Below, one piece after another: positions 1 to 64,000 of a stretch of DNA of 64,000 bases; the stretch's first letter is position 1, and every line of letters begins with the position of its first letter. The notes beneath the pieces are model-generated. The model had not been told where the DNA came from. It saw nothing but the letters and a program-made list of their open reading frames with translations, and ran no database searches. Source of the DNA: an uncultured Gemmatimonadales bacterium (GTDB lineage: Bacteria > Gemmatimonadota > Gemmatimonadetes > Gemmatimonadales > Gemmatimonadaceae); the NCBI GenBank assembly GCA_963850905.1, contig CAWKMU010000003.1, positions 736,001 to 800,000 of the forward strand, given 5' to 3'. A program made the position numbers and the translations under genes.

Positions 1-72
1 CCGTGCTGGGCAACTATCCCCGGACGCTGACCAAAGATGGTCACGCGCGGCGCGCACCGGGAGTTCAGACAG

Positions 73-2067
73 CTATCGTCGCGTCGACCCTTGCGGCCCG
101 TTGGTAACGCTGTCCACTTTCGCACGCCTCGCCAGCGAATCGAGTAGCACGCGCAAAGAGTCCACGCGATGGCGGCGCCGTGCAATCTCCGCTCGAATCG
201 CGAGCACGCTGTCGGTCGAGCGGCCGGCGCGGGAGTTGGCGGGCGGCGTCGGGGGGCGATTGAGCGCCTGGGAATAGGGCACGCCACCACTGGGCGGTCG
301 ATCGATGACGGGTTGGTCCCCGCGCGGGATCGGAGCGGCGCCGGGCGTAAAGACAGGCGCGGGATTTCGTCCCAGTGGCGGCCCGGTGTGCATCGCTTCG
401 GCCGACGGCGAAAGACGCCCGTCAGGCGCCGCACCAATCGGCAGACGCGGCAGGTCAGGTGTCTCCGGCATCGCGCCGGCGGTGTCCATTGACGCAGTGT
501 CGGTGCCCGAGGACGCGGTGTCCGCCAGCGCAGTGTTATCCGTTGGCGCGACCGCCGCAGAGCCAGGAGCGTGGATGGCGGCAGGATGCGTTGCCGCCGA
601 CTGAGATCCCCGGTGACCGAACGGCGACCGTCCGAGCATCAGCATACTGACGGCGGCCGTCGCACACGCCGCGAGCACGAGACACGCGGCGACGACGAGT
701 AGCTGACGTGCGCCCGAGTACTCCGAGCGAAGCGGCCAGACGGCGGCGCTGTTGACTGAGCGCTGTCCGCCCGCGCCAGCCACCGCCAACGCATGGTCGA
801 GCGCCGGCTCCCCGGTGGATGGGAGCGGCTGGTCGGCATCGGTCGCGTCCACATCAGTCTCGCCCGAGGGGCGCCACGCTCGTAGTACCGGCGTGGCCGG
901 CTCGCGACTGGGACGGCGGCTGGCCGGGCGCTCGAGAGCCGCAGCGTTGTGGGCCTCGGGCTCGCTTGGTGTGTCGGTCTCGGCCCCGGAGGGCACGGTC
1001 TCCAGTGCCGGAGGATCCGTGGCCGCCTTGACCGCCGTTGGTGAGAGTCGCGGCGCGCCGTCAGGGGCTCGGGTCGGCGTCGTGGGCTCGGCGGACTTGG
1101 ATCCCGACGTTCGTCGCACTGGGATCGGAGGCGGCGCGGCCGTCCGGACGGTGGAGGCCTTGGCATCCGAGTCGTACAAGGCCGCGAGGGCCTCGAGCGG
1201 AATCGCGACGGTGGGCTCGCCACCGACGGCAGACCCCGTCCAGGGCTCGAGCGGAGCCGACAGGTCCACCGGGACGTCATGATCCAACACCTCGTGCACT
1301 GCGCGCGGTGGTTCGACGGCGGCGACTTTGTCGCGCGCTTCAGTCCAGGGCTGGCCGACGACCACACCACTGCACGCGCACCCAAGGCGCGGCGCGAGAT
1401 CCACCACCCGCCGCTCCCGCTTCGACACGCGGAATGCGACTTCCGCGAGGAAGTCGCGTCCGCTGGGCTCGATCAACGTGTAGCCGCGCTTCTCGACATA
1501 CAGCCAGTTAGGAGCCGGTGCGCCGCCCGGAAGCGAGTAGAATCGGCGGGCATCGCGCAGCAAGCGTTCCTCGACCTCACGGGGCTGCGCCGCGACATTG
1601 ATCCCGCGCTTGGTGAGGCTTCGCAGTAACGCACCCGGTGTCGCGTGCCGATCGATGGATGCATCCCCACCACCGGGGCAATCGCCGACATACGTGATGT
1701 GTACGCCGTGGTGGCCCGCGCGCGCCCGGAGGTATCGCGCAGCCGCGACCGGCGGCGATGCGAGCGGCAGGAGGTGCGGCAACAGGCTCTCGATGCGGCG
1801 CATGCGCTCCCCCACGCGCGGGCAGGCGCACAGCACGACCGACCCCTGTCCGCGCGCCGCGATCTCGCGCAAGCAGCCCGATGCGACAAGCTCATCCCCC
1901 CAGCTCGAGGGGATCACCGCGCTGTAGCCCGCGGCGTAGCACGCGTTCACCAGCTGCCCCGGCGTTGCCGGACGGGCAGCCAAGAGCGCGTCCGCGCCGA
2001 GGATGATGATCGCGGGCGTCAGGGTCGCTTGTCTCGGGGAAGTTGCGGCCCCCTGAGGTGTGGCCAT
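73..2067 (-). CDS. Membrane-anchored protein with an N-terminal degenerate [FeFe]-hydrogenase large-subunit/Nar1-like Fe-S domain, a Pro/Ala-rich linker, one TM helix and a low-complexity C-terminal tail
   Basis: 664-aa ORF. Motifs GQLVNACYAAGY..WGDEL, LCACPRV, LLPHL..SPP, ITYVGDCP, SLPGG and DLAPRLGCACSG are colinear with the Fe_hyd_lg_C pattern (matched by eye). Hydrophobic stretch LLVVAACLVLAACATAAVSMLMLG. Paralogue at 34868-35911. Confidence 0.65.
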   Translation of the reverse strand: MATPQGAATSPRQATLTPAIIILGADALLAARPATPGQLVNACYAAGYSAVIPSSWGDELVASGCLREIAARGQGSVVLCACPRVGERMRRIESLLPHLLPLASPPVAAARYLRARAGHHGVHITYVGDCPGGGDASIDRHATPGALLRSLTKRGINVAAQPREVEERLLRDARRFYSLPGGAPAPNWLYVEKRGYTLIEPSGRDFLAEVAFRVSKRERRVVDLAPRLGCACSGVVVGQPWTEARDKVAAVEPPRAVHEVLDHDVPVDLSAPLEPWTGSAVGGEPTVAIPLEALAALYDSDAKASTVRTAAPPPIPVRRTSGSKSAEPTTPTRAPDGAPRLSPTAVKAATDPPALETVPSGAETDTPSEPEAHNAAALERPASRRPSREPATPVLRAWRPSGETDVDATDADQPLPSTGEPALDHALAVAGAGGQRSVNSAAVWPLRSEYSGARQLLVVAACLVLAACATAAVSMLMLGRSPFGHRGSQSAATHPAAIHAPGSAAVAPTDNTALADTASSGTDTASMDTAGAMPETPDLPRLPIGAAPDGRLSPSAEAMHTGPPLGRNPAPVFTPGAAPIPRGDQPVIDRPPSGGVPYSQALNRPPTPPANSRAGRSTDSVLAIRAEIARRRHRVDSLRVLLDSLARRAKVDSVTNGPQGSTRR

Positions 2068-2143
2068 TGCGCGGGAGTGAAAGTGCGTGGTGCCAAGAGG
2101 ATCCCACTACCCGACGAACGGCGGACCCGCGGATAACAGGGCC

Positions 2144-2357
2144 GGGGCAAAGGGCAGGGTCAGGGGTCAGGGGTCAGGGGTCAGGGGTCAGGGGTCAGGG
2201 GTCAGGGAACAAATCGAAAGGCCGGTTGCAGCGCACCCTGATCGGCCTCGGACCGGTAGGGGCGACGCATTGCGTCGCCCGCCGTTGCCGTGGTATTGGC
2301 CGTTGTTGTCCCCTGACCCCTGGACCCTGACCCCTGGACCCTGGCGCCGCCGTTCAG
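2144..2357. repeat. Composite intergenic element: (GGGGTCA)n arm, hairpin, GTAG-REP (2256-2280), inverted (TGACCCC)n arm
   Basis: About 7 tandem GGGGTCA units, GGACCGGTAGGGGCGACGCATTGCGTCGCCC and complementary TGACCCC units; ends in CCGCCGTTCA. Confidence 0.85.
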
Positions 2358-2363
2358 CCACCC

Positions 2364-2939
2364 CTACGATGCCGCGGCGATCACATCCACGATCTCCCGC
2401 ACCGTGCTCGCCCCGTGGTCGCGCGCGTACCAGCGGCGCACTTCGCGGTAACGGCTCTCCTTGTCGAGCGGCCGCCCCTCGGTCATGACCCACGTCTGCA
2501 GCTCGCGGGGACGCGGACCCCAGAACCCCTGTTCCTGGTACGCGGCGTCCAGGATCAAGACGATCGGAATGGACCGTGCGCCCGCGGTCAGATGGGTGTC
2601 CATGAGGTCGAGATTCGCATCCCGGGGCAGGATGCGCAGGTCGACGTTGGGCGCACGTTCCGTAAGTCTCGCCATCACGGGCACAGTATTCACCCCGTCG
2701 CCACACCAGTCCTCGACCAGGACCAGCAGATGCCACTGCCGCCCGGCCGCGATGACGCGCGCGACCTCTGCGTCGCTGACCTGGGCCCGCGCGTACACGG
2801 CGCGCCACAGGTCGGCGTTTGCCCGTGCGGAAGCCAGGAAATCGGTGAACGTCAGTCCAGTCTCGTACCGCTCGCGGGTCACGACCCCGACTGCCAGACG
2901 CTCACCGAGGCCCGCTGGCGTACCAGCGGGCGTTGTCAC
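2364..2939 (-). CDS. Thioredoxin-family protein (Thioredoxin_9-like)
   Basis: LVLVEDWCGDG..P, RD.N.DLMD.HLT.GARSIP and WGPRP motifs. Confidence 0.85.
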   Translation of the reverse strand: MTTPAGTPAGLGERLAVGVVTRERYETGLTFTDFLASARANADLWRAVYARAQVSDAEVARVIAAGRQWHLLVLVEDWCGDGVNTVPVMARLTERAPNVDLRILPRDANLDLMDTHLTAGARSIPIVLILDAAYQEQGFWGPRPRELQTWVMTEGRPLDKESRYREVRRWYARDHGASTVREIVDVIAAAS

Positions 2940-3448
2940 CTCGGCGCTCCCTGACTCGCGCGCGCCGTAGCCAATCGCTCGTCGTCCATCCGGGCAAGCT
3001 GGCTCTGGATCTGACGCCGGAACTCGAGCGGGTCAGCGATGTTCTCGAACGACTCTCGCGTGCCGCCAGTGCCGGTGACCGTGACCGTTCCATAATTGCA
3101 GATGCGACCAGTGAGATCCTGGTGCACCCCGACCCCCTCGACTTTGCTCAACATGGTCTCGACCGTGCGCCGCTGCAGCACGCCGAGCTTGATCATCACT
3201 CGGCGATTCGTGACCGCAAATTCTGCTGAATGCACGCGAATCCGCGCCCACAGCCACACGACCACCGCCGCGACGGCCAGGATGCCCGCGGCGAGCCAGT
3301 GATGGCCCACCGGGAAATAGTTTCGAAACACGGCCGCGGCAATCGCGAGCGCCGCCGGCGGCACCACCCATCCATACGGAAGGGGGGCAAGCGAGCCGCG
3401 GTACACCACGGACTCACCCTGAATGAGATTCTTATCGACGTAAGACAT
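2936..3448 (-). CDS. Membrane-flanked bacterial PH-domain (bPH_2) protein
   Basis: MSYVDKNL..GE start, two TM segments, EFAVTNRRVMIKLG and GRICNYGTVTVTGTGG; 4-bp overlap with the downstream gene. Confidence 0.85.
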   Translation of the reverse strand: MSYVDKNLIQGESVVYRGSLAPLPYGWVVPPAALAIAAAVFRNYFPVGHHWLAAGILAVAAVVVWLWARIRVHSAEFAVTNRRVMIKLGVLQRRTVETMLSKVEGVGVHQDLTGRICNYGTVTVTGTGGTRESFENIADPLEFRRQIQSQLARMDDERLATARASQGAPR

Positions 3449-3526
3449 GAGACCAAAACGCTAACGAATCAGCCGCATTGGCGTCACTGCCCCGTCGAAG
3501 GACCCCTGACCCCTGACCCCTGCCTC

Positions 3527-4918
3527 TCAGTACTTCCCCAAATACCGCCCCAACTCCCACGAACTCACCTGAGCGGAGTACTCCTGCCACTCCTGCCGCT
3601 TGGCCGCCAGATATTGGTTCGCGATATGATCGCCGAGCGCCGCCATGATCGTGTCGTCTTTCTCCAGCTCGCGGCAGGCCTCCTCGAGATTCTGTGGGAG
3701 GTCATCGATGCGGAGCCGGCGTTTCTCGCGGAACGACATGTCCCAGATGCTCGTGTTGACCGGCTCACGCCACTCGGCCTGCGTCTCGATGCCGTCCAGG
3801 CCGGCCGCGAGCATCACCGCGAGTGCGAGATAGGGATTCGCCGCGGGATCCGGCATACGGCACTCCACGCGAGTGCCTGGGCCTCGCCGATCGGGAATGC
3901 GGATCATCGGCGACACGTTCCGCATCGACCAGGCGACGTTCACCGGTGCCTCGTACCCGGGGACCAGCCGCTTGTAGGAGTTGACGAGCGGGTTGGTGAT
4001 GGCACACATCCCGCGCGCGTGTCGCAGCATCCCGCCGATGTAATGCAGCGCGGTCCGTGACAGCTGCCACTCCGCGTCGGGATCCCAGAAGGCATTCTCG
4101 GTCCCGCGAAACAGGGACTGATGCGTGTGCATCCCACTGCCGTTCTGCCCGTAGATCGGCTTCGGCATGAACGACGCGAGGAGACCGAACTGCTGGGCCA
4201 CGTGCCGAACCACGAAGCGGAACGTGGCGATGTTGTCCGCCGTCCGGAGCGCGTCGGCGTAGCGGAAGTCGATCTCGTGCTGGCCGTGCGCGACCTCGTG
4301 GTGCGCGGCTTCCACCTCGAAGCCCATCCCTTCGAGCACCTCGACGACCGCGCGGCGGGCATCCTCTCCGAGATCGACCGGGGCCAGGTCGAAGTACCCC
4401 CCGACATCCTGTGTGACTGTCGTCGGCTGCCCGTCGCTTCCGCGGCGGAACATGAAGAACTCCGCTTCCATCCCGGCGTTCATCGTGAAGCCAAGGGCCG
4501 CAGCCCGAGCGACGCACCGTTTGAGCACGCCGCGCGGATCACCGGGGAATGGCGTGCCGTCCGGCGTCGTGATGTCGCAGATCAGCCGCGCGATCCGGTT
4601 GTCGGCGTCGCCCCACGGAAAAACCTGAAACGTCGAGAGATCGGGCCGGAGCAACATGTCCGACTCCTCGGTCCGTACGAAGCCCTCGATCGAGGACCCG
4701 TCGAACATGATGTCGCCCTCGATCGCCTTCTCGAACTGCGACGCGGGGATCTCGACATTCTTGTTGACACCGAGGATGTCCGTGAACTGCAGCCGCAGGT
4801 AGCGCACCTTGTGCGCGGTCGCCAGCTCGAGAATGTCGGCTTTCGTCGCCCCGGCCGACGAGACCGCGTTGCGCACGGCGGCCCGGCCGCCCGGCCGGCG
4901 GCTCGCCCCTGGACTCAT
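3527..4918 (-). CDS. glnA: Glutamine synthetase type I
   Basis: FDGSSIEGF, HHEVAHGQHEIDF, FMPKP..NGSGMHTHQSL, NSYKRLVPGYEAP and RVECRMPDPAANPYLA. Start placed at ATG 4918; the upstream extension in the ORF track is antisense to the next gene. Confidence 0.95.
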   Translation of the reverse strand: MSPGASRRPGGRAAVRNAVSSAGATKADILELATAHKVRYLRLQFTDILGVNKNVEIPASQFEKAIEGDIMFDGSSIEGFVRTEESDMLLRPDLSTFQVFPWGDADNRIARLICDITTPDGTPFPGDPRGVLKRCVARAAALGFTMNAGMEAEFFMFRRGSDGQPTTVTQDVGGYFDLAPVDLGEDARRAVVEVLEGMGFEVEAAHHEVAHGQHEIDFRYADALRTADNIATFRFVVRHVAQQFGLLASFMPKPIYGQNGSGMHTHQSLFRGTENAFWDPDAEWQLSRTALHYIGGMLRHARGMCAITNPLVNSYKRLVPGYEAPVNVAWSMRNVSPMIRIPDRRGPGTRVECRMPDPAANPYLALAVMLAAGLDGIETQAEWREPVNTSIWDMSFREKRRLRIDDLPQNLEEACRELEKDDTIMAALGDHIANQYLAAKRQEWQEYSAQVSSWELGRYLGKY

Positions 4919-4964
4919 GGTGCCAAGTATAGTGCAGTCTCCGATCGCTCCATACCTTTCGCCG

Positions 4965-5847
4965 ATGTCCAGCATGACACCTGCTTCATCGTCCAATCCT
5001 ACTGTTGATACTCCGGGCTCGGCGTCGACGCGTCCCTGTCCGAGCTGCAGCGCCGTCGTGCCCACGGGGCGCTTTTGTGTCGAATGCGGCGCGTCGCTCG
5101 AGGGCGGCGTCTGCGCCGTGTGTCGCGCGCAACTCGAGCCCGGCGCGAAGTTCTGCCATCGATGCGGGACAGCAGCGGGCACGCCGGCGCCACTCATCAC
5201 CGGCTCCAAATCGCTCGTCGGGTTCCTGCCGTTGGGGATCGCCGCGCTCGCGATCGTCGCCCTCATCGCGTTCATCGCCGGACGAAGCATCGGCGGCGGA
5301 CCCGCGCAGGACACGCCGGCGACAGACCAGGCCGCGAGCGCCGAGGCGCCGCCGGACGCCTCCGCAGGCGGCCCGGTAGCCGAAGGCGGCGCGATCCGCG
5401 CGCCAGACATCTCGAATCTGTCGCCCCGCGAGCGGGCGGACCGGCTGTTCGACCGTGTCATGCGACTGGACGAGGAAGGCAAGCGTGACAGCGTCGACTT
5501 CTTCGCACCCATGGTGCTGGCCGCGTATCGAGATGCTCGGTCCGTTGGACCTGGATCAGCATTACGATCTCGGTCGGATCGGCGAGGTGACGGGCGCGGC
5601 AACGCTGGCTCGCGCGGAGGCCGACACGATCCTGCGTGCCAGTCCGACGCACCTCCTCGGTCTCACCCTGGCAGCGCGAGTCGCAGTCGACGCGCGCCAG
5701 ACGACCGAAGCTCGATCGTACTATCGGCGCCTGGTCGGAGCCGCCAAAGCCGAGCAGGCGAAGAACTTGCCCGAGTACGAGCGGCACCGGCACGACATTG
5801 ATACGGCGCTGACGGAAGCTCGCCAGCTGGGGCTCGGAAGCCCATGA
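4965..5847 (+). CDS. Double zinc-ribbon membrane protein with a C-terminal helical (TPR-like) domain; apparent +1 indel near 5529
   Basis: CPSC..FCVECG..CAVC..FCHRCG followed by a TM helix. Reading AAY then [15 protein letters not shown] requires removing one base; the stop then overlaps the mqnD ATG. Confidence 0.7.
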
Positions 5848-6681
5848 CCGCGCGCGTCGTCCGCCTCGCGCACAGTCCGGACTCCGACGACGCGTTCATG
5901 TTCTACGCGTTGGCGGAAGGCAAAGTCGATACCGAGGGCGTGCAGTACGTTCACGAATTACAGGACATCGAGACTCTCAACCAGCGCGCGCGTCGCGCCG
6001 AGTTGGACGTGACCGCCGTCTCGATCCACGCGTACGCGTACCTGATTGACTCCTACGCACTGCTGCCGCACGGGGCATTCAATGGGAGACCGATACGGAC
6101 CGCGGCTCGTCGCGCGGGAGCCCCTGCGCCGAGCCGATGTGCGGGGACGGCGGATCGCGATCCCTGGCCCGCTGACGACCGCGTATCTGGTGCTGTCGCT
6201 GTATGAGCCCGACTTCATCGCCGTTCCGACGCCATTCGACCAAATCGAAGATGCGGTCGTCAACGGGGAAGCCGAGCTTGGCCTCCTCATCCATGAAGGC
6301 CAGCTGACGTACCGCGACCGCGGCCTGCACCTGGTCGCCGACATGGGCGAGTGGTGGTACGGCGAGACGGGGTTGCCGCTACCGTTGGGCGGCAACGTGA
6401 TCCGCAAGGATCTGGGACCCGCCCTCATGGCCCAGGTCTCCCGCCACCTGCGCGAGAGCATAGCCTACGGCCTCGCCCACCGCAGCCAGGCGCTCGACCA
6501 CGCGATGCAATACGCGCGTGGCCTGGACCGTACGAAAGCCGACACGTTCGTCGGGATGTATGTGAATGAATGGACCCTCGACTACGGCGACCGCGGACGC
6601 CAAGCCGTGCGCGAGCTCCTCGCCCGTGGCGTCGCGAGCGGCATAGTACCGGGCCCGGCTCGGGTGGAGTTTGCGGACTAG
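5844..6681 (+). CDS. mqnD: 1,4-dihydroxy-6-naphthoate synthase (futalosine menaquinone pathway); apparent indel near 6078
   Basis: [29 protein letters not shown], then in the shifted frame [36 protein letters not shown] and MYVNEWT. Confidence 0.9.
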
Positions 6682-6686
6682 AAACA

Positions 6687-6795
6687 AGGGATCAGGGATC
6701 AGGGGTCAGGGAACCAACCTGAGGGCCAGCCACGGTGCACCGTGGCTGGCCTTTCGTTTCCTTCCCTGACCCCTGACCCCTGATCCCTGATCCCT
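6687..6795. repeat. Heptamer-armed hairpin element (GGGATCA arms around GAGGGCCAGCCACGGTGCACCGTGGCTGGCC)
   Basis: Inverted heptamer arrays flank a GC-rich hairpin followed by T residues, so it may act as the mqnD terminator. Confidence 0.8.
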
Positions 6796-6923
6796 TGCCG
6801 TTACAGGCGTTTCCCCGCGGGCGTCCTTGTTTCGTGACCCCGTACGCGCAATCCGTTCGCCGCGACCGCGCGGCGCGACCGCTGACGCCTGTGTCCTCCG
6901 CGGCGACGGTGAGTGCGGAAGCC

Positions 6924-9353
6924 ATGCATGCCAGCGACGCGCTCAGTCATGTGGCGCGACGCCTTGCCGCGACGGGCACCGACCTCAGTGCCGCGATGGC
7001 GCTCCTCGCCAACAATGGCCTGACGTTGCTCGGCGCCGAAGGCGCGGTCGTCGCTCGCATTGACGGCGACCAGTTCCGGGTCGAGGCGGCGGCTGGGTCG
7101 CTGGTCCCGATGGTCGGGTTTCAGGCGCCGCTCGCCGGCTCGCTAGCCCAGGACGCGTTGACCCGGGGGCAGGCAGTCCTGGTGAATCAGGTCCAGGGCG
7201 ATGCACGCGTGGACGTGCATTTCTTGACACCCTTCAGCCCCCGCCACGTCGCCATCGCCCCGCTCGTCGCCGGGCATGAGCCGTGCGGGTTCCTGCTCGT
7301 CCTCAATAGCGAGCGCGGTGGCTTTACCACGAGTGACACCATGGTGCTGCAGCGCCTCGCCGATTTCGGCGCCATCGCACTCGCCCAGGTCACTGGCTGT
7401 CGGCACGCGGAAACAGCGGCCCTCGATGAGGCGTGCCTGTCCCACGTGGTGCGCGAGATGAATCAGTCGCTGGAGCTCGAACGCGTCGTATCCCTGCTTG
7501 CTCGTCACGCCGCTCGGCTCTCCCACGCGCGCGGCGCGCGCGTGATGCTCGTCGAACCCGCCGGCCTGTCGATCGTGGCTGCCGTCGGCGACGCAGCGGA
7601 TGCCGTCGGCACCACCGTCGATCCGGCCGGCCAGTTCGCGCAGCGGGCGATCGAGCTCCTGGCAGGCGTGCGGACGTCGGACCTGCGGTCGTACGCGGAT
7701 GTCTGGCAGCGCACGCCGGCCGCACGTGACGACACGCTCGGCGAAGGCCGTCCCAATGGCGTCGCAGTGCCGCTCATCGTCGGCGGCCGCGCGATCGGGG
7801 TGATCGCCGCGTTCGGTAACGAGAGTCGCGACTTCGATGAGCGCGACCAGTCGATCCTGCAGAGCCTGGCCGACCATGCGGCGATCGCCGTCGAGAACGC
7901 GCGCCTCTATCGCGCGGCCGCGTACATGGCCCGTCATGCCAACGTCCTCGCGGCCTCCGCGCGCGCACTGGCCGTCAACCCGACGCCCGAAGCGGTCATG
8001 GCCGGCATCTCACGCGTGGCCTGCACCGCACTCGGCGCCGATGGATTCAGCGTGTTCCTCGCCAACCCGACCACACGTCGCGTCGATCTCGCGCACACCG
8101 AAGGCGTCGGCACGGGGATCATCAACTGGACCCCCAATCGGTTCTGGTCCATGGCCGCGGGCGAGGTCACCACATCGGGCGTGCCGGTCTACGTGTCGGA
8201 TGCCGAGTCGCTGTATCACACGCTCAATCCGACGGAGCTCCTGGCCTATCGCGCGGCACGCATGCGGTCGATCGCATTTCTCCCGCTGCCGAGCGACGGG
8301 GCGCAACACGGTGTGCTCGTCCTCCGCTTCCTCACGCGGCACGGCTTCGACGATGCCGAACGCCACCTCCTGACCGACTTCGCGACGCAGGTAGCGGTCG
8401 CGATCCGCAATGCCCAGCTCGCGGAAGCCGAACGCGCCAGCCGTGATCGCGAGGGGGCGTTGAAGGAGTCGATGCATCAGACGGAAAAACTCGCGGCGCT
8501 TGGCGAGCTCGTGGCTGGCGTCGCGCACGAGTTGAACAATCCGCTGACCGGCATCTCGACCTTCGCGCAGCTGCTCCTCGAGGATCCGCTTTCGGAGGAG
8601 CAAAGCGAATCCGTACGAGAGATCAAACGCGAGGCCGACCGCGCGGTGGGCGTGATTCGCGAGTTGCTGACCTTCTCGCGCAAGACCGGGCCGCGACTCA
8701 TCGCGGTCGATCTCAATGCCCTCGTCCAGCATACCGTGCGGCTCCGCGCATACTCGCTGCAGTCAACGGGCATCGAAGTTCGCACCGAGCTCGACCCGGT
8801 GCCGCCGACGGCGATCGGAGACGATCAACGGTTGCAGCAGGTGATGCTCAACCTCGTGGTGAATGCGGAATACGCCATGCACCGCGCCCCGACCCGTGTG
8901 CTCACGATTCGCACCACGCGGCAAACCGTGGGCGGGATTCCGCGCGTCGTCATCGACGTGATGGATACCGGGACGGGCATGACGCCCGACGTCCTCCCGC
9001 ATATCTTCGAGCCCTTCTTCACCACCAAGCCCGCCGGGGTGGGGACGGGCTTGGGCCTGAGCGTGAGCCACACGATCATCCAATCGCACGGCGGCACGAT
9101 CGACGTGCAAAGCACACCGGCCGTTGGCACGACATTCACCGTGGCACTTCCGGAGTACGTCGCGAGTACTAATGGACGGGTCCTGGCACCCCCATCCGCA
9201 GCGGTTGCGCGCCCGTCTGGCGCCGCCGCCCAGCTCACGACCGCGCCTGCAACAGACGCCCCGAGACACGCGGCTCCCACCGCGCCGACCGGGGAGACAC
9301 CGCGTGGCGCGCCGACACCATCGCCCACGAAACCTCCGCATGTCGACCGATAG
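6924..9353 (+). CDS. Multi-GAF sensor histidine kinase (NtrB-like core)
   Basis: Three GAF-like repeats, H-box EKLAALGELVAGVAHELNNPL, N-box QQVMLNLVVNA, and DTGTGM, FEPFFTTK, GTGLGLS. Confidence 0.92.
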   Translation: MHASDALSHVARRLAATGTDLSAAMALLANNGLTLLGAEGAVVARIDGDQFRVEAAAGSLVPMVGFQAPLAGSLAQDALTRGQAVLVNQVQGDARVDVHFLTPFSPRHVAIAPLVAGHEPCGFLLVLNSERGGFTTSDTMVLQRLADFGAIALAQVTGCRHAETAALDEACLSHVVREMNQSLELERVVSLLARHAARLSHARGARVMLVEPAGLSIVAAVGDAADAVGTTVDPAGQFAQRAIELLAGVRTSDLRSYADVWQRTPAARDDTLGEGRPNGVAVPLIVGGRAIGVIAAFGNESRDFDERDQSILQSLADHAAIAVENARLYRAAAYMARHANVLAASARALAVNPTPEAVMAGISRVACTALGADGFSVFLANPTTRRVDLAHTEGVGTGIINWTPNRFWSMAAGEVTTSGVPVYVSDAESLYHTLNPTELLAYRAARMRSIAFLPLPSDGAQHGVLVLRFLTRHGFDDAERHLLTDFATQVAVAIRNAQLAEAERASRDREGALKESMHQTEKLAALGELVAGVAHELNNPLTGISTFAQLLLEDPLSEEQSESVREIKREADRAVGVIRELLTFSRKTGPRLIAVDLNALVQHTVRLRAYSLQSTGIEVRTELDPVPPTAIGDDQRLQQVMLNLVVNAEYAMHRAPTRVLTIRTTRQTVGGIPRVVIDVMDTGTGMTPDVLPHIFEPFFTTKPAGVGTGLGLSVSHTIIQSHGGTIDVQSTPAVGTTFTVALPEYVASTNGRVLAPPSAAVARPSGAAAQLTTAPATDAPRHAAPTAPTGETPRGAPTPSPTKPPHVDR

Positions 9354-10479
9354 ATCCAGCGACCGACCGCTTCGACCAGGTTCCGTTCCGCCCCCTCGGG
9401 ACTCGTTGCAATCGCAGCCCGTCGAGCGCGACCCGTCGGCCCCGCGTGTGCTCGTAGTCGATGATGAAGAGCTCATTACGCGGGCTTTGGCGCGGTATCT
9501 GGGCACACGCGGCTACGAAGTGGAGACCGCGAGCTCCGGCCACGCCGCCCTCGAGGCGCTCCGGCGCACTCGATTCTCCGTGATGCTGTGCGACGTGCGC
9601 ATGCCGGGCCTCTCCGGCCTCGACGTCGTGCCGCGCGCCCTCGAGATCGATCGCGATCTCGCCATCATGATGTTGACCGGCGTCAACGATGCGCCGACCG
9701 CAGCCACTGTGCTCGCGACCGGCGCGATGGACTACCTGCTCAAGCCCGTCGAGTTGGTGGAGTTGCAGCAAGCCATCGAGCGAGCCCTGCATCGCCGCGA
9801 GCTCGAGATCGATCGGCGAACGGTCGATCGCTTGATCAAGGAGGAAGTGACTGCGCGCACCGAGGAGCTCGAGCGCGAGAAGCAGTCGCTCGGCGCAATG
9901 TCTGTCGCAACGGTCGAAGCATTGGTGAACGCGATGGAGGCGAAAGACGTCTATCTGCGCGGCCACTCACAGCGAGTCTCCGACCTCGCGGGCTCGATCG
10001 CGGAGGAGCTGCACCTCGACAAGCAGACCATTGCGCACGTGCGGATCGCCGCGCGCATACACGATATCGGGAAGATCGGGATCCAGGAGTCCGTGCTGAA
10101 CAAACCCGGTCCGTTGACGCGCGAAGAGTTCGACCACGTGAAAGAGCACGTTCGCATCGCGCTCGACATCCTCGCGCCGCTCAAGTATCTGGGTCCCGCG
10201 ATCGACTTCGTGGCCGATCATCACGAGCACTGGGACGGCCAGGGCTATCCGCGTGGCAAGGCCGGCGAATCGATCTCGATCGGTGGTCGCATCTTGGCCG
10301 CAGCGGATGCCTACGACGCGCTGACCTCCACGCGCGCCTACCGCCCGGCCCGCCGACCGCGCGAGACCGTCGACTATCTCGCCGCTCAGGCGGGCGACCT
10401 GCTGGACCCGCGCGTGTACGAAGCGTTGACGACGGTTCTAAAAAAGCGGGCGTCAGGGGAGACGGTGGTGCAAGGCTGA
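9340..10479 (+). CDS. Response regulator with an HD-GYP (RpfG-like) c-di-GMP phosphodiesterase domain
   Basis: VLVVDDE, CDVRMPG and DYLLKP receiver motifs; GHSQRV, HDIGKIG, HHEHWDGQGYP and ADAYDALTS.RAYR. Confidence 0.92.
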   Translation: MSTDRSSDRPLRPGSVPPPRDSLQSQPVERDPSAPRVLVVDDEELITRALARYLGTRGYEVETASSGHAALEALRRTRFSVMLCDVRMPGLSGLDVVPRALEIDRDLAIMMLTGVNDAPTAATVLATGAMDYLLKPVELVELQQAIERALHRRELEIDRRTVDRLIKEEVTARTEELEREKQSLGAMSVATVEALVNAMEAKDVYLRGHSQRVSDLAGSIAEELHLDKQTIAHVRIAARIHDIGKIGIQESVLNKPGPLTREEFDHVKEHVRIALDILAPLKYLGPAIDFVADHHEHWDGQGYPRGKAGESISIGGRILAAADAYDALTSTRAYRPARRPRETVDYLAAQAGDLLDPRVYEALTTVLKKRASGETVVQG

Positions 10480-10527
10480 ACTGCGGGGTCAGGGAAGACC
10501 CCAGACCCCAAACCCGCAGTTCAGCCT
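10473..10527. repeat. Miniature inverted-repeat element between convergent genes
   Basis: AGGCTGAACTGCGGG...CCCGCAGTTCAGCCT terminal inverted repeat that contains the upstream gene's TGA. Confidence 0.8.
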
Positions 10528-11137
10528 ACAACGATTTCCCCGCTAGCAACCACGATGTCACGCGTGCCACCCGCGCCCCCTGCACCCGGGCGACCGTGAG
10601 ATCGGCCTCCGTCGCGCCGCCCGTGCCGGTCGTGCTCGTGGCGCCATATGGGCTCCCGGCCGTGAACACGGCGCGGTCGGTGTATCCGGGCGGGACGAGG
10701 ATCATCCCCAGATTGGCCATGACGGTCATCATCGAGAACAATGTGGTCTCATGACCGCCGTGCGGCGTTTGCACGGTCGTGAACGCTGCACCGACTTTGT
10801 CGACGAAGGCCCCCTTGGCCCACAGCGCACCCGCTTGGTCGAGTACGAGTTTGAGCTCCGCCGATATGACCCCAAACCGCGTCGGCGTCCCAAGGATCAA
10901 CGCATCATGCTCCACGAACTCCTGCACGCCGCTGAGCGTCTCGTACTGCGCCGCGAGCCGGTCTCGACTCTCTTTCCATTTCGGTTGTGCAGCGATGACG
11001 TGCTCGGGCGCGACGTCGACGACGCGGCGAACCGTCACGGACGTCGATGGGACGGCGCGCGCGCCTTCGGCGATCGCATCCGCGAGCAGAGCCGTGTGGC
11101 CGGTTCGGCTGTAGAACGCGACGAGAACTCTTGGCAT
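10526..11137 (-). CDS. wrbA: NAD(P)H:quinone oxidoreductase, WrbA flavodoxin-like
   Basis: VLVAFYSRTGHT..LA.AIAEGA, GTPTRFG, DKVGAAFT..HGGHETTL and GSPYGATS. Confidence 0.9.
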   Translation of the reverse strand: MPRVLVAFYSRTGHTALLADAIAEGARAVPSTSVTVRRVVDVAPEHVIAAQPKWKESRDRLAAQYETLSGVQEFVEHDALILGTPTRFGVISAELKLVLDQAGALWAKGAFVDKVGAAFTTVQTPHGGHETTLFSMMTVMANLGMILVPPGYTDRAVFTAGSPYGATSTTGTGGATEADLTVARVQGARVARVTSWLLAGKSL

Positions 11138-11164
11138 TGCAGGAAATGTTGCCGAGCGGTCCGC

Positions 11165-11193
11165 TTGACGCCACGTCGCGCAGAGTGTATTCA
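11165..11193 (+). promoter_or_regulatory. Sigma70-like promoter upstream of 11309
   Basis: TTGACG-17 nt-TATTCA. Confidence 0.45.
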
Positions 11194-11308
11194 GCGGGTT
11201 CGGCATCTTGAGGTTCATCAGCTACGCGCGCGCAGGCAGCCTCGGGCATGGGGTGTGCAGCGCGAGCTCGATTCAGTAGATGACGTCCTAAAATTTCATG
11301 GAGGGGTC

Positions 11309-11908
11309 ATGCCGCGCGGTGACAGGCTGCGGGAGGGGTCCGACGTAGAGCTGCACTTCTCCGATCGCGACGACGAGGGGGAGGACTTGGGCTACGGTGG
11401 AGGAGGGGGGGGAGCCTCGTACGACGACGACGACGAAGAGGATGGCGGCTGGGCAGTAACCAAGGACGCCAGCGACGACCTCTGGGACAGCACCGAGGAT
11501 GAGGGCGACGACGACGAGGACGGCGAAGAGGGCATCACCGCTGTCGAGGTCATCGACGTCGAGGAAGAGGAGGAAGGCGATCTGTTCGGCGGAAGCCTCC
11601 GCGGCCGTGGCCAACGAGGCCGGCCGCCGGGCTCCACGTCGCGGCCGGCAGCCGGCGCCAGCAGCCCCGCCGCACAACCCGCCGCCAAGAGCGCTGCACA
11701 TCCGAGCACAGGACACGCGGCAGCCCACGCCGGCGCCAGTCACGCCGCCCGAAAGGCTCCCCCCGCCGTTAAGAAGGCCGCCGCCAAGAAAGCCGCTCCC
11801 AAGAAAGCCAGCCGGCCCGCCGCCAAGAAGAAGCCGGTCGCCCACGCGAAGGCCAAGTCTGGCGGCAGCAGCAAGAAGAAGGCAGCGAAAGCGAAGAAGA
11901 AGCACTAA
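11309..11908 (+). CDS. Disordered bipolar protein: Asp/Glu-rich N-half and histone H1-like Lys/Ala-rich C-tail
   Basis: GGAGGGG Shine-Dalgarno before the ATG; DDDDEED and EEEEEGD tracts, then AVKKAAAKKAAPKKA...AKKKH. Confidence 0.8.
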   Translation: MPRGDRLREGSDVELHFSDRDDEGEDLGYGGGGGGASYDDDDEEDGGWAVTKDASDDLWDSTEDEGDDDEDGEEGITAVEVIDVEEEEEGDLFGGSLRGRGQRGRPPGSTSRPAAGASSPAAQPAAKSAAHPSTGHAAAHAGASHAARKAPPAVKKAAAKKAAPKKASRPAAKKKPVAHAKAKSGGSSKKKAAKAKKKH

Positions 11909-11954
11909 CGGCCGGGATTCGGAACTCGGGATTTGAGACTCGGGCACCAACCAG

Positions 11955-11993
11955 AAAGGGCCGGTCGCGGGGGTACTGCGACCGGCCCGTTTG
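11955..11993 (+). terminator. Hairpin of the GGGCCGGT family, probable intrinsic terminator
   Basis: GGGCCGGTCGCG-loop-TGCGACCGGCCC followed by GTTTGT. Confidence 0.6.
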
Positions 11994-12066
11994 TGCCCTC
12001 CCGAATCCCGATTCCGCTGTTTGGCGCCACCGCCAGTGTCGCGACACCAGCACTGTGCGCCGCCGT

Positions 12067-12168
12067 GGACCGGTAGGGGCGACGCATTGCGTCGCCCGCG
12101 GTTGTCGTTGCGGTTGTCTCCTTTCTCCTTTCCGGCGTTCTCCTTTCTCGGGCGCTTTAGCGCCCGCG
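12067..12168. repeat. GTAG-REP (12073-12097), GTT-rich tail, (TTCTCCT)n and GGGCGC hairpin
   Basis: Exact REP core plus the shared downstream GTTGTCGTTGCGGTTG motif. Confidence 0.8.
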
Positions 12169-12209
12169 GCACTATCGCGACATCAGCCCAACACTGCTAA
12201 GATTGCCCC

Positions 12210-12752
12210 ATGGCGGAGTCGCCCGTGACGCTGCTGCGAGTCCACGCGAGCTATGCACCCTGGAACGCCCGAGGGTTGGCAGCGCACGCGACCGCACTCG
12301 TCGACGCAGCCGGTCTGCGCCCCACCAACGCGTCCGCTCGAGCGGCCCCAAGCGCCCGGGCCATTCGGTTCTATGTCGCCAACGGGCTGCTCGACCGGCC
12401 CGAAGGCACCGGTACCGCCGCGACGTATGTCTACCGGCACTTGTTGCAGTTGCTCGCCATCAAGATCCGGCAACGCGAGGGACATACGCTCGAAGCGATC
12501 AAGCAGGAGTTCCTGGGCGTGACCGGCAATGCCCTCGAGCGACGGGTCGCACAGGCCCTCGCGCCCGCGCTCGGCGCCGGAGCCGCGGCCGCGGTCGCGC
12601 ACGACAATGACGCCCCGGTCCGGTGGCGTCGGCTCCCGGTCGCCGATGGGATCGAGCTCCACGTGCGCGACGATTCGCCACTCGCGCGCGACGCCGCCCT
12701 GACGGCAATGCGGGAAGCAGTACGCGCAGCGCTCGGGCGACGCAGCGAGTAG
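12210..12752 (+). CDS. MerR-type HTH transcriptional regulator
   Basis: SARAIRFYVANGLLDRPEG.G..A.Y..RHL.QL..IK..QREG.TL..IK and C-terminal WRRLPVADGIELHV. Confidence 0.8.
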   Translation: MAESPVTLLRVHASYAPWNARGLAAHATALVDAAGLRPTNASARAAPSARAIRFYVANGLLDRPEGTGTAATYVYRHLLQLLAIKIRQREGHTLEAIKQEFLGVTGNALERRVAQALAPALGAGAAAAVAHDNDAPVRWRRLPVADGIELHVRDDSPLARDAALTAMREAVRAALGRRSE

Positions 12753-12774
12753 TTGGAAAATGGAGGGTCGACCC

Positions 12775-13482
12775 ATGCGCTTTGCCACCGCCACAATCGT
12801 GATCACCGGCGTCGGACACGAAGGCCAAGTCGGTGAGGCGATCGCCCAGGCGTTCGCCGCCGAGGGCGCCACACTCGCCCTGCTCGACCGGACAGCGGAC
12901 GCCGTCGCCGCCCGGGCGGCGGCGCTGACAGCCAGCGGCGCTCGCGCCAGCGGCTATGCCTGTGATCTGACCAATCCGGCCGAAGTCGCGGCGGTCGCCG
13001 CCCGAGTGGCGACGGCGACGCCCCAGATCAATGCGCTCGTCAACGTGGCCGGCGGATTCGCAATGAGCGGACCCCTCGGCAAAGCGGATGTGACCATGCT
13101 GCAACGCCAGATCGCCGTGAACCTGACCACCGCGTGGGTCGCCTCCAACGCCTTCGTTCCGCTGATCAAGGACGGCGGCTCGGTGGTCTACTTCACGTCG
13201 GCCAGTGTGCTGGCGGGCGGACGGGCCTCGAACATGAGCGCGTATGCGGCCGCCAAGGCCGGCGTGGTCGGCCTCATGCACGCCATGGCCGACGAGGGCC
13301 GCTCGCGCGGCATTCGTTCCAACGCCCTCGCGCCTGTCGTCGTCCGCACTGCAGACAATCTGCGCGACATGGGAACCAACGTCCGCTATGTCGAGCGCGA
13401 AACAGTAGCGAAGACGGTGCTGTTCCTCTGCTCGGCTGATGCGCGCGCGATTACTGACCAGGTCATCAGGTTAAGCGACTGA
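12775..13482 (+). CDS. Short-chain dehydrogenase/reductase
   Basis: VITGVG..GQVG.AIA, LVNVAGG and catalytic YAAAK; GGAGGG Shine-Dalgarno. Confidence 0.9.
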   Translation: MRFATATIVITGVGHEGQVGEAIAQAFAAEGATLALLDRTADAVAARAAALTASGARASGYACDLTNPAEVAAVAARVATATPQINALVNVAGGFAMSGPLGKADVTMLQRQIAVNLTTAWVASNAFVPLIKDGGSVVYFTSASVLAGGRASNMSAYAAAKAGVVGLMHAMADEGRSRGIRSNALAPVVVRTADNLRDMGTNVRYVERETVAKTVLFLCSADARAITDQVIRLSD

Positions 13483-14585
13483 GCGACTCCCCACTCTCCC
13501 CCTCCGACTCCCCCTCTCCCTCCCTCCCGCGCCGGGACGCTCACGGCCGGGCGCTCCGTCCGGTTCTTCTCGATCGGGCGCTGGAGCTCCTGCCCCTCTT
13601 TCGGCTGAGCGACTCCACGGAAGAGAACGCCGTTACGTACGCCCCACGACCCCCGCATCCGAGGGGGAGCCGGTGGCGGGTGCTGCCCACCCCTGGCGAC
13701 CGCGTGCCAGGCACATTCGACCAGGATGTCTACGTCGAGCTGCTCCACCGGTATTTCGAAGCCGGCTCCCCTGCCAATGGCACCGTGAGCTTCACGCTCC
13801 ACGCGTTCCTGCGCGCCATGGGACGTCGGGTCGATGGCCGAACGTACGGCCAGCTGCGCGGCGCGCTCGCGCGGCTCGAACGAAGCATCCTCGAATCGAC
13901 CGGCGCCTATTTCGCCGCCACCGCCGGCGAACCGCCGCTCACGACGTCGCGGCCCACAGGCCGCTATGTCGATGACCGACTGACCCTGCTCACCGCCGTT
14001 GCCATCGATCGCCGGCGCGCAGTCGACCGCGACCAGCTCGCGCTCTTTGCAACACTGTCGGCCAACGAGCCCGGAGAGGCGCACGTCACCCTGTCGCCTG
14101 CCGTTCGCGCGAATATCGGGGCTGGGTACACCACCACGCTGTCGGCAACGCGGTATTTCGAGTTGCCATCGCCAACGGCACGACGACTCTATCGGCTGAT
14201 CGCCGCGGTGCAAGCCGAAGAGGAGAATGGTCACGGCACCGCCGTCGATGCGCCCGACGAGGCCGCTGACGGCGCCGTCGAACCCGACGCGACCGTGGCA
14301 CGCGCCTCAGCTCACGACGTGGAAAACGGTGCCAGAGCCCGGCAGAGCAGCACAGTGGAAGCCGTTGCCGACCATTCGCCGCACGCGCGACCGACCACTC
14401 GGTTCGTTTGGAACGTTGCGCTCGACGCGTTGGCGGAACAGCTTCCTCTCTCGCAACGGTACCCCTCTCACCTGCAGCGCGTACTCGAACCGGCACATGC
14501 AATGCTGAAAGCAGCCGGCGTTGTACGGGAGGCCGTCATCCGGCAACAAAGACGCGCATGGGTCGTCCACTATGAGCTACCCTGA
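13479..14585 (+). CDS. Replication initiator protein A (RepA)-like winged-helix protein; probable CTG start
   Basis: The frame is open from 13458. Upstream of the GTG at 13680 it encodes LDRALELLPLFRLS, followed by VPGTFDQDVYVELL, DGRTYGQLRGALARL and YFELPSPTARRLYRLI, which resemble plasmid-type RepA proteins. Confidence 0.65.
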   Translation: MSDSPLSPSDSPSPSLPRRDAHGRALRPVLLDRALELLPLFRLSDSTEENAVTYAPRPPHPRGSRWRVLPTPGDRVPGTFDQDVYVELLHRYFEAGSPANGTVSFTLHAFLRAMGRRVDGRTYGQLRGALARLERSILESTGAYFAATAGEPPLTTSRPTGRYVDDRLTLLTAVAIDRRRAVDRDQLALFATLSANEPGEAHVTLSPAVRANIGAGYTTTLSATRYFELPSPTARRLYRLIAAVQAEEENGHGTAVDAPDEAADGAVEPDATVARASAHDVENGARARQSSTVEAVADHSPHARPTTRFVWNVALDALAEQLPLSQRYPSHLQRVLEPAHAMLKAAGVVREAVIRQQRRAWVVHYELP

Positions 14586-14590
14586 CCGGA

Positions 14591-14690
14591 ACGGGCGCTT
14601 CGCGCCCGTAGAAAGGAGACGGAGAACGGAGAAAGTAGACAACGACCGGCCTGCCTAGGACCGGCAGGGGCGACACACCGCGTCGCTCTT
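14591..14690. repeat. GGGCGC hairpin, (GGAGAA/C)n array and degenerate REP (14664-14688)
   Basis: CGGGCGCTTCGCGCCCGTAGAAAGGAGACGGAGAACGGAGAAAG followed by GGACCGGCAGGGGCGACACACCGCGTCGC. Confidence 0.65.
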
Positions 14691-14788
14691 CCGCACCGTC
14701 CGACAAATGCCTGGGGCTACGCATTCGCCCCAACGACACCATCATCACCTGACGTACAAAACACGACGCCCCCACCCGGTAACAAATC

Positions 14789-14999
14789 ATGGCAACCAAA
14801 CTCGACAAGACGATCAAGCGAGAGCTCGAGATGGACGGACAGCCCTACACGGTCGCCATCTCGCCGGCGGGTATCAAAATCACGCAGAAAGGCTATCGAA
14901 AGGGCCGCGAGAATGACGTGGAAGTCGCTCTGGGCCGGCGGCCAGGAGGAAGGAACGACCTCAGGTGCGGGAACTCCCGGATCGCCTTCGAGTATGTAG
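14789..14999 (+). CDS. Small hypothetical protein (~69 aa), fused to the S41 ORF in the track by an apparent +1 indel near 14912
   Basis: MATKLDKTIKRELEMDGQPYTVAISPAGIKITQKGYRKGRE continues in the +1 frame as MTWKSLWAGG...SSM-stop. Confidence 0.6.
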
Positions 15000-15139
15000 A
15001 AGGTAGCCCAGGGGTTGCCGGCCGCGCATGTGACTGCGGCCCGCGCTGTGCGGGTCAAGTCGCGCCGCTGGCAGTCCCTTTTTGTTTGCGCAGCTCCATC
15101 TCGCGCAGGCCGCGTACTGTCACCTTGTCCATACTTCGC

Positions 15140-16750
15140 ATGCCTTCCTTTCGTCGCCCCCGCCTTCGCACTCTGGCACTTGGCTCACTCGTACTCGTAC
15201 CGCTGATCGCGGGTGGGTTCGCGATTCAGTCCCGAGTGGCCGGCGACAGCAGTCTCGTCTTTGAAGAGGTAATGAAACTCGTCAACGAAAAGTTCGTCGA
15301 CACGCTCGACGCGTCGTCGTTGTACGAGAAAGCGGCCCAGGGGCTGGTGCACGAGCTCAATGACCCGTACACGGAGTTGTACACGCCCAAGCGCGCGACT
15401 GAGTTCCAGCGCCGCACCGGCGGCCGCTATGGCGGCATCGGGATGGAGATCGGCGAGCTGGAGGGCGGTATCGCCGTCATCCACGTCTTTCCGCACACGC
15501 CGGCCGAAGAGGCGGGCGTCATGGAGGGCGACCGCATCACCCAGATCGAGTCGGCGTCCACTCGCGGGTGGAAGCTGGGACAGGTCTCTGACTCGCTGCT
15601 CGGCAAGCCGAGCACCAAGGTCACGGTCAAGTTCGAGCGCGCTGGCGTCCCGACCCCGATCGAGTACCGCTTCACCCGCGCGATTATTCACGTCCCTGCG
15701 ATCCCGTTTGCGATCATGCTCGACAACAAGATCGCGTACGTGCCCCTCGGACAGTTCAACGAAGACGCAGCCGAGGATCTCGAGGCGGCGCTGCGCCGGC
15801 TCGTCATGACGGAGGGCGCGAAGGGCGTCATTCTCGATTTGCGCGATGATCCGGGCGGGATTCTCGATCAGGCGTTCGCCGTGAGCAATGTGTTCCTCAA
15901 GGAAGGCAATGAAGTGGTGAGCGTGCGCGGTCGTGGCTCGCCGACCCAAACCTTCGTGACGAAGGACAAGCCGCTGCTCGCATCCACACCGCTGGTCGTG
16001 TTGCAGAATGGTGGCAGTGCGAGCGCCTCGGAGATCGTCGCCGGTGCGCTCCAGGACCACGACCGGGCGCTCATCGTCGGCACGACATCATTCGGGAAGG
16101 GCCTCGTGCAAACCCTCTTCCCGCTCGATGGCGGCTACGCGCTCAAGATGACCACCGCCAAGTGGTACACACCCAGCGGGCGGTCCATCCAGAAGGAGCG
16201 CAAGCTCCTGCCCGACGGCGAGTTCGTCGAGGTGACGCCCGACTCGGCCGAGACGGACTCAGCCCGTAAGGCGCGCCCGGCGTTCAAGTCGGATGCCGGC
16301 CGGACGGTGTACGGTGGTGGCGCCATCACGCCCGACGTCGTCGTGAAGCCCGATACCTTCACGACCCAGGAGCAGGCGTTCAACAAGATCATCGCCGCCA
16401 AGTCGCCGGAAGTGTACCAGGCGCTGGCGAGCCTTGCCCTGGATCTCAAGACCAAGGTCAAGTCGCCGTCGTTTACCATCCAGCCAGAGTGGCGCGACGA
16501 CTTCTTCAAACGGCTGACAACGGCCAAGGTCAACGTGAGCCGCCAGCAGTACGACTCGGTTTCCGGCTACGTCGACCGTCTGATCGGTGCGCGCGTGGCC
16601 CGGACCGCCTTCGGCGACTCCGCTGAGAAGCGGCGCGACATGGACCTGGACGTACAGCTGCGCAAGGCGGTCGAGCTTATGCAACACGCGCAGTCCGAAA
16701 AGGACCTCTTCACCGAAGCCCAGCAGGTGTACAGCGCGAAGACCAACTGA
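15140..16750 (+). CDS. ctpA: Carboxy-terminal processing protease, S41 family with PDZ domain
   Basis: LNDPYT, YGGIGMEI, ILDLRDDPGG, SASASEIVAGALQDHDRA and SFGKGLVQ; N-terminal anchor. Confidence 0.92.
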   Translation: MPSFRRPRLRTLALGSLVLVPLIAGGFAIQSRVAGDSSLVFEEVMKLVNEKFVDTLDASSLYEKAAQGLVHELNDPYTELYTPKRATEFQRRTGGRYGGIGMEIGELEGGIAVIHVFPHTPAEEAGVMEGDRITQIESASTRGWKLGQVSDSLLGKPSTKVTVKFERAGVPTPIEYRFTRAIIHVPAIPFAIMLDNKIAYVPLGQFNEDAAEDLEAALRRLVMTEGAKGVILDLRDDPGGILDQAFAVSNVFLKEGNEVVSVRGRGSPTQTFVTKDKPLLASTPLVVLQNGGSASASEIVAGALQDHDRALIVGTTSFGKGLVQTLFPLDGGYALKMTTAKWYTPSGRSIQKERKLLPDGEFVEVTPDSAETDSARKARPAFKSDAGRTVYGGGAITPDVVVKPDTFTTQEQAFNKIIAAKSPEVYQALASLALDLKTKVKSPSFTIQPEWRDDFFKRLTTAKVNVSRQQYDSVSGYVDRLIGARVARTAFGDSAEKRRDMDLDVQLRKAVELMQHAQSEKDLFTEAQQVYSAKTN

Positions 16751-16756
16751 GGAGGG

Positions 16757-16866
16757 TGACGGGTGAAGGGTGACGGGTAACGGGTAACTGCAACAACAGA
16801 GAGGGCCAGTCGCGGTGCGCTGCGACTGGCCCTCTGCGTTTTCACCCGTCACCGTTACCCGTCACT
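16757..16866. repeat. Heptamer-armed hairpin element (TGACGGG/TAACGGG arms around GAGGGCCAGTCGCG..GCGACTGGCCCTC)
   Basis: Inverted heptamer arrays with the hairpin at 16801-16834, followed by GTTTT. Confidence 0.8.
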
Positions 16867-16909
16867 TTGTCTTTCCGCTAGCTTCCTACCCAATCTCTCC
16901 CCCACTGCC

Positions 16910-18010
16910 ATGGCCGGTCTCATTGTTCTCCTCATCCTGATCGTCGCGGGGCTGTACACCCTCTCGAGCGCGATCAAGATCGTCGGGCAAGCCGAGGTGA
17001 TGGTCATTGAACGACTCGGCCGCTTCAATCGAGTCGCGCGCTCGGGGCTCAACATCCTGCTGCCGTTCGTCGATCGCCCCCGCACCATCGACGTGCGGAT
17101 GTTCGACACCGACGTCAACGGAGTGAAGCGTGTCACAGCGGGATCGACGTCACGCATCGACCTGCGGGAACAGGTCCTGAGTTTCCCCAGCCAGTCGGTG
17201 ATCACGAAGGACAACGTGACGATCGACATCGATGCGGTGATCTACTACCGCGTGTCGGATCCGCAGAAGGCGACGTACGCAGTGCAGAATCTCCCCTTTG
17301 CGCTCGAGACGCTGACGCGCACCACGTTGCGCAACATCGTCGGCGAGATGGAGCTCGATCAAACACTCGTCTCGCGCGACACGATCAACAAGCGGATGCG
17401 CGATGTCATCGAAGAGGCATCGATTGGATGGGGCGTCGACGTGACACGCGTGGAGCTGCAGTCGATCGAGCCGCCGCGCGAGATCCAGCAGTCGATGGAG
17501 CTCCAGATGCGCGCGGAACGCGAGCGGCGCGCCGCCGTGACGCAGGCGGAGGCGGGCAAACGCGCCGCGATCCTGGAGGCCGAGGGCGTTCGAGAATCGG
17601 CCGTGCTGCGCGCGCAGGGCATGGCCGAAGGGCGACTGGCCATGGCGCAGGCCGAAGCTGAGACGATTGGCCGGATCGCGGCGGCGCTTCCGGCCGGACA
17701 GGCAACAGAGGCGGCCGCGTACCTCCTGGCCTTGCGCTATTTCGAGGCCCTTCCCGCGGTCGCTCAGGGTCCGGCGACGACCCTTTTCCTGCCGGCGGAA
17801 GCATCTGGTGTCCTGGGTGCGCTCGGCAGCCTACGCTCGCTCCTCAAGGACAGCGCCGGCCCCAAACGCGACGCGCCGCGCGGCCTCTCGAACCAACAGC
17901 GGCCCGCTCCGGGCTCTCAGACCGGTTCGGCACCCCTGGGCACGAGCACCCGCCCGAAAGGGGCGATCGGATCCGGCTCCGATCGGTCGTCCGGAGAAGG
18001 CGGCACTTGA
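16910..18010 (+). CDS. SPFH/band-7 (QmcA/paraslipin-like) membrane protein
   Basis: N-terminal TM, VIERLGRF, IDLREQV, VITKDNV, TTLRNIVGEMELDQTL and QMRAERERRA. Confidence 0.92.
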   Translation: MAGLIVLLILIVAGLYTLSSAIKIVGQAEVMVIERLGRFNRVARSGLNILLPFVDRPRTIDVRMFDTDVNGVKRVTAGSTSRIDLREQVLSFPSQSVITKDNVTIDIDAVIYYRVSDPQKATYAVQNLPFALETLTRTTLRNIVGEMELDQTLVSRDTINKRMRDVIEEASIGWGVDVTRVELQSIEPPREIQQSMELQMRAERERRAAVTQAEAGKRAAILEAEGVRESAVLRAQGMAEGRLAMAQAEAETIGRIAAALPAGQATEAAAYLLALRYFEALPAVAQGPATTLFLPAEASGVLGALGSLRSLLKDSAGPKRDAPRGLSNQQRPAPGSQTGSAPLGTSTRPKGAIGSGSDRSSGEGGT

Positions 18011-18239
18011 AAGGATCGCCGCGACCGGTCACGAAGGACCGCGCCGAGCGCATCGCGCGCGCCCACGCGTGTGAGAACTGCGGCGAGTACAACTACAAAC
18101 GTTTAACGATCAAGCCCGCCAGCACCGACCAGCGCACCGAGTTCGGCGAGCGCTGGCACGTGACGAAGGTGTGCGGCGTCTGCGGCCAGGAGCACGAATG
18201 GGCATAGATGCCGAGGGCGAGATCGTGTATGTGGCGTGA
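18007..18239 (+). CDS. Small zinc-ribbon protein; apparent -1 indel near 18198
   Basis: CENC...CGVC. Adding one base extends EHE into GIDAEGEIVYVA-stop. TTGA overlap with the SPFH stop. Confidence 0.65.
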
Positions 18240-18288
18240 GCCCATGTGGTTACACGCTGTAGGCTAAGCGCGGCTTAGGGGTCGGACC

Positions 18289-18420
18289 TCAAACGGCGGG
18301 GTCGGGGGTCAGGGACGAGGGGTCAGGGAACGGCAACCAACACCGTCAGCCAGATCACTGCACGCCGCGGCTGGCCGTGGCAATTTGTTCCCCTAACCCT
18401 GACCCCTATCCCTGTCCCTG
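18289..18420. repeat. Heptamer-armed element (degenerate)
   Basis: TCAAACGGCGGGGTCGGGGGTCAGGG... and an inverted CCCTAACCCTGACCCC arm. Confidence 0.7.
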
Positions 18421-18582
18421 AAACATCCAGGCTCGGGCACGGTATAACCCATTGGCCGCACTCTCCCGAGGCCCTTCGGGGCCTGTTGGAGGCCGCCTGG
18501 GCAAGTCGGCGACGGGCCGAGTTACGTTTCGGTGCAACCGGTGCGCAAGCCCTTCGCGCCTGGGAGCACACTTGGAGGACAC

Positions 18583-18792
18583 ATGCGCAAGCCACGTCCG
18601 AATACATACAATCCCGCCCAGGCTCTGCATCTCATCGCCAGTGACCGCACGGGGTCGCCGCTGAGCTGTCCGTCGTGCTCCGGGCCAATCGAGCGCGATC
18701 CCAACCGTGTGCCGCCTCCGCCGAAGTGCCACGTGACGCTGCGTTGCACGCGCTGCGGTCGCTTCGCACGCTATATCGCGGGAGCCGCGTAG
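18583..18792 (+). CDS. Small zinc-binding hypothetical protein (69 aa)
   Basis: GGAGG Shine-Dalgarno; CPSC...CTRC pairs. Confidence 0.7.
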   Translation: MRKPRPNTYNPAQALHLIASDRTGSPLSCPSCSGPIERDPNRVPPPPKCHVTLRCTRCGRFARYIAGAA

Positions 18793-18876
18793 CGCACGCT
18801 TCCGGACATGCGGAGCGCCACGCGCGCGCGCCGTCCTCCAATGTGCACGCAGAATGTACACATACAGAACAACACA

Positions 18877-18910
18877 GAGGGCCAGTCGCGACCGACCGCG
18901 ACTGGCCCTC
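18877..18910. terminator. GAGGGCCAG-family hairpin
   Basis: GAGGGCCAGTCGCG-ACCGAC-CGCGACTGGCCCTC, a perfect 14-bp stem. Confidence 0.6.
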
Positions 18911-19174
18911 CGTGTTGTTGCAGTACCCGTCACCCCGCCGCTCGCTTTGCCAGCGAGCCGTAGCACATTCACTCCGATGCGCATCGCCTCGCGAGCATGG
19001 CCGAGTCCGCCGCGATCTGCGTTCTACTCTCTGAGTCTCTACCTGCTCCGGCGCGTGGCACTGGTGCCGTGCACAGAATTTGCGGGCCTGCAGCACAGCT
19101 TCTGTACAGTTGCCGCTCGGCCCCGTTTATCTTGCCATCCCTGTAGTTCGTTGAGTGAGTTGTTGTTCGTTTTA

Positions 19175-19198
19175 GTAGGGGCGACGCATGCGTCGCCC
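19175..19198 (+). repeat. Solitary GTAG-REP in the csp leader
   Basis: GTAGGGGCGACGCATGCGTCGCCC. Confidence 0.8.
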
Positions 19199-19251
19199 GC
19201 TTAGTTCGCGAAGCATCACAGTTAGCCCCGGTCGGGGGAGAGGGCGTTGCA

Positions 19252-19461
19252 ATGGCACGGCTACAAGGCACCGTGAAGTGGTTCAATGATGCGAAGGGCT
19301 ATGGATTCATCTCCCGCGAGGGCGGACCGGATGTCTTCGTGCACTTCAGTGCAATCCAAGGCAGCGGGTTCAAGTCGCTTGCCGAGGGTGACCGCGTCGA
19401 ATTCGAAATCGTTCAGGGCCAGAAGGGCCCACAAGCGTCCGACGTGACGAAGCAAGGGTAA
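19252..19461 (+). CDS. cspA: Cold-shock protein
   Basis: [24 protein letters not shown] and GQKGPQA. The exact csp paralogue cannot be assigned. Confidence 0.95.
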
Positions 19462-19496
19462 ACGAGGCCGCAAGCATCAACACGACAAAGAAACAC

Positions 19497-19538
19497 CGAG
19501 GGCTAGTGACAGCACTGCGTCACTAGCCCTCGACTTTT
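19497..19538 (+). terminator. Intrinsic terminator of csp
   Basis: CGAGGGCTAGTGAC-loop-GTCACTAGCCCTCG followed by ACTTTT. Confidence 0.75.
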
Positions 19539-19564
19539 CCTATATCGGCTCGTTCGCTATCAAG

Positions 19565-19957
19565 TCACGCCGCGACGCAGGACTTCCCGGTCACGAGCGG
19601 CAACTCGATTTGCGAACGTTGTCCGTCACGCGCGATGCCGCGGACATCGTCCGCCGGACGGCGAAGCGTGTCCATATCGAGGGCCGCCATGTGCGCGTCC
19701 GCATCGGCCTCGCCCGACTCTCCGCCCGCTGGGTCCGGGCCCGCCTCGCTCTCCCCCAGCTGCAGCGTCTGGTGGTAGAAGCGCAGCGCCTGAATGGGTG
19801 CTCGGAGACTCGACGGACTCGCTCGACTGATCGCGATCGCCTCCTCGCGCACCTGACGCGGGAGTGAGCGAGCGAGTGGATGCGCCAACAGCCGGTGGAT
19901 CGCAATCGCGTCGTGGGCGAGCAACGCCGTGCACAACTCCTCGAGATATGCCAGCAT
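19565..19957 (-). CDS. Hypothetical protein
   Basis: 130-aa ORF with GGAGG Shine-Dalgarno and a globular-looking N-terminus (MLAYLEELCTALL..). Confidence 0.65.
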   Translation of the reverse strand: MLAYLEELCTALLAHDAIAIHRLLAHPLARSLPRQVREEAIAISRASPSSLRAPIQALRFYHQTLQLGESEAGPDPAGGESGEADADAHMAALDMDTLRRPADDVRGIARDGQRSQIELPLVTGKSCVAA

Positions 19958-20104
19958 GCGACGCCTCCACCGGGCTTATGAGTACACCTTGCAGCTTCAA
20001 GCCGCCGACCCGCAAGTCTACGCGGGTAGCGAGACAGGGACGTTACAGGGCTCGGTCGAGTCACGCCGTTCCCCGCGGACTGTGATCGATTGGACACGGC
20101 GAAA

Positions 20105-20800
20105 CTACAGCAGGGTTCGTTCCCCCCCAAACACCCTACGTCTACGCCCGTATCTTCGTTTAGGCGCGTACCGGAATAATTGGGCCGGCCGGCCGCGCCC
20201 ATCCCGACGCCATTCGTCAGTCCCTTCGACCATCGCGGCCGACTCGAGAGACCGCCGAAAACTGGCCTTGTGCAGCTTCTGCCCCAGCAGGATCTCGTAG
20301 ATCCGCTGGAGCTCGCTCAGTGTAAACGTACTCGGCAGCATGCGAAATGCGACGGGGGTGTAGTCGACGCGCTCCCGCACAACTGTCAGTGCGGCCGCTA
20401 CAATCGCGCGCTGCCGCGGCGCGAGCGGCGGAAGCTCCGCCACCGGAAACCACACCGCGTCACCCCCAGCCGACGACAACGTCCCCACCGGTACCGCGCC
20501 GACGAACGCAACCGACAAGTCGACTTCCGACGGGTGGCGCCGACCATCGGCAAACGCCCCGACCTGCTCGAGCCACAACGGCGCCGCCGGCAACGCCGAC
20601 CGCGCCACCCGCAACGCCACGTCATCGAGCGTCACCTCCGACGCCCGCGCCACACTCCACGGCATCGCCCAGCGCTCCAGAGCCCCCTCAGGCGAGCGCT
20701 GAAGCAACACCGCCAGATGCCGGTCAAGCGGAGTCAGCAGTACGACATCGACGGAATAACCGGAGCGGCGCGGCGCCGCCGACGCGACGCGATCGGGCAC
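20105..20800 (-). CDS. NrtR-like Nudix plus winged-helix transcriptional regulator
   Basis: SVDVVLLT, a degenerate Nudix box, LEQVGAF...RHP and FTLSELQRIYEILLG..LHKASFRR..GRPAQLFRY. Confidence 0.88.
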   Translation of the reverse strand: MPDRVASAAPRRSGYSVDVVLLTPLDRHLAVLLQRSPEGALERWAMPWSVARASEVTLDDVALRVARSALPAAPLWLEQVGAFADGRRHPSEVDLSVAFVGAVPVGTLSSAGGDAVWFPVAELPPLAPRQRAIVAAALTVVRERVDYTPVAFRMLPSTFTLSELQRIYEILLGQKLHKASFRRSLESAAMVEGTDEWRRDGRGRPAQLFRYAPKRRYGRRRRVFGGERTLL

Positions 20801-20888
20801 GTGGGGCAGTTAGTGGCAGAGCGAGACTAAAGTCAAGGTGGGCCTGAACTGCGGGGTCAGGGGAACGACGGCTGCGACCGCAAGAAAA

Positions 20889-21026
20889 GGGCGGCCTGAA
20901 GGCCGCCCCTACATGTTGCTGCACACGGTGCTGGTTTCGAACTCGTCGACATGCTCATCGATCGTCGGGGACGCTCCGAAAGGTGACCATTCACGCCGAC
21001 ATGTAGGGGCGGGCTTCAGCCCGCCC
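20889..21026. repeat. Inverted pair of a second GTAG-REP family (GTAGGGGCGGSCTTCAGSCCGCCC)
   Basis: Minus copy at 20889-20912 and plus copy at 21003-21026, both preceded by ACAT; a third copy lies at 50563. Confidence 0.8.
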
Positions 21027-21065
21027 GTCCTTTTAGCCGTTTGCCGATGCCGTGCCCCCGATCCC

Positions 21066-21344
21066 CTAGCTCTTCATCCTCGACTGCCACCGCTTCAGGT
21101 ACTTCGCGACCTCTACGTTGTTCGTCGCGATCTCCACGAGCACCGCCAGCGCGCGCTGCGGGTCCCGGTCAATCGCCTCGGCGACAATGGGCGGCGCGTG
21201 ACCAATGCGCCGCACCGGATCGGCCCGGCGCTCCACGAGCAGCGAGGCGCGCACCTCGGCGTCATCCGAATCGGACGTCGATTCGATGGCGACATAGCCA
21301 CCGCCTGGCAGCGGACGCCGATATAGCGGTCGAGGGACTCTCAT
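21066..21344 (-). CDS. Hypothetical protein (92 aa)
   Basis: MRVPRPLYRRPLPGGGYVAIE..LLVERRADP.RR.GH.PP; directly downstream of the NlpC gene. Confidence 0.65.
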   Translation of the reverse strand: MRVPRPLYRRPLPGGGYVAIESTSDSDDAEVRASLLVERRADPVRRIGHAPPIVAEAIDRDPQRALAVLVEIATNNVEVAKYLKRWQSRMKS

Positions 21345-21348
21345 CGGG

Positions 21349-21972
21349 TCACCATTGGGCGTTCGGGCCAGCAATGAAGGAGAAGGTTGGCTCAGCCCCT
21401 GGCAGGTAAGCCACCCCCTGCGCGGGCAGCACACGCCGCACCGCGATGAGCCGCTGATTGAACCACGTGCGATGCCCGCGCGGGCCGCCGGTCAGCCGAT
21501 CGATCCGCACGTGATGGTTGGTGCTCGAGGCATGAATGATCGAGTCGCCGCCCATGTAGATCGCAATGTGCTGCGCACCATGTCCGCCCCAGAAGAAGAG
21601 CAGATCCCCCTGCTCGAGCGAGTCGCCAGGAAGTGGCGCCTCGCCCATCGCCGCCTGCTCGTGCGCTGTACGAGGAAGAACCACGCCATGAAGGGCAAAC
21701 ACATACCGGACAAACCCTGAACAGTCGAACGCGCGCGGTGTCGTACCGCCCAACCGATACGGAGCGCCGAGGAACTGGCGCGCACTCCGGACAATGTCAG
21801 GGCCCTCCACCACCGCCCGCGTCGCCGCCACATGCAATGCAGGGGCGTGCGCAGCCGCGGCGACAGACGCGCTGCCGTCCCGCCGTCCCTGCGCGCTCGC
21901 AGTGCTCCCAGTCCCGGCCAGCACACCCGCGAGCAGCCCCAATGCACCCGCACGTACGAGGATGGAGTACAT
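21349..21972 (-). CDS. NlpC/P60 (C40) cell-wall peptidase
   Basis: Signal peptide, ARQFLGAPYRLGG..FDCSGFV, LPRTA..Q, GDLLFF and HIAIYMG..IIHASS. Confidence 0.92.
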   Translation of the reverse strand: MYSILVRAGALGLLAGVLAGTGSTASAQGRRDGSASVAAAAHAPALHVAATRAVVEGPDIVRSARQFLGAPYRLGGTTPRAFDCSGFVRYVFALHGVVLPRTAHEQAAMGEAPLPGDSLEQGDLLFFWGGHGAQHIAIYMGGDSIIHASSTNHHVRIDRLTGGPRGHRTWFNQRLIAVRRVLPAQGVAYLPGAEPTFSFIAGPNAQW

Positions 21973-22011
21973 CTGGAGAAGGACGAGTTACGGGGCCGGG
22001 GGTAACGGAGG

Positions 22012-22268
22012 GCTAAACGGAGGGGTCAAGGACCAGGGGCCTGGGGTCAGGGACCAGGGCTCAGGGGTCAGGGGAACTCGAAAAGCCGGCCACGTCGCAC
22101 TGTGACCGGCCTCGGACCGGTAGGGGCGACACATTGCGTCGCCCGCCGTAAGGGCCCGGCCAACGAAACCGGCCAAGGACCGGTAGGGGCGACGCGTTGC
22201 GTCGCCCGTCGTTGTCGTCGCGGTTGTTGTTCCCTGGCCCCTGACCCCTGAACCCCGACCCCTGACCT
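22012..22268. repeat. Composite element with two tandem GTAG-REPs (22120, 22183)
   Basis: GGGGTCA-like arm, GCCGG hairpin, two GGACCGGTAGGGGCGAC cores, GTT-rich tail and TGACCCC arm. Confidence 0.85.
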
Positions 22269-24081
22269 ACCTGGCCGCCAACCCTTGCCCCGCCCCAAAG
22301 CCCCCGATCGAGACCGGCAACCGCCCGACAATGCTATTCACTCCCGCGAGCGCGTCAGCCGCCGCCACCTGCGAAACCGGGAGACCACCCCACGCCACCA
22401 GGTACGTCGGGATCGCGGGGACCTGCGTGAGGAAGTAGGGGTTGCCGAACGCGATCACGACGGGTCGCGTGTGGCGAGTCGCCAGTTGCGTGACGAAGCT
22501 CGTGATCAGCGCCGGAGCATTCAGGGTCGTTGCATGGTCGCTCTGCCCAATGTACACGCCGACGACGGTCACGGCAGCCGAATCCGCCTCCTCCAGCACG
22601 CGCAATGGCTTGTCGCCCGGGTCATCAGCATCAATGAATTCCATGCGCGTGTCCCGGAAGCTCTTCCGCAGCTCCGTCGCGAAGGCCACCCCCGCCGCCA
22701 GGTCGGGGCGATGCGCGATCGTCACGCTCAACACGCGCGCGCTAAGCGGAATCGTCAACGGCACCGAGTGGAGCGAATCCTTCACGAGCGTGATGGATCG
22801 ATTGGCGACCGTCTGCGCAAACGCCTTGTTGGCCGAGTCACCGACGACGGCGCGTACTGAATCCACGTCGACGAGGCGGTGCCGATCGAGACCCATCGCC
22901 GCCTTGAGATCGAGGATGCGCTTGACCGCGCTGTCGACCCGGCCCTCGGAGTAGCGGCGCTCCGTGACCCCCGCCACGATCGCGTCGATCGCCTGGTCGA
23001 CATCGACCACCTGGATCAACACATCGGCACCGGCCGCGACGGCACCCTTGATGGACTCGTCGGTGCCGAAGTGGTCCAGGAGCGCACGCATGTCCATGGC
23101 GTCGGACACGACGAGCCCCGAGAAGCCCAGCTGGTGCCGCAGGAGACCGGTGAGAACGGGGCTCGACAACGTGCCGGGCGTGCCCGTCGAATCGAGCGCG
23201 GGCATGGAGCCATGAAACGTCATCATGGCTCCGACGTGCGACGCAATCGCCGCCTCGAACGGGACCAGCTCGACGCTGTCGAGCCGCGCCCGCGACGCAC
23301 TGACGACGGGCAGGCCCAGATGCGAGTTGACGTCCGTGTCGCCGTGCCCGGGGAAATGCTTCCCCGTCGCGATCATCCCGTGTTCCTGGACGCCGCGTAT
23401 GAACGCGCGCCCGAACGCCGCGACCATACGCGGGTCTTCCCCGTACGACCGGGTGTTGATGACCGGGTTATTCGGATTGTTGTTGACGTCGAGAACCGGC
23501 GCAAAGTCGATGTGGATCCCGAGTGCGCGTCCCTCGATCGCCGTGATCCGACCTTCCTCGTACGCCAACGACGTGTCCCCCGTCGCCCCAAAAGCCATCT
23601 GTGGCGGAAACACCGTCGCCCCACCCAGATCAATCGCGTTGGGGACGAAGTACCCGCCGCGCGCGCGCATCCCGGCCCCGTACTCGAGGTCGCTCGATAC
23701 GAGCAGCGGGAGCGGCGCGAGGCGCTGCAGCGCGTTGAGCTTGAGCGCGATCTCGTCGGGCGACCCGACTGACATCAGGAGCCCGCCGACGCCATCGTCT
23801 GCCACCGCGTGCCTCAGCCTTCGCCACGCCAGCGCATCGGTCGTGACATAGTCACCGAACAGGTTGGGCCACACCATCTGCGCCGCCTTCTGCCGCAGCG
23901 TCAGCGTCGCCAGCACGGAGTCGGACCAGCCCGCGCGAGGCGGCCGCGCGAGAGCGGTCGGCCCCCCGACCGGCGTCGGTGGCGTACCGGGTCCTTTGTG
24001 GTGGCTGGTGCATGCCGCAGGTGCGAGTGCCGTCAGAGCGGCGAGGCCCGCACAGGTGACTCTCGAGCGACCCTGTCGCAT
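22267..24081 (-). CDS. Glycoside hydrolase family 3 beta-N-acetylhexosaminidase (probable lipoprotein)
   Basis: SSDLEYGAG, APVLDVNNNP.NP.INTRSYGEDP, KHFPGHGDTDVNSH and VVSDAMDM. Start uncertain. Confidence 0.92.
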   Translation of the reverse strand: MRQGRSRVTCAGLAALTALAPAACTSHHKGPGTPPTPVGGPTALARPPRAGWSDSVLATLTLRQKAAQMVWPNLFGDYVTTDALAWRRLRHAVADDGVGGLLMSVGSPDEIALKLNALQRLAPLPLLVSSDLEYGAGMRARGGYFVPNAIDLGGATVFPPQMAFGATGDTSLAYEEGRITAIEGRALGIHIDFAPVLDVNNNPNNPVINTRSYGEDPRMVAAFGRAFIRGVQEHGMIATGKHFPGHGDTDVNSHLGLPVVSASRARLDSVELVPFEAAIASHVGAMMTFHGSMPALDSTGTPGTLSSPVLTGLLRHQLGFSGLVVSDAMDMRALLDHFGTDESIKGAVAAGADVLIQVVDVDQAIDAIVAGVTERRYSEGRVDSAVKRILDLKAAMGLDRHRLVDVDSVRAVVGDSANKAFAQTVANRSITLVKDSLHSVPLTIPLSARVLSVTIAHRPDLAAGVAFATELRKSFRDTRMEFIDADDPGDKPLRVLEEADSAAVTVVGVYIGQSDHATTLNAPALITSFVTQLATRHTRPVVIAFGNPYFLTQVPAIPTYLVAWGGLPVSQVAAADALAGVNSIVGRLPVSIGGFGAGQGLAAR

Positions 24082-24271
24082 CGAGCTCACGAACGTCCGT
24101 CTCAAACGCATATCAGGTAAAGGACGGCTCACGCGCCAATAGGAGACAAAATTCCGCTCCACCTCAACTGGTGTCTCCTCTCTCCTTCCAGCGCCGGCCA
24201 ACCGCCCGCCGCACCTCGTCGCCCATCGAGGTTGTTTTCCAAGGTCCAACGTCTAGCGTCTAACGCTTCGC

Positions 24272-24550
24272 TTACCAGTTGATCGTGCCTTGCTTCGATG
24301 TGTCCACATCCTCTTCGTGACCGGTCTTGAAGAGGAACGCCTCGAGATTCTTCGTCAGAAACGCGCGCGCCTGCGGATCCATCACGTTGAGGCCATAGTG
24401 ATTGATGAGCATGGTCTGCTGGCGGACCCACTGGGCCCAGCAATCCTGACAGATCTCGCCCACGATCCGGGCACCAATCGGGCCAGGGAACGGCGCACGC
24501 GCAAACGCCGCACGCGTCTGGCCGCAGCGGGAGCAGGTGATGTCAGACAT
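24272..24550 (-). CDS. yggX: Oxidative-damage protection / Fe(II)-trafficking protein
   Basis: PFPGPIGARI...ICQDCWAQW..QQTMLINHYGLN..DPQARAFL. Confidence 0.88.
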   Translation of the reverse strand: MSDITCSRCGQTRAAFARAPFPGPIGARIVGEICQDCWAQWVRQQTMLINHYGLNVMDPQARAFLTKNLEAFLFKTGHEEDVDTSKQGTINW

Positions 24551-24593
24551 GCGGATGAAAGGTAGCGGCTCGTGATGAGTAGGGCGCGGAGAC

Positions 24594-24762
24594 TGAACGG
24601 CGGGGCCAAGGGTCAGGGGCCAGGGATCGGGGAACAAAATCGAAAGGCCGGTCACAGTGCATAGTGACCGGCCTTGGACCGGTAGGGGCGACGCATTGCG
24701 TCGCCCGTTGTTGTCGTTGCGGTTGTCGTTCCCTGACCCCTGACCCCTGACCCCGCCGTTCA
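24594..24762. repeat. Complete composite element with TGAACGGCGGGG...CCCCGCCGTTCA termini, hairpin and GTAG-REP (24682)
   Basis: Perfect 12-bp terminal inverted repeat; the right end contains the desaturase stop codon. Confidence 0.9.
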
Positions 24763-25509
24763 CGCCCTCGCGTACTTCACCTTCGCCAACCGGATCCAAG
24801 ACAGCAGTTTGATGTACACCCACCCGATGTCGAACTCGTACCACTTCGCGGCGAACTTGGCAGAGTGGGGGTCGGCGTGGTGGTTGTTGTGCAGTTCCTC
24901 ACCACCGAGCCAGATCGCCACGGGCGAGATGTTCCGACTCTCGTCTTTGACCTCGAAGTTCCGGTAGCCGAGCGCGTGCCCGACGCCGTTGATGATCCCC
25001 GCCGCCCAGAACGGGATCCAGATCATCTGGATGCCCCACACCAGCGCGCCGACGAAGAAACCAAACAGGTAGAGGTCGATCGCCAACATCAGAAAGATGC
25101 CCAGGACGTTGCGCGGCTCGAGCAGGTGCCGCTCCAGCCAGTCATTGGGTGTTCCCTTGCCGTACTTCTCGAGGATGCCCGGTTGGCGAACCGCGTTGCG
25201 GTAGTAGAAAGCGCCCTTGATCACGATGTTGCGCAAGCCTTCGATCAGTGGACTGTGCGGGTCCCCCTCGCGATCTGCATAGGCGTGGTGCTTTCGATGG
25301 CACGCCACCCACTCCTTTGTCACGATCGACGTCGTCAGCCACAGCCAAATGCGCATCGGCACGGCGGCGACGGAGTGAAACACGACGCTGCGATGCGTCT
25401 GCGCCCGATGCAGGAAGAGCGTCACGCACACGTTGGTGAAGTGACCCGCCACCAGCACGAACAGCACGGGAATCCACCAATGTGACGCCCAACTGCCGAA
25501 TCCCGGCAT
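24760..25509 (-). CDS. Acyl-CoA (delta-9-like) fatty acid desaturase
   Basis: His boxes LHRAQTHR, HRKHH...DPHSP and GEELHNNHH; FDIGW. Confidence 0.92.
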   Translation of the reverse strand: MPGFGSWASHWWIPVLFVLVAGHFTNVCVTLFLHRAQTHRSVVFHSVAAVPMRIWLWLTTSIVTKEWVACHRKHHAYADREGDPHSPLIEGLRNIVIKGAFYYRNAVRQPGILEKYGKGTPNDWLERHLLEPRNVLGIFLMLAIDLYLFGFFVGALVWGIQMIWIPFWAAGIINGVGHALGYRNFEVKDESRNISPVAIWLGGEELHNNHHADPHSAKFAAKWYEFDIGWVYIKLLSWIRLAKVKYARA

Positions 25510-25689
25510 GTCAGTTACTCCAAAGTGAGTCACGCTGTGAGCTACGCCACGCGCCAAGCCGACACGAGCGTGCCGGCCGACGCATACATAAAACATACAC
25601 GGTCCCGGCAGCGATTGCACGGCGCCCGTGACCCCTTCGACGCCCAAATACCAGACGACTGAACCGCGTCGCCAAGCACGCCGACGCCG

Positions 25690-27186
25690 TCAGTCGATCT
25701 CGAGGGGCCGGGGGTCCCGCGTCAGCTCGTCGACCACGAGGACGGCGTGCGCGTTGGTGTCCGCGACACACACCGCACGATGGACGGGGTCGTACGCAAT
25801 ACCGCCGGGCTCATGCAGACCACGCAACCAGGTGTCAACGCGCCGCGTGACCGGATCGACCCACTTCACCGCGTCGTTGTAGGAGTCCGCCACGAGCAGC
25901 CGGCCGCTCGGATGCGCGGCGATGCCCTGCGGATGTTGTAATCGGACGGCATCGCCGACACCGTCCTTGTCACCAAAATCGAACAGTCCCGTCCCGACGA
26001 TCGTGTGCACCTCGCCGACCGCGCGCCCCGCGCGCCGCTCGTCGGGGATGAAGGAGCGTGCCGCGCTCGATTCCGCGTCCACGAAATAGAGTCGGTCCCC
26101 ATCGCTCGCCGTCGTGATGCCCATGGGTTGCGCCAACAGCGCGTCACCCGCGGGGCCATCCGTGATGTCTTCGGCGCCCGTGCCCGCGGCGACCTCCGCG
26201 CCGGCGTGCGCTTCCTCACCACGCAGCGCCCAGAGCTGGTGAGTGCCCGCCATCGCGATGTACACCGTCCCGTCGAGCACGGCGACATCCCACGGGGATG
26301 ACAGCGCGCCGGCCCCCCGCTCCCGACGCGTGCGCAACTGGTGCCCCGTCCCGGCGACGGTCCGCACGACTCCCGCACTGATATCGATCGCGCGCACGGC
26401 GTGATTCTCGGTGTCCGCCACGAACACGGTGTCCCCCACAAAGGCGAGACCGTTCGGCGAGAAGAACCGCGGCGCAGCGCCGTCGACGAGGCCAGGCACG
26501 CCGTCGCCAAACGCGCGCGCATCCGTCAATCGCCACCCCCGGTTCTCATCTCCGGGCGTGAGCCGGCCAACGAGCACGCGATGATGCCCAGTGTCGGCGA
26601 TCGCCATCCGCTCACCCGACACGGTGACCTTGCCGGGGTATCGCAACATGCCGGGCGGGATCGCGCTGTCATCGAGCGGGAACGTGACCGGCACGCGGCT
26701 CTCGTCCAGCCCGACGGGTTCCGCGCTGATCAACCGTTCGATCAGTGGCTCCAGCATGGCGGCCGTGAACTCGCCCGCATGCGCGCCGAGCACTCTGCCC
26801 GCGGGGTCGATCAGCACTAGTGTGGGCCAGGCACGCACCGCGAACGCACGCCAGATACGGTACTGTCGGTCGTTGACGACGGGATGCGCGAGATCAAGTC
26901 GTCGCACCGCTTCGCGGATGCGAGGGGTCTCACGCTCCGTGATGTACTTCCCGCTGTGTACGCCGATCACCGCGACGTCCTGCGGGAACTTGTGCTCGAG
27001 CTCCCGCAACTGCGGGAGTACGTGCAGACAGTTGATTCAGCCGTACGTCCAGAAGTCGAGCAGGACGACTCTGCCCCGGAACTCATCCAACGTGAGCGCT
27101 CGTCCGCCCGTATTTATCCAGTCGACGTTTGTCGGAAACGGTGGAGCGCGGACGGCTGGCGTCGTCAGGATGTCATCAGCAGCCAT
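25690..27186 (-). CDS. Thioredoxin-domain plus NHL-repeat protein with in-frame UGA at codon 50 (candidate selenocysteine, UxxC)
   Basis: ORFs 27037-27186 and 25690-27036 are in the same frame: [51 protein letters not shown], then NHL repeats ([33 protein letters not shown]). Confidence 0.85.
26993..27026 (-). promoter_or_regulatory. Candidate bacterial SECIS hairpin
   Basis: mRNA UGCACGUA-CUCCCGC-AGUU-GCGGGAG-CUCGAGCA: a 7-bp upper stem, a 4-nt loop with G in the second position, and the loop 25 nt after the UGA. Confidence 0.65.
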
Positions 27187-27451
27187 AGTGAAAAGATACA
27201 GCCCTGGACGGCTGGCGGCCCCAGAGCCTTTCGTCCACATCGCGAGGATCGCAGAAATTGACGAGGTGGCCCGGGCGCGTCCGTCGCTGGCATCACACGC
27301 CCGCGACGCGCAGCGCCCTGACGGCTGTCTGGCTTGGTCGTCGCAGTAGAGATCGCCGCGTGACGATGTTTCTTTAAGGTCTGTCCTGTGCCTTCCCCCC
27401 GCCCTCCCCTCATCTCGCTCCTTTCTCCGGCGCGCCGCGCCCGCGACCGCC

Positions 27452-28426
27452 GTGTCTGACCGAGGCCTCGCGCCCGCTGTCGTTACCGTCGCCGCCCTGG
27501 GAGCGGCGGTCGGGGCTCGTGCGGCCGCGAAACGGGCGTTCGAGGCCCGGGTGCTGGCACGGCTCCCCGTCGGGCCGGACGGGGTGATCCGGGGAGCGGA
27601 GGCCATCGATCTGCCATCGCCGCTCGCCGCTTCGCCCGCGGCCTTGCTGCTCCACGGATTTGGCGATACACCCCAAACGCTCACGTATCTCGCCGCCAGC
27701 CTGCATCAACGCGGGTGGTCGGTCCGTGCACCGCTGCTGCCGGGCCACGGGCGCACCATTGAGGCGTGGGCGCGGACGAGCGCGGACGACTGGTTGGGGG
27801 GTGCGCGGCAAGAATTCGCGGCGCTCCGCCGGACGCACAGCGTCGTCGCCCTGGTCGGTCTGTCCATGGGTGCCGCCCTGGCCGCCCTGCTGGCGGCCGA
27901 GACGCCGCCCGGGCGGGCCAGCGGCACCGGGGGCGCGAGCGCCGACCAGGGGTCCACCTGCTGCCTCGCGCTGCTCGCCCCTTACCTTGCTCTCCCAGGA
28001 TGGGTTCGATTAGCCGCCGCCGGATACCCGCTCGTGGGTGCGTTGATGCCGTACCTCAGCGCGGGCGGGGGGTTTTCGATCCTCGACCCCGCCGAGCGAG
28101 CACGCAGCCTGGCGTACGGCGCCACGACTCCTCGGCTCATTCACGAACTCGGGAAGATCGCGCACGCCGCGTGGACTGCGCTCCCCGCGATCAGCCTTCC
28201 GACACTGCTCGTGCAATCACACGCTGACAACCGCACCACGCCCTTGGTCGCCGAGCGCGCCATGCAACGCCTCGGAGCCACGGAGAAACGACTGGTGTGG
28301 ATCGACGACGGGGGACACGTGATCACCGTCGATCACGGACACGCCGCAGTCTCTACGTGCGTGGGCGAATGGTTGGACGAGCACCTCCCCTCGACAGCGC
28401 GAGCCCGCACGGCGCGGCCAGCGTGA
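27452..28426 (+). CDS. Alpha/beta-hydrolase (carboxylesterase-like)
   Basis: [17 protein letters not shown], nucleophile GLSMGA, D and GGHVITVD. Start uncertain. Confidence 0.88.
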
Positions 28427-28447
28427 CTCAGTGAGCTAACCACCAAC

Positions 28448-29576
28448 GTGACCATACAGATCGGAATTCTGACGGAGACCACGCACCGCGAACGGCGAGT
28501 TGCCCTGGTCCCCGATGGCGTGCGCACGCTCGTGCGCGCCGGATGCGCCGTCCGCGTGCAACGCGGCGCTGGACGCGCCGCGTACGTCACCGACGAGGCT
28601 TACGCGGACGCCGGTGCGACGCTGTTGGACGACGCCGCGCAGGTGCTGCAGGACGTGGACGTCCTCGCCAAAGTGCAACCGCCGACGGCGCAGGAAATCG
28701 GCGCGCTCCATAGCGGCGCCGTCATCGTGTCGTTGCTCGCGAACACCCCGGTTGCCGACCTCGGTTCCGCGCTCACGCAGAGCGGCATCACCCTGTTGGC
28801 GCTGGAACGCGTGCCGCGCATCACGCGCGCCCAATCAATGGACGTGCTGTCGTCGCAGAGTACCGTCGCGGGATACAAAGCGGTCCTGCTCACCGCCGCC
28901 GAGCTGCCGCGCCTCTTCCCCATGCTCACCACCGCCGCCGGCTCGCTCGCGCCGGCCAAGGTCTTCGTCCTGGGCGCCGGCGTCGCAGGACTGCAGGCCA
29001 TCGCGACCGCCCGCCGCCTGGGCGCAGTCGTGAGTGCGTTCGACGTGCGCGCGGTCGCGCGCGAACAAGTCCAGAGTCTGGGCGCCACCTTCGTCGCGGC
29101 GGATGCCCTGAGCCAGGACGGAGAAGGCGCGGGCGGCTATGCTCGCGAGCAAACCGCCGATCAGCAACGCCGCACGGCCGACGCGATCGCGCGCCACGTG
29201 GCCGACATGGATGCCGTCATCACGACGGCGCAGGTCCCCGGCCGGCCGGCACCGCGACTCCTGACGGCCGACATGGTCAAGCGCATGCGACCAGGGTCCG
29301 TCATCGTCGACCTGGCGTCCGAAACCGGCGGCAATTGCGAGCTCACGCGCCCAGGCGAGACCGTCGAAGTCGGCGGCGTGCGGATCATCGGGCCCATCAA
29401 CCTGGCCAGCACGGTGCCGTTTCATGCCAGCCAGAATGTTCAGCCGCAACGTCGTCACGCTGCTGCGCCACCTGATCACCGATGGGGCCCTGAAAATCGA
29501 TCCGACCGACGAGATTGTGAGCGCGATGCTCGTCGGCGCGCCAGGTGTAAGCCCTCAACCCTCGGCCGCTCAGTAG
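28448..29576 (+). CDS. pntA: NAD(P) transhydrogenase alpha subunit, NAD-binding part; apparent +1 indel near 29435
   Basis: ERRVALVP, VPRITRAQSMDVLSSQ, GAGVAGLQAIATA and VDLASETGGNC; the corrected frame gives ASQMFSRNV...DEIV and a stop at 29574-29576. Confidence 0.9.
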
Positions 29577-29602
29577 ACCCACCGACCGCAGGAGGATATG
29601 GC

Positions 29603-29992
29603 ATGTCGAGTATGAGTCTCGTGCAGCTGACCATCACGATGACCGAGCTGTCGGTCTTCGTGTTGGCTGGCTTCCTGGGCTACCAGATCGTGACCAAGGT
29701 CCCGCCCCTCGTGCATACGCCGCTCCTGTCGGCCACCAACGCGATCTGCGGCATCTCGATCGTCGGCGCCCTGGTGGAAGCGGGCGCGCATCAGACGATG
29801 ATCAGCACCATCCTCGGCGTCCTCGCGGTCACCGCCGCGATGATCAACATCGTTGGCGGGTTCCTCATGACCGACCGGATGCTGAACATGTTCCGGCCGA
29901 AGCAGAAGACGCCGCCGGCCGCGCCAGCCGCCGCATCCGGCCTCTCGCCCGACGCCGTCGCCGGCAACGGGCGCGCACCCGGAGCCGACTGA
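29603..29992 (+). CDS. pntA: NAD(P) transhydrogenase alpha subunit, membrane part
   Basis: GGAGG Shine-Dalgarno; FVLAGFLGY..V.KVPPLVHTPLLSATNAI and NIVGGF.MTDRML.MF. Confidence 0.9.
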   Translation: MSSMSLVQLTITMTELSVFVLAGFLGYQIVTKVPPLVHTPLLSATNAICGISIVGALVEAGAHQTMISTILGVLAVTAAMINIVGGFLMTDRMLNMFRPKQKTPPAAPAAASGLSPDAVAGNGRAPGAD

Positions 29993-29995
29993 ACA

Positions 29996-31380
29996 ATGCT
30001 ACGCACGGTCTTCATCGAGTCGACGTACCTCGCCGCGTCCATCCTGTTCATCCTAGGCATGCGCAGTATGACGCGCGCCGAAGGCGCGCGTCGCGGCATG
30101 CAGCAGGCCATGGTCGGGATGTTGTTGGCGATCATCGGCACCCTGTTCAACCACAACATCATCGATTTCCGCTGGATCGCCGTCGGGCTGATCGCCGGCG
30201 CCGTGCTCGGGTATCCGCTGGGCGCGATGGTGCAGATGACCGCCATCCCGCAGGCGATTGCGGTATCACACATGTTCGGCGCGATTGCCGCGACGTTGGT
30301 CGGCGTCGCCGAGTACTACAATGCCGCCGGCCATGTGTCCTCCGGCATCATGACTGGCACTCGGATTCGAGACACTGCTCGGGTCGCTCACCGTCACCGG
30401 CAGCTTCATGGCGTTCGGCAAGCTGCAGGGCATCGTCATTGATCGGCCATTCACGTTCAGGGGACAGAATGCGCTGAACCTGTCGCTGTTTGCCGTGACG
30501 CTCGCGATCTTCGGCTACCTGGTCGTGACGCCCACGCATCCGCCACTCTTCTACGCGATGCTCGGGTTGTCGCTGCTGATCGGCGTCTCCATGGTGCTTC
30601 CGATCGGCGGCGCGGACATGCCGGTGGTGATCTCCCTGCTCAATTCGTACGCGGGCCTCGCGTCCGCCGCGACCGGATTCGCCATCGGCAACAACGTCTT
30701 GATCATCGCCGGCGCGCTCGGCGGCGCCTCGGGCTTCCTCCTGTCCATCCTGATGAGCAAGGCGATGAATCGGTCGTTCGCCAACGTCCTGTTCGGCGCG
30801 TTCGGCACGCCCGCAGTCGGCATCGGCGACCAAGACGGCGACCGGCCTCACCGTCCACCCGATTAGTGCGGAGGACGCCGCGATGCGACTCGCTTACGCC
30901 GGCGAAGTCATCATCGTTCCGGGCTACGGCATGGCCGTCGCCCAATCCCAGCACCAGGTGCGCGAGCTCGCGGAGCAGATCGAAAAGCGCGGCGGCACGG
31001 TGAAGTACGCGATTCACCCCGTCGCCGGTCGCATGCCGGGACACATGAACGTTTTGTTGGCCGAAGCGAATGTGCCCTACGAGCGCCTGTACGACATGGA
31101 GGAGATCAACGCGGAGTTCGATCACGCCGATGTCGCACTCGTCATCGGCGCCAATGACGTCGTCAATCCCGCAGCGCGGACTGACCGCGCGAGCCCGATC
31201 TACGGCATGCCAATCCTCAACGCTGATCACGCCAAGAGCATCATCGTCCTCAAGCGCGGCATGAACCCCGGCTTCGCTGGAATCGAGAACGAGTTGTTCT
31301 ACGATCAGAAAACCAGCATGCTGTTTGGCGATGCGAAGGCGAGTTTGACGAAGCTCGTCGCGGAAGTGAAGAACGTCTGA
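29996..31380 (+). CDS. pntB: NAD(P) transhydrogenase beta subunit; two apparent indels (~30353, ~30817)
   Basis: Segments in three frames: VQMTAIPQ; GSFMAFGKLQG, PIGGADMPVVISLLNSY, AMNRS; VPGYGMAVAQ, IHPVAGRMPGHMNVLLAEA, GANDVVNP. Confidence 0.9.
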
Positions 31381-31385
31381 CGTAC

Positions 31386-31514
31386 GGGGTTGGGGGGTTG
31401 GGGTTTAGGGTAACGCAATAACACCGAGGGCCAGCGACGGTGATCCGTCGGTGGCCCTCGGTTCTTTTGCAGTTACCCCAAACCCCAAACCCTAAACCCC
31501 AGACCCGCAGTTCA
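31386..31514. repeat. Heptamer-armed hairpin element between convergent genes
   Basis: GGGGTTG/GGGGTTT arm, CCGAGGGCCA..TGGCCCTCGG hairpin and CCCCAAA arm; ends in CCCGCAGTTCA. Confidence 0.8.
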
Positions 31515-32168
31515 GGGCATTCCCCCAGGTCCGGTGCTTCCACCACCACTTGGCCCTCCACCACCTGGCTTCGGCGCATTCCCCGGGCGCGGCGGCTGCG
31601 GTGCGGCAGCAGGCCGCGGCGGTTGCGGCGGCGCGGCTGGGCGCGGTGCCGGCGGCGGCGCTGCGGGACGCGGTGCCGGCGGAGCAGACGTGGGACGCGG
31701 TGCCGGCGGAGCAGATGTGGGACGCGGCGGCGGCGCGGCTGGCTTTGGCATGACCGGACTGCCGGACGTCGAAGGCGCTGCACTCGGTTGATGATGCGTG
31801 ATGCGGTCCATCATGCCGCCTGCCATCTCGCCGAGCTTGTGCATCTCGTTGCGGACGTCGCCCGCCATTGTCGACGCGCGCGTCGTCATCAATGGTGCAC
31901 TCTTCGGCGCAGCGGCCTTGGGCGCTGCTTTGCGCTTCGGTGCGGCTTTGCGCTTCGGTGCAGCTTTGCGCTTCGGTGCAGCTTTGCGCTTGGCCGCTGG
32001 CCGACGCTTCTTCGCTGTTGCCTTGCGCGCCGCTGAGCGCTTTGCTCCGCGCTTTGCGCCACGCTTCGCACCGCGCTTCGCTGGGCGCTTCCGCGCCCCC
32101 TTCTTCGCAGATCCACGACGTGCCGCGGACCGTTTGGTCTTACGGGACGATTTGCGCTTGGTCGCCAT
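31512..32168 (-). CDS. Histone H1-like basic protein with a Pro-rich C-terminus
   Basis: (AKRG)x3 and (KRKAAP)x4 repeats, then (PAPRP..APP)n. Confidence 0.8.
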   Translation of the reverse strand: MATKRKSSRKTKRSAARRGSAKKGARKRPAKRGAKRGAKRGAKRSAARKATAKKRRPAAKRKAAPKRKAAPKRKAAPKRKAAPKAAAPKSAPLMTTRASTMAGDVRNEMHKLGEMAGGMMDRITHHQPSAAPSTSGSPVMPKPAAPPPRPTSAPPAPRPTSAPPAPRPAAPPPAPRPAAPPQPPRPAAAPQPPRPGNAPKPGGGGPSGGGSTGPGGMP

Positions 32169-32506
32169 GAGTGAAGCTCCCGGAGGGTGGGAAGAACAGC
32201 GGGCTCGACATCCAAGATCCGCATAACACTGCAATTGGGCAAGGAGATGAGCTGTCTGATATCGCTGCACGTGCGCATTGTTGCACATCAGTTGGGCGTG
32301 TTTGTCCGCTCTCGATGTGAGTCACGGGGGCTGCCGCCGCCCCCGCGCCCTGACGGTCACCCGCGCACGTGAGCTAGTTTCTATCTGCACCCGGCTCGCA
32401 GCTGCGCGTTCGCGGCCCGTGTTGCCGTTCCCGTGACCCCTGATCCCTGACCCCGGCCCCGCCGTTCGTCCCCACCCCCCAATCCCAACCCCAACCCTTG
32501 TCGTCC

Positions 32507-34801
32507 ATGCACATCCGCCCGTCTTGGGCCGGCGCTGCCGGTCTGGCCGTCAGCCTCGCCCTGGGACTTCGTGCTCCCGCCCAAGCCCCCCAGTCGCCCA
32601 CAACGGGCCAGCCCGGAGTCGGGTACACGCCCGCGGACGCCGCGGCAGAAGCCTCGGAAGAGGCGCGCGCGATCACCATCCCGTCGCCCGCCCAGGCCGA
32701 CAGCTTCTCGCACTTTCTCTCCTACGAGCCGCACATGGCGGGCACGCCGGGCCAGGCTCGCACCCGCGACTTTGTCATCGCCCAGCTCAAGAAGTGGGGA
32801 CTCGAGACCGAGGTCCGCGCGTACGACGTCTACATGCCGCAACCCAAGGCGATCCATGTCTGGCGCCTGAATCCGGGCGGTGACTCCACCGAGCTGACGT
32901 TGTCCGAAGGACCGGTCCCCGGCGATTCCACGTCGAGTGCATTTCCCCAGGTGCCGGCCTTCAACGCCTACAGCGCCAGCGGCAACGCGAGCGGCGAGGT
33001 CGTCTACGTCAACTACGGACTGATCGAGGACTATGCCCACCTCGACTCGGTGGGCGTCTCCGTGAAGGGCAAGATCGTGGTGGCGCGGTACGGCCGCTCC
33101 TTCCGCGGGATCAAGGCTCGTGAGGCGGAGCGCCACGGCGCGGCGGCGTTGCTGATCTATAGCGACCCCGCCGACGATGGCTTCACGCGCGGCGATGTGT
33201 ATCCCGAGGGACCGATGCGCCCCGCGCAAGGCGTCCAGCGCGGCAGCATCATGAATCAGGACGGGGACCCCAGTACCCCGGGATACCCCAGCACAGCGGG
33301 CGCACGTCGCGTGGAGCCGTCGGACATGGCCGTGCCCCACATCCCGGTCGTGCCGATCGGCTATCACAACGCCGCGCTGTTGCTCGCCGACGTGCGTGGC
33401 ACGGGTTCGAGCGCGTCGCCCATCGCTTCCACCCGGGTCGCTCCGCTCCCCCAGAGTTGGCAGGGCGGCTTGCCGTTCCGCTATCACATCGGGGCCGGCC
33501 CGACGCGGGCACGTGTCTCCGTCGAGATGCAGTCGGGCCAGGAGGCTTACCACACGATCTGGGACACGTTCGGCATCCTGCGCGGGACCGAATTCCCCGA
33601 CGAGATCGTCATGGTCGGCGGCCACCGCGACGCCTGGGGACCCGGCGCCTCCGACAATGTGAGCGGGACGGTCAGCGTGCTCGAAGCGGCGCGGGCCCTG
33701 GCCGACGAGGCCCGCGCGGGTCATCGCCCGAAACGCACGGTCATCTTTGCGACGTGGGACGCCGAAGAGTGGGGTCTGGTCGGATCGACAGAGTACGTCG
33801 AGGATGACTCCCTGCGATTGACGCGTGACGCGATCGCGTACCTCAACCTCGATGTGTCCGCGGCTGGCCCCAACTTCGGGGCCGGCGGCTCCCCGTCACT
33901 GCGCGCGGTCATGCGCGATGTCACGCGCACGGTGCCCCTGCCCGAGACCGGGGCGGCGCCGCGCAGCGTGTTCGACGGGTGGCGTTCGAGTGCCAGCACC
34001 GCGGACAGCCTCGGCCCGAAGTTCGGGGATCCCGGCGGTGGGTCCGACTTCGCTGGCTTCGCCAACCACCTCGGCATTCCGATTCTGGAGTACGGCTTCG
34101 GCGGCGCCGGTGGCGTCTACCACTCGGCGTATGATGATTATGCCTGGGAATCCCGATTCGGCGACCCCGGGTTCGTCCATCACGCGACGGCCGCGCGGAT
34201 CGGTGCAGCCCTGTTGCTGCGTTTGGCGAACGCCGACGTCGTACCCTTCGACTACGTCGAGTACGCACGCACGATGCGCCGCTACGTCACGGGTCTCGAT
34301 GAGTCCATCAAGGCCAAGGGATGGTCGGCCTCGACCGCGCCGCTCACCGCCGCGATCAATGGGATGGAGCACGCCGCGGCGGCATTCGCGCTCGCGCGTG
34401 ACAGCGCGCTCGGCACGTCCGGGCCGCACGCGCTCTCGACGACCGTGGGATCCGCGACGAGCGGACACCCCGCGCCGCCCAATGTCCTTCCGATCGGCCG
34501 CAGCACCCCGCCGTCGAGCGCAACGTTGCGTGCCACAAATCAGGCGCTGATCCGCGTGGAGCGCGCGCTCACCAGGCCGGCCGGACTACGGACCCGCCCC
34601 TGGTTCCGGAGCCTGATCTACGCCGCCGACGAAGACAACGGCTACGCCAATATCGCGCTACCCTCGGTGGCCGAGGCCATTCGCGCTGGCGACGCCGCCC
34701 TGACGGGCCGCGAAATCACCGATCTCGCGAGCCGATTCGACGCGGCCGCCGCCGCACTCAAGGACGCCACAACCGCTTTGCACCAGGGCGCTTCGCGGTA
34801 G
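32507..34801 (+). CDS. M28 peptidase (glutamate carboxypeptidase II-like; PA and TFR-dimerisation domains)
   Basis: PHMAGT, VYVNYG..EDY, YSDPADDG, GHRDAW..GASDN.SG, WDAEEWGLVGSTE and YHSAYD. Confidence 0.92.
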   Translation: MHIRPSWAGAAGLAVSLALGLRAPAQAPQSPTTGQPGVGYTPADAAAEASEEARAITIPSPAQADSFSHFLSYEPHMAGTPGQARTRDFVIAQLKKWGLETEVRAYDVYMPQPKAIHVWRLNPGGDSTELTLSEGPVPGDSTSSAFPQVPAFNAYSASGNASGEVVYVNYGLIEDYAHLDSVGVSVKGKIVVARYGRSFRGIKAREAERHGAAALLIYSDPADDGFTRGDVYPEGPMRPAQGVQRGSIMNQDGDPSTPGYPSTAGARRVEPSDMAVPHIPVVPIGYHNAALLLADVRGTGSSASPIASTRVAPLPQSWQGGLPFRYHIGAGPTRARVSVEMQSGQEAYHTIWDTFGILRGTEFPDEIVMVGGHRDAWGPGASDNVSGTVSVLEAARALADEARAGHRPKRTVIFATWDAEEWGLVGSTEYVEDDSLRLTRDAIAYLNLDVSAAGPNFGAGGSPSLRAVMRDVTRTVPLPETGAAPRSVFDGWRSSASTADSLGPKFGDPGGGSDFAGFANHLGIPILEYGFGGAGGVYHSAYDDYAWESRFGDPGFVHHATAARIGAALLLRLANADVVPFDYVEYARTMRRYVTGLDESIKAKGWSASTAPLTAAINGMEHAAAAFALARDSALGTSGPHALSTTVGSATSGHPAPPNVLPIGRSTPPSSATLRATNQALIRVERALTRPAGLRTRPWFRSLIYAADEDNGYANIALPSVAEAIRAGDAALTGREITDLASRFDAAAAALKDATTALHQGASR

Positions 34802-34925
34802 AGAGGAGATAGGAGAAAGGAGAAAGGAGACCGCCAGTGTCGTGGTCTCCTTTCTCCTTTCTCCTTTCTACGGGCGCACAGCGCCCGTCGTCGTCTCCTT
34901 TCTCCTCTCGCCTCTCCCCTCTCTA
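34798..34925. repeat. (AGGAGAA)n / (TTCTCCT)n armed elements with a GGGCGC hairpin
   Basis: Inverted purine/pyrimidine heptamer arrays between convergent genes. Confidence 0.75.
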
Positions 34926-35911
34926 CGAGCACCGTCAGGTGCGAGTTCGTCCGCGAGCACCATCGCGTTGCGCGGGTCGTCGTCGCCCACGTCGAGCTCG
35001 ACCGACACCGGCACGTCCTGCTCCACGACCGGAGTCGGCGAGCGGGGCGGTTCGAGTGCGATAACGGCCGCTCGAGCTTGCGAGACGGGGACGCCCGCAA
35101 TGGCGCCGCTGCACACGCAGCCGAGTCGCGGGGCGAGGTCGAGGAGCACCGGCGCAGCCATGATCAGATACTGAGCGAGCTCGGCCGCGTATTCGATCTC
35201 CCGAACCTCCACGACGGAACGCGGGATGAGCGCGGCGGGAATCGAGGCGTTCGCCGAGGCAGACGCGCTGGCCGCTGGTTCCGCCTTCTGGAGAATGCCG
35301 TCGATCGGCAGGCCGCCCGGGAGGGAGTGACAGCGCCGACGATCGGGCGCCAGGATGGAGTTGAAGACGAGTGGCTCTTGCGCGGGGACGATGCCCCTGG
35401 CGGTAAGGGCGGCAAAAAACTCCTCCGGCCGAATCTGGCGGTCGATCGCGCCGCCGGCTGATGCCGAGGGACACGCACCGACATACGTGATGTCGAGCGG
35501 AGCATCTCCGTACAGTCCACGGAGATACCGCGCAGTCGCGACCGGCGGCGAGACGTACGACACCAGGAATGGCAGGAGATCCGGGCCGGGCCCGAGCAGA
35601 CGATCGCGAACGCGCCGACACGAACAAAAAATCGCGCTTGGCAGCGTGCGCGTCGCCAGCTTGCGCGCGCACGCTTCGGCAATGAGCTCATCGCCCCACG
35701 TCGCCGGCACCGCGGCGACGTAGCCCGCCGCACGGCACGCGTGTGCCACCTGCACGGGCGTCGCCGGGCGCGCAGCAAGAAACGCATCCGCGCCAATGAT
35801 GATGAACGGCGTTGGTGCGTCGTGATGCGGGCCGGGGCCCGGAGGGCTCGTGTCGGTCGGCGACGTCAAACGCAAAGCCGGTGGAGGGACGACGGATGCG
35901 TCGCCCGCCAT
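34868..35911 (-). CDS. Stand-alone degenerate [FeFe]-hydrogenase/Nar1-like Fe-S domain protein (paralogue of 73-2067)
   Basis: GADAFLAARPATP, WGDELI, FCSC, SPPVATARYLR, ITYVGACP, SLPGG and DLAPRLGCVCSG. The C-terminus runs into repeat DNA. Confidence 0.7.
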   Translation of the reverse strand: MAGDASVVPPPALRLTSPTDTSPPGPGPHHDAPTPFIIIGADAFLAARPATPVQVAHACRAAGYVAAVPATWGDELIAEACARKLATRTLPSAIFCSCRRVRDRLLGPGPDLLPFLVSYVSPPVATARYLRGLYGDAPLDITYVGACPSASAGGAIDRQIRPEEFFAALTARGIVPAQEPLVFNSILAPDRRRCHSLPGGLPIDGILQKAEPAASASASANASIPAALIPRSVVEVREIEYAAELAQYLIMAAPVLLDLAPRLGCVCSGAIAGVPVSQARAAVIALEPPRSPTPVVEQDVPVSVELDVGDDDPRNAMVLADELAPDGARREGRGERRKETTTGAVRP

Positions 35912-36172
35912 GATGGTTCGGCGATCCCGGCTGGTGCAGCCCGTGCCGCGTTCGGGACCGACGGGTTGTGAACCATGGAAGCCCGGCTGACGATTCGTGT
36001 GCGCCCCGACAGGCCGGGAGAGAACCCGACCCGAAGCACACGACGGAAGACCAAACACCACACTGCGATATCGTCAAAGCAAGCTGCCTCATCAGGCGAT
36101 GTCCAGCGGGCCCGGACATTGCGGATGATGCCTGCTCGGCCATTGGAAGGAATGACACGTCAAAGTGACTGA

Positions 36173-36928
36173 GTGTCTCAGCACTTGACGTCTTGCGCGG
36201 GGGAAACCGCCATGTACGAGACGGCGTGCTTGTCGCACGACACGTTGGACGCCATCGCGAAGTATGCCGCGCGAGCGACCTGGCCGACCGGATTCAACGT
36301 GTACCAGCGGGGTGCGCCGGCTGACGGCGTGTTTGTCGTAGTCGACGGTCGCATCGTCCTGCGGAGTCGCGTGAAAGCTGGCCGCGGCTACATCCCGACG
36401 ATCGTGGTCCCCGGCGCGACGTTTGGTGGCGAGGGGTTGGCGGCCGCGAAACCGCCGCCGGCACGCTACGTCACCGAAGCGCGCTCCGATGCCGAAACCG
36501 AGACGCTGCACTTGAGCGCCGTGCAGTACCGCGCGTTCGTCCGCGAGCAGCCATCATTCGCGCTCGCGCTCACCGCGCAGATCATGGCGGAACACGCGAC
36601 GTTGCTCGAGAAACTGCGCGAGCTCGCGACGCTGAGCGTCGAGCAACGCCTGGTCGTGACACTCGCACGCATGGCTCGCCAGCACACGTTCGTCGACGCC
36701 ACTGGCCAGGTGGTGCTCGATGCGGCGCACTATCGCGTGTTGTGTGAGCTCGTCGGCGCGACGCGCGAATCCGTCTCCCTCGTGTTGAACCGATTCATCG
36801 CCAGTGGCGCCGCGGAACGCATCGACGGCCGCGTCTTCGTGCGTCCTGGCGCGATCGCGGCATCGACGGACCTCGGCTGGGCCGACGGTGGAGCGATCGC
36901 TCCGGCTCTGGCGGCTGTTCGGGAGTAA
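36173..36928 (+). CDS. Crp/Fnr-family transcriptional regulator
   Basis: VYQRGAPADGVFVVVDG and FGGEGL cNMP fold, LSVEQRL, HTH LVGATRESVSLVL. Confidence 0.88.
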   Translation: MSQHLTSCAGETAMYETACLSHDTLDAIAKYAARATWPTGFNVYQRGAPADGVFVVVDGRIVLRSRVKAGRGYIPTIVVPGATFGGEGLAAAKPPPARYVTEARSDAETETLHLSAVQYRAFVREQPSFALALTAQIMAEHATLLEKLRELATLSVEQRLVVTLARMARQHTFVDATGQVVLDAAHYRVLCELVGATRESVSLVLNRFIASGAAERIDGRVFVRPGAIAASTDLGWADGGAIAPALAAVRE

Positions 36929-36932
36929 GAGA

Positions 36933-37117
36933 GGACCAGGGATCAGGGGTCGGGGGTCGGGGTCGGGGTCGGGGGTCAGGGAACACACAGAAACGCCGAT
37001 CACGGTGCACAGTGACCAGCCTTGGACCGGTAGGGGCGACGCATTGCGTCGCCCGTTGTTGTCGTTGCGGTTGTCGTCCCAGACCCCAAACCCCAGACCC
37101 CAGACCCCGCCGTTTCA
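36933..37117. repeat. Composite element with GTAG-REP (37030)
   Basis: GGGGTC arm, hairpin, REP, GTT tail and CCCAGAC arm; ends in CCCCGCCGTTTCA, which contains the Smr stop. Confidence 0.85.
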
Positions 37118-37870
37118 GCCCTCGTACTCCTCCAACGCCCGCACGAGCACCGCGCGCAACGCGGACTCGCGCTCGTCGTCGCCCGGGACGGTCGCCGCGA
37201 GAATCTTGAACTGGCGCATCATCTCTTCGCCGATGAACGCGTCCGACGGCGTCCGCACACCGACCGACACGAGTGCGGCGATCGCCAGGCGGCGAAGGAG
37301 CGCGCGGATCTCGGCATCGAGTCCGCTCAATGCCCGCGGATCGCTGACCGGAGTCGGGGCGGACGGGCGGCGGCGGCGTGGAGCATCGACGAGGGCTTGC
37401 AGTGGCGCCAATCGGACGACGAACGCGCCCTCCCCATGCTCGCGCGCATCGATGATCACCCCTGCACGACGCAGCGTCGGCAACAGGCGGACGATGGCCT
37501 CGCGCACGACCGGCACTCCGTCCAAGCTCCCACGCCCGCGACCGGTGATCACCAGCACCTCGCCAGCCTTCGCCGCCTGCCGTTCACGTAGCCATGCGTC
37601 GACGCGCCGCACGGCATCGGCGCCCGTTGGCAGGGAGGCGTGAAGATCCAGGATCCGGTCGCGGCCGTATCGCGCTTCGTCGAGCGCAAACACCGGCGTC
37701 TCGGCACGAGTCGACCGTCCCAACGCACGCGGCCCCTTCCGCGCCCCCGGCAACGCCCCGGACACCCGCTGCCCAGTCTCGTCGCTGCCTCGGATCGATC
37801 CGCCCGGACTCGCACCACGTGGCGACGCGCCACGACCGCGCTTGCGCGGGCGATTACCTCGACGGGGCAT
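37115..37870 (-). CDS. Smr/MutS2-domain protein
   Basis: LDLH..LP, VLVITGRGRGS..G.PVVR and GEGAFVVRL. Confidence 0.8.
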   Translation of the reverse strand: MPRRGNRPRKRGRGASPRGASPGGSIRGSDETGQRVSGALPGARKGPRALGRSTRAETPVFALDEARYGRDRILDLHASLPTGADAVRRVDAWLRERQAAKAGEVLVITGRGRGSLDGVPVVREAIVRLLPTLRRAGVIIDAREHGEGAFVVRLAPLQALVDAPRRRRPSAPTPVSDPRALSGLDAEIRALLRRLAIAALVSVGVRTPSDAFIGEEMMRQFKILAATVPGDDERESALRAVLVRALEEYEG

Positions 37871-37879
37871 GGGGAAAGG

Positions 37880-38007
37880 CTAGACGTTAGACGCTGGACG
37901 CTGGACGCTGGACGCTGGAGAACATACCTCGACGACCAACCTAGGCGCATCCAGCTGGCCCCTGGGGTTTGTTTTCGAGCGTCCAGCGTCTAGCGTCTAA
38001 CCTCTAA
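37880..38007. repeat. (CTGGACG/CTAGACG)n-armed element
   Basis: Six heptamers on the left and inverted CGTCCAG/CGTCTAG units on the right; the same heptamer occurs at ~24245 and ~47606. Confidence 0.8.
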
Positions 38008-38025
38008 GTCCTGTGGGTCACCCAA

Positions 38026-38559
38026 TCACGCCGCCCGCACCGCCTCGCTGGCCAAGGCCCTATACACACACACCTCAACGCACTGCGAGCGTCGCGGGCA
38101 GCTCGTGCAGTCCCGTCGGATCTTTTCAGGGAACAGCGCCCGATCGACGACCCGATAGCCCAGCGAATGAAAGAACGGCGCCGTTGTGGTGAGCGCAAAG
38201 AGCTCGGAGATGCCACGCGCATGCGCCAACCGCTCGACTCGACGCACGAGCGAGCCGCCAATGCCAAGTCCATGCGCCTCGGGCGCGACCGCGACCGACG
38301 CCACTTCGGCCAACGACGGCGAGTACTCGCGCACCGCCGCGCATCCGAGCAGATGGCCGCGCGCATCCGTCGCCACTACGAAGTCGTCGAGCGCGAGCGC
38401 AATCGACTCCGTCGACTTGGGAAGCATTACCTGCTGCGCCGCAAACGCATTGATGAGCGCGGCGATGTCGGGGACATCGCTCAGACGGGCAGGTCGAATG
38501 ATTGGACGCGACATGGCAGGAGGCGGTGAAGGAAGCGAGGCGCGAGCGGACGCGATCAA
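38026..38559 (-). CDS. argA: GNAT N-acetyltransferase, short ArgA-type amino-acid acetyltransferase
   Basis: IRPARLSDV..I..LI, LAEVASVAV...HG.GIG, LFALTT..FF..LGY and PEKI..DC..CP..CVE; last gene of the argCBD operon. Confidence 0.75.
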   Translation of the reverse strand: MIASARASLPSPPPAMSRPIIRPARLSDVPDIAALINAFAAQQVMLPKSTESIALALDDFVVATDARGHLLGCAAVREYSPSLAEVASVAVAPEAHGLGIGGSLVRRVERLAHARGISELFALTTTAPFFHSLGYRVVDRALFPEKIRRDCTSCPRRSQCVEVCVYRALASEAVRAA

Positions 38560-39818
38560 CGGTTCGCGATCGCTTGGGCGAGAAGCGACACGCCCAGCGA
38601 CAGCTGATCACGCGAGATCGTGAGCGGAGGGAGCAGACGGATGGTGTGATCACCCGCCGAGAGCACGAGGAGGCCGAGCGCACGGGCACGACCGATGACC
38701 GCCGATGCCTGCTCGCGGACGTCGATGCCCCAGATCAAGCCGGCGCCGCGGATCCCTCGCACCCCGGTCGGTTCATCAGCGAGTCGCGCGAGCGCGTGAC
38801 CCAGCCACACGCCGTGCGCGCGGACGGAGGCCAACAGGGCCGGGTCCGCGAGGCGCTCGACGACATAGCGCGCGATCGATGTCACGAAGGGCCCGCCGCC
38901 AAACGTGCTGCCGTGATCCCCGGGCGTGACCGCCGACGCGATCTCCGCGCTCATGAGGACTGCACCGATGGGCAACCCACCGCCGAGCGGCTTGGCCAAT
39001 GTCATGATGTCGGGCAGGACGCCGGCATGCTCGTGGGCGAACAATCGCCCCGTGCGGCCGAGGCCACATTGAATCTCGTCGAAGATGAGCGCGATCCGGC
39101 GCTCGCGCGTGAGCGCGCGCAGCTCCCGCAGAAAGCCGGGGTCGAGCACGCGCACGCCGCCTTCGCCCTGCACGGGCTCGACGACGAGCGCCGCGACGTT
39201 CTCATCAAGCAGCGCGCCGTCGAGCTCCGCCAGATCTCGCTCGGCCACCCACACTCCGCCGGCCAGCGGCCGGAAGGGCGCGCGGTAGGACGGCCGGTCA
39301 GTCGCTGCGAGCGATCCGAATAGCCGCCCGTGAAAGCTTCCGCGCAGCGCGACGATCTCGTGCTTCGCCGGGCCACCGACGCCGCGGCCCCACCGCCGCG
39401 CAAACTTGAACGCCCCTTCGTTCGCCTCGGCGCCCGAGTTGCACAGGAAGACGCGATCGGCGAACGAATGGTCCACCAGCCACTGCGCGAGCTCCGCACC
39501 CGGCGCCGTGTGGAACAGGTTGGAGGTATGCACCAAGCCGTCCGCGGCGGCGTGCAGCGCTGCGCGAAGACCTGCGTCGCCGTAGCCCAGGGCGTTGACG
39601 GCAATGCCGCTCGTGAAGTCGAGGTAGTGCCGCCCCGCCTCATCGATCAACTCCGCGCCTTCCCCATCGACAATCGTGATCGGCGCCCGAGCGTATGTGC
39701 CGACCAATGCCGTGTACGGCGCATGCTCGTGGCCGCCGGACGGACCCGCCGGCAACACGCTCGCACCCGCGCTGCCGCGCGAAGAGTCGAGGACGGGCAG
39801 CGCGATGCTCGTCGTCAT
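38556..39818 (-). CDS. argD: Acetylornithine aminotransferase
   Basis: YLDFTSGIAVNALG, NSGAEANE, SFHGR, EPVQGEGG, FDEIQCGLGRTG, LAKPLGGG and HGSTFGG. Confidence 0.92.
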   Translation of the reverse strand: MTTSIALPVLDSSRGSAGASVLPAGPSGGHEHAPYTALVGTYARAPITIVDGEGAELIDEAGRHYLDFTSGIAVNALGYGDAGLRAALHAAADGLVHTSNLFHTAPGAELAQWLVDHSFADRVFLCNSGAEANEGAFKFARRWGRGVGGPAKHEIVALRGSFHGRLFGSLAATDRPSYRAPFRPLAGGVWVAERDLAELDGALLDENVAALVVEPVQGEGGVRVLDPGFLRELRALTRERRIALIFDEIQCGLGRTGRLFAHEHAGVLPDIMTLAKPLGGGLPIGAVLMSAEIASAVTPGDHGSTFGGGPFVTSIARYVVERLADPALLASVRAHGVWLGHALARLADEPTGVRGIRGAGLIWGIDVREQASAVIGRARALGLLVLSAGDHTIRLLPPLTISRDQLSLGVSLLAQAIANR

Positions 39819-40684
39819 GCGGCCGCCCCTTGCGCCGCATGCGGCGCGTCCGTCAGTGCATCACGCTGCCGCACGACGAGCGTGCCGCCGTCGATCCCGG
39901 TGAGGATGTCGAGCGCGCCGATCCGGACCTGCGTCGCGCCCCCCTCGATGGCGGCCAGCGCAGCTCGCACCTTGGCGACCATTCCGCCCGCGATCTCGCC
40001 CCGCGCAATCGCCTCGTCGGCCACAGCAGGCGTCATCTGGGGCACGCGCTCCCCATCGATGCGCACGCCGGCGACATCCGACACGAACAGCAGCTCCGAT
40101 GCACCGATCGCGAGCGCGATGGCGGTGGCCGCGTCGTCGCCATTGATGTTGAGCGCCGCGGGCCTGGCGTCGGCAAGCCCGCTCGGCCATTCGACGTTGC
40201 TCTTGCATGCGCGCGCGGCGGCGACCGGCGCGATGACCGGGAGATAGCCGGCCGCAACCAACGTGGCCAGGAGCGATGTGTCCACGCTCCGCACCGCGCC
40301 GACGGCACCCAGTGCCCCGTCAGCGAGCACGTCGGCCGTGAGCAGCGGGCCATCCTCGCCCGAGAGGCCCAGCGCGCGGACCCCGATCTGCGTGAGCGCT
40401 GCAACGAGTCGCTTGTTGGCGAGGCCCGACAGCGCCATGCGCAACCGATCGATATCGTCTGCTCGGGTGATCCGTCGCCCACCGATGAACGTCGGCTCGA
40501 TACCGGCAGCACGCTGGAGCGCCGTCACCTCGTCGCCTCCGCCATGCACCAGACAGCACACGTCGCCAACCGTGGACCCAGCTCGCCACTGCGCCCAGTA
40601 CACCGCCAGCGCCGCAGCGAGCCGCGGGTCCCGCTGGGCGCGGCCGCCCACCTTGATCACGGTGCCCACGCGCGATCGCGTCAT
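39815..40684 (-). CDS. argB: Acetylglutamate kinase
   Basis: VIKVGG, VHGGG, GRRIT, NINGDDAA and GGMVAKV. Confidence 0.92.
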   Translation of the reverse strand: MTRSRVGTVIKVGGRAQRDPRLAAALAVYWAQWRAGSTVGDVCCLVHGGGDEVTALQRAAGIEPTFIGGRRITRADDIDRLRMALSGLANKRLVAALTQIGVRALGLSGEDGPLLTADVLADGALGAVGAVRSVDTSLLATLVAAGYLPVIAPVAAARACKSNVEWPSGLADARPAALNINGDDAATAIALAIGASELLFVSDVAGVRIDGERVPQMTPAVADEAIARGEIAGGMVAKVRAALAAIEGGATQVRIGALDILTGIDGGTLVVRQRDALTDAPHAAQGAAA

Positions 40685-41682
40685 GCGGGAAGTCCGACCG
40701 ACTCCTCGAAACCGAGAAGCACGTTGGCGTTTTGCAGGGCCTGGCCAGCTGCGCCCTTGAGCAGATTGTCGATCGCCGCCGTGATGATGAGGGTCGGCTG
40801 ACGGACACCCGCGGCGCGCGTCACCGAGATCCGCGCGGTATTGCGATGCACGACCTCGCGCAGCGACGGCGGCTCGGCGACCACCTCGATGAACCGCTCG
40901 CTGCCGTAGTGCGAGCGCCACAGCGCCAGCGGATCGCCGACAGTCTCGCGCAGTGGCACCGTGATCGTCGCCAGAATCCCGCGCGCGACGGGCAGCAGGT
41001 GGGGCGTGAAGATCAGATCGATATCCGCACCAAAGCGCGCGCAGATCGCCCGCATCTCTGCCAGATGCCGGTGGTCGTTGCCGACCGCGTAGGCTCGAAA
41101 GTTCTCGGTCACTTCGGCAAAAAGGAGATCGCGTCGTGGACTATCTCCCGCGCCAGTGACACCGCTTGCGGCATTGATGGCGACGGTGGCCCCGGGCGCG
41201 ATGAGATCACGCGCGAGCAGTGGCAAAAGCGCCAGCAGCACCGCGGTGGCATAGCACCCCGGGTTCGCCACAACGTCGGCGTCCCGCACTTGGGCGCGCG
41301 CGAGCTCGGTCAGCCCGTACGTGGCGCGCGCACGTAGCGCGTCCGACTCATGCGGTGTCGCCTGATCGCGAGCCGGCGTCGCGCCCGGTCGCAGATCGGC
41401 CGACAGGTCGACGACCCGCGCCCCGGCAGCCTGCGCGCGCGCGACCCACGGCGCCGACGCGCCGTGGGGCAACGCGCTGAACACGAGCGCGGCATCACCC
41501 AACGGCGCATCATCGATGCCGATGAACTGAATCCGCCGATTCTCGATGTGCGCAGCCTCACCCCGCCGTTCGCCTGCCGCCGCCCACGCCAGCTCGAGCC
41601 GGTCGTGCGCCAGCGCGAGCGCACACAGCGTGCGTCCGGCATAGCCACTGGCCCCCAAGACGCCGACGGGGAGTTTATGCAT
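40681..41682 (-). CDS. argC: N-acetyl-gamma-glutamyl-phosphate reductase
   Basis: GASGYAG, ALPHG, VDLSADLR, VANPGCY, SGVTGAG, HRHLAE and DNLLKGAAGQA. Confidence 0.95.
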   Translation of the reverse strand: MHKLPVGVLGASGYAGRTLCALALAHDRLELAWAAAGERRGEAAHIENRRIQFIGIDDAPLGDAALVFSALPHGASAPWVARAQAAGARVVDLSADLRPGATPARDQATPHESDALRARATYGLTELARAQVRDADVVANPGCYATAVLLALLPLLARDLIAPGATVAINAASGVTGAGDSPRRDLLFAEVTENFRAYAVGNDHRHLAEMRAICARFGADIDLIFTPHLLPVARGILATITVPLRETVGDPLALWRSHYGSERFIEVVAEPPSLREVVHRNTARISVTRAAGVRQPTLIITAAIDNLLKGAAGQALQNANVLLGFEESVGLPA

Positions 41683-41702
41683 TGGGAATGCATAATATTC
41701 CG
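41668..41702. promoter_or_regulatory. Tandem ARG-box-like operator overlapping the argC start; TTGACG -35 at 41712-41717 (minus strand)
   Basis: TTATGCA-TTGGGAA-TGCATAA, matching the motif upstream of argG. Confidence 0.65.
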
Positions 41703-41871
41703 CGCCCCCTGCGTCAAGCGTTTTCCGCGCGGTTTTGCGTCGTTTTTTGGAAGGGCGGGTAGCGGGTGACGGCTGCGTCGCCCTCCATCGCCGCGCGCAC
41801 CTTGGCCCGAGGAGCCGCGGCCGTTTGCAACGGTCTGGCACCGGCAGCGTACTCCTGTAGCTTCCGTCCCC

Positions 41872-42342
41872 ATGGCAGGGAAACGCGAGCGACACGCGGT
41901 CATTCTCGAGCTGATCGACGGACGTCCGGTCGCGACGCAGGAGGACCTGCGCCGCCTCCTCCGGCAGCGAGGGCTGGAAGTCACGCAATCCACCCTCTCG
42001 CGCGACGTGCACGAGCTACGGCTCGCGCGCGTCCCCACCGGCGACGGCGTGCGCTACGCCCGCGCCGAAAGTGGTGGCGGCCCCGTCAATGGCGGCCAGC
42101 CCTCGCTGGAGACGCTCGTCCCACAGCTCGTCACGTCCCTCGACGGCGTCTCGGAGCTCCTCGTCGTGCGCACCCCGCCGGGCAGCGCCCAGACCATCGC
42201 CCGCGCCATCGACGGCGAACACCTGGGCGACATCCTCGGTACCATCGCCGGCGACGACACGATCCTCATCGTCTGTCGCTCCGTGGCCGCGCGCGAACGG
42301 CTGGGCCGGCGCGTCGCCGGGCTCATGAATGAGGGGGCCTGA
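41872..42342 (+). CDS. argR: Arginine repressor
   Basis: TQEDL..L...G.EVTQSTLSRD, VRTPPGSA and GTIAGDDTI. Confidence 0.95.
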   Translation: MAGKRERHAVILELIDGRPVATQEDLRRLLRQRGLEVTQSTLSRDVHELRLARVPTGDGVRYARAESGGGPVNGGQPSLETLVPQLVTSLDGVSELLVVRTPPGSAQTIARAIDGEHLGDILGTIAGDDTILIVCRSVAARERLGRRVAGLMNEGA

Positions 42343-42453
42343 ACGGGCGCTAAAGCGGAGTGGAGTAGGCGGTCCTTGTCTACTTTCTACTTTCTGTGCT
42401 TCTACTTTCTCGGGCGCGCAGCGCCCGTCCTATTGACCTCCATGCACACCACC

Positions 42454-42488
42454 CGTTTATTTATGCATTCGCATCGCATAACTATCCG
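42454..42488. promoter_or_regulatory. Tandem ARG boxes upstream of argG
   Basis: CGTTTATTTATGCA-7 nt-CGCATAACTATCCG; TTGACC at 42433. Confidence 0.65.
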
Positions 42489-42499
42489 TGGAGCCTGCC

Positions 42500-43870
42500 A
42501 TGTCAGCTAGTCACCCGCCGTCTCGCGGGGTTTCGACAATCGTGCTTGCCTACTCGGGCGGGCTCGATACCTCCGTCATCGTGCCGTGGCTCAAGGAGCA
42601 CTATCCGGGAGCCCGCGTCATCTGCGTGGCCGCAGACATTGGACAGGGCGATGAGCTCACGGGGGTGCGCGCCAAGGCGCTCGCCTCGGGTGCCGATGAA
42701 TGCTTTGTCGAGGATCTGAGACAGGAGTTCGTCGAGGAGTATATCTGGCCTACGCTGCGCGCTGGCGCGGTCTACGGACGGAAGTATCTGCTCGGCACTG
42801 CGATGGCTCGCCCGCTGATCGCCCGCCGGCAGGTCGAGGTCGCTCGGCGCATCGGTGCAGACGCGCTCGCGCACGGATGCACGGGCAAGGGCAACGATCA
42901 GGTGCGGTTCGAGCTCACGTACGCGGCATTCGCACCGGACCTCACGATCATCGCACCGTGGCGCGAGTGGGACATCCGCAGTCGGGAAGACGCGCTCGCC
43001 TATGCCGCGGGACACCGCGTGCCCGTCACTGCGACGATCGAGAAGATCTACTCCCGCGACCGCAACCTGTGGCACCTCTCGCACGAAGGCGGCGGACTCG
43101 AAGACCCGAACTGGGCGCCGGCCGAGGACGTGTTTCAGCTGACCACGTCGCCTGCGTGCGCGCCCGATGAGCCGGAGCGCGTCACGATCGGGTTCGACGA
43201 GGGGACGCCCACATCGGTCAATGGGGTGACACTCGATCCGGTGACGCTCGTGGCGACGCTCAATCAGATCGGGGGACGGCACGGCGTCGGACGCATCGAT
43301 CTCGTGGAGGATCGCCTCGTCGGGATGAAGTCGCGCGGTGTCTACGAGACGCCGGGCGGGACGCTGCTGTATACGGCGCACAGTGAGCTCGAGCAGCTCA
43401 CGCTCGATCGGCGGACTCTCGCGGCCAAGGATGTCGTTGCGACGCGGTACGCGGACCTCGTGTACGAGGGTCGCTGGTGGACGACGGAGCGCGAGGCGTA
43501 CGATGCGCTGGTGACTGTCACCCAGCGCAACGTCACGGGCACGATCACGCTGTCGTTGTACAAGGGCAACGTGGCCGTCGCGGGTCGGACAAGTCCGTGC
43601 GCCCTCTACGACGAGCGCTTCGTCACGTTTGGCGCCGACGATGTCTATCAGCAGGCGGACGCGGCGGGATTCATTCGTCTGTTCGGTCTGTCGCACCGCG
43701 TGGCGGCGCTCAAGGCGCGTGAGCGGGCCGACAGCGCGCGCCAAGCGGATGCCGCGACCAACGGCGCGCCTGCGGAAGTCGTGCCAGCGTCAGCGCACAC
43801 GAACGGCGCCGCGACGCTCGTCGATGAAGTGACGTTGGCCGGCGCCGACGAACCAGTGGGGGTCGCATGA
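42500..43870 (+). CDS. argG: Argininosuccinate synthase
   Basis: [36 protein letters not shown] and [14 protein letters not shown]. Confidence 0.97.
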
Positions 43871-45349
43871 CGCCCGCCGACGGCCCGCCGACCACGACCG
43901 ACACGCCGGCCTCGCCGGCCCGCGCACGCGCGCACCGCCTCTGGGGCGGCCGCTTCGCAAACGCGAGCGCACCGGCGCTCGAAGCGTTGAACCGCTCGAT
44001 CGGGACGGACTTCCGACTGTGGCCCTTCGACATTCGCCTCTCCCAAGGCGTGGGCCGTCGCGCTGTGGGACGCCGGCGTGCTGACGTTGGCGGAAAGCCA
44101 ACGCCTCGAGGCCGGATTGGAGGTGGTGGGACAGCGTCTCGAGGCAGGCGCGCTCGCCGAGTCGAGCGATGAGGACGTGCATACGATGATCGATCGCATG
44201 CTCACCGAGGTCGTCGGCGAATTGGGCGCGCGACTGCACACGGGCCGCAGTCGGAACGACCAGGTCGCCACCGCGACGCGACTCTGGTGCGCCGACGCGG
44301 TGGCCTCGCTCGATGCCGGCGTGCGGGGCGTGCAGCATGCATTGCTCGATCGGGCCGCGGAGTACGAGGACACTCTCATGCCTGCGTACACCCACCTGCA
44401 GCGCGCGCAGCCCGTCTCGGTCGCACACTGGCTGCTGGGCCACTTCTGGCCACTCGAGCGGGATCGCGCGCGTTTGACTGCAGCAGGGCGAGGCGCGCTC
44501 GCAGCGCTCCCGCTCGGATCGGGCGCGGTCGCAGGATGCGCGTATCCGATCTCGCGCGTTCTCCTCAAGGAGAGCCTGGGCTTCTCGGGATTGTCCGCCA
44601 ACAGCGTGGACGCCGTGAGCGATCGCGATTTCGTCGCGGAGCTGCTCTTCGCCGCGACGCTGCTCGCAACGCACCTCTCGCGGCTCGCTGAAGATTTCAT
44701 TCTCTTCGGAACAGCGGAATTCGGGTTCGTGCGGTTCGGCGAGGCCTACACGACGGGATCGAGCATGATGCCGCAGAAGCGGAACCCGGACGTGTTGGAG
44801 CTGACGCGTGCCTCCAGCGGACGTGCACTCGGCGATCTCACGACGCTCCTCGTCACCATCAAAGGACTGCCGACCGGCTACAACAAGGACCTCCAGGAAG
44901 ACAAGCGCGCGCTGTTCGACGCGGTCGACACGCTGCAGCTCGTCCTCCCCGCGGTCGCCGGCGCACTCGGCGACATGACGTTCCTGCCGGCGCGGATGCA
45001 TGCCGCATTGGATGGCGGCCTCATGGCGACCGACGTGGCGGACTATCTCGTGCGAAAGGGCGTCACCTTCCGCGAGGCGCACGCGGCGGTGGGGTCGCTC
45101 ATCCGCGCAGCCGAGTTGGCCGGGGTGGAGCTGCACGAGCTGCCGCTGGATATGTTTACCGCAGCCCACGCGGCCTTCCGCGCAGACGTCGTCGATGCCC
45201 TGTCGCCCGAACGGTCCGTCGAACGGCGCAATGTCGAAGGCGGTACCGGCCCGGACGCCGTTCGCCACCAGCTCGAGGCCGCGCGTGCAGCACTCGCGCC
45301 CGCGCGCGAGACTCCGCGCGGGAATGAGTGGGTGGTGGCAGTGGGCTGA
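43867..45349 (+). CDS. argH: Argininosuccinate lyase; apparent +1 indel near 44044
   Basis: LWGGRF, then in the shifted frame [30 protein letters not shown] and YNKDLQEDK. Confidence 0.93.
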
Positions 45350-45480
45350 CTGGCGCTATCGCGCCAGTAGAGAGGAGAAGCGCAGAAAGGAGAAAGGAGA
45401 CAACGGCAAGGGGTCACGGAACAAGTCGAGAGGCCGGTCACTGTGCACAGTGACCGGCCCTCTGATCCTCAACTCTCTCT
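45350..45480. repeat. AGGAGAA-armed element with a GGCCGGTCACTGTGCACAGTGACCGGCC palindrome
   Basis: Heptamer array plus a perfect palindrome between convergent genes. Confidence 0.75.
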
Positions 45481-46234
45481 AGCGCGCGACCGCTCGCGCC
45501 GGTTCCCGCATCACGAGTCCCGCGATCATGTCGACACACGCGTCGATGGGGATGGTGCTGGTGTTGAGCTGCAGGTCGTACAGCAGCGGATCGCGCAGGT
45601 CAACGTGGTAGTGGCGGCGCACATATGCCCGGCGTACCTCGTCCATGCGCCGCGCGAGCTGCGCGGCGGCGACTCGGTCGCACGTCTCGCGCCGACAAAT
45701 ACGGTCGACGCGCTGATCCATCGATGCGACGAGCCGCACGTGCAAAGTGCCCGGCCGATGCCGGAGCAGACACTGCGCGCCGTGCCCCACGACGATGAGC
45801 GGCGGCGACTGCACCGCCGCCAGAATGGCGGCGCGAGCGGCCTCGGCGACCGCGTCGGGGTGGACGACGGTGTTGCTGTCGAGATCGACATGCTGCTCCG
45901 GCGGAGTCATCAAGAGGGTCGACGCCACGAGCCGGGCAAGCCAGTTCGACGTGCGTTCGTCGAACGGTTCGACGTGCCGCGGATCGAGCTGGAGGCGTGT
46001 CGCCACCGCTTGGACGAGCTCGCGGTCCAGGACGGACCACTGCAGCTTCGCGCCGAGCGCACGTGCCAGGTCGCTCCCGCCGGCACCAAATTCCCGCGAG
46101 ACGGTGATGAGATCGATCGACTCGCCTCGCGGCTTGGGCCACTCCGCATTGGCAGCCCCCGCCCCCGGGTCCACTTGAGCGGGGTAGGTCCCCGTGTCCT
46201 GGAATTGTCCCTGCGTGACCCATTCATCGGACAT
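45479..46234 (-). CDS. Cytidylate kinase-like family protein
   Basis: ITVSREFGAGG..LA..L, VVGHGAQ.LL, HVRLVA...RV and DPLLYDLQLNT. Confidence 0.88.
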   Translation of the reverse strand: MSDEWVTQGQFQDTGTYPAQVDPGAGAANAEWPKPRGESIDLITVSREFGAGGSDLARALGAKLQWSVLDRELVQAVATRLQLDPRHVEPFDERTSNWLARLVASTLLMTPPEQHVDLDSNTVVHPDAVAEAARAAILAAVQSPPLIVVGHGAQCLLRHRPGTLHVRLVASMDQRVDRICRRETCDRVAAAQLARRMDEVRRAYVRRHYHVDLRDPLLYDLQLNTSTIPIDACVDMIAGLVMREPARAVAR

Positions 46235-46279
46235 GAGATTCTCCCGTTCCGCTCCGTCAGCCGTCGCTGAGTGTTCCCG

Positions 46280-46543
46280 TCACGGATGGTCCAATTCGCG
46301 GCGATCGCCGGGGCCAGTGTCCGGGTCGGCGTCGCCCAGGTCGAGATGTCGAGCGGTCGACTCGAGAAAATCCCGAGCGACCTCGTCGCGCGCGGAGGGA
46401 GAATCGAACGGGCGAAAGACGGCACCGCCACACCGTGGACACACGAGGCGGCCAGTTTCCCCGCCCCGTGAGTACAGCTCGTTTCCGCAGGTCACACAGA
46501 CCCACGTCGTCAGATCGCCGTCCGGTTCACCCCGCGCAGACAT
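46280..46543 (-). CDS. Small zinc-ribbon hypothetical protein
   Basis: WVCVTCG...LVCPRCGG.VFR; AGGAG Shine-Dalgarno. Confidence 0.7.
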   Translation of the reverse strand: MSARGEPDGDLTTWVCVTCGNELYSRGGETGRLVCPRCGGAVFRPFDSPSARDEVARDFLESTARHLDLGDADPDTGPGDRRELDHP

Positions 46544-46601
46544 TCCCGACTCCTATATCGGTGCTGCCCTGGAGAGCCGCAAGACGTGTGCTGGAGAAGC
46601 A

Positions 46602-46796
46602 CGGCGGCGGGGTCTGGAGGTCTGGGGTCTGAGTGGGTCAGGAACAAATCGTCAAGCCGACCGCGCGCACCGCGGCTGGCCATGGACCGGTAGGGGCGAC
46701 GCATTGCGTCGCCCGTTGTTGTTGCGGCGGTGGTTGTCGTTCCCAGACCCCACACCCCAAACCCCTGATCCCTGATCCCTGATCCCTGATCCCCGC
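46602..46796. repeat. Composite element with GTAG-REP (46690)
   Basis: GGGGTCT arm, REP, GTT tail and (CCTGATC)n arm. Confidence 0.85.
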
Positions 46797-46808
46797 ACTT
46801 TTCCCCGC

Positions 46809-47609
46809 ATGTCTCGCCTCGCCTGGGCCACCGACGTCCACTTCGAGTTCGCGACGGTGGACGTCGTCGCCGCGTTCTGTGAAGGCATCATCGCGCTGGC
46901 GCCGGACGGCCTGCTGCTTACGGGCGACATTGCCCAGGCCACGAGCATCGAGCGGTACCTCCGCGCACTCGATCGGGTACTACCGATGCCCATCTACTTC
47001 GTGCTGGGTAACCACGACTTCTACCACGGCAGCATTGCCGACGTGCGCGCCGCGGTCGATACGCTCGTCGCGCAGGCCACGCATCTCACCTGGATGTCTC
47101 GGGCCGGTGTGGTCCCGGTCGCCGGCGCCACCGCGCTCGTCGGACATGATGGATGGGCCGACGGGCGCTGTGGCGACTACGCGTCCTCACGCGTGCTGCT
47201 CAACGACTATCGACTGATTCGAGAGCTGACAGGCCTCACGCCAGCCGACAGGCGCGTGGCACTCGAGCGCCTGGGCGATGAGGCCGCGGCGCACTTCGCC
47301 CGCGTGCTCCCCGCCGCGCTGGCCGACCACCGCCACGTCATTGCGCTGACGCACGTCCCGCCGTTCCCGGAGGCCAGTTGGTACCAGGGACGCATCGCCG
47401 ATCCCGATTGGCTGCCGCACTTCTGCGCCGCCGCCGTCGGAGAGGTCTTCGTGCGCGTCATGGAGGCGCACCCCGACCGTGACCTGCTGGTGCTCTGCGG
47501 CCACACCCACACCGGCGCGCCAGTTCAGATCAGACCGAACCTGCGCGTCCTCGTGGGATCGGCCACCTATGGGCGGCCGGAGGTGCAGGAGGTGTTGGAG
47601 GTTAGCTAG
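46809..47609 (+). CDS. Calcineurin-like metallophosphoesterase (Icc/CpdA-like)
   Basis: TDVH, TGDIA, LGNHD, THVPP and GHTH. Confidence 0.9.
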   Translation: MSRLAWATDVHFEFATVDVVAAFCEGIIALAPDGLLLTGDIAQATSIERYLRALDRVLPMPIYFVLGNHDFYHGSIADVRAAVDTLVAQATHLTWMSRAGVVPVAGATALVGHDGWADGRCGDYASSRVLLNDYRLIRELTGLTPADRRVALERLGDEAAAHFARVLPAALADHRHVIALTHVPPFPEASWYQGRIADPDWLPHFCAAAVGEVFVRVMEAHPDRDLLVLCGHTHTGAPVQIRPNLRVLVGSATYGRPEVQEVLEVS

Positions 47610-47777
47610 ACCTTGGACGCTAGACGCTGGACGCTAGAAGACGAACCTCGAGCCCACCTGCACGCACCGCGGCCGGCCTTGGACCGGTAGGGGCGACGCA
47701 TTGCGTCGCCCGTCGTTGTCGCCGCGGTTGGTTGCCGTTCCCCTCACCCTTTCCCGCCGTCTGCCGTCCGCCGTTCA
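47606..47777. repeat. Composite element with CTAGACG arm and GTAG-REP (47687)
   Basis: The TAG of the upstream gene and the TGA of the downstream convergent gene both lie in the element ends. Confidence 0.8.
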
Positions 47778-48098
47778 AGCCTGCGCGCGTTCGCGGCTCG
47801 TCCGCACCAACCACCCGAGCAACAACCCCACGATCACGACCGGCAGCACGACCCAGATCGCGATCTTGATGGCGGCGATGAAGGCGACCGCGACGACGAG
47901 GCCCAGGACCCCAAGCACGGCAATGAAGGGGATGCTGAGTACGGCGACGATGATGAGGGGGATGGCCAGCACCGCACCCAGGACGATCGCGCCAGCCACG
48001 AAGAGCGGGATGCCGAACAGCGCGAGGACCAATGCGATCGGTGCGAGCACGACCGCGCCAATGATGCCGAGAATAGCGCCTTTGATGAGCGGAGCCAT
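47775..48098 (-). CDS. Small, highly hydrophobic membrane protein
   Basis: GAGGAG Shine-Dalgarno; about 95 nearly uninterrupted hydrophobic residues. Confidence 0.75.
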   Translation of the reverse strand: MAPLIKGAILGIIGAVVLAPIALVLALFGIPLFVAGAIVLGAVLAIPLIIVAVLSIPFIAVLGVLGLVVAVAFIAAIKIAIWVVLPVVIVGLLLGWLVRTSRERAQA

Positions 48099-48472
48099 GT
48101 GCGTCTCCTCACACGGGTGAGCTGGGTGCCGTAGTGCAGTCGGCGTACCCACCGGTGACTACGATTCTGGCAGTCTCTGGGTTTCGCCGAATGCCGTGCC
48201 TGCGGGCCTCGGTACCATGTCAGCGAGGACCGGGCCGAACCGCGCGCAGTAGGGGCGACACCGTACGTCGCCCGCGAGGGGGCGTGCCGCGATTCAACCG
48301 AGGCGCACGCCCGTCCACCGTCGAGATTCCGGGACGAGCGGACGGCTCCCAAGCGCGCCTCTTGCGAGCGTTGGGCGGCGTGCGTCACGAGCGACCAATG
48401 GGACGGCCGGCTGGGCAGGGCCGCGGTGGAGGTCCCAGCGCAGCACGCGTTCGCGCGCGGACCCGAGTGGCG

Positions 48473-48853
48473 ATGACTGGCCATCCAACAGTCGAGCTCG
48501 GCAATGCGTCCGCGCAAGACCGAGAGCCGAGAGCAAGTCTTCTGCGATCCGTCGGATTCGAGCTCGTAGGGTTCGCGGCGGTCCTGGGAATCGTCGCTGC
48601 GACCGTTGGGTCGGGAGCGTTCAAGCTCGCCGCCAGGCCCATGGACCCGCCTTCCATTGTCGCACGGATCGACACGGACACGACGCACCACGCGCCTGGC
48701 GCGGCGACGCACAAGACGGCGCACGGGGGAGACGCACCCCTCTCTCCCGACTCCCTCGCGAAACGACGCGATGCGGCGGCCCACGCGCCGCAGGCTCGGG
48801 CGGACTCCGCCACGCGGCATGGTGCGCCGCCCCCCTCCGCTGTCGTCCCGTGA
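48473..48853 (+). CDS. Hypothetical single-TM protein
   Basis: One TM segment (LVGFAAVLGIVAATVG) and a low-complexity tail. Start uncertain. Confidence 0.45.
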   Translation: MTGHPTVELGNASAQDREPRASLLRSVGFELVGFAAVLGIVAATVGSGAFKLAARPMDPPSIVARIDTDTTHHAPGAATHKTAHGGDAPLSPDSLAKRRDAAAHAPQARADSATRHGAPPPSAVVP

Positions 48854-48944
48854 ACGCGGGACGTTGTTCTCCCCTGGCCCCTGACCCCGTTGTTGTCGCC
48901 CGCACGCCATTGCGCGCCATGCCGCAAACTGCTCTGTTGAAGGC

Positions 48945-50120
48945 ATGGGTGTACTGACGCGAAGCCGCAGGACCCAACCGGCTGCCTCGGCGCTCCGGCA
49001 GCGCGGCCAGTCGCGGGTGGCGCGTTGGCTCGTGTGCTCTGGTCTCGCCATCTTGGGCGTCGCGTCGATCGCCCGCGCGCAACAGGGCAGTGCCGGCGCA
49101 TCGCCCGCCCCGTCGTCTCCGGCTGACAGCGTCACGATCGCCGGCGATGTGGTGGCGGCCGTGGGTGGAGAGCCGCTGGCGTACGCGACGGTGATCGTAG
49201 AGCCGGGAAACCGCAAGCGGTTCGCCGACGCGGGCGGCGCGTTTGTCGTAGGCCCGCTAGCGCCGGGTTCCTACAGGCTGCGGGTCCGGCAGATCGGATT
49301 TGGGCCGCGCGATACTGTGCTGCTTGTGTCGCCGCGGACGCCCATCAAACGCCTGCGGATCGCCCTGGCGGTGATTGCGCTGCATCTACCGGCTGTAACA
49401 GTCGAGGGCGAGCGATCGACCAAGTGTCTGACGCCTGGGATCCCCGATTCGTCCATCGACCCGCGTCTAGCGGCGCTGTTCGGCGAGCTCGAGAAGAACG
49501 TCGACCGTTACCGTCTGTTGATTGACGAGTACCCATTCGCGTTCACACGGGAAGAATGGCAGGTGAGTCGGAACGGGGCAGGCTACGAGGAGACGGTCGC
49601 TCTCGATACGGTGCGGTACGAGGTCCAGGAGATGGAGAGTCGGCCATACAAAGTCGGGGCCGTCGTCATTCGGGAGGCGTCGCCACGGGGCGGGTCGCAG
49701 CAGTACATGCCCCTGCCGACCTTCGGCTACCTGGGCGACTCCACCTTCCAGCGGATGCACTGTTTCGAATACGTGGGGGAAGACACGACGAGCGACATCC
49801 CGACGATCCGTCTCGACTTTCGGCCGGCGGCCTCGATTCACACGCCCGATCTCGAAGGATCGGTATATCTCGATGAGGATCGCTACGTCGTGCGCCGGGC
49901 CGTTTTCCGCCTCACGGAGCCGAACCGGGTCGTGCCGCCGATCTCCGAGCTCAGTGTCACGATGACCTTCCGCGAGATCCTGCCGCTGGTCCCAGTATTC
50001 GACGAAGTGCGCTACCGCCGGCCGATCTACAAGAATGGCCAGGCCGCGGTGTTGGAAGTCGATCGGCTCCTGGAGTACCGGTTCGAGCACGGCACCCCCG
50101 GCGCCGCCTGGAAGGGATGA
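48945..50120 (+). CDS. Secreted protein with a carboxypeptidase-regulatory-like (transthyretin-fold) domain
   Basis: Signal peptide; GEPLAYATV...ADAGGAF...LAPGSYRLRVRQIGF. Confidence 0.8.
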   Translation: MGVLTRSRRTQPAASALRQRGQSRVARWLVCSGLAILGVASIARAQQGSAGASPAPSSPADSVTIAGDVVAAVGGEPLAYATVIVEPGNRKRFADAGGAFVVGPLAPGSYRLRVRQIGFGPRDTVLLVSPRTPIKRLRIALAVIALHLPAVTVEGERSTKCLTPGIPDSSIDPRLAALFGELEKNVDRYRLLIDEYPFAFTREEWQVSRNGAGYEETVALDTVRYEVQEMESRPYKVGAVVIREASPRGGSQQYMPLPTFGYLGDSTFQRMHCFEYVGEDTTSDIPTIRLDFRPAASIHTPDLEGSVYLDEDRYVVRRAVFRLTEPNRVVPPISELSVTMTFREILPLVPVFDEVRYRRPIYKNGQAAVLEVDRLLEYRFEHGTPGAAWKG

Positions 50121-50267
50121 TCTCCGCCCTCCGTCCTCCTCGCTTGGTTCTCCGACACGCGTCACGCGAGTAGGCCCAGCCGTTGCCTTGGTTCCGTCCT
50201 GCGCCGCTGTTCCCTCCCCACCTGGCAGTCGTCTCGAAATGGGGACCAACGAGCTGGAGCGTGGATC

Positions 50268-50471
50268 GTGGCGGACCAGGGCAAGGACACCGAGCCCGGC
50301 GGCTGGGAGCCGTCGGACGACGGCGAAGCGTGGCGAGTGAGCGAGACCGTCGAGCTCTGGCCGGAGGAATTGGCCGGACCCGAGTACTGGGCCTACCGCC
50401 GGCGCGAAGCCGTTGAGCGGGTGGTCAACGACCTCGTCGGTGAGCGCACCGCCCGACACCGCGGGCGCTGA
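50268..50471 (+). CDS. Small hypothetical protein
   Basis: 67-aa acidic ORF with an upstream GGAG; no recognisable motif. Confidence 0.4.
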   Translation: MADQGKDTEPGGWEPSDDGEAWRVSETVELWPEELAGPEYWAYRRREAVERVVNDLVGERTARHRGR

Positions 50472-50562
50472 GCCGAGCTACAGGTAGACCCAAAGCAAAG
50501 CGTAGTTAGGTCTGGGGTCAGGCCGGACGGAGCGCTCCACAGCACCGCCGTCCAACCGACAT

Positions 50563-50586
50563 GTAGGGGCGGCCTTCAGGCCGCCC
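50563..50586 (+). repeat. Second-family GTAG-REP
   Basis: GTAGGGGCGGCCTTCAGGCCGCCC, identical to the reverse complement of 20889-20912. Confidence 0.8.
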
Positions 50587-50777
50587 ACCTTCAGACCGCG
50601 CACCCTAGGCGACCGGCCCACCTGAGAGCCGTCGTCTCCTTTCTCCTTTCTGCTTTTCTCCTCTCTCGGGCGCTTGAGCGCCCGCCGCCCGCCCCCTGCC
50701 CTATCGAGCTCAACAATAAGAGCCCTCGGGGCAGGGAAGGGCCCCAGTCGCATTGGTCATCCGGCGGCTCGCGGCAC

Positions 50778-50850
50778 CATAACACTCTGATATATAACAC
50801 TTTATACGAACACCGACCCTTGACAAGAGTATATAACTAATTATATGTTC
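50778..50850 (+). promoter_or_regulatory. AT-rich promoter/operator region of the nuclease-VirD4 cassette
   Basis: TTGACA at 50820-50825; TATAA-N4-TTATA palindromes at 50793-50806 and 50832-50845. Confidence 0.65.
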
Positions 50851-50971
50851 TCTCCCGCACGGACGCTCTTCCCTGCCCTGTCGGTGGCCCGCGGGAGTCG
50901 CCTGACACACGCTGGCCGCTGGACGCAAACCGCCGCAGGCGAATCCGCCTGCAGCCCTGGACGGAGGCCAG

Positions 50972-51340
50972 ATGAGACACGCGGTGTACCACCTCGCCGG
51001 CGAGTCGAAACAGCCACGCGTGGGCACGGTCTACCTGCTCCACTTCAGTCGGCCGTACTACCACGCCCGCCACTACATTGGCTTCAGTCGACGGGTCGAA
51101 ATCAGGATCCGCGAGCACCGCAGCGGCTACGGCTCGCCGCTCGTGGAAGCGGTGTTCAACGCCGGGATCGAAATCTTCGTCGCGCGCACGTGGGACCACG
51201 TCACGCTCGCCTTTGAGCGCCGACTACACCAGGCAGTCCCGCACCACGGTGGCAAAAATGGCTGCCCGATCTGTCTCGGCCCCCGAGCCTTCGGACGCTG
51301 GCAGCCCCGCCGGGATGCCACAACCGGGATCGGTGTCTGA
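50972..51340 (+). CDS. Small GIY-YIG-superfamily endonuclease
   Basis: VYLLHF...HYIGFS..V..RIREH..G.GS, a conserved E (FERRL) and a terminal CPIC. Confidence 0.75.
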   Translation: MRHAVYHLAGESKQPRVGTVYLLHFSRPYYHARHYIGFSRRVEIRIREHRSGYGSPLVEAVFNAGIEIFVARTWDHVTLAFERRLHQAVPHHGGKNGCPICLGPRAFGRWQPRRDATTGIGV

Positions 51341-52935
51341 TGCTCGCCTTCCTCATGCTCCGCGCGCTCGCGCGGCCGCTCGTCTGGTTGCTGCTCCTCG
51401 CCGCGCCGGTCGTCGCTGCTGCACGACTGGTCCGCCACCTGACCCACGATCACCCGTCCGAGACGGCCGCCGTCGCACTCAACCTCGCGGTCGGCGCCAC
51501 GCTGCTGACCGCCACGACCGCGTGGCTCGCCGCGCGACTCCTCGGATCCCGACGACGCACCCCGCGGCTGCCGCCGTCCACTGCACATGGGACCGCGCAG
51601 TGGGGGAGCCCGCCCACCACGATGCGCCAGAGCGCCACCGGTCTCCTGATTGGTCGGCACGACACGGGCCTCGGTCGCCTGCTGCGATATACAGGCGACG
51701 CCCACCTGCTCACCCTCGCGCCGACCGGCGCGGGCAAAGGCGTCGGCTGCGTCATCCCCAACCTGCTCACGTACACCGGCTCCGTGCTCGTCACGGACCC
51801 CAAGGGTGAGAACTTCGCCGTCACCGCACTCCGCCGCCGAACGCTCGGCCACCGAGTCCTCGCGCTCGACCCCTACGCGCTCGTCGGCGGCACCGACTCG
51901 TTCAACCCGCTGGATGGCCTCGACCCCATCGGTCCCACCGCAGTCGACGACGCCGCGGCACTCGCGGAGCTCATCATGATCCGCGAGCCGCACGAGTCCG
52001 GCGACAGCGTGTTCTGGTCCGAGGAAGCCAAGGCCCTACTCACGGGACTCATTCTGCACGCGGCCTCGGATGCGTCGCCCAGCCGTCGCACCCTCAGCAC
52101 GGTGTGGGAGTATCTCTCGCTCCCACCGCGCGCCATGACCCAGCTCTGGACAGCCATGGGCCAGAGCACCGTGGCCTGCGGCGCCGTCGCACGAGCCGCG
52201 TCGCGCGTCCGACAAAAGGGCGACCGCGTCCGCTCGGGCATCCTGGCACAGGCCCAAAGCCAGGCTCACTTCCTCGACAGCCGCCACATCGCCCGCGCAC
52301 TCGAATGCTCGACGTTCTCGTTTCGCGACCTCACGAGGTCGCAACTCTCACTCTACCTGGTCCTTCCTCCCGACCGCATCGACTCCTGCCGACGGTGGCT
52401 CCGTCTCCTCGTGGGATGCGCCCTGCACGAGGTCATCCGCGCCGGCGCGCGACGGGTCACCCACGATGAGCGCGTGCTCTTCCTGCTGGACGAGTTTCCG
52501 ACCCTCGGGCCAATGCCACCCCTCGAACGCGCCGTCGCCCTTGCACGTGGCTACGGGGTGACCTGCTGGCTGCTCGCGCAGGACCTCTCGCAACTGCGCG
52601 CGCTGTATCCCGCGACCTGGCCCACCTTCGTCGCCAACGCCGGCGTCGTCCAGGCCTTTGGTACGAACGATCTCGAGACCGCGCGATACCTCTCGGACAT
52701 GCTCGGCCCCACCACCGTGCAGACCACGACCGCATCCCGATCACGCGCCGACTCGCACAGTGTTTTCGATCACGCGGATTGCCGCGACACCTGGAGCACC
52801 AGCGAGCGCGCCCGCGCGCTCCTCTCCCCCGACGAGATCCGACGCCTCGACCCAACGATAGCGCTGGTGCTCATGCCGGGCGCGGATCCGCTCTGTGTGA
52901 GGCGACTGAATTATTTGAAGGAGAGTTTGGTGTAG
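51340..52935 (+). CDS. virD4: Type IV coupling protein, VirD4/TraG family
   Basis: Two N-terminal TMs, HGTAQW, Walker A APTGAGKGVGCVIPNLL, DPKGEN, FNPLD, Walker B FLLDEF, QDLSQL..LY and LLSPDEIRRL. Confidence 0.92.
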   Translation: MLAFLMLRALARPLVWLLLLAAPVVAAARLVRHLTHDHPSETAAVALNLAVGATLLTATTAWLAARLLGSRRRTPRLPPSTAHGTAQWGSPPTTMRQSATGLLIGRHDTGLGRLLRYTGDAHLLTLAPTGAGKGVGCVIPNLLTYTGSVLVTDPKGENFAVTALRRRTLGHRVLALDPYALVGGTDSFNPLDGLDPIGPTAVDDAAALAELIMIREPHESGDSVFWSEEAKALLTGLILHAASDASPSRRTLSTVWEYLSLPPRAMTQLWTAMGQSTVACGAVARAASRVRQKGDRVRSGILAQAQSQAHFLDSRHIARALECSTFSFRDLTRSQLSLYLVLPPDRIDSCRRWLRLLVGCALHEVIRAGARRVTHDERVLFLLDEFPTLGPMPPLERAVALARGYGVTCWLLAQDLSQLRALYPATWPTFVANAGVVQAFGTNDLETARYLSDMLGPTTVQTTTASRSRADSHSVFDHADCRDTWSTSERARALLSPDEIRRLDPTIALVLMPGADPLCVRRLNYLKESLV

Positions 52936-52985
52936 CGACTGAATGGTGGATTGGAGATCAGGGGGACGACCACGGCGTGTGGCAA

Positions 52986-53130
52986 CGGCGGGTAGGGGCG
53001 ACGCAATGCGTCGCCCTGTGGGGCGGCGATCCGCCCCATGATTTTGTCGGCGCACCGAACACCGCCGCGCGGCACGCAATACACGGTACCGTCAACGGCG
53101 GGCGACGCATTGCGTCGCCCCTACCCGCCG
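52986..53130. repeat. REPIN/BIME-like inverted REP pair
   Basis: A 31-bp perfect inverted repeat, CGGCGGGTAGGGGCGACGCAATGCGTCGCCC, at 52986-53016 and 53100-53130. Confidence 0.88.
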
Positions 53131-53182
53131 GACCGCAAAATCTCGTCGCCTCCCGTGACTCCCGAGGCTCGCCCTCTGCCTC

Positions 53183-54112
53183 TCAACCCCCCACAGGAAA
53201 ACTATAGCGCAACTCCGCGATCCCCTTGACCGCACACCCGCCAATCGATGCCGCGCGATAGGAGGCGCCCTCCAATCGATTGACTGCCGCGCGGGCGAAC
53301 TCGCGATAGTGTGCTTCGACCAGCCGCAGGGTCCCGAGGATGGGGTGTCCCCCTTCGTCGATCACGACCTGCAGCACGACGTCTTCACCGTGGACGTTGC
53401 CTTGCACACGTGTCGCCGCAGGCGTCGCGGTCGCCTCGTCCGACGCCGGCTGCGCACTGCGCCCATCGCGCCATTGCGGGACTCTCACCGCCAGGAGCGG
53501 CGTCCAGAGCGGCACCTGCGGACGCATCGAGAGGACCGTGACGAAAAACTTCACCGGGCCACCAGGGTTCTGCGGACCCCACAATGGACCGATCAAATGC
53601 AACGAGTCGGCGCGACGCGGCGCGTCGGCCAGGGCACGATCGATCGCCGGCGAGAGCGACGCCGTGCTCACGCGCCCGACGATCGATCCGGTATCACCGA
53701 GCGTGAACTCGACTTCCGCAGCAACCGCGGGCCTGAGCCCCGGCGGCGGCACCACCAGGCCCGTGTCAGTCGCCACCCCGCGTCCGGGTGACACGAACAC
53801 CGGCAGCGCAACAGGGCGGGGCATGATGAACGCCTCGCGCAACGCGTCGAGCACGCGCTCGACGTACTGCGGTGGCAGCGGGCGCGTATGCACGGGCGCC
53901 GCAATGGTCATGTAGAGCGTGTCGGTAACCGAGTCCCGCGACGTTGGCAGCGAGTCGCACACGAGCGGTCGAAAGGCAAACGCGGCCGGTGCCGGATGCG
54001 GACTCGCCGTCGGTGCAGGCGTCGGCGTGCACGCGACGCCACCTAGGATGATCGAGATGAGCAGAACGCAGGCGGATCGCGCCGATCCACCCGATGACAA
54101 CCACATGCGCAC
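53183..54112 (-). CDS. Putative lipoprotein with TonB C-terminal-like domains
   Basis: Lipobox-like GGVAC; C-terminal VVLQVVIDEGG.P...TLR......FARAA..L....YRAASIGGCAV. Confidence 0.65.
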   Translation of the reverse strand: MRMWLSSGGSARSACVLLISIILGGVACTPTPAPTASPHPAPAAFAFRPLVCDSLPTSRDSVTDTLYMTIAAPVHTRPLPPQYVERVLDALREAFIMPRPVALPVFVSPGRGVATDTGLVVPPPGLRPAVAAEVEFTLGDTGSIVGRVSTASLSPAIDRALADAPRRADSLHLIGPLWGPQNPGGPVKFFVTVLSMRPQVPLWTPLLAVRVPQWRDGRSAQPASDEATATPAATRVQGNVHGEDVVLQVVIDEGGHPILGTLRLVEAHYREFARAAVNRLEGASYRAASIGGCAVKGIAELRYSFPVGG

Positions 54113-54445
54113 TCACGGGTGAGGGATCGCCAAGCATGATGCGGGTGGCATGAAAGCGGAAGAGACGGGCGCTTGAACACCCCGCAGTAAAGCACCGAAT
54201 GGCAAGGGCGGCCAGTTCGGCGCTGGCTCGCCGCGTACGGCTAGAGGAATCCCGCGAGCACGAGGCCGTGGGAACGCGCACGCTCGCTCACCTGACTTGC
54301 CATCCGGCACCTGTGCCAAAGACGCCCGTCACGCGCAGCCGTCCCAATTGCTTCTTCGGTCGCACCTGTCGTCCCTGACACCCGACCTTGCACTGCGGAT
54401 GCGCCAACCCTCCATCGTCTACTACTCCCGGCTCCTCTAAAACGC

Positions 54446-57400
54446 TCACTGTCCGGGTGGCCTGCCTCCGCCGGGGCCGCCACGCCCGCCGCGACCGCCT
54501 TGCTGCGGCGTGCGGATACTGTCGGGTAGCTTGGCCCATTGTTCGGGTGTCAACTCCTGTTGCGCCTCGTCGAGCGCGCGCCGCATCACATCCCGTACCA
54601 CCCCGAACTCGCGCCGCATGATGCCAAACATCGTCGTCGCATCGATGTTGGCGCCGAGTTTGTTCAGCTGCGTCCGCGCGTTCCCAGCGATCGAGTCGAC
54701 GCGCGTGTGGAAGGCCTGCGACGAGCCCTGCAGCTTCGTCAGCTGATCATTCGTCAACGCCAGCGAATCCTTCAACGCGATGATCTGATCGAACGGGTTG
54801 GGAAGCCGCGACGTGAACCGATCGACGATCTGGTCCGGGAGATCCTGGCGCCCGGTATTGGCATTGGCGCCACCCGCCCCGCCTGGTCCGCCACCACCGC
54901 CGCCACCACCCCGCCCACCACCGAAGAACCCGCGCAGCTGCTGCACAGCATCCGCCGGCCCGACGTTGAGGCGTCCACCGAGCACGAACAGGAACGGCTG
55001 ACCGTACGCCTGGAGCGCGCCCTGATGGCCGAAGTGCGTATTCACCGCGTAGGTGTATTCGTTGGTCGCCGAGTTGAACCCGGTGATCGTGAGCAGCGTG
55101 CGGTCCGGAGCGTACGGCTGCCCCCATCCCTCGAGGTGGTTCGGACCATGGAACAGCAGATCGAGACCGGCCAGCGTGTTGACCACCTGGACCTGGATCG
55201 TCAGGCGGCGATCGAGGCCCAACGCTGCTGGCCGGATGTTGACTTGCCAGTTGAGCGATTCCGACCACGGTCCGAAGCAGCTGTTTCTTGCCGCAATCTG
55301 TCCGAGCTGCGATGCCAGACAGTCGCGGCCGGGCCCGGACGCGAGCAGCGTGCGCATCGCCGCCGCGACCGCCGGATTCGTCGCCGGGCTCGACGGATCG
55401 AATACGAACGCACGGTCGTCGTTCGAGCCGTCGCCGTTGACATCACCATTCACCATCGGTGTGTACGGCGCCCCTGAGAGGAGTTGCGCCACCGCCGTGA
55501 TTTCCACCAGCGGGCTGAGTGGATACGTGACCGTTCCGACGAACTGGTGCTCGCGCTGCAGGTCACTCGTGCCGAACGGCACGACGTTGGGGTTCCCCGC
55601 CGTCGTCGGCGCCGCGAACCCGTACACGGCCGACCCGCCCGCGAAGCTCGACTGGTCCCGCACACGGGAATAGGTATACGCCAACGAGTACAGCATCCCG
55701 CGATCGGTGAACCCGTTCACGCTCGCCGTGACCTGGCGCGTATCCGACTGCAGGTTGGAGTTGAGCGACAGCACCTGCCCGTATTGGGAGTACAGCCGTG
55801 ACGCACCGAACGCCGCCCCGCCCGTCCCCGGCGCGATCTCGCCCGGGAACGCGTAGACGGGCCGGTTGCCCTCGTTCGCCAGGCGGAACTTGGGCACCGT
55901 GTCGAGATTGAGGTCGCTCACGCCAAAGAGTGCGACGCCCCGCGCATAGGTCCCGTCGACGGAGACCGTGATGCGCTGGAAAAGCCGCCGCTGCACGCCA
56001 AGCGACCCGCGCCACGCACGCGGCGCCTCGAAGTCCGGCGCAAAGGTCGTCACCGCGTTGCGCGCGCCGAGTCCCAGAGTGTCGGCAGGGAACGCCCCGC
56101 CATTGCACGTCGACGGGGCATCCGCGCCGTCATAGTAGCCACTCCAATCCGGGAGCGGGACTTGCGGTCCCACGCACACCAGCTGCGTCTCCGCAATGCC
56201 GTTTTGCGACTGCAGCGAGGAGAAGAGCGATTGCGGCGGCGGCGCCCGGAACTCGCCGAAGCCACCGCGCACGATCATGAATGCCGGCGTTCGGCCTCCG
56301 CCGCCCCCACCCCCGCCACCCCCACCACCACCTCGACCGCCACCACCGCTGCCCTGGCCGACGAACCACGTGAAGCCGACGCGCGGGCTGGCATGCAGCT
56401 CCGATGGCCAGTCGTTGGTGTTCCGATGAAACAGCGTATCGATCGCCTCGTTGTACGCGGGCGCGCCGCCATACTCGGACGCCTCGAGCCGCGCGCCGTA
56501 CGTGACCTGCAATGGCCCCGAACGCCACGCGTCGCCGAGGTAGGCCGCCGCGTTGAGCGAGCGCGCATTGGTGTTCTGGATGTTGAATTCCCGCGTGTAC
56601 GTCGCCGGCGAGTCGGCCAGGAATTGCCCGAAGGTGTTGTACGTCCAAACGCCTTCCTGATTGGGCGTGATCGTCTGGCCGAAGCGCGCGATGTTCAGGA
56701 GGCCGCCCAGCTTGATCCGATGCGACCCCTGGCCGGGAATGATCGAGAGCTCGTCCGTCGACTCGATGTAGTCGTTGAAGGTGCTCTGCGGCAACGCGGA
56801 GCTGCCGCCGAAGGTGAGCGACGACACGCCATAGCCCAGCTGGTCCGTCGCATCGCTGTCCGCGAGCTCGGGCACGATCGTCACCCGTCCGTTCGGCAGG
56901 CGCAGATACGGATCGAGGCTCGTCTGCTGGTGCGTCACGTACGTCCGCAGATCGTTGATCGTCGCATCGCCAAGATGGGACGTCAGCGCCAGCATCAACC
57001 CGCCCGCCCCCGTGGCATTCGCCGTGCCCGAGGTCGGGATGGAGAATACCGACACGCGGCTGCCGTCCTGCGCGGTCGCCCGGTAGTCACCCCGCAGCGT
57101 CAGTGTCTCGTCGTCCGAGATCAACCAGTCGAAGCGCTGGAAGGCGACGACGTTGGTCACCCCGCGAACGGCCGGTACCGAGGCAGTCGTCAGGGGCAAA
57201 CCGAGTTTGCTGACCTGGTTCACGAACGCGGCAGCCGTGTCCTGCGAGATGCCGAGGGGATTGAGTGTTGACGGTCCAGCGTTGAGCAACGAGACCAGGT
57301 TGTCGTATCGATGGTTGACCATGACCGCGGTGAATGAGAACACGCGGTCGCGCACGATCGGCCCCCCTAACCCGCCGCTGAGCTGATACTGGTTCCGCAA

Positions 57401-58231
57401 CTGGCCAAAAGTGGGCGGAACCCCGCCGGTCGCGAAAGCCAAGTTGTTGTTGCGCAGGGTGAGTCCGAACGACCCCGCGACATCGTTGGTGCCACCCCGT
57501 GTGGTCGTCGCGATCTGGCCACCGGTGAACTGGCCCCGCGACACGTCGTAGCTGTTCGTCACCACGCGGATGTTCCGCACCGCTTCCGTCGGCACCGACG
57601 CGCCGGCGAAGCTCAAGCCATCGACCGTCGTCGCGTTGAGTGTCTGCCGCTGGCCCGCGACTGAAAACGCGGTGGCACTCGTGTCCGTCGCGCCCATGCC
57701 GACGACGCCAGGGGACAGAGTGGCGAGCGTCGCGAGATCGGTCCCGTCGATCGGCAGCTTGTAGATCTGCGACGGTGTGAGCGTCATCCCGGTGCTGCCG
57801 GCGTTCGCCGGATCTGGCCCGGTAGGCCGCCGACCGGTTGTCGTCACGGTCGCGAGCGTATGGACCGCGCTCGACAGCGAAATGTTCGCGACCAGCCGAT
57901 CCTCATCGGCCTGTCGCTGGATCACCGCCTCCGACGGGCTGAATCCGATGGCCTTGATCTCCACCCGATACTCACCACCGCCATCGGGGAAAACGACCGT
58001 GTACCGGCCGTCACTGTTCGTGATACGCGACCGACTGATGTGCGTATCGATCGACGTGACGATGACCTGGGCGCCGACGATCGGCTGATTCCCCGGCGGA
58101 GGTCCACTGACTTTGCCGGTGATGATGTCGGTGGTCGATCCCACCTGGGCGCCTGCCGCCGCGGGGAGGAACACCGCAGCCACCGCGGTCGCCCATACCC
58201 CCGCCGGAATCCGAGCTCGAGTGAAGTGCAT
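54446..58231 (-). CDS. TonB-dependent-receptor-like (Oar-type) outer membrane protein with a carboxypeptidase-regulatory N-domain and a helical C-terminal extension
   Basis: Signal peptide, TNSDGRYT, plug LATLSPGV..TVDG..YDVSRGQFTGG..TTRGGTN, GGPIVRDR and GDVNGDG; Gly-rich inserts. Confidence 0.85.
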   Translation of the reverse strand: MHFTRARIPAGVWATAVAAVFLPAAAGAQVGSTTDIITGKVSGPPPGNQPIVGAQVIVTSIDTHISRSRITNSDGRYTVVFPDGGGEYRVEIKAIGFSPSEAVIQRQADEDRLVANISLSSAVHTLATVTTTGRRPTGPDPANAGSTGMTLTPSQIYKLPIDGTDLATLATLSPGVVGMGATDTSATAFSVAGQRQTLNATTVDGLSFAGASVPTEAVRNIRVVTNSYDVSRGQFTGGQIATTTRGGTNDVAGSFGLTLRNNNLAFATGGVPPTFGQLRNQYQLSGGLGGPIVRDRVFSFTAVMVNHRYDNLVSLLNAGPSTLNPLGISQDTAAAFVNQVSKLGLPLTTASVPAVRGVTNVVAFQRFDWLISDDETLTLRGDYRATAQDGSRVSVFSIPTSGTANATGAGGLMLALTSHLGDATINDLRTYVTHQQTSLDPYLRLPNGRVTIVPELADSDATDQLGYGVSSLTFGGSSALPQSTFNDYIESTDELSIIPGQGSHRIKLGGLLNIARFGQTITPNQEGVWTYNTFGQFLADSPATYTREFNIQNTNARSLNAAAYLGDAWRSGPLQVTYGARLEASEYGGAPAYNEAIDTLFHRNTNDWPSELHASPRVGFTWFVGQGSGGGGRGGGGGGGGGGGGGRTPAFMIVRGGFGEFRAPPPQSLFSSLQSQNGIAETQLVCVGPQVPLPDWSGYYDGADAPSTCNGGAFPADTLGLGARNAVTTFAPDFEAPRAWRGSLGVQRRLFQRITVSVDGTYARGVALFGVSDLNLDTVPKFRLANEGNRPVYAFPGEIAPGTGGAAFGASRLYSQYGQVLSLNSNLQSDTRQVTASVNGFTDRGMLYSLAYTYSRVRDQSSFAGGSAVYGFAAPTTAGNPNVVPFGTSDLQREHQFVGTVTYPLSPLVEITAVAQLLSGAPYTPMVNGDVNGDGSNDDRAFVFDPSSPATNPAVAAAMRTLLASGPGRDCLASQLGQIAARNSCFGPWSESLNWQVNIRPAALGLDRRLTIQVQVVNTLAGLDLLFHGPNHLEGWGQPYAPDRTLLTITGFNSATNEYTYAVNTHFGHQGALQAYGQPFLFVLGGRLNVGPADAVQQLRGFFGGGRGGGGGGGGPGGAGGANANTGRQDLPDQIVDRFTSRLPNPFDQIIALKDSLALTNDQLTKLQGSSQAFHTRVDSIAGNARTQLNKLGANIDATTMFGIMRREFGVVRDVMRRALDEAQQELTPEQWAKLPDSIRTPQQGGRGGRGGPGGGRPPGQ

Positions 58232-58269
58232 GCGGGAAGTAATACGGTTTCCCGCGGGCAGATGTTGGT

Positions 58270-58462
58270 AGGGTGATGAAGGCCGGGTGACGCGTGACGG
58301 ATGACGGGGAAAACCCGGCGAGGGACCTAACCGAAAGGCCGATCACAGCGCATCGTGATCGGCCTTGGACCGGTGGGGGCGACGCATCGCGTCGCCCGCT
58401 GTTGCCGTCGTATTTGGCGGTTGTTGTTACCCTAGACCCTAGACCCCAAACCCCAGACCCGC
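58270..58462. repeat. Composite element with a variant REP (58373)
   Basis: AAGGCCGATCAC..GTGATCGGCCTT hairpin, GGACCGGTGGGGGCGACGCATCGCGTCGCCC and CCTAGAC arm. Confidence 0.8.
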
Positions 58463-58464
58463 TC

Positions 58465-59023
58465 TTAGAACGTTATTCCCACCGTCAGCGGAATGAACTG
58501 CGGATTGAACGCCGACTGGAACGCGTAGTGGTAGCGGGACTCGACGAAGAGCGACAGCGACGAGAGGCCGAATCGGAACCCCGCGCCGCCGTTGATACCG
58601 AAGGCGTTGTTGTGAATGTTGCCGCCGGCACTGACACTCGAGTTGTTGACCGAAATGTCATAACTATCGTTGTAGTACCCGACGCCCCCGATCAGGTAGG
58701 GCGTAACGCCTTTCCCCTGCGTGATGTTCCACACGACGTTCGCGTTGAGTGTCCACATCTGGAGCGTCCCAGCGGACACGCCCGGCGACGATTGCATCTC
58801 GGTTGAACATCCCGTCGACCCGGAGGTTGACCGGCCAGGTGGGCATCCCGATCCCCAGCGAGGCCAGCACGTTGTATCCGGTTTTGTACGAGTTGCCGAG
58901 GGTGCTCAGGGGCCATGTGGCACCGCCGCCGGCACTAAAGGTGAGTTGGGCGCGCGCGGAACTGAGCGGGACGCTGAAGCAAGCGGCGACGGCCGCGGCC
59001 TGCAGTGCACGACGAATGGACAT
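58465..59023 (-). CDS. Outer-membrane 8-stranded beta-barrel (porin/OmpA-like) protein; apparent +1 indel near 58801
   Basis: Signal peptide ..ARAQ, LRVDGMFN, then in the shifted frame TPYLIGGVGYY, FGINGGAG and a C-terminal IPLTVGITF. Confidence 0.85.
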
Positions 59024-59110
59024 GGAGTGCGTTCTCCGATAAGGTGGCGCTGATGCAGTCACGATCGGAGTAAAGCAAGGCCCGTGCGAGCCGCTGGGCC
59101 GTTCCGTGGT

Positions 59111-60733
59111 TCAGATGCCGAGCTTGGCCTTGGACCAGACGACGATGTTCACACAGTCGGGCTTGATGACACCCGGGAGCGAGTGCGGCACCTGGCTCGG
59201 CAGGTAAATCTCGATCGCGCCGATCTCGCTGGGGCGGATGTACGTGTCCATGTCCCCTTCTTCCAGCTCGTCGTACGGTGTGCCATCAATGACATAGGTC
59301 AGACACGGCCCACAGTTCTCACCAACCGTCGGGGTCGGCTCACCGTTCGACCCCGTCGCGTAGCCGATGCAGGAGCCCGCCGCCCGCGAGGCCATGAGCG
59401 ACGCCCGTCCCTGTTCGTTGTAGTCGATCATGACGCCGGTAAACGTGCCGAAAAGGTCGTGGAACTCGTTCGCCTTGTGCGAATCGATCACGTCCGCCGT
59501 CCAGAATGTCCCCATCCCCGAGGTCTTCCGCGCGTCGAATCCGACACGCTTGAGCCCCGAATCGTAGCGCGCGGAGATGACGACCGGCGGGAGTGCTCGC
59601 ACCGTGCGGGCGTTGAACTGCACGGTGATGTGCAGCGGCGCTCGACTGGTCAGCTCGACGGGCATCGTCACCGGCTCGTACCCCACCTCGCGGACGACCA
59701 GGATGCGGGTGCCCGACGGCAACTGCCGCAGCGCGAAGTCTCCGCCGCTGCTCGTCACCGCTGAATCCGACGCCCCGACCACGAACACGTGTGCACCAAC
59801 GACCGGCTGCGTGGTCAACGGGTTCATCACGTGTCCCGTGAGCTGCGCCGAGCCTACCACGTACCGATGCGTCAGATCCGCTCGGCGCACCGCCGTTGAC
59901 GCGGGTGGGGTCGCACCCGTCGCCTTGCCCGCCTGGCTATCGGGCACGGTCGCGGTCGCAGCCAACGACGCGATCGTGGGCGCCGCCAAGGCGGCCATAT
60001 GCAGGGTGATCAGGGTGATCAGGTTCCCTTGAATCCGGACCGGACGACTCACGTCCGACGCTGCCGCAGCCGCACCACCGTCGCGGCGCACCGCGTGCAG
60101 GCTGCCATTGAGATCCAACGGCAGATAGCACAAGCGGAATTGTCCGCCGAGACTCGTCATCGCGTCGCGCGTGTGGCGATCGCGATGGAACCCGACTTGT
60201 TGGCCGACCTGGATCTCCAGCCAATTGACCGAGACCTCGACGTTGCTGATCGGCCGGTCCGTATCCGCATCGAGCACGCGTCCGATGATCTCCGCCGGAC
60301 CTTGGGAGTCAGGGGTGTGCACGCCGCCTGGACGCACCACGTCGCGGCACGCCGACTCCGCGAGCACGGTCGCCGACGGCGTCGCGAGTGTCACCAGCAG
60401 GGTATCGCCAGCCCGGACTGTCAGTGGCGGCGACGCCACCCCCGCGCCGAGCGAATCGAGCAGCGGGTGAAATACCCCCAGCCGGACTGGCCCCGCAGTG
60501 ACCGAATCGAAATGGAAGTTGCCGTCCGCGTCCGTGCGCGCCACGCGCGCCGTCCCCTCGATCTGCACGTCCGCGTGCGTCAGCGGGGTGTTGTGCAAGC
60601 TGTCGATCACCACACCCACGATCGTTCCGGACCGCGGCGCAGGCTGCTGCGCCCCGAGCGCCACACCCCCCGCGCACGTCAGCGCCAGCGCCGGGACCAG
60701 CCAGGCTCGCAAACGGTGAGTTGGAGGCGGCAT
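59111..60733 (-). CDS. Protein with multiple carboxypeptidase-regulatory-like domains and a C-terminal TonB plug-like domain
   Basis: Three repeats of G.V.D...P.....V...T...G.F; C-terminal YVIDG..EIGAIEIY..VVWSK. Confidence 0.8.
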   Translation of the reverse strand: MPPPTHRLRAWLVPALALTCAGGVALGAQQPAPRSGTIVGVVIDSLHNTPLTHADVQIEGTARVARTDADGNFHFDSVTAGPVRLGVFHPLLDSLGAGVASPPLTVRAGDTLLVTLATPSATVLAESACRDVVRPGGVHTPDSQGPAEIIGRVLDADTDRPISNVEVSVNWLEIQVGQQVGFHRDRHTRDAMTSLGGQFRLCYLPLDLNGSLHAVRRDGGAAAAASDVSRPVRIQGNLITLITLHMAALAAPTIASLAATATVPDSQAGKATGATPPASTAVRRADLTHRYVVGSAQLTGHVMNPLTTQPVVGAHVFVVGASDSAVTSSGGDFALRQLPSGTRILVVREVGYEPVTMPVELTSRAPLHITVQFNARTVRALPPVVISARYDSGLKRVGFDARKTSGMGTFWTADVIDSHKANEFHDLFGTFTGVMIDYNEQGRASLMASRAAGSCIGYATGSNGEPTPTVGENCGPCLTYVIDGTPYDELEEGDMDTYIRPSEIGAIEIYLPSQVPHSLPGVIKPDCVNIVVWSKAKLGI

Positions 60734-60786
60734 GTGGGGAAAAATACACGCCTGCGCGGGGCAGGGTCCCGCTGAAACTTTGACCG

Positions 60787-60948
60787 CGGGGTCAGTGATC
60801 ACGGGCCCGGGGGTCAGGTCAACAAATCGTTAGGGCGACCGCGCGCACCGTGGGTGGCCTTGGACCGGTAGGGGCGACGCATTGCGTCGCCCGTTGTTGT
60901 CGTTGCGGTTGTCGTTCCCTGACCCCTGACCCCTGACCGCCGCAGTTT
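60787..60948. repeat. Composite element with GTAG-REP (60868)
   Basis: GGGGTCA units, REP, GTTGTTGTCGTTGCGGTTGTCGTT tail and TGACCCC arm. Confidence 0.85.
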
Positions 60949-60957
60949 GCCTTACCC

Positions 60958-63900
60958 TTACCAGCCCGGCAACAGGACAAACCCATACTGGTTCCCCACT
61001 CCCGGCCGCTGGAATGGACGCGCCACGTAGAACTCGCCGACGAGGTAGCCCAAAATGTTGACGCGCGCGGCCACCCCTGCGCTGAACACCGGGATGTTGC
61101 GCTGGTCGTTCGGATTCAACGTCAGCTCGATGTGGCTCGTGCTCGACCACGCCAAGCCACCGTCCAGGAAGGGCGCAATCTCGGTCGGCAGGTAGGGGAA
61201 GTTGATCAGGCCGAATTGCGGCACGCCGAGCAACGGGATGCGGAGCTCGATGTTCCCGACCGCCATGCGACTGCCGAGCAAACGGTTCAACAGCGGACAC
61301 GAACCGACGCCCGTGAACAACGACGGGCACTCCGAGGCGTTGAACGTGGTGATGTCGTAGCCGCGGATGAAATAGGGGTCGCCGATGTACAGGGGCGACA
61401 GGCGCGGGTCTTCCGCGTCCTTCCCCCAGCGCCCGTATTGGTTGATGCGGAACGCCAGCGTGATCGGATTGGCGAAGAAGTAGCGACGATAGTCGACGTT
61501 CTCCGCGAAGAAATTCAGTGTGCCAAAGTACGGGTCGACCTCCAGGCGGTAACGTCCGCCCGCGATCGGCGAGGTAAAGCCGAAGTTCGAGTAGTCGACC
61601 ACGTAGGCCGCCGACGTCTGGAACAGGCTGAACCCCGGCGGCGTCGGGAGCGGCACCTGCTGCCCGACGAAATACACCGACCCGTTTTGCTCCTGGATGT
61701 ACTCGTCAGCGCGTAAGCCGTAGTGGATGTACGTGAATCCGCCCGCCAGCTCGAACCGCCGAGTCATCGAGAGCGGATACTGCCCGAACAGGTTCAGCTG
61801 CTCGTAGTAGGTGTACAGATACTGTTCCTGCAGCAGCGTCGCGGGCGTCTTCGTCCCGTTGGAGCTGACGAGGACCGTGTCGAACGCCGCGGTCCCCAAC
61901 TGCAGGTACGGGAGGTGCGAGATCGCCACGCCATAGTTCCAGCGATGCCCCAGGTTGATGTAGGCGGCCTGGCCACCGATGTCCTGGACCTGTCCCGAGG
62001 CCTGGATCGTTGCGGCGATGATGTGGTCCTCCAGCTCGTCGCCGAACTGGAGCGCGACGCCACCACCGGCACCCGTCCCAAAAGGACCGCCAAAGGCGAC
62101 ACCGACCCCCGCCGTCGCAATGCCATCGAGCTGGAACGTCGGCCGATACGGTGAGACTGCGAACTCGCGCTGCACCGGCAACCCCAGTCGAGCGTTGGCG
62201 ATCCGCTCCGTGATGACATCCGGCACGGCCGGCGGCTGCAGCCCCTGCGTCGACGACGTGTCGACCACCTGGTTGACGCCGGCCCCCGTCGCGTCGCTCG
62301 CCTCGAGAGTGTGGATCGAGTAGCTCTGACCCGGTCCCCGGAATACGTCGAACGCGAGTCGTCCGGTCTGCCGAGCCACGGACAGAGCCGGCGACTCATA
62401 GGTCAAGCCCGTGATCGCCGTCGCCACGCGCGTCACCCGCGTGATCGCGCCCGTCGCCAGGTTGACTCGGTAGACGTCCGAAATGCCATCGGGGTCGGCA
62501 ACGAAGAACAGCGACTGCCCGTCGCTACTGAACTGTGGGCTGATGTTCTTCGCGCGCCCGCCGAATAGCGGGAGCAACCGCGATGGATGATCCGGCTGGG
62601 TCATATCCATGACCGCGATCTGGAATGGCCGAAACTCCAGCAGATCCATGTTCGTCGGCGCGCCGCTGTCGGTCATGAAGGCCAGCGAGTGCCCATCAGG
62701 CGACCACGCCGGCTGCAGATGCGCGTACCGATTGTGCTCGAACTGCTTGGTCACCTTCGTCCGCAGGTCGTACAGGTACAGGTCGCTCCATCCCCCCGAC
62801 ATGCCGGACACCGCGAGCTGCGCCCCGTCCGGGCTCCACGCCATGCCCAAGACCTGCCCGACGCCCGGGAGGCGGATGTGGCGTTCGTCGAGGCCCTTGT
62901 CCACGTTGAAGATCTCGATCTCGACGCGGCCGTTCTCGAACGCGGGCACCGCCATGCGCTTACTGTCAGGGGACCAGGAGCCGGACGAATTGGTCCACGA
63001 CAGCACGTCGAAATGTGGGTTCGAGTTCGGGCTCGTGAGATGGTGCAGCACCTTCCCCGTCTTCGCGTCGGCCACGAGCAGGTCCTGGAACGGCAGCCCG
63101 CGAAACCGAATGAGCGAGATCTTGGATCCATCAGGGCTCAGCACTGGCGCGAGGTCGAAGGTGTTGAGCGTGAGCCTGCCGAAGGGCTGCTTCCCGAGCA
63201 GCTCCGGCATTGTCCTGGTCTTGGCGTCCGCGAGCAGCTGGGTCTTGATCGACGCGATCCACAGCTTCGACAGGGAGTCAGTCGTAATGCCCAGCACGGC
63301 CCGGACCGCCGGCTCGAGCCCCGATCGCAGCGAGGCGCGATAAATCGTCGGGATCACGCTGTCCCCGAACGTCCCGCCGATGAAGGCCCACATCGCCTCA
63401 CCGTAGCGATAGGCGAAGTACTTGGGGCTGTTCAGCTTCTTGATCCGCGGCAGGTCGTTCCGCAGCGCCGCGTCCCGCAGGAACATCGTGGTGTTGGGGT
63501 CGTACCGGCCGAGCGACAGGTACTCCGCCATTCCCTCGATCGACCACTGCGGCAGCCGCTCGACGTTACTCAGCCCCCCGCGTTGCGCCCCGGCGACGTC
63601 GAACTGGAACACGTGCACCAACTCGTGCCCCAGCACGTGGTTGTCGTCCCAGTACGCGCCGGTGAACGGCAGGAGCGCGCGGCTTCGAGATGGCTCGGTG
63701 ACGCCGCCGACTTCCTCCGGCAGATACCCGACCACGTTGTTTTGCTGGAATGCGGGGTCGTCCGCGTACAGCACGATGGGTTTCTTGGTGAACGTGTCCC
63801 GCATCGCCAGGGAGTGGCGCACGTACCAGCGCTCGGCCATCCGGGCGGCATCCTCGACCGCCAGCGATTCGGCCGGGTAGTAGTAGATGTCGAAATGCTC

Positions 63901-64000
63901 GGTGTGCAGCGTCGACCACTTGAAGGTCTGATAATTGACCTTGTTCTGACCGAAGTACTGCGCGTCTGCCCGCCGCGGGGCGCCGACGGCCATCAGGCAC
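60958..64000 (-). CDS. Peptidase-MA-like, PD40/TolB-propeller and BamA/TamA-type barrel outer-membrane protein (5' end probably outside the window)
   Basis: QYFGQNKV, HELVHVFQ (HExxH) with EGMAEY, WSPDG repeats, and barrel IRGY..ELRIP..C-terminal W. Confidence 0.85.
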   Translation of the reverse strand, partial: CLMAVGAPRRADAQYFGQNKVNYQTFKWSTLHTEHFDIYYYPAESLAVEDAARMAERWYVRHSLAMRDTFTKKPIVLYADDPAFQQNNVVGYLPEEVGGVTEPSRSRALLPFTGAYWDDNHVLGHELVHVFQFDVAGAQRGGLSNVERLPQWSIEGMAEYLSLGRYDPNTTMFLRDAALRNDLPRIKKLNSPKYFAYRYGEAMWAFIGGTFGDSVIPTIYRASLRSGLEPAVRAVLGITTDSLSKLWIASIKTQLLADAKTRTMPELLGKQPFGRLTLNTFDLAPVLSPDGSKISLIRFRGLPFQDLLVADAKTGKVLHHLTSPNSNPHFDVLSWTNSSGSWSPDSKRMAVPAFENGRVEIEIFNVDKGLDERHIRLPGVGQVLGMAWSPDGAQLAVSGMSGGWSDLYLYDLRTKVTKQFEHNRYAHLQPAWSPDGHSLAFMTDSGAPTNMDLLEFRPFQIAVMDMTQPDHPSRLLPLFGGRAKNISPQFSSDGQSLFFVADPDGISDVYRVNLATGAITRVTRVATAITGLTYESPALSVARQTGRLAFDVFRGPGQSYSIHTLEASDATGAGVNQVVDTSSTQGLQPPAVPDVITERIANARLGLPVQREFAVSPYRPTFQLDGIATAGVGVAFGGPFGTGAGGGVALQFGDELEDHIIAATIQASGQVQDIGGQAAYINLGHRWNYGVAISHLPYLQLGTAAFDTVLVSSNGTKTPATLLQEQYLYTYYEQLNLFGQYPLSMTRRFELAGGFTYIHYGLRADEYIQEQNGSVYFVGQQVPLPTPPGFSLFQTSAAYVVDYSNFGFTSPIAGGRYRLEVDPYFGTLNFFAENVDYRRYFFANPITLAFRINQYGRWGKDAEDPRLSPLYIGDPYFIRGYDITTFNASECPSLFTGVGSCPLLNRLLGSRMAVGNIELRIPLLGVPQFGLINFPYLPTEIAPFLDGGLAWSSTSHIELTLNPNDQRNIPVFSAGVAARVNILGYLVGEFYVARPFQRPGVGNQYGFVLLPGW

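What the first reader, a model, noticed from the sequence alone, without database searches (positions are those of the whole stretch)
25690..27186. Candidate selenoprotein: thioredoxin-NHL protein with UxxC and a SECIS-like hairpin
Seen: two ORFs in the same frame are separated only by TGA at 27037-27039, reading [14 protein letters not shown]. On the mRNA a perfect CUCCCGC/GCGGGAG stem with an AGUU loop starts 18 nt after the UGA and has an imperfect lower stem. Known: the Trx-NHL family (NHLRC2/SOQ1-like) has DFWTYxCINC, so the UGA sits at the redox-active first Cys. Bacterial SECIS elements are hairpins just 3' of the UGA with a G near the start of the apical loop. Inference: UGA is recoded as selenocysteine, or possibly as Cys. 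Other defects in this window are indels, whereas this is an in-frame stop at the one position where Sec is expected. No selABCD genes are in the window.
Basis: partly seen in the sequence, partly recalled or inferred. Interest (0 to 1): 0.82.

Follow-up and report, generated by a model that had tools for sequence, protein, structure and literature searches.

The report
Selenocysteine form of NHLRC2/SOQ1 redox protein
The apparent stop codon inside this soil-bacterium gene is very likely read as selenocysteine, which would give a full-length relative of human NHLRC2 and plant SOQ1 with selenium at its active site; databases cut the gene short, and the selenium forms nearly all lack the tail domain that receives the electrons in the plant enzyme.

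Summary
Confirmed. One 498-codon gene (27186-25690, minus strand) has an in-frame TGA at codon 50, the first Cys position of the NHLRC2/SOQ1 CxxC. The genome holds selA, selB, selD and tRNA-Sec. Short-read contigs from three studies keep the TGA. Of 117 homologous loci, 52 have TGA and 65 have TGC/TGT. The 7-bp hairpin keeps at least 6 pairs in 42 of 52 TGA genes and 0 of 65 Cys genes, with compensatory changes. Five same-genus Cys orthologues lost it, four of them while keeping the same PQLR peptide. The hairpin alone is weak: 9.3% of all TGAs in the genome fit the model. Added here: 1 of 52 TGA forms, against 41 of 65 Cys forms, carries the SOQ1-type two-Cys C-terminal domain (not significant once kinship is counted), and no stand-alone copy was found. 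One subclade went back to Cys in this gene and in selD but kept Sec in two other proteins. The family is absent from a 2026 catalogue of 119 selenoprotein families, though a 2022 preprint may mention it in passing. The scan has found this same gene five times in other genomes. Real, a known kind of recoding, moderate interest.

The parts
25690..27186 (-). Full gene, 498 codons plus TGA stop; thioredoxin-like domain + NHL propeller, no SOQ1-type C-terminal domain; signal peptide not evident by eye
26725..27147 (-). TlpA/Trx8-like thioredoxin domain (about residues 14-154)
   Evidence: Pfam Thioredoxin_8, AhpC-TSA, Redoxin; model secondary structure
27037..27039 (-). In-frame TGA, codon 50, inferred selenocysteine; aligns with SOQ1 C431, the first Cys of CxxC
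27028..27039 (-). U-I-N-C motif (UxxC), preceded by Gly rather than the Cys of CCINC
27001..27018 (-). SECIS-like upper stem-loop CUCCCGC-AGUU-GCGGGAG, +19 to +36 after the UGA; loop 25 nt from the UGA, G at loop position 2
25696..26637 (-). NHL-repeat beta-propeller (about residues 184-497)

Best explanation
This is one gene for a bacterial NHLRC2/SOQ1-family protein whose in-frame UGA is very likely decoded as selenocysteine, and whose UxxC site would act as a selenol-thiol oxidoreductase on a partner protein held in the cleft between the thioredoxin domain and the propeller. Shown in sequence: the UGA sits at the first Cys of the CxxC; the genome encodes SelA, SelB, SelD and tRNA-Sec; a conserved, covarying hairpin follows the UGA only in TGA genes. 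Inferred from the known bacterial pathway: SelB-GTP-Sec-tRNA binds the AGUU loop 25 nt downstream and inserts Sec, giving a 498-residue protein. Inferred by analogy (about 0.55): Sec50 attacks a disulfide or oxidised sulfur on the partner and Cys53 resolves it, as the C431/C434 pair does in SOQ1. SOQ1 passes its electrons to its own C-terminal domain, which this protein lacks, so the acceptor must be another molecule. The confidence below is for the recoding, not for the substrate.
For: Machinery over curated cut-offs in the own genome: selA, full-length selB (6), selD with TGA (7, 73), tRNA-Sec 69.1 bits. Codon bridged with 0 differences by contigs in runs X1, X4 and X5; two diverged X11 contigs list no change at the codon. 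TGA in 52 and Cys in 65 of 117 loci. At least 6 of 7 stem pairs in 42 of 52 TGA genes and 0 of 65 Cys genes; double changes C-G to U-A (16 and 5 genes) and G-C to C-G (6 genes). On 29 of the 52 TGA genes: 89.7% of cells paired, covariation 0.280, 0 of 500 shuffles as high. All 33 TGA genes coding PQLR use CCG CAG TTG CGG; 0 of 4 Cys genes coding PQLR do. TTG at +10 in 44 of 45 TGA genes and 9 of 63 Cys genes, against a 9% background. selB in 23 of 27 genomes of TGA loci and 6 of 18 of Cys loci. The same C-AGUU loop occurs in two other TGA genes of this genome. Predicted fold matches NHLRC2 6gc1 and SOQ1 7djk, TM 0.85-0.87. SOQ1 C431/C434 is redox active (bioRxiv 10.1101/2024.11.01.621559).
Against: No protein, RNA or selenium-labelling evidence. 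The hairpin model alone fits 9.3% of TGAs in this genome. RNAalifold returned no consensus structure on the 29-row alignment. 10 of 52 TGA genes keep fewer than 6 of the 7 pairs in this register. Two TGA-locus genomes (G126, G138) showed no selB, selA or tRNA-Sec; their completeness is not given. NHLRC2 and SOQ1 are inactive in the insulin assay, so the substrate is unknown. Neighbouring genes are not conserved beyond close relatives.
Confidence: 0.93

Rival explanations
1. Same recoding, different chemistry: without the C-terminal domain the selenol itself reduces the final substrate (methionine sulfoxide, a peroxide or a sulfenic acid) in the domain cleft, so the Sec form is a self-contained enzyme rather than an electron relay.
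For: 1 of 52 TGA loci against 41 of 65 Cys loci carry the two-Cys C-terminal domain, which aligns with the SOQ1 domain that holds the Msr activity. No stand-alone copy in the own genome or in 8 other TGA genomes, while the control genome rang at E 2e-14.
Against: The link is not significant on independent pairs: about 5 of 6 pairs do not differ in the domain. 24 Cys forms also lack the domain. A resolving Cys and the WP (cis-Pro position) motif are kept, as in ordinary disulfide reductases.
Confidence: 0.25
2. The UGA is read as Cys or Trp by some other route (altered code, suppressor tRNA or leaky read-through).
For: Cys at this site is tolerated in 65 of 117 homologues. Cys-inserting UGA tRNAs exist in some bacteria (recalled, not checked here).
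Against: TGA is the normal stop of this gene and of 27 of 52 TGA-form genes. The only UCA tRNA found is a tRNA-Sec. The hairpin is selected only where the TGA is.
Confidence: 0.03
3. A true stop: a sequencing error, a pseudogene, or a gene expressed as a short leader plus a restarted propeller protein, as databases annotate it.
For: The assembly has frameshifts and some in-frame TGAs at positions recalled as Arg. 107 of the 120 nearest database proteins lack the motif region.
Against: The same TGA at the same codon in 52 loci from several phyla, with conserved frames on both sides; bridged by other runs' contigs. A restart after the TGA would cut the thioredoxin fold through its active site.
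Confidence: 0.02
4. The Sec/Cys site mainly binds a soft metal or metalloid rather than exchanging disulfides.
For: 30 of 52 TGA forms read C-U-I/V-N-C, and Haft and Gwadz link CU motifs to heavy-metal handling.
Against: This gene and its family-level relatives read G-U-I-N-C. No metal-resistance genes are conserved beside it. The homologous pair in SOQ1 forms a disulfide.
Confidence: 0.07

Closest known systems
Human NHLRC2 (PDB 6GC1, 6G7W)
   Same: Trx-like domain + NHL propeller; phmmer E 1.8e-77; Foldseek TM 0.85-0.87, 33% identity
   Different: GUINC instead of CCINC; no C-terminal beta-domain; bacterial
Arabidopsis SOQ1 lumenal region (PDB 7DJJ-7DJM)
   Same: E 7.7e-85; U50/C53 align with the redox-active CxxC pair C431/C434
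   Different: No HAD domain, membrane anchor or two-Cys C-terminal domain, where SOQ1's Msr activity is reported; Sec at the first Cys
Catalogued UxxC thioredoxin-fold selenoproteins (Prx-like thiol:disulfide oxidoreductase PF00578, thiol-disulfide isomerase-like cd02966, redoxin family PF08534; Table 1 of PMC13188914)
   Same: UxxC in a TlpA/AhpC-type fold, decoded with a downstream bacterial SECIS
   Different: No entry names an NHL or propeller partner; the deep-Sep 'Redoxin family protein' representative is an unrelated short protein
[quoted passage not shown]
   Same: Possibly this very family: many Thermomicrobiales members read CUINC, and NCBI names Cys members 'redoxin domain-containing protein'
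   Different: One clause only, with no architecture, SECIS or link to NHLRC2; the accession could not be retrieved here, so identity is untested; this gene has GU, not CU

Membership tests
Bacterial selenoprotein gene | In-frame UGA with conserved coding sequence on both sides | tested here: met
Bacterial selenoprotein gene | Sec/Cys pairing with homologues at the same position | tested here: met
   52 TGA and 65 TGC/TGT of 117 loci
Bacterial selenoprotein gene | selA, selB, selC, selD in the genome | tested here: met
Bacterial selenoprotein gene | bSECIS model: loop 3-9 nt, stem 4-16 bp, G in first two loop positions, 16-37 nt spacing, MFE <= -7.5 | tested here: met
   loop 4, stem 7, G at position 2, spacing 25, -12.8 for the stem-loop; low specificity alone (9.3% of TGAs)
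Bacterial selenoprotein gene | Selenium shown in the protein; SelB binds the hairpin | not testable with these tools
   needs 75Se labelling, MS or a reporter
NHLRC2/SOQ1 family | Trx8-like domain followed by an NHL beta-propeller | tested here: met
NHLRC2/SOQ1 family | CC(I/V)NC motif as written in PMC6107167 | tested here: inconclusive
   reads G-U-I-N-C: the CxxC pair is kept as UxxC, the extra Cys is Gly; Gly also occurs there in 34 of 65 Cys homologues
NHLRC2/SOQ1 family (three-domain, SOQ1-like type) | Two-Cys C-terminal domain | tested here: not met
   absent; PMC6107167 section 17 counts bacterial forms without it as one of three groups of the family
NHLRC2/SOQ1 family | Dithiol-disulfide exchange / Msr activity | not testable with these tools
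   shown for SOQ1 only
Curated NCBIfam selenoprotein families | Score above a family cut-off | tested here: not met
   no model over its cut-off for this protein or four homologues

The most novel reading that the evidence does not exclude
The selenium form of the NHLRC2/SOQ1 family is an uncatalogued, multi-phylum selenoenzyme that has traded the C-terminal acceptor domain for a selenol: it repairs oxidised sulfur directly at the thioredoxin-propeller cleft, and so exposes the ancestral chemistry of the human FINCA-disease protein.
Probability: 0.2. Interest if true: 0.72.

Novelty: new member of a known kind. Interest (0 to 1): 0.45.

Why it matters
Sec replaces Cys almost only at catalytic redox sites (established knowledge). 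Its natural use at the first Cys of CINC in dozens of genomes is independent evolutionary evidence that this residue does redox chemistry across a family whose human member has no assigned activity. The two-domain bacterial form can be traced with 75Se and used to trap partners. It also shows an annotation gap: 107 of the 120 nearest database proteins start after the active site. Same-genus Sec and Cys pairs give a ready test of what selenium buys. The recoding mechanism itself is standard.

Tried and rejected
Single-sequence hairpin as proof: rejected, 9.3% background. RNAalifold consensus: none returned. Genus-wide loss of Sec use in the Cys subclade: rejected, since SelW-like and Prx genes keep TGA in all five genomes. 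FdhA as the reason for keeping the machinery: TIGR01553 not found in the own genome, found in 2 of 13. Conserved operon: desaturase-like, YggX and hydrolase neighbours occur only in close relatives. Stand-alone C-terminal domain: not found in the own genome (82% complete) or in 8 TGA genomes; one weak hit (E 0.0025) in the Cys genome G009 was not followed up. Sec-versus-C-terminal-domain link after correcting for kinship: not significant. No RNA holder was listed. Run X6 laid nothing; X2, X3 and X7 gave no piece that bridges the codon by the tool's 31-letter rule. No sigma-70-type promoter match. Prior art: ten literature searches gave no paper describing a Trx-NHL selenoprotein. WP_012872293.1 did not appear in the cluster look-up and cannot be fetched by accession. 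PMC12013261 is not held. No complex prediction was run, as no partner is known.

Full report
Observation. The minus-strand frame 27186-25690 has one internal stop, TGA at 27037-27039, codon 50 of 498, in [14 protein letters not shown]. Eighteen bases after it, CUCCCGC pairs with GCGGGAG around AGUU; the 60-nt fold gives z -2.71 with 1 of 200 shuffles as good. Public gene calls start after the codon: 107 of the 120 nearest database proteins lack the motif region, among them the window's own 426-residue call. The nearest named relatives (56-89% identity) are Gemmatimonadales/Gemmatimonadaceae soil MAGs, so the window is inferred to come from that group.

Is the codon real? Contigs from public runs bridge it with no differences in X1 and X4 (one study, possibly the source campaign) and in X5 (a second study). 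Two diverged contigs in X11 (a third study) list no change at the codon. Of 8 runs laid, X2, X3, X6 and X7 gave no bridging piece. This check mattered because the assembly does contain other damage: pntB is frameshifted, and three other genes have in-frame TGA at sites I recall as Arg.

Machinery. The genome (82% complete) has selA, a full-length selB and selD over their curated cut-offs, and a tRNA-Sec (69.1 bits, cut-off 47) just downstream of selD; selD has TGA at its active site. None lies in the window. At least four more candidate selenoprotein genes were seen: SelW-like CxxU, a TxxU peroxiredoxin, an AhpC/TSA UxxC and a DsbA-like UxxC. Two of them carry the same C-AGUU loop. Among wider homologues, selB was found in 23 of 27 genomes with the TGA gene and 6 of 18 with the Cys gene (45 genomes tested, not all loci). 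Of the four misses, two have selA or tRNA-Sec and two (G126, G138) showed nothing; their completeness is not given.

Comparison. Twelve of 41 related genomes hold the gene: 7 with TGA (own included) and 5 with TGC/TGT. I pooled 122 loci from three searches, dropped three duplicates, and could read the codon in 117 of 119: 52 TGA, 54 TGC, 11 TGT. One more duplicate pair (L066/L111) remains among the 52, and the sets are best hits, not a random sample. TGA forms occur in Gemmatimonadota, Chloroflexota, Rokuibacteriota, Actinomycetota and a Bacillota-labelled MAG. At least 6 of the 7 stem pairs are kept in 42 of 52 TGA genes and 0 of 65 Cys genes. Double changes occur at three pairs, some of which alter the protein. 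On 29 of the 52, pairing (89.7%) and covariation (0.280) exceeded all 500 shuffles and all slid controls, while the count of pairs with double changes was less extreme (17 of 500); related sequences can inflate these figures. The cleanest control is synonymous: all 33 TGA genes coding PQLR spell it CCG CAG TTG CGG, and none of the 4 Cys genes coding PQLR does. The loop's Leu codon is TTG in 44 of 45 TGA genes, 9 of 63 Cys genes and 9% of other Leu codons. Against this: RNAalifold found no consensus, 10 TGA genes do not keep this register, and the generic model (PMC13188914) fits 9.3% of all TGAs here.

Evolution. With the site and the next 14 residues masked, a FastTree tree of 116 rows (one short row left out) needs at least 8 Sec/Cys changes, 6 forced by well-supported branches. 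The five same-genus Cys genes form a supported clade nested among TGA rows, which points to a return to Cys. Those genomes keep selB (5 of 5), tRNA-Sec (5 of 5) and selA (4 of 5). Their selD is also Cys (4 of 4 found), whereas it has TGA in all 8 TGA-form genomes checked. Their SelW-like and Prx genes keep TGA (5 of 5 each). The loss is therefore selective, and it is one branch, not several events. L127 (TGC) and L128 (TGA) share the same downstream hairpin, a very recent switch. G016 (one TGA orthologue, and rows) and G157 (one Cys row) are unpublished genomes; no conclusion depends on them alone.

What the protein is. Pfam gives Thioredoxin_8/AhpC-TSA/Redoxin plus NHL. The best solved relatives are SOQ1 (E 7.7e-85) and NHLRC2 (E 1.8e-77), with U50 on the first Cys of the CxxC. 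The AlphaFold model (pLDDT 92, folded with Cys for Sec) matches 6gc1 and 7djk at TM 0.85-0.87. In SOQ1 the C431/C434 pair is redox active and passes electrons to a two-Cys C-terminal domain with reported methionine sulfoxide reductase activity (bioRxiv 10.1101/2024.11.01.621559; abstract, passages and section 14 read). Bacterial Cys forms often carry that domain, which aligns to SOQ1 through both cysteines: 41 of 65 Cys loci against 1 of 52 TGA loci. Among database proteins it was found in 100 of 147 with the motif and 0 of 211 without (biased by my queries). No free-standing copy was found in the own genome or in 8 other TGA genomes, with a working control. On independent pairs the link is not significant, so it is a lead only: Sec forms sit in lineages that lack the domain. 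Neighbours are not conserved beyond close relatives, in line with PMC6107167 (passages and section 17 read).

Mechanism. Shown: codon, machinery, hairpin under selection. Inferred (0.93): standard SelB/SECIS insertion of Sec. Inferred by analogy (about 0.55): selenol-thiol exchange between U50 and C53 reduces a partner bound at the domain cleft. The main rival (0.25) is direct reduction of the final substrate by the selenol.

Prior art. Table 1 of the 2026 review (119 families; section 7, parts 1-2 of 3, and passages read) has no NHL or propeller entry. Term searches of BSepDB (main text, and a cut supplement that lists taxa), the GOS paper (passages), deep-Sep (main text and four supplements) and Peng 2016 (main text and supplement rows) found no such family. 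No NCBIfam model passes its cut-off. However, Haft and Gwadz (bioRxiv 2022; passages and section 25 read) mention CU-motif 'redoxin domain-containing proteins' related to WP_012872293.1. Thirty of the 52 TGA forms read CU and NCBI uses that name for Cys members, so this is probably the same family, untested. That preprint's supplements, Haft and Tolstoy 2025 (not held) and the BSepDB database itself could not be seen and may bear on novelty. The scan's own notes report the same gene five times in other genomes; I formed the reading before seeing them and they are not independent support.

Verdict. A real selenoprotein gene of an apparently uncatalogued architecture, decoded by the known route. 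New member of a known kind; interest 0.45.

Noticed in passing
G000:C3:1375007(+), C3:1623924(+), C3:2191485(-), C4:590290(+); loci L140-L143: Four further candidate selenoprotein genes: SelW-like CxxU, AhpC/TSA UxxC with a CCGCC-AGUU-GGCGG hairpin, TxxU peroxiredoxin with an N-terminal hydrophobic leader, DsbA-like UxxC. The first three keep TGA in relatives; the DsbA-like gene was found in 0 of 12 relatives.
   Followed up: partly
G005-G009 (L011-L015, L130, L132, L134, L135): One subclade of the genus has Cys in both the Trx-NHL gene and selD, but keeps the Sec machinery and TGA in SelW-like and Prx genes: a selective Sec-to-Cys return.
   Followed up: yes
L127 and L128: Near-identical Thermomicrobiales-order orthologues, one TGC and one TGA, with the same downstream hairpin: a very recent switch.
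   Followed up: no
L069: The only TGA form with the C-terminal two-Cys domain; it lacks the family hairpin and is sister to a Cys gene, although its genome has selB. Independent gain or nonsense change.
   Followed up: partly
L051, L059, L062, L070: A Chloroflexia clade of TGA genes with a different downstream sequence (PAV/PVV) and a weaker or shifted hairpin; possibly another SECIS type.
   Followed up: no
G000:C3:2816044(-), C3:1984812(-), C4:304926(-): In-frame TGA directly after a His codon in three ordinary genes, at positions recalled as Arg; may be a systematic base-calling error or real nonsense changes.
   Followed up: partly
window 28448-31380 (+): NAD(P) transhydrogenase genes: the alpha parts read as one ORF and pntB is in three pieces across frameshifts.
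   Followed up: partly
window 24272-25647 (-): Downstream on the same strand: a desaturase-like gene (label recalled from His motifs; no Pfam hit at 1e-5) and a YggX-type Fe(II)-trafficking gene; this order is kept only in close relatives.
   Followed up: partly
G001:C3:94068-95387 and G007:C32:255980-257830: The search reported one in-frame TGA inside selA of G001 and inside selB of G007; not examined.
   Followed up: no
G011, G016, G018, G020, G021, G024 and several Chloroflexota genomes: selB matches cover only about the first 345 of 581 model positions although the open frames are long, suggesting a divergent SECIS-binding C-terminal half.
   Followed up: no
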